A DNA stretch of 64,000 nucleotides from Dimorphilus gyrociliatus. Lineage: Eukaryota > Animalia > Annelida. A program made the position numbers and the translations under genes. Position 1 is the stretch's first letter, and the number at the start of each line of letters is the position of its first letter. The notes under the pieces were generated by a model that had not been told where the DNA came from, did not search any database, and saw only the letters and a list, made by a program, of their open reading frames with translations. Below are positions 1 to 64,000 of the stretch, one piece after another. Where the stretch lies: contig CAJFCJ010000003.1 in NCBI GenBank assembly GCA_904063045.1, forward strand, positions 1,860,001-1,924,000, read 5' to 3'.

Positions 1-2
1 AT

Positions 3-3000
3 CTAGTCAGTGGTCAATATAATCCAGAAGAAAAAACTAAAGGAAGAAGTATTACAAAAAATGGAATTGAAGACAAACAAAGAAAATTTACTGAAACAGT
101 TGCTCCGGAAATGAGATATGAAACTCCTAAACCCCCTTTGTCCCAGTCAAAGTAAGTAAAAGTTATGCTAAAATATATTTTATGACCTTTTTATTATATA
201 GGGACAGTAAAATGAAACCAGAAAAAGGATTTGTTTTTCATGCTAAAACTTCGCATTCAACGGCTCCTACTGTCCCAGAAAAAGAAAAACCAAAAGTCGT
301 TGTGAAGTTACCAAAGCCTATGTCCAGGGATGCTTCAATTGTTAAGGAAGAAGAGTTTTCGCAAAAAGATGCAATTGAAAGATCACAGACTATGGTGTAT
401 GAGCACAAAAAACGTATTCCAACAGCGAGGTTGAAAACGGCTATTAAGCGATCAAAAACGCTGCTAAATTTCAGAGAGTTTTGGAAACAAGTCGCTATGA
501 AAACCAAGAAAGAAAATAAAATTCTGCCATACACAGCAACTGATGCAGCTGACATATACTTGGCAGCATTAGAAGCGGCTACGACTAAACTTATGAGAGA
601 AGATGAATCTAATAAACAAGATATACTTCCTTATGAAGACCCTTTGAGGACTGTCCCACCCTGGCACAGGAAGGAATATGTATTAAATGAGAGAGAGATT
701 GATATGTATAATCACCTAAAGGTAATATATGGTGACAAGACAACGATGTTGAAAAGATGTCGTCAACAAGAGTTTTATGAGAAGTTAGAAAAATTACAAC
801 AGGAAGAGACTAAAAAATATAATTCATTACTTAAGGACAAGAAGAAACAAAGAGAGAAATCAAAATTAAAGCAGCAGCAACAATTAAAATTTGTTCGCAA
901 TAAATTTGAGGAAGAGCAAGTTAATCGTTTTCGAAATCAGTATGTAACAACAAGAATTTTACAGCATGAATGGACTACTAGACATATATACGGTCTTCCT
1001 GAGGATCTGGGAGATGATACTGCTACATCTAGAGTTAAAAGAAAAGTGGAAAGAGCTAAGGAGATACCAGATGATCTTAGGGAGCAAAATATTCGAAGAT
1101 TTAGAGGACTATTCGATGTTCATTGTGGTTTGGCACTAGCAAATATGAAGCCACCAAAATTTGGTAGGTTGTTTTAGAGCTTGTCAGAGCACTAACGAAA
1201 AAAACGATCTATACTCTATCGTCATTCATTCGATATTTACATAAACTCTTTGCAAGAAACTGAACAATCCTCTTAAATTGAACTATTTGCTAGGCAACAA
1301 GTAGGCCTATTCGATATAGTCGCTTTTATAATAACTTAGTCAATTATATTTTTTATCAAAATGTTCTTTACTAAATACAGGTAAAAAATCAAAGAAGCTA
1401 CCAACAGATGATGTTGTGAGAGACGCTAGGAAAATGTTAGATGAAACAAGCGAAGACGAGGATTCAACAGACAATGAGGACGAATCATATTCTAACGGGG
1501 CTGATAACAAACTTACAGCAAATCGATCATACTCCAATAAAAAATATAGTAAAAACCCTAGTCGTCAAACATATCTTTCTCCCTATTATTCTACTTTAAG
1601 AAAACCTCAATCAAGGAGAATGACTGAATCTCTTGATAAAGAAAACAAAAAACCTAAAAAAACTATAGAAACCAAACCAAAGTTTAAACTTGACATGAAA
1701 TCGAATGCTAATAACTATAAAAAGTCGTTTAAACCAATAAATGATTTGACCAAGATTGAGGTTTCAAATTCATCTAACAAAGCACCGGATAAGAAAAAGA
1801 ATGTAAAATTCGTTAAACCAAATACTCACTCCAATCAAAGAATAAATAACAGAGGAAAAATTTCAGAACGATCAAAAATGAAAGATCAAAATAATTCACC
1901 AAGCGATGAAGATAGTAAAGTTGAAGAAAACAACGAGAGCACTGAAAATACGAAAACAGCTGATTCTAGACAATTAACCCCTGAGCTGAAACAGGATATA
2001 GCACAAGGTCATGATCCTACTCCAGTTCAATCAGCATCTACTCTCAGAGGAGAGCTTAACACAAATGAAACAAAGGTAGAGTCCATACCTTATATATCAG
2101 AGACATCATCTGCAAGTCCAGCGTCAAACGTTATCCAGAATGAGTCGCCACCTACGAATGAACAACAGCAGAAGAATGAGGAAATAGATCCAAATCAACT
2201 TGATAGAAATGCCACTGAAGCAAATAACCTAAGCTACAGCGATCCTAAGGAAGGATCGGCTAAATCTAAAAGGGAGAATTCAGAAGAAAAGTCCGAACAG
2301 GAAAATAATTCGGAGAATACTGCAAGTGAAGGAAACAGTTTGTTTAATTCAAAAAGTCCTAAAGGAGAGAATAAGATACCTGAGACTGAAAAGAGTAGTA
2401 ATCAGAATCCTAATCCTGATACAACAGACCAATCCGTCACTCAAGCTGAAGCAGATAATGAGGAAAAGTCAACACCTACTGAAGAGTATACAAACACAAA
2501 TGACGAAAAGTTTGAAAAAGAAGTTTTAAGACCCACTTCTTCCCACTCTAAAGATCAAGAGTCTTATAAAGAGCAACCAATAATCGCTGATAAAACTGGT
2601 GAACCATTTGAACGTCAATCTAACAAGCTTTCACTAAAGGAGCCAATTGAGAAACCTGATGAATATCCTGAAAGTCAAGAAACAGACGACCTTAAAAAGA
2701 AAGACTTGAAATCAGCTGCTATAAAACCTAAGAAGGAGAAAAAAAATATAAGCTCTGCTGATAGTAGGAAACCCAAAAAGAATTCTGAAAAAGTTAAAAA
2801 AGAAGAAAAAAGCCCAACTAAGCTTCCAGATAAGAAACAAAACGAAACAAAGGGTCTAACTAAAAATATGAACGCTCATGATCCCAAACCATCGCTATCT
2901 TCCAAAGAAAAACACAAATTCCAGAAACCAGCAAATAGTTCTCACCAAGAAAGAACTAAAGATTCTAAGTTAAAAAAATTACCTTCTAGAGAAAACACTA

Positions 3001-3152
3001 AAGAACCCATAATTCTTCCGAAAAAGGATATGGATGGCGATCGAGTCGAGCTTGATTCTCTCGACTTAGGTTATAGTGATGAGGAAACAGAAGACATATT
3101 TGAGCGAGCGAAAAAGAAATACGGAATTCAAATAGACAGTGATGATGACTAA
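3..3152 (+). CDS. Uncharacterised protein, 5'-partial: basic/coiled-coil N-terminal part plus long S/E/K/N-rich low-complexity C-terminal part; exons about 3-151, 202-1163, 1381-3152
   Basis: Open frame from base 3. GTAAGT donor at 152 with AG at 200-201. The GTAGGT donor at 1164 and TACAG acceptor at 1380 are both phase 1 and join track ORFs 182..1177 and 1416..3152 in frame (KPPKF-G-KKSKKLPTDD). Confidence 0.7.
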
Positions 3153-3187
3153 GGCTTAAATTTCATTTTGTTTTTATTTTAATGGAT

Positions 3188-4075
3188 TTAATTGTTCATT
3201 TGATATCTTATTAAGGTGTAATATATTTCTTTTAAAGCCTCTTGAGCATTCATTGAAATACCAAAGTGACCGTTTGGAACCTCATACTCGTCCAAGTTTA
3301 TTCGGACAATTTTAACTCGATTCTTAAACGTTTTTACCAATTGCTCTGTGATTAATCTTACAGGTTTCGTATGACCATTTAAAGATCCTGACGCTCCAAT
3401 TTCCAATATAGTTATTTTATCATCCTGTTTTACCAAATCAATGTATTCTTCAAATTTATTTTTTTGTTGAGAGACTCTCTTCAACGAAAAGTTGTTTTCC
3501 TCATAAAGAACAATATTTGGACGTGCTGGCATCATATTTAATCCAACGGGATATGGCTCACAAGCAAGTAGAGTAGATAACTCGTACTTCGGAATATTTA
3601 AATGATCAAAAGGCCAGACATCATCTCCGTCTTTTTTATTCAGATATTGCAAGAAGCCAATGTTACCGTTCGGTTCATATATTTTGTTTTCATCAAATCC
3701 TGCTTTAAAAAAATGACCATCTATATTTGTTGTATAAATGAAAAAGTTATTATTTTTTAAAAGACAAATTTCTCTTAAATAATTGAAACCACTGTGAGGC
3801 TCAGTTGAACTATACATTGTATATCGATGTGCATAATATCCCCAGCACAGCGAAGGATTCTTCGTAAATAAATTATAGTTACTCATTTCTGGCACATAAT
3901 AATTCCAAGGTTTTAACTGTGGATAAAAATTCCAAAAATCTTTGGGAGTTCTGAAAAGGTCTAGTCCACTATCCGCACTTATACCTGCACCAGCTCCTAT
4001 AAATACAACCTGACTTTGGTGAATCCAACTGCAGGCATTGAAAAGTAATTTCTCTTGTTCTTCGACTTCTTCCAT
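3188..4075 (-). CDS. Sir2-family (sirtuin) protein, bacterial-like subfamily, intronless, degenerate active site (295 aa)
   Basis: GAGAGISADSG..FR NAD-binding loop, WGYYAHR...PHSGF, TTNIDG, RPNIVLY, EIGAS and RIN motifs. First ATG at 4075; the track starts at an upstream TTG. Confidence 0.9.
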   Translation of the reverse strand: MEEVEEQEKLLFNACSWIHQSQVVFIGAGAGISADSGLDLFRTPKDFWNFYPQLKPWNYYVPEMSNYNLFTKNPSLCWGYYAHRYTMYSSTEPHSGFNYLREICLLKNNNFFIYTTNIDGHFFKAGFDENKIYEPNGNIGFLQYLNKKDGDDVWPFDHLNIPKYELSTLLACEPYPVGLNMMPARPNIVLYEENNFSLKRVSQQKNKFEEYIDLVKQDDKITILEIGASGSLNGHTKPVRLITEQLVKTFKNRVKIVRINLDEYEVPNGHFGISMNAQEALKEIYYTLIRYQMNN

Positions 4076-4267
4076 TTTAAGAACTAAATATCTGTTCAAA
4101 CATCAAGTTTAAGTTCAAGATATCGGTTGTGTAGGCCTAGGTAATTGTTTTAAATTAAATCTATTTATAGGTAACAATACATCCACAGATTCATTTGATA
4201 TACGTCATAAGTAGCTTGTATTAAGAATTTTAAGATAACAAAGATTTTCAATTCAGTCCGGAACTGG

Positions 4268-6172
4268 TTATAGCTTTTCAACAGCTTCTATTTCCGAGAT
4301 CATTGCTTTCACACCATTCCATATTTCATTAGAGCTAAGTTCAATTGCTTCTTTTCCGGGATTGAACCCTGGACCTCTAAGTTCTGGTGTGTATGTATAT
4401 TTGATATTCACTACTGCCTTAACATAATCACTTGTACTTCCAGAGGTAGGATCTGAGAAAATAAAATTATAAAGCAGGATTATATTTCCACAAATAATGC
4501 TCACAAATTTCTTCACAGGAATTCCCTCTCGTCCATAGTGTATCATAGGTGTTTTCTATAGCATCAGCAAATGCGTTAGCTACTCGGTACTAACAAAATT
4601 ATTAACAATCATTTGAATTAATAAATTTGAATTTTAAACCATATCTTTACAAACCAAGTCATCGTGATCTTCAGCTCTCACACAAATTCCATTTTCTGTA
4701 TGACCAAACGGATGCAAAATTATTTGAGCCGCTGTATGGATAGAGGTCCAAACAATAACGGAATCACCCACACGTTGAGCGTAGTTCTAACATTAATTTG
4801 CAATTTTGATTACACGATATAATAGTAAATTAGCACTGCCAACCTGGAGAGCTTGAGTTTCTACTTCACTTGCTGCTGAGCTTCCTCCATAAGTCTCTGA
4901 ACAAGGATTAGTGGAAGTTCCATCAGCTTTTGATAAATAAAGTAAATAAGTTTTGTAATAAAAATGGGAATTAAAAGATAAAAAAACTCACTGCCCCAGT
5001 TGACATCAAAATTACGGTTTAAATCAGTTCCAATGCAAAAGCTACCGGCATTTGGACTTCTGTTTTTTCTCCAAAACCTCTATTTTTAAATAGTGTGAAA
5101 ACCTTATTGAATAATATTTTAGATAAACTTTTCATACATCAACTTCCCATGAGTATACATATCCATCAGGGTTATGAATAATTAAAAAATGAAAATCATA
5201 TTTATTGAGCAAGTTTATGGCATCTTGAGTGTCTTGCTTTAGAATCTTAAAAAGAGAAAGTTTAAAAATGTGTAAATGAAGTCAAAACTTACGTACAGCC
5301 TCTAATAGTTTTAAATTCGTGGCTGGCGCTAGCCATTCTCTGGCATGAATGGCAGAATCGAAAAATACAATCTTCCTATTGGCACCTGATTTACTTATCT
5401 GTAAATATATAAGTGAATTTTTGAAAAAGAGAGAGCAGATAGAGAGATATTATCTACTTTAAAAACTCTCAATGGTCTTCCTTCAGTAGAGCTTCCTATA
5501 TTTTCTATATTACAAGATGCTCCTGATGGGCAGCTCCCAACAAAGTCATCTAACCCTTGATTTATGTCCTCAAAGGAATTATAATCATTGATATCAAAGG
5601 CTTTTCTGATAAATTTGCATCGAGATACACAATTTATGATATATGTTATAACCTGTACTACTTCGGTGGCTTTTATAAAAATTTAGCTATACATACTTTT
5701 TGCTCAACCGCTTCCACATTTCTTGAAGATGGCTGCGCAAAAAATCTTATATTAATTTCCATCAATTGTAAATATATTGTAAAGGTACCGTTCCACATTA
5801 TCATATAGAATGTCTATAGAGAGATTAATGGAATCAAAAGCAGTTTTAGTAAAAATATATTGTTGAGGATTCAAAAGCATGATAGCTTGTCTCCCTTCCT
5901 TGGTTGCTGGTTGTAAGAAATCAACCTAAAAGAAAAAATAAGCTAGACTATTAAATATCTTACAGCATTAAAAGTTACTAACATTCTGATCCTTTAGGTG
6001 GTTTAGCCATTGTAAGTGCTCGCTATTTTCAGGAAAAGCCTTTACAATCTTATAACTAGAAAATAAAAGTCATTAGCCATTGACTGAAGTTTTATGAAAA
6101 TTACCCTTCGAAGGTTTTCCTCTCCAAAGCGAGAGAGGACGATAAAACAATTAAAGCAATTAAAAGTCTCAT
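4268..6172 (-). CDS. Secreted zinc carboxypeptidase A/B-like (M14A) preproenzyme, multi-exon
   Basis: Signal peptide [15 protein letters not shown], propeptide, zinc motif IHAREW, NPDGY, WRKNR, DLNRNF, and C-terminal [16 protein letters not shown]. Confidence 0.9.
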
Positions 6173-7507
6173 TGTTAATTAGCTAATTAAATAATTTCCT
6201 TTATATAAATATATAAAATGTTAAAGAATGCAAGATGCTTATTCACATCCTAAATTTCGAAACTGTAAGATAAAAATATAAGAAAAATGACTGTCTAAAT
6301 TTCAGTTTTTAAAATATCTTCATTAAAGAGTTATTGCTTTATCGTACTCCTTTTACTTTATCATTCACTGTGTGAATCAAACTGTGCTATTTAGCAGGTG
6401 TTTTGAATTTCATTGGATATTTGCTAAACAACTCGAATTTACTATCAATAAATAGCGCAGGGACGTAAGACTTACTAGTAAATAATACTGAAACAGTTTT
6501 AGAATAATTATAAATATCAAACTAATATTATGGTTTTAGTCAATCAATTGTTCATAACTATCGTACGTTATGGATTTAAACTATTAAGACTTATAATTGT
6601 CATAGTAAGAAAGCTCAATGTAACTATGTGACAAGATATAAATTAGCATGTCATTTACATCGTTGTAAGTCAGTTTAAAAAGAGCAATCAGTAATTATTA
6701 TTTAGTAAATAAACAAAACGTCGCTAATAAGATAAGAAAGCTTTCTTATTGAATATATAATAGGTCGTAGGGCTTAAATAAATAATGCAAACATAGAAGG
6801 CCTATATCTGTAGCATAATAACTGGTATCTAAAATAACACTAGTTATTATTGGATAAAGGCAGACGCATTTGAAATCCTTAATAGTTCATCCAATGAAGT
6901 TGATTTTGCCAACAAAAAATTACAAATTTTTTTATTAGATTATAAATAGTCTAACGAAAAATTTCTTTTCAGTATTTAACACGTTTCAAGTCATATTTAG
7001 AATCCATTCTGAATGTATGAGTGAGTTTTTTTTGCCATCTAGTGGATATACAGAACAAGTGCACATATTTCTATGAGATTAGTTCGCTCTAGTGTATTGT
7101 TGAGAATTATCGTTTAGTATTTTGTAATTTATCGAAAATATAGTTTAAATCAATTTTTTGTCAAAGAAAAGGTAATGATTTTTCTGCTTTATTTCATGTT
7201 TATATTATCGACAGAAATAATGGAAACGGCAGAAAGTAACGTAAATTGAAATCAAAGTATATAACAATAGTTATTTTCGTGTTATTCTTTAATATCTAAT
7301 CGTTATAAAGTTACCAAATTCTTTCCAGAAAGGTTTATTATAATTTTTATACGGATAGGGAAAGTTGCGCTATAAATCAATAAAGTCTACAGGGCGCTTT
7401 TTCTTACCCGGCTAGATGTCGCTGTTTGTTATTATTGATGAAGTGGTATATGATGCGAACTCGGCAGTTATTATTATAACGTCGTCCAAAGGAAGAGCAA
7501 CTTGAAT

Positions 7508-10500
7508 ATGGCGAACAAGACAACGTCGGAAGAGTGTTTAGCAAATAGAAACTGGTATGCGTTTCTCTGCTCTTCATTAATCACATTTCTAGTCGGACTA
7601 TTCCTTGTCTTAACATGGAGAATATTTTCTTGGCTTTGTCGTAATACAAGGTCATCAACTAACAAGACAAAATTACAATCACAAAAAGCTAATGGAGAAA
7701 ATGGGAGAGCTGGTACCAAAGACTCCACCCGGACGGCTGTGATCCAATCAGCAATCGATACGGAAATTGGTTGGGTAACAGAGGCCAAAGATTGGGCTGG
7801 GGAGTTAATTTCTGGCCAAACGACAACCGGCCGGATTTTGGTCGTTCTAGTCTTTCTACTCAGTATTGCATCGCTCATTATTTATTTTATCGACGCTTCT
7901 ACGTGAGTGTGAATTTTCACTAATCCGAATGTCCTAAAAATTAAATCGTGAATCGACACGAGCTAAATAGATTTTGTACATTCATTAATACGTTTTATTA
8001 ACTTCTGCTATTTCATCGCGCAGTTTAGAATTAATATCTATATACTTGCTGTTTTGAAAAAGAAAGGTTTTGTGTTTGTGTAAGGTGGCTCGAAAGGGAA
8101 TAAGATGCGCAAAAACTTTTTATTTAAGCAATATTAGTGGGTGCAATAGAAGCTATTAATTTATTTCAAGTTAAATATATACTAGCGGTTGAAAAACTGA
8201 AAGTGATTGATCCAAAAGAGATCTATTGATCAGTTGTATTGTATATTGTATCGATTATATGGATTGATGATATAGGCTTAAATTTGTACTTTATAAACAG
8301 AGAACAAGTGGAATCATGCGAAAAATGGTCTCAATCGACTACCCAACAAGTCGACCTAGCTTTTAACATCTTTTTTATGATATATTTTTTCATCCGTCTA
8401 GTCGCAGCCCCTGATAAACTCTGGTTTCTTGTTGAAATTTATTCATTTGTGGATTACTTTACCATTCCACCTTCATTCGTTGCAATCTATTTAAATCGAA
8501 ATTGGTTGGGACTTCGCTTTACTAGAGTTCTTCGAATGATGTCCATTCCAGATGTGTTACAATACTTGAACATCCTCAAGACCTCAAATTCTATAAGACT
8601 ATCTCAACTGTTATCTATGCTCATATCTGTATGGTTTACAGGGGCAGGTTTTGTTCATTTGGTTGAAAATTCTGGGGACCCCTTCTTTAATTTTAGTAAC
8701 GCACAGTCTCTTACTTACTGGGAATGCGTGTATTTCACTTTAGTGACAATGAGCACTGTTGGATACGGAGATATATATTGTAAAACGGTTTTTGGAAGAT
8801 TGTTTATGGTTTTCTTTATTCTGGTTGCATTGGTAAGTCAATTTTATTAATTATTTTGTCATTTTTGAGAATATACTTAATTTCCGTTTCACCAATAATT
8901 TTATCAATCTTATTCTAATAACTTCCATAGTTTGATAACATATACGATTTCTATCTAAGTCTACTAAAGTTAAAACCAAATATATTTAAAAAATTTTTAA
9001 TTTGAGTTTAAAAGACAATTTAATGATTCGCACTTGGAGGAGTGTCGATAACCTATCCCATAACTTAATATTTTGTGAATCGCTTTGTAATTAAATTACT
9101 ATTTCAATAACCCTCTTTTAATTATTTGACACTTGTCTTATTTTTTAGGCAATTTTTGCGTCCTTTGTGCCAGGTAAATATTTTGAAATACTTCAAATAT
9201 ATTGTATGTAATTTTTTAACTGAGATTTTTTCTAACAGAGATTGTTGAAATTTTGGGCAATCGAACAAGATATTCTGGAACGTATAGAAAAGAGCAAGGG
9301 AAAAGGTCTGTAATAAATACATGATATAGTCGAAATTGTTCAAAATTTATTGGAAAGACAAAATATTATATTCTTTTAGCAAGTTCCTTTGCCCTTAACT
9401 TTTAGTTCAAACTACATGCTTGATTGTGGAATAAATTTATATGTATTAAAATAATGTTACGTTTTGATCAAATTAATTTAGAACCAATTAATTTTCATTC
9501 TTATACTAATTAAGCTTATTTACAGACACATTGTACTCTGTGGTCACATAACATATGAGTCGGTATCAAATTTTATGTCCGACTTTCTTCACAAAGATAG
9601 AGAAGATGTTGATGTTGAGTTGGTTATTATGCATCGGAAGGAACCAGATCTCGAATTGGAAGGACTTTTTAAACGTCATTTTACTCAGGTTGAGTTTTTT
9701 CATGGTTCAGTTATGGATGCCAATGATTTGGAAAGAGTGTCTGTGAAAACAGCTGATGCATGTTTAGTTCTAGCCAATAAGTACTGCGAAGATCCTGATT
9801 CAGAAGATGCAGCCAATATTATGAGAGTCATATCAATTAAAAATTACCACGACGAAATCAAGGTCATAATCCAACTACTTCAGTACCACAACAAAGCATA
9901 TCTTTTAAACATTCCATCTTGGGATTGGAAAAGAGGTGATGACGCTGTCTGTCTTGCAGAATTGAAGCTTGGGTTTATAGCCCAGTCGGCACTAGCACCT
10001 GGATTTTCCACTTTAATGGCTAACTTATTTACAATGAGAGCTTATAAATCAGGAACAGAAATGGCACTCTGGCACAATGACTATTTACGTGGTACAGGAA
10101 TGGAAATGTATACAGAATATTTATCAAATGCGTTTGTAGGTTTATCCTTCCCTGAAGCTGCTGAACTATGCTTTTCAAAGCTAAAGCTGCTCTTAATAGC
10201 AATAGAGGCAAGAAGTCCATCTCCTTCCAATTCTTCACAGGAAAATACCATAGAGTCTTGTATTGCAATAAATCCGGGAGCCAATGTGATAATTGAAACT
10301 CATACCCAAGGATTTTTCATAGCCGAAAGTGCCGATGAAGTTAAAAGAGCATGTTTTTTCTGCGCTCGCTGTCATGCAGATGTCTTAGATGAAAGAGCTA
10401 TAAAAAAATGCTATTGTAAAGCACCCGCACCCGTAAATCCTGTTAAAGGCGATATTGGACACCCAAAGCCCCTAATAAATTTACCAGAGACGTCCAAGGA

Positions 10501-11721
10501 AGAGACAGTAACGGATTCTTCAGCGTTTGATTCAACAGGAATGTTTCACTGGTGTCAGGAACAAAGTTTAAGCAGCTGTATAGTCGAGAGGGAGCAGGCA
10601 GCTTCTCACGTTCTTCATAATCATATCGCAGTCTGTTTGTTTGCAGATGCATCCTCTCCTCTAATTGGATTGCGAAATTTAATTATGCCTTTACGTGCGT
10701 CTAATTTCCAGTATAATGAATTAAAGCATGTTGTCCTAGTGGGAGATAAAGATTTTATAAGAAAAGAATGGAAAACCCTTTGTAACTTTCCAAAGTTAAC
10801 GGTATTAGATGGATCACCCTTAAATCGTGCTAATTTAAGGGCTGTGAATATTAACTTAGTGGATATGTGTGTCATACTCAGCGCAAGAAGACCGTCCAAT
10901 TTAGATGATACAAGTCTTGTTGATAAAGAAGCAATTTTATGCAGCTTAAACATTAAAGCTATGATGTTTGACGATGCCGCAACGACCAGTATAGCTGCTC
11001 AAGTTTGTCAGAACCCAAATTCTCAAAAAATTTTTACTCGTGGTTCGGATATTCCAATGATTACAGAATTAGGAAACGATGCTAATGTTCAGTTTCTTGA
11101 TCAGGACGACGATGATGATCCTGACATTGAATTGTACATGACCCAACCCTTTGCTTGTGGCAATGCTTTTGCTGTTTCTGTGTTAGACTCACTCATGTCA
11201 ACAACCTATTTTAATGATAACGCTCTCACACTCATAAGAACATTAATAACAGGAGGAGCAACTCCAGAATTGGAACAAATTTTAGCCGAAGGTGTCGGAA
11301 TGAGGGGCGGTTGTTTGTCAAGTCAAACTCTAGCTAACCGACATAGGTGTCGCGTAGCACAATTAGCTCTTTACGACGGTCCACTAGCCAGATTTGGTGA
11401 CAGCAGATATGGAGAGTTATTCTCTTTTGCCCTAAGAAATTACAATATTCTTTGCATAGGATTATATCGACTAAGAGATCCACAACAAGTTGATTCAACT
11501 AAGCGTTATGTTATATCAAACCCTCCATTTCATTTCCTTCTGATACCCTCTGATAAGGTTAGTCATAATATTTAACAAAACTTTTGGTTTCTCTGGTCGT
11601 TTTTGAGATTGACCTAAATGGCTTCTTTACTATCATTTATTAGCTGTTCTGTTTCGCTCCAAGTCACGTTGTTGCGGATACGGGATATAGTGGAACCCGT
11701 AAGGTTTTATGTTGTAACTAG
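7508..11721 (+). CDS. slo: Calcium-activated BK potassium channel alpha subunit (slowpoke); exons 7508-7902, 8301-8832, 9149-9173, 9239-9305, 9526-11557, 11644-11721
   Basis: S0-S6 helices, pore STVGYGD, RCK1 HIVLCGHIT and calcium bowl QDDDDDPD. All five junctions are GT-AG and phase-compatible. Confidence 0.97.
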
Positions 11722-13437
11722 TTTTGTCTGAGCATTAAATGTTCGAATGAATTGATATTTGTAATTTTGCACCGTAAATTGATTATCACTAGCATTAGCA
11801 CAAACATAACGCATCAATAAAAAACTGTTGACCATTTTCCTCTCTACAGGTATATTGTCTACGACCATTTGAAATAAAGGAAAATAAGGATATTTCATGG
11901 ACACCCTCATTTAAAAAAAGAAAACGCAAGAAAACAACAAAATTTAATCATGCATAATCTTGAAAAATTTTACTTTTTGCACTCCTGTGTGTCTGACTGT
12001 TACTTTTCCAATTCAAACTATCGTGTCCTTACAAATCTCCATTATTTGGAGAGCTGTTATAGTAAATCGATTTTATGTAGATGACCTTTTTACGTCTTCT
12101 ATATATATATAATTAGGTTTAATGTTAATATTAATCAAACCCATCTAACCCGTGTACTTTAAAGAAAAAAAATGATGAATTCTTTATACTCTAATTGGAA
12201 TAATGTCCCTAAGCCTAAATATACAAGTATCTACAATGTTTATAACAACAAAATTGAGCTCAGAAAATCAATCCGAAATTTATAGTCTCGGGTAAGAGCA
12301 ATGATTATTTTAGTTTGCAACTGGCTGAAACATAAATCAAATTTATTATTAAACTTTGAAACAAAAATTGAAAAATGTGGTATTTTGAAAAGTTTATTTC
12401 TTAAATTTTTAGCAATTACCAAAATTTCCAATCTCATGAATAATTTATACATAGTTATCACAAAAACGCTACTAAAATTCATGGTAAGTGGGTTTGAATA
12501 ACATGTTTGAAAAATTTCCGTTGTATTTATTGATACATAATTGAAATTCAGTATTACTGTATTATGTGTTGTATTGAATAAAGTAAAACATATGGAGAAT
12601 TGAGATATTCTATGTTTTGAGCTCGGAGAATATAGGCCACTACATAAATCTCATTAACTACAAGTCTTACTCCTAATTCAAAAGAATATTGTGCTTAATA
12701 TTAATACTATGCCATTATTATCTTTTTAAGAACTGAAAAACTTGAATAATAATAATTTATGAACATAATACATTACTTATAGGTTAGCATTATACTTCAG
12801 TTTCTATTATGATGAATAAAAGATGTAAAATAGAATTTACTATTAATTATTAGCTAAATAGCTCCGTCATACAAATATACCTTTGACTACAAAAACTCAG
12901 CAGAAGACAGTTGTGAAATTTAATCAAATGTAGAAAGAATGTTTTATATGTCATCTATACTTAATTTTATGAAGTCGACTCTATAAGAAAATTATGCTGA
13001 TTATTTTTAAATAAGAAAGCGATTAATGAATACTTGATAAAGTATTTTTTTTATTAAGAAAGTAACTGTTGGTGTTGTTTATGCTAACCCCGTTAAAAAA
13101 GCTTGGATGCTTTGGTTCTGAATGTGAACACACAATATTTGTTATTTTATTTATCTTTTAAAAGTATTACAAACTTTTAGTCAAGTCTCGTATATTGGTA
13201 AAGAAATTATATTAGAATATACTGTTCAAAGAAATACAGAAATAAAATAGCTCCGTATCTATTTTAAAATTTTAGAGCTAAGCGAATAAAATGAATGATT
13301 TTTTATAATACTGAGACAAAATCATGGGCGATTTAGAGCCAATATAGGTGAAGACTCTAACTTTAAATTTGACAGTAAGAATTTAACAGTAAAAATAAAA
13401 GATAAAATTGGTTAGCTACAATTAGAGAATGATATAG

Positions 13438-15919
13438 TTAGGTTCTGTAAGTCATAATTACATCAGTGATTTTTTCCCTACAAATGGGGCATAAACCACT
13501 ATTGTTTTTGATGTCTAGTCCGCATTTGAAACAAACGCAAAGATGTCCACATTTGTATATGACACAATTGACATCAGCTTCAAAGCATACAGAACATTCG
13601 TTGTTAGCATTATCATTAGCTTCTTCGCTATCAGCAACCACTCTATTGCTATTTATCGGCAATGGAGAATATTCCATGTCTAATGCCTGTGAAGAAGTGT
13701 TAGGTGATAAAGAATCTCTCTGAGAAGAGCTGTTACTTGGTCTTGGAGGAACAGGAGGAAGTGGTGGTTGTCTTCGAGGAGGACGTTGAGGAGGAGCCTG
13801 CCTCGACGGTCTTGGAGGAAGTGCTGGTGTAGAAGAAACAACTTGAGGAGGAGGAGGTAAATTCACAGTTTGGGGTTGAAGTGGCAAAGATTGCGAATTT
13901 TCTACTCTAAGAGATGCCGAGCTAGTTGTACTAGATACTGGAATTTGCACTCCCAAGCATTTTAACGCTATAGTACAACCATACATATCAAAGAAAACCC
14001 AAAAGTCTGCTGTGGCATCTACATGCAAGAGAGTCGTTTGATTACCCCCGTTTTTACAAAATTTTACTTCACCGGTAGATGATTTTAAAAATGATAATTC
14101 ATCTCCTGCCTCTGGTTTAGCTACAACGTCTTTATTAACAATCCAATATTCTAATCTGTTAAGCAATTCGTCAGCGTCTTCCGGTAATTCATTGGGATCT
14201 ATATCAGAGGGATTACAGGTTGTTAATCCAAATGTTAAACCTCCTGAAAATGCCGGATCAATTGCCAATACTTGAACTACTAAACGTTCACCAGCCTCCA
14301 GAGGTCGGCCGGTAAACACATAAGCATTACAATATTCGGCTTGGACCCTCAGAGCGGTTCGTCGATCTTCAGATATGTTCGCATGTTTGCCTTTCTGATG
14401 ATGCCATTCCATAGGTCTCAAAGATGCTAGAGAGTGATGTCGGATAGGCAAATCAAGTATTGGTCTCGTGTGTGTAATATTTTGGACATTATTCAGCAGT
14501 GTTCGTTCTCCTGAAAATAGAATACAGAAATTATTATATTAATGTTATATTATATATATTAAAAAGCACTAGTTAAAATGTTTACTTACTCAGCGGACTA
14601 CATGGATTATGCTCTAGATCTAATGAATGAAACGTCTTTACTTTTTTTTTTAATTTTATTAATGATTTTATTTTTTGGGAAGTTTTCGAGCTCATATCTC
14701 CTACTAAATGAAGCGTGCAAAAATCATCGGATAGCTTGGATAATGATTTTTCTTGAGATTTTAGACAGTGCATCTGATGTTTTTTACTTTTCCACATTTC
14801 ATAGCTTAGAACGATATTATCAAATTTTCGTAAGATTATGAAAAAGAGGATTCTGAAAAACTGCTTATAAACGACTCCAAAGTATTTTCAAGTTACAATA
14901 AATAAAATATCTCATCAATGTAAGCTATTTTACAATACTGCCATTTGCAATATCGATTAATTCTAAGGTTTACTGACTCAACATCACCTGACGGATTTCG
15001 TGCAAGCTTAAAAAATATAGATGGCACCAGATAACATAATTTTAAATGTAAACCAAAATAATTCATCTGACATGTCTTTACATTCGTAAAGATTCAACTA
15101 AAATTCTTTCAAAAAATAAAGTTCAGAGCTTGCTATACAAAAATTGGGTATTACTTTTTAGAAGTTACTGATTAACTTTGTCAACTAGCTGACTAAATTT
15201 TACATTTCTTAAGTATAATCGTATGAGTGCACATCATAACCTGATTGATATATCTTGACTGATTACGTTGTGACAACAAACTCTTTTGAGGTCTTGGAGA
15301 TATGGATCAAAGGGGTTATTTTATCAATGAAAAGCTGATACTTACTTACTAACTCCACAACCGTTGTATTACCATAAATATCGATAAGAGGCCAAAGCGG
15401 TTTTGACGTATCAACTCCTGAGAAGAACAGTCCTTGAGACACATTGTCAACAGAATAGTGAACATCTCCAGACTCATTCGCGAAATAAGAAAGTATAGCT
15501 CCCTGTATCGCCATTCTTTCAGGAAGAGCTTTGGCCCAGAATTGTCCCTGAATATTTGTTAGATCCGGACAAGCATATCTGGGAAGTGTAGTAGCGTTAA
15601 TGGTTTCTGGATTTTTACAAGTAAATCCAAAACGGAGAACTCCCGACCAGTTTGTAGCAACTAAAGCCAATCGAATAGTTACATGTTCTCCAATCCGAAC
15701 AGGACGATTACCAAAACATATGCCTTTGCAGAATGATTCTAGTCGGCGAGCAGTTCCACCGTCCACTTGAACATTGTCACTGTGACAAGTAGGATGAAAT
15801 TGCAGCGGTTGTGGAGTTTGATAATCCGATCCGATTCCTATAGAAAGAACTTTATAACCGCTTTTTCCGCATATGAAGTCAATCTTACCTTTCGTCGATT
15901 TTTCGTTTGTGTTACCCAT
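13438..15919 (-). CDS. neur: Neuralized E3 ubiquitin ligase (two NHR domains, Pro-rich linker, C-terminal RING); exons 15346-15919 and 13438-14510
   Basis: MGN myristoylation start, NHR motifs (FHPTCHSDN..FCKGICFGNRP; FTGRPL..GLTFGLT), RING CSVC..CGHLCVC..CPICR. Spliced length 1647 nt = 549 codons. Confidence 0.95.
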
Positions 15920-16232
15920 TATTTCAGGAGCTTGATCACATGATTGTTAGAAAGATTTTCAAATTCTATGTGAAAATATCTAGATAAAATTTGCGATTGA
16001 TTCAAGAGAATCTTTCAATTTGTGTAAAAATACTGCAATTTCGCCCTTTCATAATTGAGGTTCAGCATTCAATTTTTTAACCACTTGACAACAGCTATTT
16101 TTTTCCACAAAAACTACAAATAAAAATATTTCTTACCTGAATGCACCAAAGATTTATTTAAAACTGTTCATATATTTAATAATAGTAGATGACCGGTTAC
16201 CACCAGATCATTACTGACTTCCTTGTTCTTAT

Positions 16233-16243
16233 GCACATGCGCA
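16233..16243. promoter_or_regulatory. NRF1/Ewg-type motif variant (GCACATGCGCA) upstream of neuralized
   Basis: One mismatch to GCGCATGCGCA; about 310 bp 5' of the neur ATG. Confidence 0.5.
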
Positions 16244-16601
16244 GTGGACGCAGTGCAAAATGCGGTTCTATGTTGACAAATAAGATTTATTTAACATCAC
16301 TATGTACATATTTAGAGCTTGTTTGTTAAAATAATTCGTTAAGTTAATCTTAGTGAATCTAAAATTTATTGCTAAGAAAGCAAATAAAAAATGTTCACAT
16401 ATAATTGCACTAAAATAACTAAAGAATGACTAAAAAATTATTACGCGCTGAAGCAATCATTTTTGCAGGCACAATAATGATTCAGTATTTATCGAAAAGT
16501 ATATTTCTGTATTTAATTCTTCTACCTATCTAAATCTGAGATACTATTTGAATGTAACTAATTCTTATACTTCAGCAGTTCTTCAAGGTTAAATCTAACT
16601 T

Positions 16602-17038
16602 TCAGAAATCAGGAATCCATCCACAACTTGAACATAGCTTCTTAGATGAGCAATGGGTTCGACAACAGTTAGTTTTTCTCCTTATGACTTCCTCTGGAAG
16701 ATTAACATGAGTTCCATCGCAATATGGAGGCGATTTGGTATATTTACATGAACATATTGCGTGGATTGATTGATCCTTAGGAACTGTCCATTTTAACGGC
16801 TTGAATGGTGTTCCAATATGAGACCCATCACACCAAGGCTGCTTTTTACTCAATCCACAAGTACACCAAAGCTTTTGCTCGCCTTTTTTCAATCCACGAA
16901 CGGTTGATGGTCCATACTGAAAAATTAGGCTATTATGAATAAGTAAAATATTTATTAAATATAAAGCAATACGACAGTCGGAACTGAAGGATAAATGCTA
17001 TGTTCTATAGTTTCTGAATCCTCACTTTGGGCTTTCAT
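16602..17038 (-). CDS. CISD3: Tandem CDGSH iron-sulfur domain protein (CISD3/MiNT-like); exons 16973-17038 and 16602-16916
   Basis: Two CDGSH motifs, WCTCGLSKKQPWCDGSH and CSCKYTKSPPYCDGTH; 56-nt phase-0 intron. Confidence 0.85.
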
Positions 17039-17500
17039 TTTCGAACTACACTCCAAAATTCACCAGTTTTCTCAAACAATAGGCTTAGTCTAACATTTCG
17101 TTTGTTCAAGGTCTTTAATGAGTTTTTAAATAAATTTTAGTTGATGAGATTAGAAAATCGTGTGCGAATCAAGTGCAAATGTTTGAAACTTTTCATTTTG
17201 ATTGATGAATATTGTTTGATGGTCGATTTAACGGTTTCATGACTACATGAAAAATCTACTGCAAAAAATATACTAATATTTTTCCTAACCTAAGTTAAAG
17301 CTAAAATGTTTTTGATAATTTATCATATCAGATAATTAGAGATAAATTTCTCAAATCTTATTTAAATTTTACAGCCAAAATCAATCACAGTTAAAACCAA
17401 ACAAAAAATGTAAAAAATTTGTAGACAGATCTAGGACGGATCTTTTCCAGAGGGAATTACAATCAGTGCTTATAAAAATCACTTCATTGTTTTTTAATAA

Positions 17501-20500
17501 TCAAGTTGCGGCAATTTCTTTTTCTTTATCCTCTGTCAATCTTGATTTTCCAGCTATACCTCTTGGAGAGGAAGGAGTAGAAGGATTCGAAAATGACCTT
17601 GGCGATATTTTGTTGGGAAGTAGCGAAGTAATGTTAGCAGCCGAAGACAGGGATCTATTTAACTAAAAAATTATCTGCATAATAAATTGTTTTTTAATAG
17701 AGGACGAGACTACCTCTCTTTCTCTTTCTGCCTGGTACTCCTTTAAGATTCTATCCAGATTATGCTTTTGCCTTGACAAAGAGTTAATTCTTTCTTGAAG
17801 GGTAGAGTTTTCATCCTCTAAAAATTTGGCCCTAACCTGAAGAATTGACAGATTTCTTCCTTGATCTCGTATACTTTCCTCTTGCTCAGTAACCCTATTT
17901 TTTATTTATTTAGAGTATGAAGATATGAGGCAAAAAGAAATATTTACTTTAATAGCAATTCCCTTTTTTCATCGGCTGCTGCCTTTACATTGACTTGGTT
18001 TTCTGTCCATTTAGAAGATTCTGAAACATATTCACTCCGAGACAATTTAAGTTCTGAGTGTAACCGTTCTATTTCAGACTTAAGTTTTGCTTTCTCCTTG
18101 GTAAAAGTATCTCTAAGGAAAAAAATTTCAATATAATAAACTTGTAAGCAATGAATATTTTGAAGTAACTTTGCTTTGGCTAATTTAAGAAGGGTTTTTT
18201 CTTTTAATTGATCGTATTTTTTAGATAGTTCTTCATTTGAATTCACAAGAGATAGATTTTGGTTTTCCAAACTCTCCAATTGTTTTTCCAAGTTGATCAT
18301 TTTGTTGTGGAGCTCTTGCTTCTCCATTTCTTTTGATTGACGCTATTTATTTTATTAGCATTTTAAATCGACAATTTACTTGTAACAATATAGACATACC
18401 AAACTGGAAACTGAAACTGTTTGTGCTTTCATGTTTTCTAGTCGTTTTTCCAAATCAAGAAGCATTTTTTGTAGTTGGCAATTTTCTGCGGATGTTTGTG
18501 ATTCTTTTTGGCGAAGACAAGCAAGCTCTTTATTAATATTTTCATTCTCCGCAAATATGACTCCCCTATTGAAAAATTTGAATTTCTTGGAGTTAGTAAG
18601 AGTGATAAAATTTTTAGATATCAGAATTTGCAACCTTTTTGACTTCTCATCTGATAATTGCTGTTTAAGAGAAGATACCTCCTTATTCTTCACTTGTAAA
18701 TCCTCCTTAATGACACTTAGTTCCTTCAATTGTGTTTCTCGGTCTTGCAAACTCACAAGCGTTTTTGTTAAATCCCTTTGCAATTGCTCTGACTACGATT
18801 TGTAAATTTATTTCAAATTAAAATTTCAATGAAAAAATACTTTTTCTTGTAACTCTTTTAGTTCTTGTTGAGTATTTTTGAGAGCTAATGTGGTATCAGC
18901 AGAACGCTGTTCCATTAAATTTTCAGTCTGCTTTTTCGTTTGCGTGTTCTATTGATAATTTGAAAAGACTGTTGAGTAGGAGGTATTGATAATGCTTACC
19001 ATCATCAGTTCAGATTCTAAATGTTGATTAGCAGTTTCCAATTCATCAATATGATTTTCCAATTCTTCCTTTTTCTCAGAAGTCTGCAAAAAAAGTTTGA
19101 AATATTCTCTGATTGCAAAAAATTTACACACATTTTCCAATTTAACTTGAATAAAATCGCATTTTCTCTCCAACTCCAATCTCAAATCTCTTTCAGCTTT
19201 ATAGTTTTCTTGTGATTTTTCGATTTCAGCATAACACTTTTGTAGTTCGGTTTCAGCTTCAATTAAATGCTAAACGAGACAACATAAAACTATATTTGTC
19301 ATTTAAAATTGCTAAATACTTTTTGGGTTGTTTCCAGTTTATCACATAAATTATCGGACTTAACCGACAAGTGTTCAATTTGCTGTTCATATTCGTCTTT
19401 GCTTTCCTCCAAATCATCAATTAATTGTCTGACTTTTTTTTCACTTTCTCTCTGAATTTTATAACGTCATACAATATACAGTCGCTAATTAGATTTTATT
19501 AACTACTTTTTCTACTTGAAGTGTTTCGACAGATTGCTTTCTTTCCTCTTCAAGCTGTCCAAGTTTAGTTACCAAAACGTTAATTTCCGCGCTCATTTGC
19601 GTCTTTTCTTCTGTAAATTGGTGGTTTTCTTTTTGAATTTGTTCTCTTTCCTCTAAATTGATTACATATTAAAATAAATTTTTGATACAACTTGTTAACT
19701 GAACCTTTATTTTTCTCTTTTTCATATTGAAGACTCTTTTCAGCTTCTAAATGTTGAACCATAGTTTCAGATAATTGCTTTGCAAGTGCTTGATTATCTT
19801 CCTCTAGCTGACTGAGAGCTTTTGTTAAGTGTTCAACACGAGTCTGTTTCTCCTCTAAAGTAGCCACCAAATCAAATTTTTCTTTATCACTTTGCTCCAA
19901 TTTTGCAAAGGTCTCTTTAAAATTTTGTTTCGAGATTTGAAACTCTTTTTCAAGTGACTTAAATTCATCTTGTTGCTGATCCAATTTAGAGAGCACTAGC
20001 TGATATTTGAAAAGATATATTTTAAATGTACTTTCTATTAAGAAACAAATAGAACCTTTTTTTCTTCACAAAGCTTTGAAAGTTTAGTCTCTATTTTAAG
20101 TTTCGAGTCGATTTCATCTTCTTTTAGAACGGTTGCCTCATTAAGTTTTTCAACAAGCGTCTTAATTTGCTCCTCTTTATCTTGCACTTCCTTTAAATAG
20201 TAAATTTTCAACTTAATCTAGATTAGGATTCAATCAATGAGCGAACTTACCAAAATTTTGTCTTTTTCATGAGTTTCTAACAGAATTTCCTTGTCCTTTA
20301 AGGCATCTTCTAAGCCACTTGTTCTTTGAATTAAACTCTGAAGCTATTAAGATGAGATAGAATTAACAACTAATTACATTATGATTACGGCTCTCACTCT
20401 TTCTTCGAATGTAACTTCTTTTAAAAGTGCATCCTCTTTTAATTTGATAATTTTATCCTCCAAGTCTTTTATTTTCTCTTCTAAACCTTTTTTTACATTC

Positions 20501-22239
20501 CGCTCTGAGTCCGTTTCTTCCTTAGAAACGCGTAACTCCTCGTCCATTTCTTCTAATTCAGCACGTAATTCATTGACGTCTTTCTGCCAACGACTCTTTA
20601 TTTTCTCTCCTGTTGACTTCAAATTTTTCTGGAAGAAAATAGCTTTATTAAACAATTCACAGTGCGATTATATAATAACAGTCTGTATAGAGAGCATTTT
20701 CTCTCTTTCATACGTATCTTCCATCTGTTTTTCAGCAAATTCTACTCTCATTTCAAGCCGCCTCTTATCTTCTAAAACTTTCGCATAGTCAGCTTCTAGT
20801 TCCTCTACTTTGCAGCGAGCTTGAGAAACAGAATTTCGAAGACCATTATTAGTCTTTTCAAGATCTTCTATTTTTTCATCTGTCGTTTCCTTTAGCTCTT
20901 TTAGCTCTTTTTTTGTGAAGTTAAACTAAAGAGCATCCAAATAAGAGGTAGGTAAGTATAGTAATTAATTTGTCTTACTTTAGTCGATAATTTACTATTT
21001 TCTCGATCTAATTCCTTAATTTTCCCTTTCAATTCATCTAAGTCATCTGAGGAAAGAACAGCAGCTAAGGCAGCAGGAGTTTGCGGTCCCTGAAGAGAGC
21101 CTCTTCTGGGTTCATTAATCAAGTCTAAAAAATGTATTTGAAAATTTGTGTTCGAATTATTAAAAGAATTTAAAATACTTTTTTTTTGTAATTTTTCGTT
21201 TTGATCTCGTATATCTTTTAACTCCTCTTGATACCTGTTTATCTGATTTATAAATTGACAATACTTCTTGTTTAAAAGAGGAATATATAATACCTTTTGC
21301 GATTGATCATTAATAATGTTTTGCATCTTTTCATTTTCACTAATAATAGAATTTATCTAATTTCGGATAAAAAAAATAAAATTGATGTAAAAATTTAAAA
21401 ATTTAAAACCTCTTCCTCGTGAGCTTGCTTTATTTCTTCTTTATCTATTCTGATGGAAGCTCGCTGTTCATTAAGTTCTTTTTCAAATCGCTTTCTTTCA
21501 GCATCCAATATTGACTGTAGATGCTCAGTATGCATCTCAGATTTCGAATCCATCTGAAACTCAATTTTGTAAGGTAAACAACTACATAAATCGATGTAGT
21601 TACTCACAACAGAGTCAGCCCTACTAGATTCAATAACTTGCAAATCATCGAATAACTTAGCCCTTTCGACTAATAGGTAAGCAATTTGCTCATTCACAGG
21701 AGAATCAGCTATCTCGTTTAAGTTTTCAGTGATTAGCATTGTTCGAATATCATCAGATGATTCCTCTAACAAAAATATTAATTTAAAATTATTTTTTGTT
21801 AATTACTGTACAACTTAGCATTCTGTTTTCTTGTTTAAGCGCTTCATTTTCTTTTTCAAAGTCAGACGTAAGAGCTTCTCTTTCATCTGTAAGCTTTCTA
21901 ATATGTTCAACATAATTTTCAACTTCTTTCATTTCAATCTCATGTTTTTCTTCGATATCGCTCTTTTCATTCTGAAAATTTTAGTCCCATAACTTGCTTT
22001 TATAATAATCACTCCTCTTTAACAATGTTTATTGATTTGCAAATTTTGACAATACAGCGCGGCTTTAATTTACCGGACACGTGCATGTTCTGGCATGTAT
22101 GAAATGCTGAAAGTCACAATTAACAAACCTCTAATTTATTTATTATTTGCCATAACTTAGGAAGTAGTTGATCTATCTCATTTTCTTCTTCTATGCCTCT
22201 TTCTTTCAACTTTGTCCATATAACTTCAATTTTTTCCAT
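17501..22239 (-). CDS. Large multi-exon coiled-coil protein, CCDC30-like
   Basis: Many short-intron-separated exons with E/K/L/Q heptads. EQIAYLLVERAKL resembles CCDC30 as I remember it. Starts MEKIEVIWTKL and ends EKEIAAT-stop. Confidence 0.6.
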
Positions 22240-22802
22240 TCTTCTGGATCCGATTTTCAGTACAAATTGTCCCCAGCTTTCGCGTTTTATTATTATAATG
22301 TGAAACTTATAACATAATCTTATTTAGGAACCAAGTACCACAGTTTCTGAAAAAGGTAACAAAACTTCAATTACGAGAGAATTCTACAAACAAGGGTTAA
22401 CTAAAAGCAGTGTTCAGATTTTCAGAAAAAATATAGACTGGTTTCTGGTCGATTCTTAGTCTAAATATTTACATATTCCTAAATTTTATCAAGATTCCGT
22501 AAGATTACTATTCTGATCTTACGTACATCTTAGTGTACAATTATCAAATATCAATCTAATAACAATTGGTCCCTAGTGTTGTAAAATATTGTCGATACTT
22601 CATGAAAGAATAAGGATATTTCTTTCGAATCGCCAGTACTATTATTATTTTTATTAATATAATGTAGCAAAAACAAATCCATATTATCTGCATAAATTCT
22701 TTCAGAACAGTCTCCACATGATTTCACGCATACCATAATTTAGTGATAACCGAAATTTAAGCATACAGTTCTTCAAATCTGTCGTCTCTATATTTACAGA
22801 AA

Positions 22803-23305
22803 ATGGACCAGCCTCTAAAATCCAAGCCAGTATTAGGTTTCTTTAGTGAATGCGATGATTTAAATAGTCAGAGTTCGTCTGATGATGAAAATCAATCGAC
22901 AACTTCTGTGAAACAAATTGACATAGAGAAAAAGAAGGGTAACGATAATAGGCTTCCCCCACCGACTGAGCTCTTCTCTAATGTTAAAGCACCTTCATTC
23001 TTAAGAGAATCAGCTAAGAAATCTGTAGACTGGGATAATTTAAGCAGGTGTATAATAAAACAAAAAGAGGGTATTGAAATAACATCAAAAGCTTCTCTTA
23101 ACAACATGCCGCCACCAAAAAGTTATTCCTCGGAGACTGGAAAATTAAAACCTACTTTAGGAGACAATTCTACTCAGCAAAAAAGAAGACCTGAAACAAT
23201 TATCGATGGTAAGAGTATTTCCATTAATAGGTATAAACACTCATTAAATTTTCTTCTGTAGATGATTTAGAAGTGAAAAGAAAACGCAAGAGAGATTCTG
23301 ACTGA
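22803..23305 (+). CDS. C1orf52: UPF0690/C1orf52-like protein; intron 23209-23261
   Basis: Acidic/Ser N-terminus, then RLPPPTELFSNVKAPSFL...VDWD and NMPPPKSY, matching remembered human RLPGPDELFRSVTRPAFL...IDWE and NYVPPPETY. Confidence 0.75.
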
Positions 23306-24347
23306 AGGCTGAAATGATGTGATTACATAGTGAATACTATTGAATTTAGCTCCACTCAGTTTATCAGCAAGTCACAGGAAAAAGTCTGGTCTCTAGACAA
23401 AAAACAGATGTCAATTTAAACAAAGTTATACCGTATCCACTCAATAAACTACATCTGCACAAGTATTTGAATATTAACCATAATATGTTTATTATGAATT
23501 TGCTGAAGGACTATTCTGCAAAATTTTCAATATTACTACGTATAGACAGCCACATACTATACATTGATTGCCAAGATAAGTGCATTATCCAACTGTAATA
23601 GGATTTCCGAGTAAAATATATTATCTAATTAGTTATTAAGGATACTTAAAAACTCAAAAACTTTGTCGACGTTTATATAATATTTAATACACATAAATAA
23701 AAATATCAGTGTTGAATAAAGGGACATTGAGACAACAATGTGAGAAGTTTAGGCTTCTTCTACAGCTCTCCAATATGTATTGGAAATACATTTTGTGGAG
23801 AAAGTTTAATTTTCATACACGGACTTTTGATTCATTACTACAGAATTTTTCGACAAAATTTTTTAGAGCAAATTAAATATAAATTCTTTGATGAAGGCTT
23901 GTAACAATTCATACATTTTTTTATATAATAATTTTTCCAAATCTTGCTTTAGTCATGTAGTAGTAACACATTTATTAGTTTGTTTTATATTCTACTAATA
24001 ATTGAGTTTAGTTTATTGTATTGTTTTATTGGCCAGCAATAATCAGGTATTGCGCTGCACAGTATTACATTTTAAGTAATATAATATAAAGCTTGATGCA
24101 TCAAAAAGTAACTAACCAGATAATATTCCTAACTCGTTGTTAACCATACTGGGTGATATAAAAACTCATAACTTCAAATGCTTCTGCACTCTTTATTTTA
24201 AATTAACAATCAATGTCAACATGAAGGAATGACAATTGTAGCTTGTATATTTTGCTGAAATTGAAACACAGGTTGAAAATTTTTCATTCAGACAATGATA
24301 GGAGATACATATCATCTCTGCTATCAAGTCTTGTTTACTACTTTGCT

Positions 24348-26116
24348 TTATAAATGTTGGACTGAGGTATTTTTTTCAACTCTTTCTTCACCATAAGATG
24401 AGTTGAGCTGATCTAAAAAATCTAGCTCAGGGAAGAGATTAGTAGGTGCAACCGACAAAGACTGCTGTTCATTATCAAAGCCAACAGACTGGTTATCAGC
24501 ATTACTCTTTGAAGTAGAACACTAACAAAAATTACCATAAGATAAATTTAGAAATAAGGGAAACTTACAGTGATTGTCTCCGGAAATGAAACAGATAGAG
24601 GATCCGTTGTAAAAACCTGATAAAACATTATCATTAGCCATCAATTATTAAAATGTCAAAACTAACATTCTTAAGTTGTTCAGCATCTAATATAAACGGT
24701 GATTTAGCTAGCACCTCTTTCAATGTGTCAAGATCACATTGCATTTTTTCAATATCTTGAGTTAACTCCAAGGCATCCATTTTGCTTCTAAGAAATAGAA
24801 AGAAAGTTTTACATATAGCCATTAGAACTAAAATGCTAACTGTTCTTCATCAAAATTTGATCGTTCTTCATTGCTGGTGGTTCTTTCGTAATCTCTAGTC
24901 TCCTGACGAAGTATTAAATAAATGCAAATTAGTTTTTATTTAATATATTTATAATTTGATATAACTCACTCTTAGGTATTCGTTTTGTGAATTGAGACTC
25001 GAAGTAGGCTGCCATTTTTCCTTAATTTCTACGGTTACATCTCCTTCATTCTCTACAGTCTGAAAACAGATATGAGATATATCAATGCAAGTATCCTAGT
25101 CTACATACTCTCAAAAGATTTTTGTTCAGTTTGTTGTCAAAACGAGAGAACTTATTTAGAGGCTCAAAAGCAGTTATCATAGGTAACTTCCTTTTATTTG
25201 AGGGTACTTGTCGGTTTCTAACCGCAGAAAAGAGGAAATTAATGATCTAAAAGAAGTGGTACATTAGATATTATTCAGTTTAAAAAATAATTTTACGTAA
25301 CCTTGTTGAGGATATTCTGTTGTCTCATATTTTTTTGTCTTAGCATAGATATTTCTCTCCAAAGTGCTTCATTTTCTCTTTAAATGATATATATAAACAA
25401 CTTTATCCAAAGTTACAAAAAAAACTATACCTTTTGGCCAAATCAAATCTGCTGACTAGAGTTTGACACTGTGAAGCTAAATTTTTCACATTTTCGCAAA
25501 TTTTGCCATAATCATCGTTGTTAACTACTTTAGAAGATTCCTCAGACTTCACCTGGACTGACTTTAAAGCAAAAACTATTGCACTTCAAAATTATATTTA
25601 TTTGCATACCTTTCTCTTAATCATGTCTAATAATCTCTCTTCCCCCTTCACAAAATATTGATGTTGAAACTCAAGATCACCATTTTCAAATTTGATGCCC
25701 GAGTTTAAGTGCGCTACCTTCTTAAATCCATCTGAATGTTAAACGATTAGATATAACGAACACAAAACATATTGTGCATATAAAGAATGCTTTTATTCTT
25801 TACTGGTACAAAAACTTACACATATTTAACTGACGGATAAAACTTGAAATGTTTGAATGCTTAAAATATAGCGGCAAAATTTCTTTCGAAAATCGACCCT
25901 GGTCATATACATGAAAGCTCTTTCCTGTCTAAATATTTAGAATAAAAAGGTTGCATGCAAAACTAAATTAGCGATTATTAAGAATGCAGTGAAAAAGGAA
26001 AAACTAACTAAATCCCAGCATATAACATCATCAGTAGATGGATCATCAACAAGAGCCCACAATTTTGTCAAAAATGCAGGTACAGTAGAGGCCTGGCTAT
26101 CAAGTAATGAGAGCAT
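24348..26116 (-). CDS. HSF: Heat shock transcription factor (DNA-binding domain, HR-A/B, HR-C), multi-exon
   Basis: [48 protein letters not shown], and HR-C-like [16 protein letters not shown]. Confidence 0.93.
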
Positions 26117-26864
26117 CAATAAAATATAATTCTCAACGTTCTGCTAAGAAGTAAATTTCAATATGGATATAGCTAAACTAAGAGAGGAACGAACGTGGGA
26201 CTGGCATCTTTTATATCTATATTATTCGTTAGGAAAAACAAAAATATACGAAAATCACATATATTTTACAAAATCTGTTATACACATAATATAAAACTAA
26301 AATTAACAAATGTTTTTTGAATTTCATAATATTGCATCTTATATATTATTATATGATAACTAAGAGCTTTAAACGACAGACTTTTAAAATATTTTTAGCA
26401 ATATTTAATACAAACCATAAATATTCATTAATAAGTAAAGTTTATTTAATATACACTAAGTATTTAATGAAGATATTTTAAAGTATAGAGAAGCTAGTTT
26501 CATAAAGAGACTAAACAATAAAAGGTTGTCAATAACATAGTTAACAAGTTAAATGCTGGACCCAATTTTATTAAATACAAATCTTCCATAGATTCAAATT
26601 TAGCTTTAAGTTTGAAAAATCAGCTTTCTTTAAAAGTTGGTTTTTTATTCTCTTTTCAAGTTGCTCAAATAAAAAGTCTTGAATACATTCCCGAGTTTAG
26701 TAATAACCATGCTTCAGCCCCTCATTTAATTTACCCCTTATATTACTTGTTAAACTCTTTGCTCCCTTCCGTTCAAATATTTAGACACACTGGAGTTTTA
26801 CAGATACATACATTTGATATTGTTTTTTGTCGGAACTATAAAAGTGCCTCGTACAATGCATAAC

Positions 26865-29071
26865 ATGATTTATATTTTTTCACTGAAGGCCCTGATTTAT
26901 ATATACCTGACAGGTAAATTTTTGTATTAGAAAGTTTTCAAACAATTAAAAAGTATTAAATTATAGTGTTTTGATACATTTTTTTTGTAGAGTTGAGAAA
27001 TTTCAATATTTAATATTGTATTCTTTGCAGATGTTCAAGCATCGCAAGGTGTAGGCGAGTTAGGTTAGTATTTTAATACCAAACATCCTAGTCTGAATAA
27101 GAATCTTGCTTAAGAAATTGAATTAAGAAATGGCCGAAAAGATAATGAAGGTTTGCTGTTTGTAAGAGATAAATCAAGACAAAATAGCCCATTTGGTACA
27201 ATCTGCGATGATGGATGGGATCAATATGAAGTCAACACAGTATGTCGTCAACTAGGATATGAAAGTAAGATTTCCACATAAGTGATATCTTTTTATTTGA
27301 CTAAAAGTGTTTGAAGGCGGTATCTTGAGACAAGCTCCATTTTTCGGCATGGCAAATAAATTAGTACCCATTTATATCGATGATGTCAAATGTACTAAAT
27401 ACACTTCGAAATTGGAGAATTGCACTTTTTATAGAAAATGGGGAAATCATAATTGTAAACATTATGAGGACGTGGGTGTCAGTTGCTATGGCCAAACAGG
27501 TAACTCTTTTTTCTTTTAAATTTCTGTATTAATTTTTATTTAACTAGCCAAGTCGGATTATAAAGAACCCATGTTTGGTGCTGGAGCGGTTAATAGATCT
27601 TTTCTTGATAAAAACACGGGTCCTGATATAATTATACCCTCGCCGTTTCAATTTTTTCCTTTGCATGCAAAGATATTGCGATGGAATTTTTGGATAGGAC
27701 AGCTGGAGCCAAAGAAATCGTTTAATCTGAAATTACAAGTTAATACGCTGATAATTTAATTCAAGTTTAAAATTACTTTTTTTAGATATGGCGTTATTTG
27801 TCAGAAAAAAATTACAAATTAGTTCATCAAACAAGCGTCACCATTGACAAGATTGGTAGGCATACTGAAAACGTTTTAGACACAGTCCACATTGGAAGGT
27901 TTGATGTAATAGGGTTTCAGTATGAGCATTTCAACCCTATACCCTATGATAATGACTTTCGTTGCTTAATTACCGATTCCAATAAAATGTTACATTCAAA
28001 GGAACAAGGAAAAAGTTGATAACTATTGGAACAAAATTATTTCTAAGTCTTTTAATATATAATATTTTAGTAGATATACAGATTAACTCAAACTATGAAT
28101 TTGTCAAGAAAAAAGAGTTTCAAAATAACTGCAGAGTATACTCTATTTACGTTGAATTTAATTCTTCATGTAAGTTTAAAACAGACCGTCAGTAGTTTAC
28201 AGGGTATATTTTTTTTTAGTAATTTCTTCAACGATGTTACACGATACCCCAAAGCATATATTTCATGGACTGAATAGTACCTACTTTATTGTCCAGAATG
28301 TATCTTTACCTAAATATTTAGCTGAGAGCTACTGCAGGTAAATATCAAATCCTATATCTTCCACGTCAAATTGACATTATGGCTGTTTTATAAAAGTAAG
28401 CTGAACTTAAATACGTCACTGGTTAACATTACTTCTCTGGCGGAGTATATGATGCTTGGATCAATATTATTTAATAATAACCTGTTGAAAGGCGATCAAT
28501 TTTGGATAGGTGGAAGAACCTACGATAATCTACCTTTTGAAAATTGGCAATTGAAAGTTTGGGATGATTGTCAACCAGGTACGTAGTTATATTTATTGGC
28601 TATCGATTGAAAGACGATATTTGAAATGACAGTGCCTAATCAGGAATGCATTTTGTTAAAAAAAAACAAATTCGATGTATTTGGTGACTATGCTCTGAGG
28701 ATTCGCAGTAGCCCATGTTACTACAAGCATAATTTTATTTGCGAACAAAGAAATATTAGCGAATCTGTGATGAATTCTCATTCATACAGACCAGGTATGA
28801 TTTCGACTGTTCATGAAATCATTGAAAACTACTAAATATATTGCAGGGGCAAAACGATCGAAGAGAAAAGTGATATTAATTACTTTACTTGTATTAGTTA
28901 TCTTATTGCCGGTTATCGTCATTGTAGCATATAAATTAATGTAAGTGTACTCTAATATTTTATAACATTAGTATTTTACCAATTATTTTCTTCAGAAAAT
29001 ATGTTAATGCAAGGAAATCGGATCAAATGGCAGTCCGCTTTGTGACTTTGGATGATAAGTCTCATATCTGA
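26865..29071 (+). CDS. Type I membrane protein: signal peptide, SRCR domain, unassigned domain, C-type lectin-like domain, transmembrane helix, short tail
   Basis: SRCR GTICDDGWD..VCRQLGY..DDVKC..L..C..HNCKHYEDVGVSC; lectin-like FWIGG..C...PC...FICE; TM VILITLLVLVILLPVIVIVAY. Internal exon limits are approximate. Confidence 0.75.
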
Positions 29072-29485
29072 TAGTCCACTTCATTATGACTTATAGCTCT
29101 GTATTGTTTTAGTGTACTACCGTTCAAGTTTTTATGTAATTCTTTCTAAATATTTTAATTACAAGTAATAAGGTAGTTGAGAAGTTTATACATTGTTAAT
29201 TCTTCAAACAATAAAAGCTTTAAAGCAATTTTATGTTCAAAACTTTCCAAAAATTATCTTAAATAAAAACTAAAATTTTTAATGTTTTAAGTAAAACTAA
29301 ATTATATAGATTCATGATACATTTCTTTCAATATTTTAGTGTAGTATAATTGAAGAATTTTATTACATATAAAATTGTCTTAGAGTCTCCCTTCCAGAAG
29401 CATTTAGTATTATTCAGGTGATTTTTGTCAATGTTATCAGATAAGACTTTTATTGATCAATTAAGCTGAAATAGTGTTTTCTAAA

Positions 29486-32400
29486 ATGATCAGGCGCGTT
29501 GGTAAGTATATATTTAGGATCATTCCAAGTTTTTGACAGTCCATTAAAGCGGGAGAATCTTTTAAAAACAATTATACAATGATCAATTTATGAAAGCGTA
29601 ATGAAATTGATTTTTCAACTAGATAAAAGGAATCATACTTCGGGAAGAAAGCTAAAATCAACTATTATCTGTTTGATAGGTATAATTTATCTTTCAATCA
29701 CCTTTAAAACGCGCTAAATACTGGTTTTCGAAATTTCAGTTGTAGTAATTATACTGACTATAGCATGTATTCTTGTCACAAGAGGACACGAAAAAAAATC
29801 CTTCCAAATTGTAAAACATCCAAAGACCACATTTAGCCTGAGTGAAATTTTCAATTCCAACTATCAAGTAAAAGATCTTAGTGGATTTTGGATACAGGGT
29901 AAGAGTCCTTAAATGAACAGCTTTAAGATCTAAAAGACACTAAAAATATCAGGATCTGAGAGATTTCTTCAATTAAATAACAATGGAGATATAGTTGAAA
30001 TTTCCTTAACTTCACCATATAAAGTTGTTATGAGTAAGGTAAGATATGCAAGTTTGTTTTTAAAAGTAAGAATGGTAAAGATAAATAATCTTCTAAGCAT
30101 GAGTTAAAAGATTCAAGTAAATTTTGGATGTCTCCTTGTGGGACCTATATTTTAATTGCTTATGACATTATGAAAAAATCCAAGTATACTTTCACAGCTT
30201 TCTACAAAATATTTAACAAATCAACAAGGTAAAAACCATAATAACTTTGACCAATACCAATATTATAGCTGTCACAATTATTAAGAACATTTACAACTTT
30301 CCCAAATTTTCTAAATCGATCCAAGATTAGACTACAGTCAGCCTCATGGAGTAAAACTGGCCGTTATGTGGTATTGAATGAATTTATTCTAAAATGCGAT
30401 TAACATTAATAATTTTCAGGCTTTTGTATTGGAAAATAATTTATACATTCAAAATATTAATGGAACAGTTAAGCAGCTGACTTTTTCTCGTAAAGAAAAT
30501 AGTGTTTTTACTGGAATTCCAGATACATCTTATGAAAGTAAGATCTTTTACAAATACTTTGCATTTTAAAATATGCGAAATTATTTTTCAGATTTACTTT
30601 CAAAGGGAATAGCCATTTATTGGTCTAAAAAAGATTCTTTCTTGGCTTTTGCTCAGTTTAATCTTACATTTGTTCCGAAAGTAAATATAACTGTTTTCGG
30701 AGAACAAAATTGCTACTACCCTAGATCAAAAAGTCTATTTTTTAGTTTGGTAATTTTTAAAGTTCTATTTCGTCACTAATTAAACGTAAGAAAATATCTT
30801 TCAGGCTGGACATATTGACAAACCTAGTTGTAATATTGTTCAAACAACTCGGGTATCATTGTTTGTTTTTGAATTAGCAAGTGGAAACAAGATGTTGATT
30901 TATCCTCCAGAAAATTTAAGAAATCAGTAAGATCAAGTTTCTCATTGGAATGTTAATAATTAGATCAAAATATATTTGTTTAGAGATCATTACTTCCTTC
31001 AATTATCATGGAGAGATGAAAATCATTTCTTAATTACTTGGACGAATAGAATTCAAAATTTGGCAATTGTCAATTTCTGTAGTATTTCAGCTAATGTTCA
31101 CTGCGTTCTGGTAAAAACTAACTTTTACATTTTTGCATAAAATCAAATCAAATGTTGAAATCCATAAGTTAGAATTTCTAAAATAACAAACAATTTTTCA
31201 AACATGCAGAATTTTGAAAAACATGTTGCAAATGGTTGGATTCAAATAGTAGGTACTTACTTTTATAAATTCTAAAGAAAAATTGTTTGTGTCTTAGCCA
31301 TGGCCAAAACCAGTATGGACTGAGAGTGGAGAGAGTTACCTTACTATTTTAGACAGACAAGAGGATAATACCAGTTACTTTCAGCTAACTCTTATATCTG
31401 TATCGGTAGGATAAACTTTTTAGAAAATTGCTTATCGATCTCTATGACTTGTCAATTAGACAGCTTCAAAAGGGTTGATAACTTTTTTGACCAAAGGTAA
31501 ACAGGATATCATCCATATTTTAGGATACGATGAAAAGCTATCAGTTGTATACTACCAAATAACAGGAATTGACTATAGAACTCGCTATATTTTTAGGTTA
31601 TATTAATTATTTACTTTATAAAATTGAAACGTTTTTTAATTTCTACCAGTCTGCAGATTTCAGAGAAAAATATTACAACTGCGCAATGTATTACTTGTAG
31701 AATTCTACCTAGTTGTACATATGCTTCAGGAAAAATTAATTCTCTTTCTACGTATATGATTCATGCTTGCTATGGTCCGTCGTTTCCTCGTTTTGACTTG
31801 GTGAATTTAAAAGAGTATCAAATGAAAGTTTTAGAGGATAACAAACACTTGAAGGATTATATTTCATCTAAATTACTTCCTGATAAGAGGTATGAAAAAG
31901 TTGCTATTGGAGATAAATATGGTTTGTACAATACTACAATTTATTGATAGTTTTCTAAAGGACTATTTTACGAAAAGATGCTTGGATGGAAATCCTATAT
32001 CCACCGGATTTTGATCCTTCAAAGAAATATCCAGCACTAATTTATACGTAGTGATTGAATTAACATAAGAGAAGATATAATTGGACTATATTTTTGTTTT
32101 TCAGTTCTCCACATCCTAGCAACCAGAAAGTTTCCTCAAAATTCAACTTCAACACGGATTATAAGTGGTTTTTGTACTTGTCAACTGCGCATAATTTTAT
32201 AATAGCTTATATTGATGGTAGAGGATCTGCCTTCAGGGGAACTAAATTTATGTTCGACTTACATAAAAGAATTGGATTAGTTGATGTTATTGATCAAAAT
32301 TATATAGCACAGTAATTACATTTTTGTAGTTTACTTTTCACTTTTACAAACTCTTCCCAGAAATTTATCTCAACGAAAGTACGTTCAAAGTAATAGAATC

Positions 32401-33223
32401 GCCATTTACGGCCAGGTATAATTGCATTCACCCAGCTCTACTCCTTTTATATTTAATAGCCAATATTTAGCTTCTAGAACAACAATTCACAATTATTAAG
32501 AATGTTATGTCATTGTGTCCTAATTTGTTGCGTGATAATACGATAATATTTAAGAGAGAGTATAATTTGTCACTTGAAAAGATACAGTTTGCTGATTATA
32601 CAGAATTATGGAGGATTTGTGGCCTCTCACGCCATTTCTTCTGTCAGTGGACAGTTTTCTTGTGCCATTGCCCGCTCACCTATAACATCTTTCAAATATT
32701 TTGGTAAGATAGATTGCATTTCTTAGAGGAGCTAAATTTTTTTTTAAATTAGAAAGTACATTTACTGAAAGGTATTTGGGAGTTTATGGTGAAAGTGGTT
32801 CTAACGTTTATTATGAAGTGAGGCAATTGTTAGTTTGGTATTTAAATATTAAAACGATTGTTTTATATTATCACAGCAGTCAGATGTTATCAGAAGAGCA
32901 AAATATTTTAAGGGGAAAAGCTTTCTAATAATCCACGGCATGAGTGATGGTAAAAACTAATATATTTCAAAAGCTAATTCAATGTGAGACATTTTCAGAA
33001 CAAATCTACTTTTACCACTCCGCACAGCTCATAAAATCCTTGCAGCTAAATGAAATTCAATTCAGAATTGGGGTAAAGACAGACATATTAAGAAATGTAC
33101 TGTTATCAGTTTTATTTAATTTTTATTTAGATATATCCGGACGAGAATCATGAACTAGAAAAAGTTTCCCCTCACTTTTATAAGCGGATGACTAACTTCC
33201 TTTTACATGATTGTTTAGCTTAA
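29486..33223 (+). CDS. Catalytically inactive dipeptidyl-peptidase-like protein (S9B, DPP6/DPP10-like), type II membrane, intron-rich
   Basis: N-terminal TM IICLIVVVIILTIACILV, YYPRAG, IDGRGSAFRG, GLVDVIDQ, GQ|NYGG in place of GWSYGG, TERYLG, HGMSD and YPDENH. Confidence 0.88.
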
Positions 33224-33375
33224 ACTATTAACAGTAGATATATTTCTTTAAAGGATCCAATACAAAATGAGAAAATATATTAGCGATTACGGAAGAAGAA
33301 TTTTTTCTTTTTTTCACTAGTCAGGAAAATGATTAAATATTCGAAATGTTCGTTTAAAGGTAGTCTGTAAATAAC

Positions 33376-33405
33376 ACGCATGCGCAGTGGCCTCAAATTT
33401 GGCGC
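33376..33405. promoter_or_regulatory. NRF1-type motif (ACGCATGCGCA, 33376-33386) and E2F-type motif (TTTGGCGC, 33398-33405) upstream of PASK
   Basis: Direct consensus matches 70-100 bp 5' of the PASK ATG. Confidence 0.6.
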
Positions 33406-33476
33406 AAAAGCAAACGGACAGCTCAAATTTTTAACGAATTAAATATCCCAGGAGGTCCACAGAAGTTATAGCTAAC

Positions 33477-36088
33477 ATGGATACAAAGAAAACGAGCTCT
33501 GTTTTGGATGTTTCAAGTAAGCTTTTGTTTCTCTTATGTTAAAAAACTTTAATAATTATAAATAGGTATACTTTTCGTCCAATTCTTTGAAATCGCCTAT
33601 TACCACTGGCGCTTTGTCGATCTGTGTTATTAAACCTATTTAACTTGCTTTATAACTTTGACATATGCCAGTAGATACATATATTTTTCATAATTTACAA
33701 AAAATATTTATGATCTTATAGCCAATAAAGACTCTTCGATATCTATTACTCCAAAATTGCGAAAATCAGTAGACGGTATATCAAGAAATGCGAACTTCAC
33801 GCCCTCTTCGATGGAAAAACTAAAGCGAGTAAGATACAGTTTTGAAAGCTCCGGAAAGACTCCCCTAAAACGTCGAAATCAGAGTAAAGAGGAAAGCAAT
33901 TCAAAGGGAAACCCTTCTTTACATATTCATACAGACGAATCAGAGTACGTTGTTGGCAATGGTATTGATGACATAAACTTTTCACCTTGTCAGTTAACAC
34001 ATAATTCTTCTCTAAATATGTCATTTAATGATAGCTTTCATAGAACCATTTGGAAAAACAGTGAAAAACTGTTTCCTAGCAATGATAGGAAAGGTTCTCT
34101 AGCCGTTATGTTTGTAGATAAGAAATCTTCCAAAGTTCTTACTTGCAATGAAAAATCTTATGAACTTTTAGAATGTACAGAAAATGATCTTATTGACTGC
34201 AAAATTAATGATGTTTTAAAATCTTTCGAAGAAACCAGCAAAAAAATCGTACAAATAAAAACTTTCAAAGGAGAAGATCTATCAGTTTGTCTGTGGGTTA
34301 GAAAATTGGCAGAAGGATTTTTAGTCATGATGGAAAAAGTTCAATGCATAACAGGTAACTTAACTTTGAACAAAGACAAAGAAATTGTTTATGTTGATGA
34401 AGAAATTGGCGTCTTGTATGGATCCAGTGAGGAACTTTTGGGCACACACATTAAAATGTTTCTACCTCAATTTGATATGAACAAAAATATACAATACACT
34501 TGCGGACTGTCTATTGACGATTTTGTTTTTCCTACGAGATTGGAAAGAGTTGATGATAAGACTATAAAATTAGAGGCTTTTTTATATTTAACTGGGGTAG
34601 TTTCTGTCAACACAGAAGGTTCGATCGTTAACATTAACAATCATCTGGGCTCCATTTTACTTGGCTATAAGTCTTCATCTGAACTGAGGGGAAATCTCAT
34701 TAGTACTATTTTGCCAGAGCTGTCTTCTGATGAAAATTCCACTAATTTAATGAGCGATGTTTCAAGCGACAAAGTAGACAACATCATAGAAAAGTTGGAC
34801 CATAGTCTTAACATTAAAAACAATATAATGATCGAGGAAGGTAGTTTTGGTGGTTTTGTAAGACATGATGATGGATCATTTCTCCCTGTTATGTATGACA
34901 TTGAAAAAACAGAACAAGATTTATGGCTTATATGGATAAAGTATGGAGACGTACCATATTTTCACAGCTATACAGACAAAGATGCATCTAAGTACTCTCT
35001 AATTGAGGAGGTAAATGATGAAAATGGATTGTTTACGAATAAATTTGAATCAGATAGAAAATTCAATGATAATTATGAAGTTTTAGAACAAATAGGCAAA
35101 GGAGCTTTTGGATATGTTTTTATAGCCCGACAATTATCAACGGATGCCAAAGTTGTTGTGAAAAAGATAAAGAAGGAAAAAGTTTTAAGAAAAGGCTGGA
35201 TTAAAACTGAGAAAGGGTTTGATCTACCTTTGGAAATTGTTATTTTATTGAAAATTCGCCATAATAATATTGTTCATGCTTTAGAGGCATATGAAAGTGA
35301 AAAATATTTTGAATTAATAATGAAGAAACATGGTAATGGTATGGATATGTTTGAATTAATAGAGCAAGCGTCGTCATACTCAAAACATAATTCTGGGCTT
35401 GAAGAACCTCTAGCAGCTTTTATGTTCCGACAAATAGCTTCAGGTGTTGCTTATCTCCATGAAAAGAATATCGTTCACAGAGATATCAAAGATGAGAATA
35501 TTATAGTCGATACTGCTGCTTGGACCCTGCAAATTATTGATTTTGGATCAGCTGCAACCATAGCTGATGGAAAAACCTTTGGCAGTTTTTGTGGAACTGT
35601 TGAATATTGTTCTCCAGAAGTTCTTTTGGGGAAGAGATATAGGGGACCGGAATTGGACGCATTTTCTCTGGGAGTCACACTATACACCATGGTTTACGGA
35701 GAAAATCCTTTTGGAAATGCTGAGGAAACTATTGAATGCATCGTCAGACCCCCAGTTCCTTCATCTGATAAGCTTATAAGCTTGTTGCTCGGACTTTTAG
35801 CACCCAATCCTAAAAACAGAATGACAGCATTTGAAGCCTCCAATAATTCATGGTCAGTTCAAGATGTGGACTTAAATAATTACCCTTCTGAGAAAGTGAT
35901 TGGTTCATTTGGTAAGCAAATTTTATTTTAAACAATAGCATATATATCTTTTTTTCTGAATAGAATTTAGAGGAAATACTGCTGGAGACTTTCGAAAAGA
36001 CTCGTATCAAACTCCCATTCGAAACCGTAAAAAGAGTAATAGCAATCAAGATGAATGTAGGAAAGAGTTGTTTCGAAAATCCTTTTAA
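33477..36088 (+). CDS. PASK: PAS domain-containing Ser/Thr kinase; exons about 33477-33516, 33722-35911 and a final exon ending 36088
   Basis: PAS segment VMFVDKKSSKVLTCNEKSYELL; kinase motifs GKGAFG, HGNGMDMFELI, HRDIKDEN, DFG and FCGTVEYCSPE. Confidence 0.92.
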
Positions 36089-36228
36089 TTCCTTTTTTTG
36101 TTTGATTAAGAAATTTTTATACTTATAAGTAATCTTAAGAAATCTCTTTTAATTTTAAAACAGTTTGAAGACTCTTGTTACTGACAATAAACTTTATAGA
36201 CTTGTGAAGTGTATTGAAAATTGCTTAA

Positions 36229-38210
36229 TTATGAAACAATAATAGATTCGCTTACCGGCATATTTATGATTCCAGTAATAATTGGAGTCGAACTACTACG
36301 TCGGCATAAATATGCTTTGATAGTATCTGATATCCCTTTATCAGATTTACACTCAACATATGACTCAAAAGTATAGTTCAAACCAGGCACAAGAAATGGG
36401 ACGGGGATTAGTGTTTTTTCAACAGAATACAAAGAACTATCAAAGTGAAACGTGAGAAATAAACCAACGGACGGAGAATTTAGACTTGTGTTTTGTAGTT
36501 GGACAATTAATTTAAACATAGGTCCTATTCCGTTCACATGAACAGAAAGCTTTAAAGGCTCTTGGGGGTTGGTAGAGATGGGATTCAAGCTCTTGTTTAG
36601 GGATTCTGCATAATTTCGTGCTGCTTCCAGACGAATCCTGTATAAATCATGCTGAAATTGTTGATGCATCACGACGCAATTGTTTCTCTCTCTGAGTGTT
36701 TGATCAACAAACAATTTCGTTTTTTTCGGAACATTTAACTTTTGTTGTTGGGATGCAGGAGGACCGCTGGAAGTTGTCGCATCTTTTTCCTCAAATTTCG
36801 CTGTTCTTTTAAGCATTTTAATTAGTAGGCTACCCCCTTTCGTTGTCATAACCAAAGTCGAATCTTCCCTGCCAAATTTTCCAAACTTTATGCCAGTCAC
36901 AGCATCTTCAGTTTTGATTACATTCACAAGATACTTATCTCGATATACATGCACCTCATGATTTTCAATTCCAACAAGTACACCCTTAAATCCTTTTTGC
37001 TTATCTTCCATAGCTTCCATTGTCAAAATATCAGCTGGCATTCGTATGAGCCATAATTTATTACCTTTTGTTGAATAGCACTGTAGAGTTTGGTCCATAC
37101 AAGCTACAACGATATTTTTCCCTATTCTCTGCAGCCCGACAGGCTGTGCACTTAATTGAAACACAGGTTTTTTGACTTCCGATCCTCTGCAATTTTCTAT
37201 TCTAAATAGTACATTTATAAAGATAATAAACTAACCGTTTTAAGGAATAGACTGCTCCATTTCTACAGGCAACAACAATTCTATAATCAACATCATAGAG
37301 GCCATTTACAGATAAAAATACGGGAACTGCCGGAATATCAATTTTTGTCAAAATAGTAAAGGCTTCAGGATCCAATATATAGATTGCCAAATGCTCAGTT
37401 CCCAACACTAAGCAGCTGATGGCATCGTCTTCAGAGTGAGATTTTTTTAAAGTTTCTAAGCACGTCACTACCGTCTGCATTTTGAGTGGTGAATTTTTAT
37501 GAAGTGTTACAAAAGTTGACAACTCATGGGGAGGTAATCGTAAAAATTTCATGGATCTCACAGTAAGTATTACTCCTTTGCTGCGTAATCCATCCAAAAT
37601 CTCTCTAAGAACGCTGACATCAATTAAATCATCCTTTGCTTGTATCCAAGCACTTTCTTCTTTTTCATCAATGGGAAGAGATGGTAAGGTAAATTTAAAG
37701 TAAGGTCTAAGATTTTTGTAAATATAGATAAAAGAGCCCGAAGCGACTGCTATAGCAGGAGTTCGTGGTTCAGTTAAATCCATATAAAAAGTAACTACCC
37801 CAGTGGGTAAATCAATTATTGCATTTTCGCTCATAAGAGAAGTGCCTAACAGGAGACAAATTAAATGTTTTAAATTGTTTCTAATTAATATATTAATAAC
37901 AACCTCTGTAAACTTTTAATTTCATATCATAAGTTCCAGTTCCCAAGTCTGCGATAATAAGCTTATTTTCTCCATCGGCATTTATGTCCGATAAGGCAAT
38001 ACACTGTGAAAAAGTATACAAAGATGCCAGAGGATCGTAATGAGCGTTGAGCCATTTTTTATTTCCTTCATAGCTGTTGAAAACGACGAAAGCAAGGTTC
38101 GAAAGATTTAATTCTTATAATTATAAAAAAAAATACTGTCATTTCATAGGAATAACAGTTACTTACTCTTGATACCCTTTGGACTCTTCTCTTGATGTAA
38201 TTTCTGCCAT
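36229..38210 (-). CDS. BBS1: Bardet-Biedl syndrome 1 protein (BBSome), multi-exon
   Basis: WLNAHYDPLASLYTFS, DLTEPRTPAIAVASG, CLVLGTE, KFGKFGREDSTL, PKKTKLFVDQTLRER and VPGLNY. Confidence 0.96.
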
Positions 38211-38902
38211 GGCTTCTTACTTTGAGATCTTTAAATATATGGAATTTGTTTCTTACCATTTATGAAATTCCGGAACAGGTAGCCAGTATATTTTTTTACA
38301 TCGATAGTACGAAAAATTATTAATAAAATATCACAATGTTCTCACAACATATACATCAGAGCAATCACACAACAAAAATAACATATTTTAAGACCACTTA
38401 CTAAGATACTTTCAAAATACTTTGATGGAAATTTTTAACTTTATTCACATCGTAGATGATAAAGAGTTAAAGCCGTTAAAAATATGGTAACCTGTTCCAA
38501 TAAGCGTCTTCTTGGCGGCTTCTCAATCAACCATCAAGTCATCAATTGTTAGCTTTAAAAACTACATCATTGGATACAATTTTTATAATTTCTAACTACA
38601 TTGTAACAGGTTTGATTTGAAAAAGTAATTTTCTTTGAACAAAGAATTTTTAATTTTACCACTTTTTTATAATGAATATAATCAATTTCTAAAAATTTTC
38701 TTTTTCAAATTAAGAAAAATATTGAGATCCTTTATTTAATACAGTATTAGAGGAGGGGCTGAATGTCTTAAATCTGTAAAAATAAAATTTGAAAAAAAGT
38801 GACATTTAAAAAAATGATTTAATTAACTTAGAAATATTATACATATATACACTTCAATTATCAAATTGAAACATTGCACAGCTGGTCCGAATTATTTGAG
38901 AT

Positions 38903-40785
38903 ATGCCGCCAAAAAAGGTACTTAATAAATTCTTATAATAATTTTTGAAGCTATTTTAATGGACGAAATTTTGGCAGAGTGCCAGCACCGTGTCTCCTAA
39001 AAAGACTAGAAGCAAAGCTCGGTCAACTTCTCGCTCGCGCTCCAGAGGAAGATCACCAGGTAGATCGAAGAAGTCAACGAAAACAGAAACAAAGGTTGAG
39101 GAGAAAGATGAAACTACAAAACAAGTTAAAAGTCGTAAGCGTGCTTCAAGCAGTCGAGAGAGAAAATCAGTAGAAAGAACAAGGACGTCAGCTCGACTTG
39201 ATAAAATTAGAGTAAGTTCAAAATTACAAGAAATGAGCAAATTTTTACAAATGAATTAACACAATAAGAACGACGAAAAAAATGAAGTGAAGGAAGAAGT
39301 TTCGTCAACAACAACAGAGGCTTCTTTACGTAAACGCAAGTCTGAAAAAGTTCCAGTGGAGGAGAAAGTCTTTACCCGAGGAATTAAATCTCAGAAAGAC
39401 GCATCTGATTCTATTGATAGATCTTTCAGTAAAAACTGGCTGAGTGTTATATTGGCGATTTTTGAACCTTTTATTTTAATTTTTACTGTTATCTTTGTTT
39501 ATGCTGGATGCGAAAAGGTATTTCTATTCTTCCCTTTGAACTTTTAGCTACAATTACATTTTTATTTCAGAAATATTTTTGGAAAGATCAAAAGTTTAAC
39601 TTTCCTCATTTTAATTTGAGGTGGAAATATGATTTTAGGATCCCTTTTTATTACTCAATTTTTATTCTCTATAACGTCATGCTCTACTACATGCCAATAG
39701 GTCAGAAATATGAGGTTAAAATTGCTAATGAAATAAGACAGCATCGGCTGAATGGTTGGTTTTAAATTCTGAATTAAACATTTATTATGTCGATTCATCC
39801 GTTCCAGGTTTATGGCAGCAAATATTTAATATTCTAATTATTTTGGCAGTTTTTGGATTAAAACAACCTATTACATTTTTAATAACTAGAGAATACTTGT
39901 TTGCTTTAATGATTACTGGCTTATCATTCTCTTTCATTATAGGATTTATTACGTATTTGGCTACTATTAAATTGCCTGGAGAAAATATAATATTAGACAT
40001 AATTAAAGGAAAGTTAATATCTCCCCGATGTCTTGGCTTAGACTGGAAAATTTTCTGTTTCTTTAGAGTGGGATTAAACTTTTGGATTACTTTGACCCTG
40101 TTATATTCTCTTGACAATTATCAAACAAGTAAAATAAACAAAGGGTTAATTTCAATTACAGTAATGCAAATATTGTATTGTTTGACATACAATTTGGAAG
40201 AAAAAACTATATTTCACTCAAGTGATGTACAAAAGACACCTTTCGGATTATTTATGTCCATTGCATCTTTCTTTTACGTACCATTTGCCCATTCTGTCCA
40301 AGCTTATTACGTTTGGAAGCACAAAGTCATCGTTCGAGATGAATATTTGATAGCTGCTTCTCTGATTTTTGCATTTGGAATCTATATATTGTTTTCATCT
40401 AATAAGCAAAAACAAAAGTTTCGGGACGATCCTTTTCATCCTGATGTCGCTCACTTGGATAGTATATTGAGCCCTACAGGAAGGAGAATTCTAGTTTCTG
40501 GATGGTGGGGATTTGTAAGGCGTCCAAATTACCTTGGAGACATTATGACTGCAATTGCATTTTCCATACCATGTGGTAAGTGATTGATATAGTTACACAT
40601 ATTCATATATCTCTTTCATTTTAGGATGCAATTCACCATTTCCTTGGATATATGCGATCATGACAACTCTTATTCTAACTTTAAGAATCAAGGAAGACGA
40701 AAAAGGTTGCAAAGAAAGGCATAAAAAAGCTTGGGACAGTTATACAGAAAGAGTACCTTATCGTTTGATACCATACGTGTTTTGA
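38903..40785 (+). CDS. LBR: Lamin B receptor-like protein: RS-rich N-terminus plus divergent ERG4/ERG24 sterol-reductase domain
   Basis: RSTSRSRSRGRSP repeat region, HRLNG, SPR..LDWK, LVSGWWGFVRRPNYLGD, and W..Y..RVPYRLIPYVF terminus. Confidence 0.8.
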
Positions 40786-41143
40786 AAAGTTCTTTTTGGA
40801 CTGAAGACATTGCACAAAATTGAAAATTTGTGCTTAATAACTTTGCAACCCGAAAATACCCTGAAATATTGGTATTATTGTTGTAAATAATTTCTAAAAC
40901 TTCGACACTGTAGTATTTAGTTTTTTATTATCGAATGGTAAGTTTATTGTTTGTATTTATATTATCCATTCTGTAGATTATGATTATATACATCACAGAT
41001 AAAATTATGATTTAATTTGATGAAATATATTTTAAACTTAGGTAACAAAAATTTTAAGAAATCATTAAAGAATTAAAACTAAAGAGATCCGAAAGATTAA
41101 TCTTATTATAATTCAACATTCACGAATCAGTGCTCTAGTTGCT

Positions 41144-42828
41144 CTAGCTGGGTTCGGTTCCTCCTTCTTCCTCAATATCTTCTAAATCAACCTTAACAAT
41201 TAATGACTCTTCAAACTTCACCCTTTTTTCGTGGTCTAAATTTTCAAGATACTTGCTATAATCACTAAAATCAACATAGGGTATTACATTCCCATCGGAG
41301 TCATACTCATACTGATTTCGGGAGTATGGTTCATGAAAGTTTATGGTATTTGAAACAGTTGTTTCATTTGCTGTAGTGCGTTCCACATTATCATATTCGC
41401 CACTATTGACTGCTGTTGGCGCTCTTAGAGTAGTTTGTGATTGCTGTTGAGTCATAAGAAATTCATTATCTGATATTGTAGATATATTCGATATTGTTTT
41501 TAGTCGTAGAGGTCTTGTTGAAGTGTACATAGTTTGCTTCAGTCTGTTCGCTAATTGGCTTTTAGAAGGATCAAATGCTTGATTACTGATATTGCTTGTG
41601 TAGCAATCAAAATATCTTATCAACAAGGTCATATCTTCTCGAAAAGTGCAAACCTTTCGTTTTCCTATTCTCAAATAAGTTTCCCTGTGAAAATCAGCAA
41701 TCTTTTGCAAAACAGCTTGACATACGTTATCCATGGTGTCATGACGAACAAATTCTAAAAGGATCATCTCTGCAATTTGAGAGTTGCATTCATCATCCCC
41801 AGTAGCATTTTGTAAAGCTCTATATACTCCGTCAGTCATAAGTATCAAAAATGAAGGGCATGTACTATTAATGTAGTGTAAATGAACCTCAGGATCAGCT
41901 ATTATAGGTGGAGTTGTGGCTTCCCTGTTGAGTTAAAATTTAATATCATATTAGAGAAATAGAGTTTACCCACTTCAGTATATCCAGAGTCTTAGCTTCC
42001 TTCTTCAACCAAAAATCTCCAATACACCTAGTGCAGTCGAAAAACATGCCGTTTCTTTCATATATATAATCTTTATGGCAGAGCGCCTCAATATTTACAT
42101 CGCATCGAGCCAAACGCATAAGTTCGTTTATATTTTTTAAATTGTGCTCATTTGTGATTTGTTTTACGTTTAGTTTGTTTGAATCATCAAATGTGCAATA
42201 AACTGCTCGAGAACAACCAGTATTTGCTATAAATAGTTTATGATCTTTAACCAGAGCTATAGTAGCTTGAGTTCCGCCACTCATAGAGTTTTCTAAATTA
42301 ATTAGTTCAGATGCCACCTTCTTTTTCTCGGAATCACTCTGAAAGTGTTAGCTTAAAAAATTAAAATTATTATTTAATTAATACTAACATTAGCGTATTG
42401 AAGTTGCTGTTTTAACTGATATCTTTTCGCCAATTTTTCATCCATTGTATCTAAAAACCCATGTTCCAAAGACACAAAAGCATTTCTAATGTAATTTTCA
42501 ACCTCTTTGTCATCATTAAATTTATGATTTAAAATATCTGAATCTAGTATCAAGTCCGCAGGTAATTTTTGATATGCGAAGTTTGCAGCTTTTGATGATG
42601 AGTGACCATTGAACACGCCATACAAACCAATACCATTCGTTCTAAAATATATTTTTTGTTAATTTAATTGAAACAATAGATATTAACTAACGTGAAATTG
42701 AATTTACGGTCTTCATATTCATGAATCTCACAAGGATTTTCTACATCATTTCGTTGATTTGACATTGTTCCTGATGCGGCCAACTTACAAAGAGGCAAAT
42801 CATCGACCCAGTACTGATCACTAGTCAT
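41144..42828 (-). CDS. TAB1: TAK1-binding protein 1 (PP2C-like pseudophosphatase), multi-exon
   Basis: WVDDLPLC, LYGVFNGH, ANTGCSRA, CTRCIGD, EDMTLLIR, and C-terminal VIPYVDFSDY (TAK1-binding region). Confidence 0.9.
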
Positions 42829-43059
42829 TGTAACGATTAAACAGAGACTCGCGAAAATCAGATAGACAATATGAAGTTCTTTTAAATCTGTTGTCTCAAT
42901 CTTGTCTTTGGTATTAAAATAAGAGAAAATGGTGCATTTATGATCCTTTACAAAAATTGCTTAGTTTTCTCGCCAAAGAATATAATCTATGTAACAGTAT
43001 TGTGATCTGGCTGGACACTGCAGCCGATTTTGCGAAATACATTTTGCTCTAGTTTCAGG

Positions 43060-43070
43060 TGCGCATGCGT
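43060..43070. promoter_or_regulatory. NRF1-type motif (TGCGCATGCGT) upstream of TAB1
   Basis: Reverse complement is ACGCATGCGCA, identical to the PASK copy; about 230 bp 5' of the TAB1 ATG. Confidence 0.6.
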
Positions 43071-43251
43071 TCGAAGTGAATTTTTAAATTTAAAAGGTTA
43101 GGGTTTACTAAATTATATTTAACTGCTTTAAATTTGTTGAATTTTATTTAAAACTAACAATAAAGGCTTTGAATAAAATATATTTCGTAATCAAAATATA
43201 CAGATGTGTATTCACAAAGTTTATCAGCTATATACAAGAGTAATCGAACCA

Positions 43252-44995
43252 TCAGCGCTGTAGAATTTTTGGTGCTATACTACCTTTCGGTAATAATTTA
43301 ACTATAGCATGTGCCGGATTTTCATTTTCAGAGCCTGAAATCTGTCGCACATTTACAGGAGAGGCGTTTGTTATGGTATAAGTAGTGGCAACGGATGATG
43401 AGCTAGTGCTACCAAATACTGATGATCTCTCTGCACATTCTGCCACCAATCTAGATAGCTGTTGAGCCGAATAACCCAACAGAGCCCGTAAGTCACAGAC
43501 AAATTTGTAGACAAAGCGTTTACCATGCACTTTAGAAATCATATCACCATCATAATAGTAGCGAAGGGCTCTGGATAACTTTTCATAGTTCATTGTAGGT
43601 TTTCCTTTTCTTCGACCCCATAAACTTGCAACACCTTCAGGATTATTTAGTTTAAATTCTCCTTCATCTCCAACCCAATGTATGAGATGAGTGCATTCTT
43701 TGTCAGTTAATAGCTCAAGAAGGAATTGCCACAATTGAACTTGACCATTATTTCCGGTTTTGTTACCTGGTACACCTCTCTCTCCACCAGCCATATAATA
43801 TGTGCTTCTTGGAGAAGCAACAACTCGTTTCTGTGATGTTGTTTTTGCCCCTCTCAGAGACCCAAGACGAGTATCAGTGGAAGGAACAATAATTGTTGTA
43901 ATCGCATTTGTTTCGGGCTGTTGAACTGTAGCTACAAATTTACATTTACGTAAGAGTTCCAAGTGTGTCCAAAACATGTCACTCTTATCATTGGGTACGT
44001 ATTTGGAAAACGCCTCATGGCTTAATGCACATAGCTTTTCTCCATTTAGTTTTGACATTCTCTCTACATCAACATCTTCTAAATCAAATTTTTTCACAGC
44101 CCACTTCAACCAATATTCAACATGTTCTGGTAGCCATTCCTTAGGATTAGTAGACATTGATAGACGTTCCTGTTCCTTACGAAATTTTAAATCTACCACC
44201 CATCTCGTTACATTATCTTCTGATTCAGATAAGGGAATAACAATTTTAGTGTTCCCCGATGAAGTTCTATTTCTTTGAGTTACTTTCGGTTTCCTTTCTT
44301 GCTTTCTCTCTAGAGAGTCTGCAAATTCAGCAGCTGGTTTTAAAATGTCAATAATATTCAAACTGGGCTTTGTATTTGGGTTCGATTTGACTTCTAAATT
44401 TATTTGCACCAAACCAGAACCTTGCACGCACTGGGACACGAGATTTTTCTCTGGATCAAGTAAAATGGAATCTTGCAAATAGAAGTCATGATCTGCCAGA
44501 TTTGTTTGCAGCCGTTTCTCCAGTAAAACTCTTAGGGTAGTCAGTGGCTCGCTAATATCCATATGCTCTATTATTAGATTTTGAGGACCGCCAACGATTT
44601 CTTCAACGTTTTGCAAACTTTCGTCAGCCAGATTAATATTCGAACTATCTTCAACCATTTCACTGCCAATCACCTGACTTTCATCTTCACCGCTTTCTAA
44701 TTAAAAACGAATATTAGTGTTTAAAACACAAATTAAAAAAATATAATATTTACCCTCTTGTTCAGCGTACTCTCCATCAGCCGCTATAACATAGGCTTGA
44801 TCATTTAGTTGGTGACTAATTACTTGACCATCAGAAGCGATGAACAATGTATTCTCACTTTAAGTACATATGGATTTCATACAAGAAAAGAAGCACGAAA
44901 AAATGTTCTACTAACGGTAATCGCTCCACTGTTGATGCTTCTTTCTTTATTTTTTTGCTTCCTGTCTGAAAATGGACGTCTGATCCTCTTTTCAT
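43252..44995 (-). CDS. GABPA: GA-binding protein alpha (ETS factor with OST, PNT and ETS domains)
   Basis: MDISEPL..L..LLE.RL (OST domain), PNT W...HV..WL.WA...F, and [13 protein letters not shown]...[23 protein letters not shown]. Start codon uncertain (44995, or an upstream exon near 45112). Confidence 0.93.
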
Positions 44996-45104
44996 ACTTC
45001 TGATAGATAAGTATTGTTTCAATCTGTAATTCCAGTTAGAGATTTACATCATTTTAGATAAAGCTCGCAGCTATCGTAACAAGACACAAAATAGAACATT
45101 AACG

Positions 45105-45567
45105 ACCGCCATATTGAAGATAAAATGGCGTTTTGATACACTGGTGAGATTGTTAGGGTGGTTTATTTTCCTTTCAAGTCGTCAGCCTTAGAAAGTTGTA
45201 AATTTATTTTTCAAGTAATTTTTTGATGTCTGCAAATTCCTTTTCCTGTTTCCAATTTGCACACTTCCGGATCCTAAAACTGCATGGAGTGCAGAAAAAG
45301 CGCAATTTCTCATCTCTTAGAGCAAAAAAATTACAAATAATAATACTACTAACTCTATTTGTTGTTCAATTAAACATCAGTTTAACTAGGAAAAAATATA
45401 CTAGACAATAGTACTATGAAATAAAAATTAACCTAAGTCTATGGCGCCAACCGGAAGAATTTCACGCAGGAAACGTTGTTTGATTGTTCCGGAAGAAACG
45501 CTACACACTTCAGCCAATGAAGATTTGAGAAATTTGTGAATATGTTAAAGCTAATTACGCATGCGCA
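45105..45567. promoter_or_regulatory. Bidirectional GABPA/CCDC149 promoter with ETS, YY1-like and NRF1-type motifs
   Basis: CACTTCCGG 45262-45270, CCGGAAG 45451 and 45489, AATATGGCGG (minus strand, 45106-45115), AAAATGGCG 45122-45130, ATGGCG 45441, ACGCATGCGCA 45557-45567. Confidence 0.65.
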
Positions 45568-45731
45568 TTTTCTTGCAACAATTTTTGTAGCTAAACAACA
45601 CAGCCCGATGTTCCACACAATAATCGTACAACGAATTTATCTATGTGCCGGGAGCCATGTTATTACTGTATACTTTATTACTCTGCCGTTAGATATAAAA
45701 AATTAGCTTCTCAAGCTATTGAGATGATAGT

Positions 45732-47183
45732 ATGAACTGCAAAGAGGAATCCGATTCCACACGCGAAACCGAAGTAAGTATGTTTTGAACTCAAGAGTGT
45801 TATCTACTGTCTCTTGTAAAAATATAATATTAGTCATATTTCCAGTCAGATCTTTATTTCGTGGCAACATCTGTTCTATAAACTAATAATACCTATCATT
45901 GACACAGCCCCAAGTTTTAAAACGAAAATTGGAAAGTAAGAATGAAGCTCTTTTGATTTTGAGTAGGGATCTACAACAATGTCGAGAAGAAAGAGATCAA
46001 TTCAAGTTAATGGCTGAACAAATTCAGGAACGCTATCAGGCCCTAAAAAAACAATTGGTCGGTGTAGCTCCTCAATTAAATTTTAATTATAATAACATGG
46101 AACATCAATCGCTTGCAAGACTTCTTTGTGAGATGAAAGAAGTTAATAAAGCCCTGCAATTAGAAGCAGATGACCTAAAACAAAAGTTGAGCGACTCTCA
46201 AGGAGATATTAAACTTTTGAGAGAACAATTAGGACGACATAGAGTAGGAACAGCTGACGAAGGATTAAACACGCGTCACTTTCCTGCTTATGAAAGACAA
46301 CAATTGGTCAAAGAGTTGGAAATTTTAGGTGATAAACAAAAGCTTCTTGAAAGAGACTTGCAACAACTGTTGGATGAGAAGGAGGAATGTGTTAATGAGA
46401 GAGATATTTTTAAAAATAAATATATTAGATTAAATAACGAATTAAACTACATTTTAAAAGGAGATGAGAAGCGAATTGTTGATATAGATGCTTTAGTTAT
46501 GGATAATAAATATTTAAGAGAAAAACTTAACCAAATGGAGGAGGAAAAATCAATGACTCAAGCTGCGCTTTCGAAATATCGAAGTATGCTCGAAAGAAAG
46601 AAATGTAAGACTGCCAGATTAGGAGACCCTTCTAGAACAGCTGGTATGGTACTATCAAAACGACAAGTTACTGAATTGCTTGAAGATACAAATCGCAAGA
46701 ATAATAGCCCCCAATTAGTTCATGATCTTCAAGCTTTGACGTCTGCCTTACTCGATACTCTAAATGATAAAAATTTAGCTCTTCAACATCAAAGAAAAAG
46801 TAATAAAATTCTTGGAGAAAGAATGACAGAATTGGAAAAAAAACTTAGGACTCTGGAGGTTTCTGGCCTGTGGAATGTTGAACAGGATCAACTCAACAGA
46901 ATGGCTGAAGAATGTGAAGAAATACGAACTTTAATTCCAATTCAAACCTGTGATACACCTTCAGAAGGGAGTCCAGTTCATTCCCCTGGTAGGTTATGTA
47001 GGTAGCAGATTATCAATTACACATTTTCGTTTGACAGAAAAGGAATCTGAAGCAGACGATGCACAGAAAGACTTAGATGCCAATACAGAAACTAATGATG
47101 CTGTTGAAGGTGCTGCCGATAAAATATTTGATAATCAGAGAGAAGAAAACTTTTCGTTAACACAGCCACTTGATAACTTCTAG
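45732..47183 (+). CDS. CCDC149: Coiled-coil domain-containing protein 149-like; three exons
   Basis: KRKLESKNEALLIL, QIQERYQALKK, QGDIKLLR, KRIVDIDALVMDNKYL and QRKSNKILG. Confidence 0.85.
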
Positions 47184-47472
47184 TCAATTTTAATTAAAAA
47201 CCTCCACATACGGCTTTAGTACCTAAAACATTCTTTATTTAGCAAATATCACTTTCCGTACATTTTAACTATTATTATCAGTATGGTAATATTTCGATAA
47301 ATCAAGATACCATCCATTCATCATATAATTCAATTTTACGGGTTTTTTTTAAAGATAAAGCGTATTCGCTTTTGTATATTATGCAGCTTTAAAAATATGT
47401 ATCATTTTTCTTCTCTAAACTTTTTTAAGATAGATTATGATTTTCACAACTGATTTTTTCATTCTATTGCAA

Positions 47473-48950
47473 TTATTTATCAAACGAGAACCACGAATTG
47501 GTAGGATTACCTACTGATTTTCTTCGAAGCTAGTTGGCAGATAGGACCAATCTATTCCCTTATCACCCTGCTTCTTTAGCAGCTGGTTGCACTTTGAGAA
47601 ATGTTTACATTGAAAAAATCCTCGATAGGCCGAAAGGGGAGACGGATGAGAAGCGTTCAGAATATGGTGTTTTTTCTGAAAGAAACTTTTACTAAAGAAC
47701 CGTGATAATCATACTCTAAACAAACCTTGTTGATGGAAGAACCCTTCTTCTGTGCGTAGGACCCCCATAATAAGAAAACTACACCAGAGTTATGCTTGCT
47801 TATGTGGGCTATAATGGCATCTGTAAATTTTTCCCATCCTTTATCTTTGTGAGAGTTAGCTTCATGAGCTCTAACCGTAAGAACAGCGTTAAGGAGCAAG
47901 ACACCTGTAAATATGTAAATTTAATATCTGATAGCAACGTATCTAGATAAAACCTTGTTTAGCCCAGCCCATTAGGTATCCATGACCTGGACGCTTAAAA
48001 TTTTCGATGTCGCTTTCGAGTTCTTGAAACATATTTATAAGGCTAAAAGATAAAAATTAAATTATAAGGACAAATCTTATTGGATTAATACCTAGGGGGA
48101 GGGGCTACTCCAGGATTGACGCTAAAACATAGACCTAGGAAGAGGAAATTTAACTTTTGTAATAATATTTTAGTTGTATTACTACCATGAGCTTGTCTTG
48201 GATTGTGATACGGATCTTGACCGAGGATTACAACTTTTACCTGTTATTTGAAAGTCAAGCAAAATAGAATAATTAATCGAACGAAATTACCTTGCTAATG
48301 TCTATAGCGTTGGTAAAAGAGAATATCTGATCCTTTGGCGGGAATACGATCTTATTTTTTCTTTCTTCAGCTACAAATTTTGCAAGACTTTGAAAGTACG
48401 GTTTTGTGAATTCATTTTGTAACGCCCGGAACCATGAATGACCAAAGTTGGTAACCATACCATCAGTTTCTATTTCTATCTATAGTTTAAAATAATTAAC
48501 TTTGACTGGTTTTCCAACTATTTATGTGATATCTAACCTTTCTCATTTGGGCCCTTAATTTATTAGCATTCATCTTTTCATGTTGTTCAGGAGTTAGGTT
48601 ATTCAACACTGTTTAGTCACATCTTGAGAAAGTTATTAAAATATACTTTTACTCTATTTACATTTTTGAGCTGAAATGGGAGTCTTCTTTAAGTCAGTAG
48701 TCTCTATACTTTTTTCATCACTATCAATCCTGGTTCGTTTCGGGGTCTTGCAAGTCTGCAAAATTATAAATAGTATCAAAAGCTGGACAACTGTCGCTGC
48801 TGAATTTACCATGTCGCAATTTTCATCATTTTCAAGATTTCGTTTTTGAGATACGGGTTTGAAAAAGGTTGATAACTTTTTTTGACTCATAGTTTTACGA
48901 CAACAGGTTAAAACTTGTGCTAGGATTGAAGTGTTAATGAGTATTCTCAT
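47473..48950 (-). CDS. UNG: Uracil-DNA glycosylase (family 1), multi-exon; in-frame ATGs at 48950 and 48890
   Basis: PIP-box [46 protein letters not shown] and SHPSPLS. Confidence 0.97.
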
Positions 48951-50203
48951 TTATTATTTTCAGCGGAGTTTGACAGTTATCGCTCCCAACTTGCAAATTT
49001 AGTAATAGAAGACCGTTGACCAATCAAAATGACTTTTGTTTTTAAAATTCTCTGTCATCCAATCGTCTCTCAGTTAAGAATACTAAGGGTGAAACTTCTC
49101 AGGAAAGTTGACTATTTTGCTGCAAAAGTAAATTTTTTTTCTCTAAACTTTCAATATTCTTTCTACGAGAAAGGAACCATTTTTAATGAGAGTTTCACCC
49201 GACGTCGTTGAAAACATCAAAGTAAAATACCTTCTACATTGCGTAAAAAATATATTACTGTTTTGTATAATATAACATGTATATATTTTGTTCCATCGGA
49301 TGAAGTTTTGAAGAATAGCTTGCATTTTAGACACAGGAAGTTTGAGGAGTTTGATCAGTATACCAACTTCACTCTCAGATTTGTTTATAGTATCATAATG
49401 CTCTGTTTTACATTTAGGTATGCTGTCATTATTTCATAGTGCTTTATATAGGACAGCGGATGATTTGTAAAGATTATATAGTAAAGTTCTAAACCCTTTT
49501 AAAATCTAGAGCTAAGAAAACTTTTGTTAAGGTGGAAGCACATTTTTTAGCGTGTTTCTCGAAAATTTGAAATTGGAAGCAAATTTGTTCATCCTTATGT
49601 TAATTTAAGACATTTCTAAATACAAATTGAATCACGAATGGCATTTACAAAGATTGCTTAGTTTCAATGTAGTTAAACCATTACAGGGGTGGAAATAAAA
49701 CAACCTTGCTGAATAAGTAAAGACGGATAATCTGTTATTTCAGCAATCGTTTTGGGAAATAACTTTCTCACTTAATATACTTAATAGTGAATAAATGTTT
49801 TTTGTGATCCGCAATCCTACAATTCCCGAACGTCATTACTATTGACAAATTAAATATCTTATCCTGTGAAGTCTTATTTTGTTTGTTCGAAGATTTCGAC
49901 GCTGAAAGTCTTCAGTCATTTGTTATTATTTACCAATACAATGAAAAATTTGCTACCAGGGGTCGTTGTTGATGTAATACTTTTATAATTCTCAACAACT
50001 GATTGTCTTCACCACAAGATTATCAAAGAAAAACTATTTCTGAGCGATTAAAGCTTGTATGCAATATTTTTTAGCCTTATGTTGTACAATGAGGCCTTTT
50101 TTCAATTGTCTCTTTTATTTCAACAATATATTCTTGGTGATTAATATTGCAAATTGTCATTTTTTTCAGCTAAAATTTTTCTTAACAGATATTATAAAAT
50201 TAA

Positions 50204-51958
50204 ATGGCTAGAGTTCCAGGAAAAATTGGATATCCATTAATTGGTGATGAGTCTTATGAATTTTATAAAGATTACCATGCCTATATTTCAAAAAAATTCG
50301 AGCATTATGGAAATATATTCTGTTCTCGTTTTCTCAACAAACCAACAGTCTTTATTGGAACTCATATGGGCGTTCGTCAGCTTTTAAACAGTAATAATAC
50401 ATGTTTAAATCAAATATATACATAAATTTTTTGTATTATCAAATGATACCTGCATATGATCTTTGTTTATTTTCCCACAATATAGGCCAATCTAATGATT
50501 TGGAAATGGGTTACAAAAGTTTTATGGATCACATCTTTAGTGATAACATCTTATTTGCTAGTGGTTCTTATCTGTATGATCGAATACAAGGTAGTGTTAG
50601 ATTCATTTTTTTTTCAGATTTCGAAGCTGAAAATTTAAGAAGAGATTTGATTTCCATCTTTTCTCCGCAATGTTTGGAAAATTGCGAGGAAGCAGTAAGC
50701 TTATTAGCAACAGGACTTATAAAAACATTAAAAGCGAAGTAATCAATTTCTTATAATTACAAGAAGAGAGCAAATTATTCCTCATTGACCTGATTTTTTC
50801 CCTAGTGAATACATCGACATTTACGATCTTTTTAAGAGTTTTGCTACTGAAATTTGTCAGACAGTTTTCTTAGATTTAGATGCATCAACTGCTAAAGAAA
50901 CTGCTGAAGCTATATCAAAACTGACAACTTCCCACTGGCATGGTTTGTTGTTTATTAAAGGCTTAGCTTTCTAATAATATACTTATATCGTTTTAGGTCT
51001 AATATCCGTGCCCGTAAATTTGAGATTGCCAGGTATTAAACAATCAGGATATAGCAAGGCAATAGACGCAAAGGTACATAGAATTTCTGAGAAATAAAAA
51101 TCCTAAAAGTAGACATCTAACGTTGTCTTGTGCTTCAGAACCAGTTGCTAAAGTGGATAAAAGATCGATTGAAAACATCAATAAAGGGGTTTCCGTTAAG
51201 GATGAAAGAAACATTTGACGAAGAATCAGCTGCGTCTCATTTATTACTATTTTCCACCTCCTTAGTCCCAAAAGCCATATCGTCACTAATCTGCTCGTTT
51301 TTGTTACAGGCTACAGCTGAAGTAGGAAAACTAACCATATTTAGATGTATTGTGAATATTAAAACTAATCTATTATTATAACAGGAAAATTTTTTCGAAA
51401 AAATTTCCGATCAGAAGGTTTTCGACGCTTTTATAAAAGAAATTTATCGTTATTATCCACCTATATTGGGAGGAAGACGAATTGCCAAGAAAGTAAGTAA
51501 TAGGCAAACATAGTGATATTCTTCCAAGTGTTACATAATTTGTATTTTCTTCAGGACTTAATTATTGATGGCTATCGAATACCGGAAAACCATAGCATTG
51601 TTTATTTAACACATTCTGCAAATCGTGATCAGATGATATTTGAAAATGGTAATACATTTAACTATGAAAGATGGTTAGGAGATAAAGACAAACCGTGCAT
51701 ATTCACGTTTGGCACAAGCAGAAGAAATTGTATCGGAATAAAAATGGTATCGATAATCTTAGAAGTAAGTTTTTCACTTTATAGTTTTTATATTTTAGAA
51801 ATAATTGAAAACGTCAATTCCAGACCACCTGCAAATTACTTCTGAAGGAATTTACTTGGACTTCGAATGCAGTAAACGATTTCCAGTATAAACCTTTACC
51901 GATTTCCCGACCGGTTGATGGGTATAAGTGTCGATTCATTCCCAAGGGAACTATTTAA
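50204..51958 (+). CDS. Cytochrome P450, CYP26/CYP120-like, with atypical I-helix and no obvious N-terminal anchor; multi-exon
   Basis: PGKIGYPLIGD start, K-helix KEIYR (ExxR), YERW, and heme motif FGTSRRNCIG. Confidence 0.85.
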
Positions 51959-52376
51959 AGTCTCATTATGCCGATACATAATTCGATCTTCTTTCTACGT
52001 ATTTTTGGTCACATGCTGTATCTTTGCAAAGAAGATATTTCTGCTAAGAGATTCTTCAATAGGTTGTGATAAATTCGAAATAAACTTAAGTTAAACACCA
52101 GATATTTATAAAAAACTGACTGTTGTTGCTGCCACACTGTAAATCGACTAACAAACCGTCTATTGATTTGCGCAAAAAGCGTCATATCATGATGAATTAG
52201 GAATGGTCGTAAAATAATATAGTAGGAAAATTTTTTTCAAATGTTTATAAAGATTCTCGCTTGAGCGCATGGCAGCCTTTCCCTCTTTTACTTATGCAGA
52301 CGCGCTTATTCGTCAGAATTTCCGAAATCCATTTGGCATTTCAACGTAAGCTTGAAATCAAATTTTCTGTAACTCC

Positions 52377-53105
52377 TCAACTGTCGTCCTCTTGCACATT
52401 GATAATCGGTATTTGCGTTGTTGTTTGCGATGGTTCTTCGGCTGGTTCTTCGCTTGATTTTTGTAATTCAACATACTGTTTTTCCATATTTGCTTCATAC
52501 CAAGCCATCCAAGTTCTCATGTGTTCCCAATCAGTATCACTCTGTAATACAATAAGTCTCTTGCAGATCTATGCATTTTTAATTCTTCATTGTCATTAGG
52601 ATAGATATAAAATATGATAAAATAGGTATATAGTTACCTTTCTCTTAGGGCGTTTATTATTATTGGTAGCTTGTCTCATTTGTTGTTCAAGTTTGGCATA
52701 GAAACTGTCATCATTATGTAGACAAGGTCTCTGTCGCTCTCCTGTCGTCATCTTTTCACGGTCTACCTGCATTGATCGAAATGTTATATCGATTACTTTT
52801 GTCATTCGTCTCTGATACCCTTATTATATCGTCTGCTGTCACTAATGAATGCCTTTTTTCTCGCCAAACTTGCTGATAAACAGGAGCAGCAAAAGGCGTC
52901 GAGTTATTCTGCTCACCTTGCCTCTCTAGTAGGGCTGCTATATAAAATAAAAATACGTTACATATACGACCTTCACCTTTTTGTTTAATAAGATACCTCT
53001 CTGCAAATGCATCTCGCCAGTGAAAACTGATAATGCTCGGCGTCTATTAGACGCCAGAGGAATTTGGGAATCAACGTCAACGTCAGATGTAAGTCTATTA
53101 CCCAT
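52377..53105 (-). CDS. Small uncharacterised four-exon protein with a putative N-myristoylation start (MGNRLT)
   Basis: Three GT-AG introns of about 50-70 nt join track fragments 52938..53171 and 52596..52805 with a last exon ending NVQEDDS-stop; phases are consistent. Confidence 0.6.
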
Positions 53106-53326
53106 AACAGTTCGAAACTTTCTGCGAGCTCCACCGCAACAAGCAACTGCAACGCCGCGTGTCGTGCACAACGTGCACTATTTGCACTTTTTCAGCGATT
53201 TGCTAGATAAGTTGCAAATCGATAGACTAATAGAAATGTTCAAAGTATACTTATTTGGAAACACTATAGCCCAGAAAACATTAATATAAACACTTTCCAA
53301 TTGTTCTCTATTCTATCAGTTCAATA

Positions 53327-55844
53327 ATGTCGACAGCAGCTGAGCGGTTCTTTTCCAGACAGTTTCGAATAGAATTTTTGGCTCTTTTTCATTTGTCATG
53401 GCCATTGGTTCTGAGTATTTATTAATTCCTTGATGTTTTTTCAAAAGTATATCTTTGCAGATTCTAACTTGGCTATGCAATGCTATGATTGCAGCTACGA
53501 GTTTGTTTTTTTGTGGACAATTGGGTCGAGTAGCTCTTGATGCTGTTTCCCTTGCAAACTCCGTATTAAACGGTTAATCATACGTCAAATTTTGTTTATA
53601 AATCTTACTTTTCAATGATAGAATAACGAGCATAATAAATTCTTTTTACTTTCGACCTTAAAAATAGTTACTGGCATATCCGTTGGTATGGGATTGAGTA
53701 CAGCATGCGATACTCTTTTTTCTCAAAGCTATGGCAGTACAAACAAGAAACAAATGGGAGTATTCCTACAAAAAGGTACATCTTAAGTTATAAAAAGATT
53801 AAAAGTTTAATCTATTGCCTATAAGGTATATTAATTTTATTTTTGGCTGCTTTACCTTGTTGGGCAATACATTTAAATACTGAAAACATACTTTTGGCAA
53901 TTGGGCAAGATGGTGAGGTTTCTAGGTATCTTTTAAGATTTATTTTGTGCTCTTTACTTTAATTGCTTACCTTTCCTTATCTCCAACAGGCTTGCTGGAC
54001 GCTACACGCTGATATTTATGCCCGGTTTGTTAGTAAGTTCTCGTTTTCTTTACGATTCTGAAAAATAGGTCAAATTAACGAGAAAAAGTTTTTCACGTAT
54101 AGTTTAACTTCTGTTTCCAAGTCCTTTCGAAATACTTTCAAACTCAAAATGTTGTTTTACCCTTTATATTTATCGGGTTGCTCGGAAATGGAGTAAATGT
54201 TTTGTTACATTATGTTTTGGTTTTCAAAACAACATTGGGAGTCAGGTGGGAGATCATAGCTAATTTTTTTATATTAATTATTATTTATTTTTATTTATCA
54301 AAACCCTAATTATTCTAGCGGTTCTGCAATTGCTCAAGTTTGCGGCCATTTGACATTATTAACATGTACTTTATGTTATGGAGCAAAGTTCCTAAAAACA
54401 AATAGAGAGACTTGGTCATCTTGGTCTTTAGAATGCTTACAAAATTGGGGCTTATTTCTGACCCTTGCCTTTCCTGGCATGCTAATGATTTGTTTGGAGT
54501 GGTGGTGTTTCGAAGTTGGGACAGTTCTATCTGGGACACTCAATACCATTGAATTAGGTGCCCAGTCAATTCTATTTCAAATGGAAGGAATTACTTACAT
54601 GATTCCGACTGGTGTAGGAGTTGCGGCAAGTATCAGAATCGGTCAATATTTAGGGTCTGGAGACCCAAAGGGTGCAAAAACTTCAGCAAGGGCAGCTTTA
54701 GTTATTATTGGTAAATATAAATAGCATCAAATATATATACTTTAGTTTAACATATCTATCAGGTTTTACTGGGGGTCTGATCGCTTTGATATATGGTACA
54801 CTTAGAAATTATATTCCCAGAGCATTCTCCAGAGACAAGTTCGTAAGCCGTAGTATACTTTATCTATGTAGCATTTAGCTGTAAATGATTGTCTATCTTT
54901 TATGGAAATTTCTTTCTTAGAAGCGTTGTTGATAAAGCCGCTGGCGTTTTCCCTATCCTTGCTGCTTTCTGCATATTTGATGGATTAGCGGTAAGATTTT
55001 TAAATGAGACTGATACCGAATAACAAACGCCACCTATAGGCAGTTGGGGGAGGTATTTTGAGAGGCTGTGGACGTCAATCAATTGGTGCAGTCGTAATCT
55101 TTATAGGTTATTATGTGATCTCATTACCGATAGGAGTACCTCTGTTGCTACTGTCCTCTTGGCGAGTTCAAGGTTTCGTGTAGACCTTTTCATTTTTCCC
55201 CTAATCCTTATTTCATTTTCAAAGGCTTATGGCTGGCATATGCCCTTGGGGTACTTATCGAAGCTATAGCTTTCTTGTTGCTTGTACTGACAACAAATTG
55301 GGACTTAGAAAGCGATCATGCTGTCGAAAGAGCAGGAATTAAGAATAATACGGACTTTAAAGGAGAAACAAGCTCTTCCAGCAAAGAAGTGCCATTGACG
55401 GAAGAAAATCTTGAAGTCGAAACCGAGGAAACTCATTTATTGAAACCTGTAAGGAGAAAAATTACTGCAGTCGAGATGGAAAGGAGAACATTGGGCATGA
55501 GACGCAGTTATTCTGGATCGCCTGTAATCGACACTCTTCATGGGAGACGCTTTTCAACTCCTATGCAATCTCCTACCCAGCTCTCGTTCCCGGATAAAAA
55601 ACGTAGATATTCTACTAGGCATATACCTCAAATTCAGGAAAATGTTTTGGAAAAGTTAAATGACAAGAAAACGGACTCTCTGACAAAGCTCTTACTAACT
55701 AGATTTGTTACAGTATTGTTTTGTGTCGGAATTCTTCTTGCTGGAGTGTTAATTAGGGTATTCGTGCATATTGACCAAAATACAGATAGTTTTAACACCA
55801 CTGTAAGTCTTACTAACGCTTTAGAAACAACGACCAGCATATAA
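53327..55844 (+). CDS. Multidrug and toxin extrusion (MATE/SLC47A-like) transporter, intron-rich
   Basis: LDAVSLANS, GLSTACDTLFSQSYG, ICLEWWCFE, ELGAQS, RIGQYLGSGD, IPIGVPL, and an extra C-terminal TM helix. Confidence 0.93.
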
Positions 55845-56477
55845 AGCTTGATTATTATAATACCTGCAGCTTCTTTATATGTTTACGAGAAATTAGAACG
55901 CTTAATATAAAACTTATACTTTGAATTATCAGAGAAAAATTGTAAAACTTTTGATATACTAGATTAGACTTCAGCATTACTGCAAATTTTTTTTAGACAG
56001 AATCAAAATATAGAACTTCTGAAAGACTATTATTTGAGAAAGGTAAGACTCTGTGAACTCTATGATGCACACCGAATAATTTCCCTTTAGTATTGATACA
56101 ATCATATTTTTCTATATGGCTGGTTTTCAGGCTAAAAGTAGTCTCAAAACTTTATATCGTACAAACAATGTTCTAAACAGTATTTGCACTAAGAATATTT
56201 TACTTTTTGATATTTTCACGATGACATCTTATTCATCTATATCGTGATTACACTCAATTAAGTTTATTGCCAGTCTTAGCTCATGTTACGACATTTTAGC
56301 GTATTTTACCATCTAATCGGAAAATTATAATTAGTCTAATTGCAACTTTTTCTTACATTTGAACTATATCTTTACGTCATCATATTGAGATTTTAATGTT
56401 TACAACATAGTTATATTAGTTTAAATCATTACTTGAAAATTGTATTTTACTGAACCTCAACATTTTAAATTTTTGAT

Positions 56478-57013
56478 ATGAGAAACATTTTCTTCTGTTT
56501 ACTTCTAATATTTATAGTCGCAAATGCATATGGTAGACCAATCACTTAATGAATTTTATATAAAATACGAATATAAATGTTTTTTATTTAATACCAGCGA
56601 CTGAACAAGTGGAATGTTTTCAATGTGGAGAAAACTTTAATTATTATACATACAGTAGTATCACTGATTCATCATACCCAACGTGTCCTGCTACTTGGTA
56701 TAAAAACGATAGAATAAATGATTTACCCAAGTGTAAGGGTAGAATATGTGCAAAGAGTATTTTATTTCATGAGACGGACAATTTTACGGCTATCTCTAGA
56801 TATTGTGTCTCAGCAAGTGAAGCAAAGGACAAAGAACAGGAATTAAATGATAAATGTTATCAAAAAGATATTCCTGGTAGAGGTGTGAAGGTTATATGTC
56901 TCTGTTTCACTAGATTGTGTAACATATCTTCTAAATTATCAAATGCATATGTTTCACTTTTAATAATAATTAAGATTTATCAGCTAAATTTTAGGCAAGA
57001 GCTGTTGTTCTAA
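56478..57013 (+). CDS. Ly6/three-finger (quiver/sleepless-like) protein, probably GPI-anchored; intron 56533-56597
   Basis: Signal peptide MRNIFFCLLLIFIVANAY, ECFQC start, CAK, RYC, terminal CLCFTRLCN and a hydrophobic tail. Confidence 0.75.
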
Positions 57014-57270
57014 TGTACATGATCTAAAATATATCCCATTTCATTTATCTCATTCTGAGAATGTGTTTTGAGATATTAATATTTTAAAATAATTCACTAG
57101 ATGGCACCTGGGTAAATAACTATAATTTAATTTCACTCTGTAAATATTTTTTAAAATACAGATCTTGATTAGATATTTCAGATAATTATTATATTAGATA
57201 TGAAATCAAAAAAGAAAGTTCACTTTTTCCGCCATTTTAAATATTTTTATTCCTCAATTATCGGTCAAGC

Positions 57271-57969
57271 ATGTCGTTAGTTCTGTGGAAATACGATAAT
57301 CCAAGAGTTGATTACCGTACAGATGAAATTCATATATCTCTCTTTAACAACAGATTAACATTCTATCAAGACACAAATATTAATATTACACAACGACAGA
57401 ACACGGCATATAAGCTATGGGATGGCTCTTATTTACTAGCCAAATTCTTAGAATCGAAAATCCATTTTGGTTCTTGTTATTGGAAAGCTAAAAATGTCAT
57501 AGAATTAGGATCTGGTTGTGGTCTCGTTAGTCTAGCAGCCTGGTTGCTTGGAGCGAAAGTTATTGCCACTGATTTGCCGCAAGTCTTGTCTCACACTCGC
57601 GCATGCATCACAAAGAACGTTAAATCCATTGCAAGCAATAAATCTCTAAATTGTGACAAGATTTTTGTAGACGATTATACTTGGGGTAAATCAAAGCAGT
57701 TCAAAAGCTTTTCAAATTTTCAGGTTATATTAGCATCAGACGTGATTTATGAAAGAGAAAACTTAAACGACCTCATTCAAGCTTTGAAGGATTTGAGCAA
57801 CAAAGAAACTGCTATCTGGATATCATACAAACCAAGGGGATTAGGAGAGGATGTGTTTTTTGATCTAATAAATAATGACTTTGAAATTAATCACATTAAA
57901 AAATGTGAATTACCACAAGAATTCCAACAATCTCAGTATAAAATAATAAATATGAAAAGAACTTCTTGA
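57271..57969 (+). CDS. Protein-lysine methyltransferase, METTL21 (family 16)-like, intronless
   Basis: LWDGSYLLAKFL, VIELGSGCG, VIATD and ILASDVIY motifs. Confidence 0.88.
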   Translation: MSLVLWKYDNPRVDYRTDEIHISLFNNRLTFYQDTNINITQRQNTAYKLWDGSYLLAKFLESKIHFGSCYWKAKNVIELGSGCGLVSLAAWLLGAKVIATDLPQVLSHTRACITKNVKSIASNKSLNCDKIFVDDYTWGKSKQFKSFSNFQVILASDVIYERENLNDLIQALKDLSNKETAIWISYKPRGLGEDVFFDLINNDFEINHIKKCELPQEFQQSQYKIINMKRTS

Positions 57970-58795
57970 TTAAACTATTTTGTATTTCTTATAACACTGG
58001 CTAGATCCTAAATGATAGTATAGTCAATTTTGAGCATTATGCAAAATGGCATGGTATAAAAATTTTAACAGAAGATTAATTATCACAGCTACTATTAAAC
58101 ATCTGAATAATTTTTCCTGCCTCGAAGTCCTTTTTTCTTCCTACCCGTTCGAGGTCTGTCCATGGGAGGCAATCGATTTTTTGGTTTTCCTTCCATATAT
58201 AAGTCGCCTTGATCATAATAGTTCTCTTGTTGGCTGTCTTCGTATTCCTCTTCTATGTTTGAATAGTGGCTGCTTTTTCGACGAGATGACTTTCTATGAA
58301 ATGATCTGAAGGTTTAAATTTAAGAAAATATTTGAAAGCGTCCAGAAAAGAGTAAAACAATTAATCGCAAAGGAAATTCAGGCAAGTGTGCAATCAATAA
58401 ATTAAATTTCGTTTACAGTCAAATCCTAATTGGAATAAACATTTGAATAAACATTTGAATAAGCTCAACAAGTAAATAAAAATGTGGACTATTAAATTGT
58501 GAAAGTTAAAAAATTCAAGTGCACAGAATCTTACATTCAAATTGAATGAAAAAACTGCACGTTAATAAAGCTATTCTGAAATTTGTAAGTTAAGTTGACC
58601 AAAGTGTTTCAAACTTTTTACATGCCTAGCCAAGCTTTTATCTTTAGTTCTTTACAGATGTCCTGTATAAAATATATTCATGGTTACGTTAATATTGCAG
58701 CAGGGCATAGAAGGCATGCGTTATTAGATCGTCGAATAGAATAAAATTTCAGATTAAGAATATTTAGCTGATAATATAATATCCACCAAATGGTG

Positions 58796-61700
58796 TTAGT
58801 TCAAGCTTGGCATAGCACGACGTTGGCTAGATTTATTATTTTTGCTAAATGTATTGCCTAAATACTTAAAAAATGAAAATAAACAAACCGATTTTTATTG
58901 TCCAATTTTACCAGATCAATTGTTGAAGCTTTGATTCTGTCGTCAAGTGTACTAGGTCTTCGGCTACAATTTAGTTTTACTTTAGCAAAGAACTAAGTTT
59001 TATTAAAGAAATAAAGCTAACTTGTCATTGCTTCCTTGAAGATGGGAATCGTCTGAAGGCGGATTATAATTCTGGCAAATTTCCCTCAAGAGACTCTCTC
59101 TCTCTTCTACAGTTTTGGTACTAAACAGTATGTCTACAACATTGATCAATTCTTGTTTAGAAAATTGACCAAGTTTTACCAAGCCCGCAATAAATTTTAA
59201 TTCCTGCTTTTGAATTTCTTCTTTTCTCTTCAAGTCGTTCTGCCTCTGCATTTCTTCCAAAGTTTGGTCAATTTCTTTCTGAATACGATTTCTAAAATCC
59301 TCCATTTCGGTTAACTGTCTACTTTTTAAGAAGGCTAGTCGAATTTTTGCGCCTAGTGCGTTTTCTGCTCGCCCTTTTTCAATATCTTTTTGTTTTTCAT
59401 GAGAGATAGCTAAAGTTTCTTCCTTTCTTCTCAATCTTTTGTCTAGTTGCTCCCTCAGTCGCTGTCAAAACAAAATATTGGGTTTAAGAATTTCTATATC
59501 GTTGAGTTATTAAGGCTTAATATTGGAAGTGTAAAGTGCAATAATATATCATGCTATATAAAATTGTGACATTCAGTCACACCTCTGTATTGTCTTCAAG
59601 ATAATCTAAGTACGTCTTTTCCCGTCTTTTTACCCGATTTTCTATTTTTTCCCTTAGTGTCTAAATATTAATGATCGCAGAATATATATTGAAATGGATA
59701 TTAAGTATAACTTGAAATGTATGTCTTAAAAATATTGAAAACTGACTTTCTCTTGCTTCTGTCGTTGTTCATCTAGAACATCGTTAATTTTCTGCTGATC
59801 TCTTTGATAATTTTCTATAACCTCTCTACATTTTGGATCTCCAAGAACACCTTTTTCCGATAAATCATCCATTATATTTGCTTTTAAAGTATTAATAGCT
59901 TTCTGTTGTTCTTCCATTTTGGCCATTTCCCTGGCTTTTTTGAACTGCATATCAGCTAACATAGACGCTAGCCTTTCTTCTTGCTCTTTGAGTATAGTGC
60001 TCCTTTCCCTTATCATAGACTCATGGATTGCATCAAGCTCATTTTGCACTTCATCAGCTTCAAGAGCCGAACCTCTTCGCAAAAGCTCCAACTGCTCTTC
60101 CGCCTGTTTTTTCATTAAATCTACTTGCCTACTATCATAATCATCATCATCGTCGTCAGCGTTAGCTTGAAACTTTGCTTCTTCTTGTTTTTGTTTCTTT
60201 TGAAGATTATTTTTTTCCCTTCTGCGTCTATTGGCAATCTTTTCTTGAAGTGCTTGTTGTTGTTGCAATTTTGACAAGGCGATGCTGAAAAATTAATTAC
60301 TTTAAATTGAACAATAACACAATTATTAAAAGACAGACTTATTCTCTATATTAACCATTTGCTTTTCGTGTTCTTGAATTATTTTCTGCCTTTCATCTGC
60401 TGAGAGAGCTATCTGGCCATCGCATAATTTTCGAACTACTTGTTCTTCATACTGCCGAATATCTTCCTCTGTCTGTAATTCTTGCTGTCGCTCTCGTCCG
60501 CGCTCCAGCCTTCTCTTTTCCAATTTTTCTTTTAGCTTCAGTTTTTGCTGATCTCGTTCAGATTCTTTCAGTTCCGAAAACTTTCGTAATTCTTCTTGAT
60601 GTCTTCTTAACAAACGTTCAGCATCTTCTTTATCAAAACCTAATGAATAGAAGTTTTGTTATATAAGCACTTAGTGTTCAGGTTAAGGCTACCTTGGTCA
60701 ACTACATTAGCGGAAGTTCGTAATTTTCTATCTTCAAATTCCTTTCGCGCATCATTCATTAAGTTTTCTCTCAATTTTCCAAATTCTATCGCCTCTTCTT
60801 GATCAATTTCCCACTCAAGATGAGCAATTTCTGCTTTATGACTGGTTATCATATTTTGTCTGACTTTCACGAGTTCAACCGGATCTGGATTGCAGAGATT
60901 TGAAAACTACGATTGCTTATAAGTACGCTCACTTACCGATTGATGCGTCAATCAATTCCTTCTCCTGGCTTTTTTCTAGTTCTTTAATTTCCATGTCTTG
61001 TTTTTTCCTCAGCTCCTCTAATCTTTTTCGTCTTCTGTCCGAGAGTTTCTGTTGAAGATTACCTTCTAATCGATCACGTTCATTTTCAACTTTCGATCTG
61101 AAAATTGTTCATACAAAAAAAGTTACGGTTTGCTTGAAGATTTTACTTGATTTTCTTAGAATCTTCATTTATTTCTTTTATCATCTCTCTTGCGGTATCA
61201 GGAGACAAGATCCTACAACAAGATATTTTCAGTTTTTGCATTAATATAATTTTAGAATTTTACTTTCTGCTTTCTTTTACAATTTGAATTTCTTGCTTTC
61301 GAATTTTAGATAAAACCTCAGCATCTTCGACATCCCTGTTTTCCTAAGTTTTTTGAAGGATTAAGGTATAATTTCTTATTAAAAGCTTTGAAAACTTACG
61401 GCTAATTGAAGAAGCATTTTTCGCCGGTTAAGTTTTTCTTCAAGGATAAATTTTTGCTTAGATAACTGTTCGTCAAATGTACGATCCAATTCAAGCTGAT
61501 TCTCGCGATGCTTGCCTAATATCCACTCCAGTTGTTCGTTTGAAATATGATTATCTTGCTTTAAATCTTGGAATAAATTCTGTTGTTGTTCTTTTAGGGC
61601 AATTCTTGCTCGTAATACGTTTTCCTATAGTACATAAATTTTCATAAAAAATATTACCCTACTTATTTATTATCAACCTTTCGTATTCTTTCAACAGCAA

Positions 61701-64000
61701 CATCGATATCTAAATTTAATTTAAATTGTAATTCCAAAATTTCTTTCTTATGCCTTTCAATCATGAGGTTTCGAAGCTCCCTTCTGTCCTCTTCTGGTAA
61801 GTTCTGCCACTTTTCTTCCATCGCATTTTCTTCCCTTTTGTGCTTATCTATCAATAACTGTTCCTGTGCCTGAAGGTATTTCTTTGAATTACATGTTTAT
61901 TCATTAAGCAACTTTTTACAAACCCTGTTTTCAACTGCTATCGGTTTAACAACTTTGATAACATCCATTTCGTATTCTTTAAACATATTGTTATTAAAAT
62001 TCCGGACATTTCTTTCAAATTTTTGCATATACTGCTGTTGGATTTTTGGTGAGATATCTTTATTCTTTTGCAACGAGTATAACATTGACTTGGTTGAGTC
62101 TATTGCTGCTTTATTTCTTTCTTCTTCTATTTGAACTTCTAAAACTCTTGCTTCTGCAATTTCGTATTCTTGCTCACAGTTGTTCATGGATAAGCTGTCT
62201 TTGATGCACAAAAAGAAATTTACTCCTTGTCCAAGTACAGAAGATCTAGAGATATGAATTTACATTAAAATATTTTCTCTATTATTAATTGGATACTCAC
62301 GCTAAACCCTTTGCTTTTGAAAAAATGTTTGAGAGAAGATGGTCATTTTTCAAGTTTTCAAAATTTCTCTCATTCTAAAATAGATTAACGTATTTTTCAA
62401 TATTATATATAATATTTATTAATATACAGTATATATAATTAGATATGCAATTTCAGAAATTTCTTATTTTGAATCAAGATTAACACACAAATCATCATGT
62501 TACCTCGTGTAAAAGAATTCGCTGTAGTACGAAATGTTTCATGTAATTCTTATTTTTGTTGTTTTTCATTACATAAGATATTTTGGAACTGTTTAAAATG
62601 TCCTACTTTCTACCATAAAAAATAGCATTTGAAGAATGGCTTTAAATTATTATTTTTTTACTAATCTTTTATCTGAATATACTTACAACCCAAAAAAACT
62701 TCAAGAATAGGATTAAACTTACGTCTACAGCACTTTCTGGTCTGATGAGACCCCCTGGTAGTGTATTTCTACACTTTTTATAGATAAATAGCGCTAGGAT
62801 GATCAACAATGCACCAACAATCAAACCAACCAGGAGCATAACAACGGTTACAGCATGGTCAGTAAATAGCTATTTAAAAAAAGAGCAAGTAAAAGATATG
62901 TTTCTCATGTTAAGGATACCGACATCTGAAGTTTCAATATTAACTTTTTCGATGCATGTCGAGGCTTGGAGAGCTCCATAGCGATAAGCATTATTCTGTT
63001 CAAATATTATTTTATTGCAGTAAATAGTGTGAGTAAGATTATACATACACCTCCTGTAGAATTATAATAGATTGTGGAATTAATTCTTGTGATCCCATTT
63101 GCCAGATCTTTACCCTCATTTTTCGGTTGGGCTTTAAATGACAACTCTAGCTGATTTCCCAAAGCTGTAAATCAAGTCATTTTTATAATAACTAACATTT
63201 TTTAAATCATACTTTAAAACATACGCAAGTTTTCAATAGATAAGATAAAGGCAGTCACGACTCCTGATGACTGTTCTAACGCTCCAGTAGGATTGACAAT
63301 AAAGCGATCCGAAAAAACTATGAGAGACGAGTGACCATCTCTTAGCTCAATAAATTGTGCATCTCCCGTTGATGTTGATGTATGCTCAACAGTAAGATTA
63401 ACACGAATAGTGTTAGGAAATGTTTGGGTGTCTATAACCTCAATTGTTTTATTCACAATCTGAAGACTAGGCTGTACAACCAAACCAGATCTACTAGCTA
63501 GGGGTGCTGAGTTTGAGTTGTAAGAAAAAAGAGCATTCCCTGAAATTGTTCCTCCAGGTAGGACATTCTGAGCAGCTACAAAGGTTGCTCTAAACTCTGC
63601 TTCAGCAGGAGTAGCTGGTGATGTAGAGGGATTAACAAAACTACCCATATCTCTTGTAAATTCTTTCGTTACGGTTAGAGCCCTTTTTCTGCGACGGTTG
63701 AAGATTTTTGATTCTGTGAATCCTGTTCCATCCACGACGAGTGGTTTTGCGTTTGTAGTATTAATGTAAGAAGGTAAATCGAGGGAACTGTTTATAAACT
63801 TGACCGGTGTATCAGGATAGGAAGATGTTGAAAAAGCTGTGGAAAGATAACATGTGAAACAAATATGTAATTAAGAAACAATTATTACAAGCAGTGAATT
63901 TAAAGTTGTTCAAAGATCCCCTCGGAATTTTAAACTTTTTTACAATTGTATGAGTCAAGCCCAATGGATAAACGGATGGTAAATCTACATCTGATGGAAG
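58796..64000 (-). CDS. EVC2/limbin-like type I membrane protein (beta-sandwich ectodomain, TM, long cytoplasmic coiled coil), 5'-partial, multi-exon
   Basis: Ectodomain NLTVEHT..T......L.D and DLANG resemble human EVC2 as I remember it. TM AVTVVMLLVGLIVGALLIILALFIY near 62780-62860, about 3.5 kb of coiled-coil exons, and TIDL near the C-terminus. The 3' end is ambiguous (58796, 58858 or 59003). Confidence 0.65.

What the first reader, a model, noticed from the sequence alone, without database searches (positions are those of the whole stretch)
3188..4075. Sirtuin with the catalytic His replaced by Asn and the zinc-ribbon cysteines lost
Seen: the NAD-binding motifs are intact (GAGAGISADSG, FR, TNID, GAS, RIN), but the usual HG reads EPNG. 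The small domain (LQYLNKK...LACEPYP) has only one Cys instead of CxxC...CxxC. Known: this His is the general base for deacylation and its mutation kills Sir2/SIRT1; class M sirtuins naturally carry Gln there and act as ADP-ribosyltransferases. Inference: a non-deacylating animal sirtuin (ADP-ribosyltransferase, NADase or NAD sensor) kept as a full 295-aa frame. This is the best candidate for undescribed biochemistry in the window.
Basis: partly seen in the sequence, partly recalled or inferred. Interest (0 to 1): 0.8.

Follow-up and report, generated by a model that had tools for sequence, protein, structure and literature searches.

The report
Worm sirtuin lacking its catalytic histidine
A small marine worm keeps and transcribes a sirtuin gene whose NAD pocket looks intact but whose essential catalytic histidine is an asparagine, so it probably no longer removes acyl groups; it belongs to a zinc-free animal sirtuin family that the main survey of animal sirtuins set aside as probable contamination.

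Summary
Window 3188-4075 (minus strand) is an intact, single-exon, 295-aa Sir2-fold gene (AF2 pLDDT 96). It reads E-P-N-G where sirtuins read HG, and none of the four zinc-ligand positions is Cys.

The interpretation needs correcting on three points.
- **Not class M.** SirTM's Gln137, Arg192, GVGx[NT]TP motif and macrodomain link are all absent.
- **Family.** It belongs to a large unnamed His-bearing family of bacteria, protists and invertebrates. This is the clade Gold & Sinclair 2022 excluded as "probable contaminants/HGT"; two accessions match exactly (Capitella ELT91158.1, Clytia TCONS_00049926).
- **Zinc loss is older than the worm.** The animal members examined all lack the zinc cysteines but keep His. 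His→Asn is seen only in this worm and a sister species.

The gene is real and constrained. Synteny is conserved. dN is about 0.27 against saturated dS. The two species agree at 91% of family-conserved columns against 54% elsewhere. RNA-derived contigs cover the whole ORF.

Best reading: a non-deacylating sirtuin that still binds NAD and probably still cleaves it (ADP-ribosyl transfer). A catalytically dead NAD/acyl-lysine binder is a close rival. The biochemistry is untested.

The scan had already noted this same stretch as possible HGT (s1-084450); my data argue against recent transfer.

The parts
3188..4075 (-). Single-exon CDS of the 295-aa sirtuin (P0001), stop at 3188-3190
   Evidence: ORF list and translation. 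Pfam SIR2 31.3 bits. AF2 pLDDT 96.2, pTM 0.93. An unspliced RNA-derived contig covers 2462-4288.
3668..3670 (-). Codon AAC for Asn136, in the column of the sirtuin catalytic His (motif E-P-N-G-N, 3662-3676)
   Evidence: Alignments: His in 97% of the family. The PDB profile alignment puts SirTM Gln and Af1 His in this column. The sister species uses AAT.
3950..3997 (-). Rossmann GAGAG motif and cofactor-binding loop (GAGAGISADSGLDLFR). F41 and R42 are kept. The loop is altered to FRTxxDF, against FRGxxGFW in the family.
   Evidence: The [FY]RTxxDF form is shared only with the Tigriopus, P0009 and Liolophura proteins among 355 relatives.
3719..3733 (-). TTNID motif with Asn117 and Asp119 (nicotinamide pocket), both retained
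   Evidence: The equivalent Asn118 is required for SpySirTM activity (PMC4518038).
3524..3649 (-). Small-domain module (residues 143-184) that carries the Cys4 zinc site in other sirtuins. Here 0 of 4 ligand columns are Cys; the only Cys is C172, off-site.
   Evidence: Alignments. The module is modelled with pLDDT 84-98 without zinc.
3506..3523 (-). RPNIVL, the canonical sirtuin RPN[IV]V motif. Val189 sits in the column of SirTM Arg192.
   Evidence: Profile-to-5a3a alignment with numbering offset worked out..
3389..3397 (-). GAS (family GAG), the pyrophosphate/ribose-binding loop
3296..3304 (-). RIN motif; Asn260 is equivalent to the Asn that binds the adenine ribose
   Evidence: Asn258 plays this role in SpySirTM.
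4076..4267 (-). 192-nt spacer between the stop of the upstream M14 carboxypeptidase gene and the sirtuin ATG. Presumed to hold the promoter and 5' UTR.
   Evidence: The sister species has no carboxypeptidase ORF upstream of its sirtuin.

Best explanation
This is a fast-evolving, lineage-specific derivative of an unnamed, zinc-free animal sirtuin family.

Shown:
- It has a confident Sir2 fold.
- It keeps the residues that hold NAD and the nicotinamide pocket: GAGAG, S36, F41, R42, N117, D119, GAS and N260.
- The general-base His is Asn in this worm and in its sister species.
- The gene is transcribed and under purifying selection.

Inferred: the protein still binds NAD. It can still perform the His-independent first step of sirtuin chemistry, which is nicotinamide release with transfer of ADP-ribose to an acceptor or acyl-lysine oxygen. 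It cannot efficiently complete deacylation, which needs the His to activate the ribose hydroxyl. Its most likely activity is therefore NAD-dependent ADP-ribosyl transfer, or NAD-dependent trapping of an acylated partner, rather than deacylation. Asn136 would only position the ribose 3'-OH, as Gln137 does in SirTM.
For: Identity and fold.

His to Asn at the catalytic column. The change is shared by both species with different codons, AAC and AAT.

NAD-pocket residues are retained among the 51 of 67 family-conserved columns that the protein keeps.

Constraint:
- dN 0.24-0.29 against dS 0.9-3.4, with identity at codon positions 1/2/3 of 0.73/0.80/0.50.
- The two worm proteins are identical at 61 of 67 family-conserved columns against 122 of 227 other columns, Fisher p = 4e-9.
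- Both frames remain open in 33%-GC DNA.

Genuine animal locus: synteny is conserved, with the Slo/BK channel on one side and a convergent low-complexity gene on the other.

Transcription: X2 contigs are spliced at neighbouring genes and cover 2462-4288 unbroken. An independent marine metatranscriptome (X1) holds contigs about 95% identical at 3424-3692 and 3699-3994.

Precedent: SirTM works without His, by positioning the ribose with an amide side chain (PMC4518038).

Recurrence: Asn is the most frequent non-His residue at this column in the family, also seen in Euplotes, P0050/P0174 and P0111.
Against: No biochemical data exist.

SirTM needs Arg192 alongside Gln137. The equivalent residue here is Val189, and no macrodomain eraser is nearby.

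Asn is one methylene shorter than Gln and may not reach the 3'-OH. I had no model coordinates to check this.

The cofactor loop has four non-conservative changes (P39D, D40L, G43T, G46D) that could impair NAD binding. However, the His-bearing copepod protein shows changes at the same four columns, and the chiton protein shares the RTxxDF form.

The protein is among the most divergent 5% of its family, on a stem branch of 2.4 substitutions per site. This would also fit a release from catalytic constraint.

The RNA evidence is contig-level and unstranded. The ORF lies downstream of a highly expressed same-strand gene, and its 3' end abuts a convergent gene.
Confidence: 0.45

Rival explanations
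1. It is a catalytically dead pseudoenzyme. The protein keeps the fold and the NAD/ADP-ribose or acyl-lysine pocket only for binding. It would act as an NAD sensor, a reader of acylated lysines, or a regulator or decoy of another sirtuin.
For: The general base is lost. Sirtuin NADase activity also depends on that His (PMC12700824), and SirTM's helper Arg is absent. Divergence is strongly accelerated, with only 48-51 of 67 conserved columns kept against a family median of 65. Purifying selection since the species split is equally expected for a binding protein.
Against: Residues needed for chemistry rather than mere binding are all kept: Asn117, Asp119 and the F41-R42 pair. By contrast, another Asn variant in the family (P0050/P0174) has also lost N117 and D119, so a fully dead version looks different from this one.
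Confidence: 0.3
2. It is still a slow or specialised lysine deacylase. Another group would substitute for the His as base: a water, the substrate, or a neighbouring residue such as N138.
For: The canonical substrate-side motif RPNIVLYEE is retained, as is the rest of the active site. From general knowledge of sirtuin mechanism, not tested here, mutants of the catalytic His in canonical sirtuins keep residual nicotinamide cleavage.
Against: His is kept in 97% of 279 family members and in every characterised deacylating sirtuin class (PMC4518038). No worm-specific His appears in the aligned active-site motifs. The His residues shared by both worm proteins in those motifs (H94, H121) are also present in His-bearing relatives.
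Confidence: 0.15
3. It is a class M sirtuin (SirTM), or a recent bacterial gene transfer or contaminant.
For: The best PDB matches by sequence and by fold are SirTM structures 8rsn and 5a3a. The gene is intronless among intron-bearing neighbours. Many relatives are bacterial.
Against: The SirTM hallmarks Gln137, Arg192, GVGx[NT]TP and macrodomain linkage are all absent.

The family occurs on chromosome-scale scaffolds of a cnidarian, a nemertean, a chiton, a copepod and an annelid. The Hydractinia copy has introns.

The worm gene shares the zinc-free LPxGP form with the animal members. It shares the [FY]RTxxDF loop only with copepod and chiton proteins.

Holding all animals together gives a tree 1.84 log-likelihood units better than the free search (p-AU 0.55). 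Synteny is conserved in a second species.
Confidence: 0.03
4. It is a decaying pseudogene or a chance or misassembled ORF.
For: It sits on a long branch and has lost a key residue.
Against: The frame is open in two species despite saturated synonymous divergence. Third codon positions are much more diverged than second positions. Chance of an open frame is about 1e-10. Independent RNA contigs confirm the sequence. The fold is modelled at pLDDT 96.
Confidence: 0.02

Closest known systems
Unnamed zinc-free animal sirtuin clade. Members: Capitella teleta ELT91158.1, Clytia hemisphaerica TCONS_00049926 / XP_066920041.1, Hydractinia, Lingula LOC106159559, Lineus XP_064637700.1, Paralvinella LSH36_26g11033, Liolophura XP_064611738.1, Tigriopus TCAL_15426. 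Databases annotate them only as 'NAD-dependent protein deacylase-like' or as uncharacterised.
   Same: Same family by sequence (E down to 1e-52, 31-37% identity). Same length and architecture. Same replacement of the second zinc pair, LPxGP for LPxCPxCG. The cofactor-loop form [FY]RTxxDF is shared specifically with the copepod and chiton members. Animal monophyly including the worm is not rejected.
   Different: The members examined carry the catalytic His (ECHGS or ExHG). The worm pair has Asn, and Asn again at +2 (EPNGN). The worm pair is also about four to five times more diverged.
Class M sirtuins (SirTM: SpySirTM 5a3a, Fusarium Mfs1 8rsn), which are protein ADP-ribosyltransferases
   Same: Best structural and profile match in the PDB. 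An amide side chain replaces the catalytic His. The Asn of the TNxD motif is kept.
   Different: Asn rather than Gln. Val189 sits in the column of Arg192. There is no GVGx[NT]TP motif, no zinc site, and no macrodomain fusion or neighbour. The immediate relatives are His-bearing, so the change is convergent rather than inherited.
Class III / archaeal sirtuins (SIRT5, CobB, Sir2-Af1), which are NAD-dependent deacylases
   Same: Next-best sequence and fold matches. The best NCBIfam hits are the PRK00481/CobB models, though far below their cut-offs (62 bits against 243). The RPN[IV]V motif is retained.
   Different: No catalytic His and no Cys4 zinc site. A longer helical insert in the small domain resembles SirTM.
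Non-canonical SIR2_2 sirtuins (vertebrate FAM118A/B, bacterial ThsA), which are NADases without a zinc module
   Same: Animal sirtuin-fold proteins that lack the zinc module and are not thought to deacylate (PMC12700824).
   Different: They belong to a different subfamily (Pfam SIR2_2 rather than SIR2) with a seven-stranded sheet. FAM118 needs its active-site His (H206A abolishes NAD processing) and that paper reports the His as important for ThsA; the worm protein lacks it.

Membership tests
Sir2/sirtuin superfamily (Pfam PF02146) | Rossmann large domain plus small domain; profile match above the gathering score | tested here: met
   31.3 bits against a cut-off of 24. AF2 pLDDT 96.2. The Foldseek matches listed are all sirtuins, at probability 1.00.
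Sir2/sirtuin superfamily (Pfam PF02146) | NAD-binding motifs: GAGxS, FR, (T/S)xN(I/V)D, G(A/T)(G/S), N near the C-terminus | tested here: met
   All are present at the aligned columns.
Catalytically canonical sirtuin deacylases (classes I-IV, U) | General-base His in the xHG motif | tested here: not met
   Asn136 in both worm species.
Catalytically canonical sirtuin deacylases (classes I-IV, U) | Cys4 zinc site in the small domain | tested here: not met
   0 of 4 ligand columns are Cys.
Catalytically canonical sirtuin deacylases (classes I-IV, U) | NAD-dependent lysine deacylation activity | not testable with these tools
   Requires an enzyme assay.
Class M sirtuins (SirTM) | Absolutely conserved Gln in place of the catalytic His (Gln137 in SpySirTM) | tested here: not met
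   The residue is Asn, not Gln.
Class M sirtuins (SirTM) | Conserved Arg192 contacting Gln137 | tested here: not met
   The aligned column is Val189, within RPNIVL (alignment).
Class M sirtuins (SirTM) | Class-specific GVGx[NT]TP pyrophosphate loop | tested here: not met
   The loop reads EIGASGSLNG here.
Class M sirtuins (SirTM) | Genetic linkage or fusion to a zinc macrodomain | tested here: not met
   The neighbours are an M14 carboxypeptidase, a low-complexity protein and a Slo/BK channel. The same neighbours, minus the carboxypeptidase, occur in the sister species. Only the window was searched, not the whole genome.
Unnamed zinc-free animal sirtuin clade (Capitella ELT91158.1 type) | Family-level sequence similarity over the full length | tested here: met
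   E = 1e-36 to 1e-52 over residues 13-285. Scores 415 bits to the A2 profile, which includes the query itself.
Unnamed zinc-free animal sirtuin clade (Capitella ELT91158.1 type) | LPxGP(P)G in place of LPxCPxCG, with the first Cys pair lost or partly lost | tested here: met
   YPVGLNM in the window protein and FPEGPRM in the sister species sit in those columns.
Unnamed zinc-free animal sirtuin clade (Capitella ELT91158.1 type) | Phylogenetic placement inside the animal clade | tested here: inconclusive
   The free tree places the worm pair in a weakly supported long-branch cluster with the copepod and chiton rows and with two further long-branch rows of unknown origin, P0050 and P0026 (88/74). 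Constraining all animals together is not worse (lnL +1.84, p-AU 0.55). A worm+copepod+chiton clade is not rejected (p-AU 0.49).
Unnamed zinc-free animal sirtuin clade (Capitella ELT91158.1 type) | E-C/x-H-G-S catalytic motif | tested here: not met
   The motif is EPNGN.

The most novel reading that the evidence does not exclude
This would be the first metazoan sirtuin that has naturally given up the catalytic His and, convergently with bacterial and fungal SirTM, become a dedicated NAD-dependent ADP-ribosyltransferase or an NAD-gated trap for acyl-lysine substrates, using Asn. It would have arisen inside a tenth, zinc-independent animal sirtuin family that has gone unrecognised because it was filtered out as contamination.
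Probability: 0.25. Interest if true: 0.75.

Novelty: new variant of a known kind. Interest (0 to 1): 0.55.

Why it matters
Deacylating sirtuins, and the sirtuin NADases discussed here, depend on the active-site His. SirTM is the only class described as working without it, and it has not been reported in animals. A selectively maintained, expressed animal sirtuin with Asn at that site is a natural experiment on what a sirtuin fold does once deacylation is switched off. Its close His-bearing relatives in a chiton and a copepod are ready-made controls.

The parent family also matters. It shows that a Sir2 small domain can apparently fold without its zinc site across cnidarians and protostomes. 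It also shows that the clade removed as "probable contaminants/HGT" in the reference survey of animal sirtuins (PMC9486876) is a genuine animal gene family. That would raise the ancestral animal sirtuin repertoire.

Tried and rejected
- **Word-index protein search with the single protein.** It found only the sister-species orthologue and two weak SirTM-like hits, which wrongly suggested an orphan. The exhaustive search found 2157 relatives.
- **SirTM membership.** Suggested by the top PDB hit. Rejected after aligning the diagnostic residues.
- **Recent HGT or contamination.** Rejected on synteny, animal distribution, introns in Hydractinia and the AU test.
- **First 144-row quick tree.** Almost unresolved, with 12 of 141 branches supported. 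The worm pair's exact sister could not be fixed because of long branches.
- **YN00 dN/dS.** Failed because synonymous sites are saturated, so only an upper-level statement (dN much lower than dS) is possible.
- **Literature search** for natural Asn variants or sirtuin pseudoenzymes gave nothing specific. The acetic-acid-bacteria "novel group" paper could not be related to this family.
- **Search of the scan's own notes** for other sirtuin or macrodomain findings in this genome was blank.

Not done:
- I could not measure distances in the AF2 model because no coordinates are returned. The statement that no other His reaches the site rests on alignment only.
- I could not search the rest of the genome for a His-bearing paralogue.

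Full report
**1. The observation**

The minus strand of the window carries an open frame from 4099 to 3188. From the ATG at 4075 it encodes 295 residues, with the stop at 3188-3190. For random sequence of this window's composition (about 33% GC) a stop is expected every 13-14 codons. The chance of 295 stop-free codons is about 1.4e-10.

- GAGAGISADSG at 3965-3997
- FR at 3950-3955
- TTNID at 3719-3733
- EPNGN at 3662-3676
- GAS at 3389-3397
- RIN at 3296-3304

Pfam SIR2 matches above its gathering score, 31.3 bits against 24. The NCBIfam deacylase models match only far below their cut-offs. AlphaFold2 with a 72-sequence alignment gives a confident sirtuin fold, mean pLDDT 96.2 and pTM 0.93. 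The zinc-less small-domain segment is modelled at pLDDT 84-98.

**2. It is a real animal gene**

A protein 62-64% identical (P0002) is encoded in a Logan assembly of another organism. The gene order there is the same: Slo/BK potassium channel, then the sirtuin, then a convergent low-complexity gene of about 600 aa. That third gene has a nearly identical acidic C-terminal motif in both species, and its stop lies 29-35 nt from the sirtuin's stop.

I did not verify the taxon. The 51-91-nt introns and tight gene spacing fit a compact animal genome.

**3. Transcription**

Run X2 is labelled of unknown kind, but it is evidently RNA-derived. Its contigs skip the introns of the neighbouring genes at GT..AG or CT..AC boundaries. 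One X2 contig covers 2462-4288 without a gap or a single mismatch. That span is the whole sirtuin ORF plus both flanks.

An independent marine metatranscriptome (X1) holds contigs about 95% identical over 3424-3692 and 3699-3994. Of the seven listed X1 differences inside the ORF, four are synonymous third-position changes.

Caveats:
- The evidence is at contig level and unstranded.
- The ORF lies 192 nt downstream of a highly expressed same-strand M14 carboxypeptidase gene.
- The ORF abuts a convergent gene.

The sister species has no carboxypeptidase ORF upstream of its sirtuin. Conservation of the sirtuin therefore does not depend on that neighbour.

**4. Selection**

Between the two species dN is 0.24-0.29 and dS is 0.9-3.4, which is saturated. 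Identity at codon positions 1/2/3 is 0.73/0.80/0.50.

At the 67 alignment columns that are at least 85% conserved across 279 relatives, the two worm proteins agree at 61 (91%). At the other 227 columns they agree at 122 (54%); Fisher p = 4e-9. The ancestral pattern of site-wise constraint, centred on the NAD pocket, is therefore still acting after the loss of His.

**5. Which sirtuin it is**

The single-sequence PDB search ranks the SirTM domain of Fusarium Mfs1 (8rsn) first. A family profile and the fold search also rank SirTM structures 8rsn and 5a3a narrowly above Sir2-Af1 and SIRT5.

The protein is nevertheless not class M. Using the 5a3a alignment and its 10-residue numbering offset, SirTM's Gln137 column holds Asn136 and its Arg192 column holds Val189. 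Val189 lies within a canonical RPNIVL motif. [quoted passage not shown]

The exhaustive search found 2157 relatives, the best at only about 35% identity. Of the 288 relatives aligned, 276 carry His at the catalytic column in an E-x-H-G-S-I-x-x-L-Q-C motif.

This family spans:
- bacteria (Chlorobi, Planctomycetota, Persephonella and others);
- protists (Physarum, Platysulcus, Euplotes, Nonionella);
- invertebrates: Liolophura, Lingula, Paralvinella, Capitella, Lineus, Tigriopus, Hydractinia, Clytia, Sanderia and Rhopilema.

They are not contaminants. Several members lie on large scaffolds: Liolophura 37 Mb, Lineus 29 Mb, Tigriopus 18 Mb, Hydractinia 37 Mb, Clytia 1.8 Mb and Paralvinella 1.7 Mb. 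The Hydractinia gene spans 3.2 kb for 285 codons, so it has introns. It has a tandem duplicate and sits beside DZIP1.

**6. The zinc site**

In the animal members examined the second Cys pair is replaced: most read LPxGPPG where bacterial members read LPxCPxCG, and the Liolophura row is altered differently. The first pair is lost or reduced to one Cys. The worm proteins fit this pattern (YPVGLNM and FPEGPRM).

Zinc loss is therefore ancestral to the animal clade and coexists with the catalytic His everywhere else. It is a separate and older event than His→Asn.

**7. The His→Asn change**

Asn occurs in the window protein (AAC) and its sister (AAT). Elsewhere in the family the column is non-His only sporadically: Asn in Euplotes, P0050/P0174 and P0111; Arg twice; Phe once.

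P0050/P0174 has also lost N117 and D119, and so looks truly dead. The worm proteins keep both.

The worm pair retains 51 and 48 of the 67 conserved columns, against a family median of 65 and a 5th percentile of 50. The shared derived changes cluster in two places:
- the cofactor loop: P39D, D40L, G43T, G46D;
- around the catalytic motif: H136N and S138N.

The loop form [FY]RTxxDF is found, among 355 proteins, only in the worm pair, the copepod pair (Tigriopus and P0009) and the chiton. This defines a divergent protostome subtype within which only the worm lineage lost His.

**8. Phylogeny**

The worm pair sits on a stem of about 2.4 substitutions per site. In the free tree it joins a weakly supported long-branch cluster with the copepod and chiton rows and two further long-branch rows of unknown origin, P0050 and P0026.

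Forcing all animal sequences together gives a slightly better likelihood (+1.84, p-AU 0.55). A worm+copepod+chiton clade is not rejected (p-AU 0.49).

Vertical descent within animals followed by strong acceleration is the simplest reading.

**9. Mechanism**

The following rests on established sirtuin chemistry. The first step is nicotinamide release with attack on C1' of the ribose; it needs the nicotinamide pocket (Asn/Asp of TNxD, and the FR loop) but not the His. The His then activates the ribose hydroxyl to resolve the alkylamidate intermediate, which completes deacylation.

SirTM shows that an amide side chain at this site supports dedicated protein ADP-ribosylation, and that restoring His there abolishes it (PMC4518038). 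The sirtuin NADase FAM118 loses its NAD-processing activity when its active-site His is mutated, and that paper reports the equivalent His as important for ThsA (PMC12700824).

The worm protein keeps everything needed for the first step and lacks the base for the second. My estimates for the alternatives are:

| Reading | Confidence |
|---|---|
| Non-deacylating, NAD-binding sirtuin that transfers ADP-ribose or stalls on its acylated partner | about 0.45 |
| Pure NAD/acyl-lysine-binding pseudoenzyme | about 0.3 |
| Slow or specialised deacylase | about 0.15 |

What is shown: the fold, the residue pattern, purifying selection, and contig-level evidence of transcription. What is inferred: NAD binding and any chemistry.

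**10. Verdict**

The class M analogy is convergent at best, and the zinc loss belongs to the whole animal family.

The finding is a new variant of a known kind. The parent family is a worthwhile by-product: an unrecognised, zinc-free animal sirtuin clade. 

Noticed in passing
Loci L006, L007, L008; proteins P0313, P0317, P0356, P0315, P0186, P0180, P0204: The sirtuin clade that Gold & Sinclair 2022 excluded as probable contaminants/HGT is a genuine animal family without the Cys4 zinc site. Two accessions match exactly: Capitella ELT91158.1 and Clytia TCONS_00049926. Members lie on chromosome-scale scaffolds. The Hydractinia copy has introns and a tandem duplicate (L008 6001-9209 and 10715-14244).
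   Followed up: partly
window 4259-6050 (-): An M14 zinc carboxypeptidase gene with about eleven very short introns (51-91 nt, CT..AC on the plus strand). Its contig depth in the RNA-derived run X2 is very high (about 3670). No carboxypeptidase ORF was seen at the syntenic position in the sister species (L001 6500-8000).
   Followed up: partly
window 182-3152 (+); L001 8957-10819 (-): A low-complexity Ser/Asn/Lys/Glu-rich gene with no Pfam match and one intron (1163-1379). It is convergent with the sirtuin, and the two stop codons are only 35 nt apart, so the 3' UTRs must overlap. Its C-terminal motif DSLDLGYSDEETEDIFERAK.KYGIQ is almost identical in the sister species, while the rest is poorly conserved.
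   Followed up: no
window 7502-11575 (+): Slo/BK calcium-activated potassium channel exons (Ion_trans, BK_channel_a, Slo-like RCK, Slowpoke_C). The gene is syntenic with the sister species.
   Followed up: no
proteins P0005, P0200, P0205, P0211, P0219 (about 520 aa); P0007, P0236, P0250, P0278 (about 365 aa): Metagenomic members of the same family occur in two extended forms of about 520 aa and about 365 aa. Checked examples: P0005 has two SIR2 matches and lies beside an HNH/DUF7225 gene; the ~365-aa proteins carry an N-terminal HTH (HTH_11/DeoR) domain. The other ~520-aa proteins are assumed alike from length only. None appears to be characterised.
   Followed up: no
proteins P0050/P0174, P0058 (Euplotes crassus), P0111: Asn appears at the catalytic His column in other branches of the family as well. 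P0050/P0174 has additionally lost the TNxD Asn and Asp. The Euplotes protein keeps them, along with its zinc cysteines.
   Followed up: partly
run X1 laid on window 1658-6054: A 2025 marine metatranscriptome contains spliced transcripts 90-95% identical to three adjacent genes of this window. A close relative of the worm was therefore alive in that sample.
   Followed up: no
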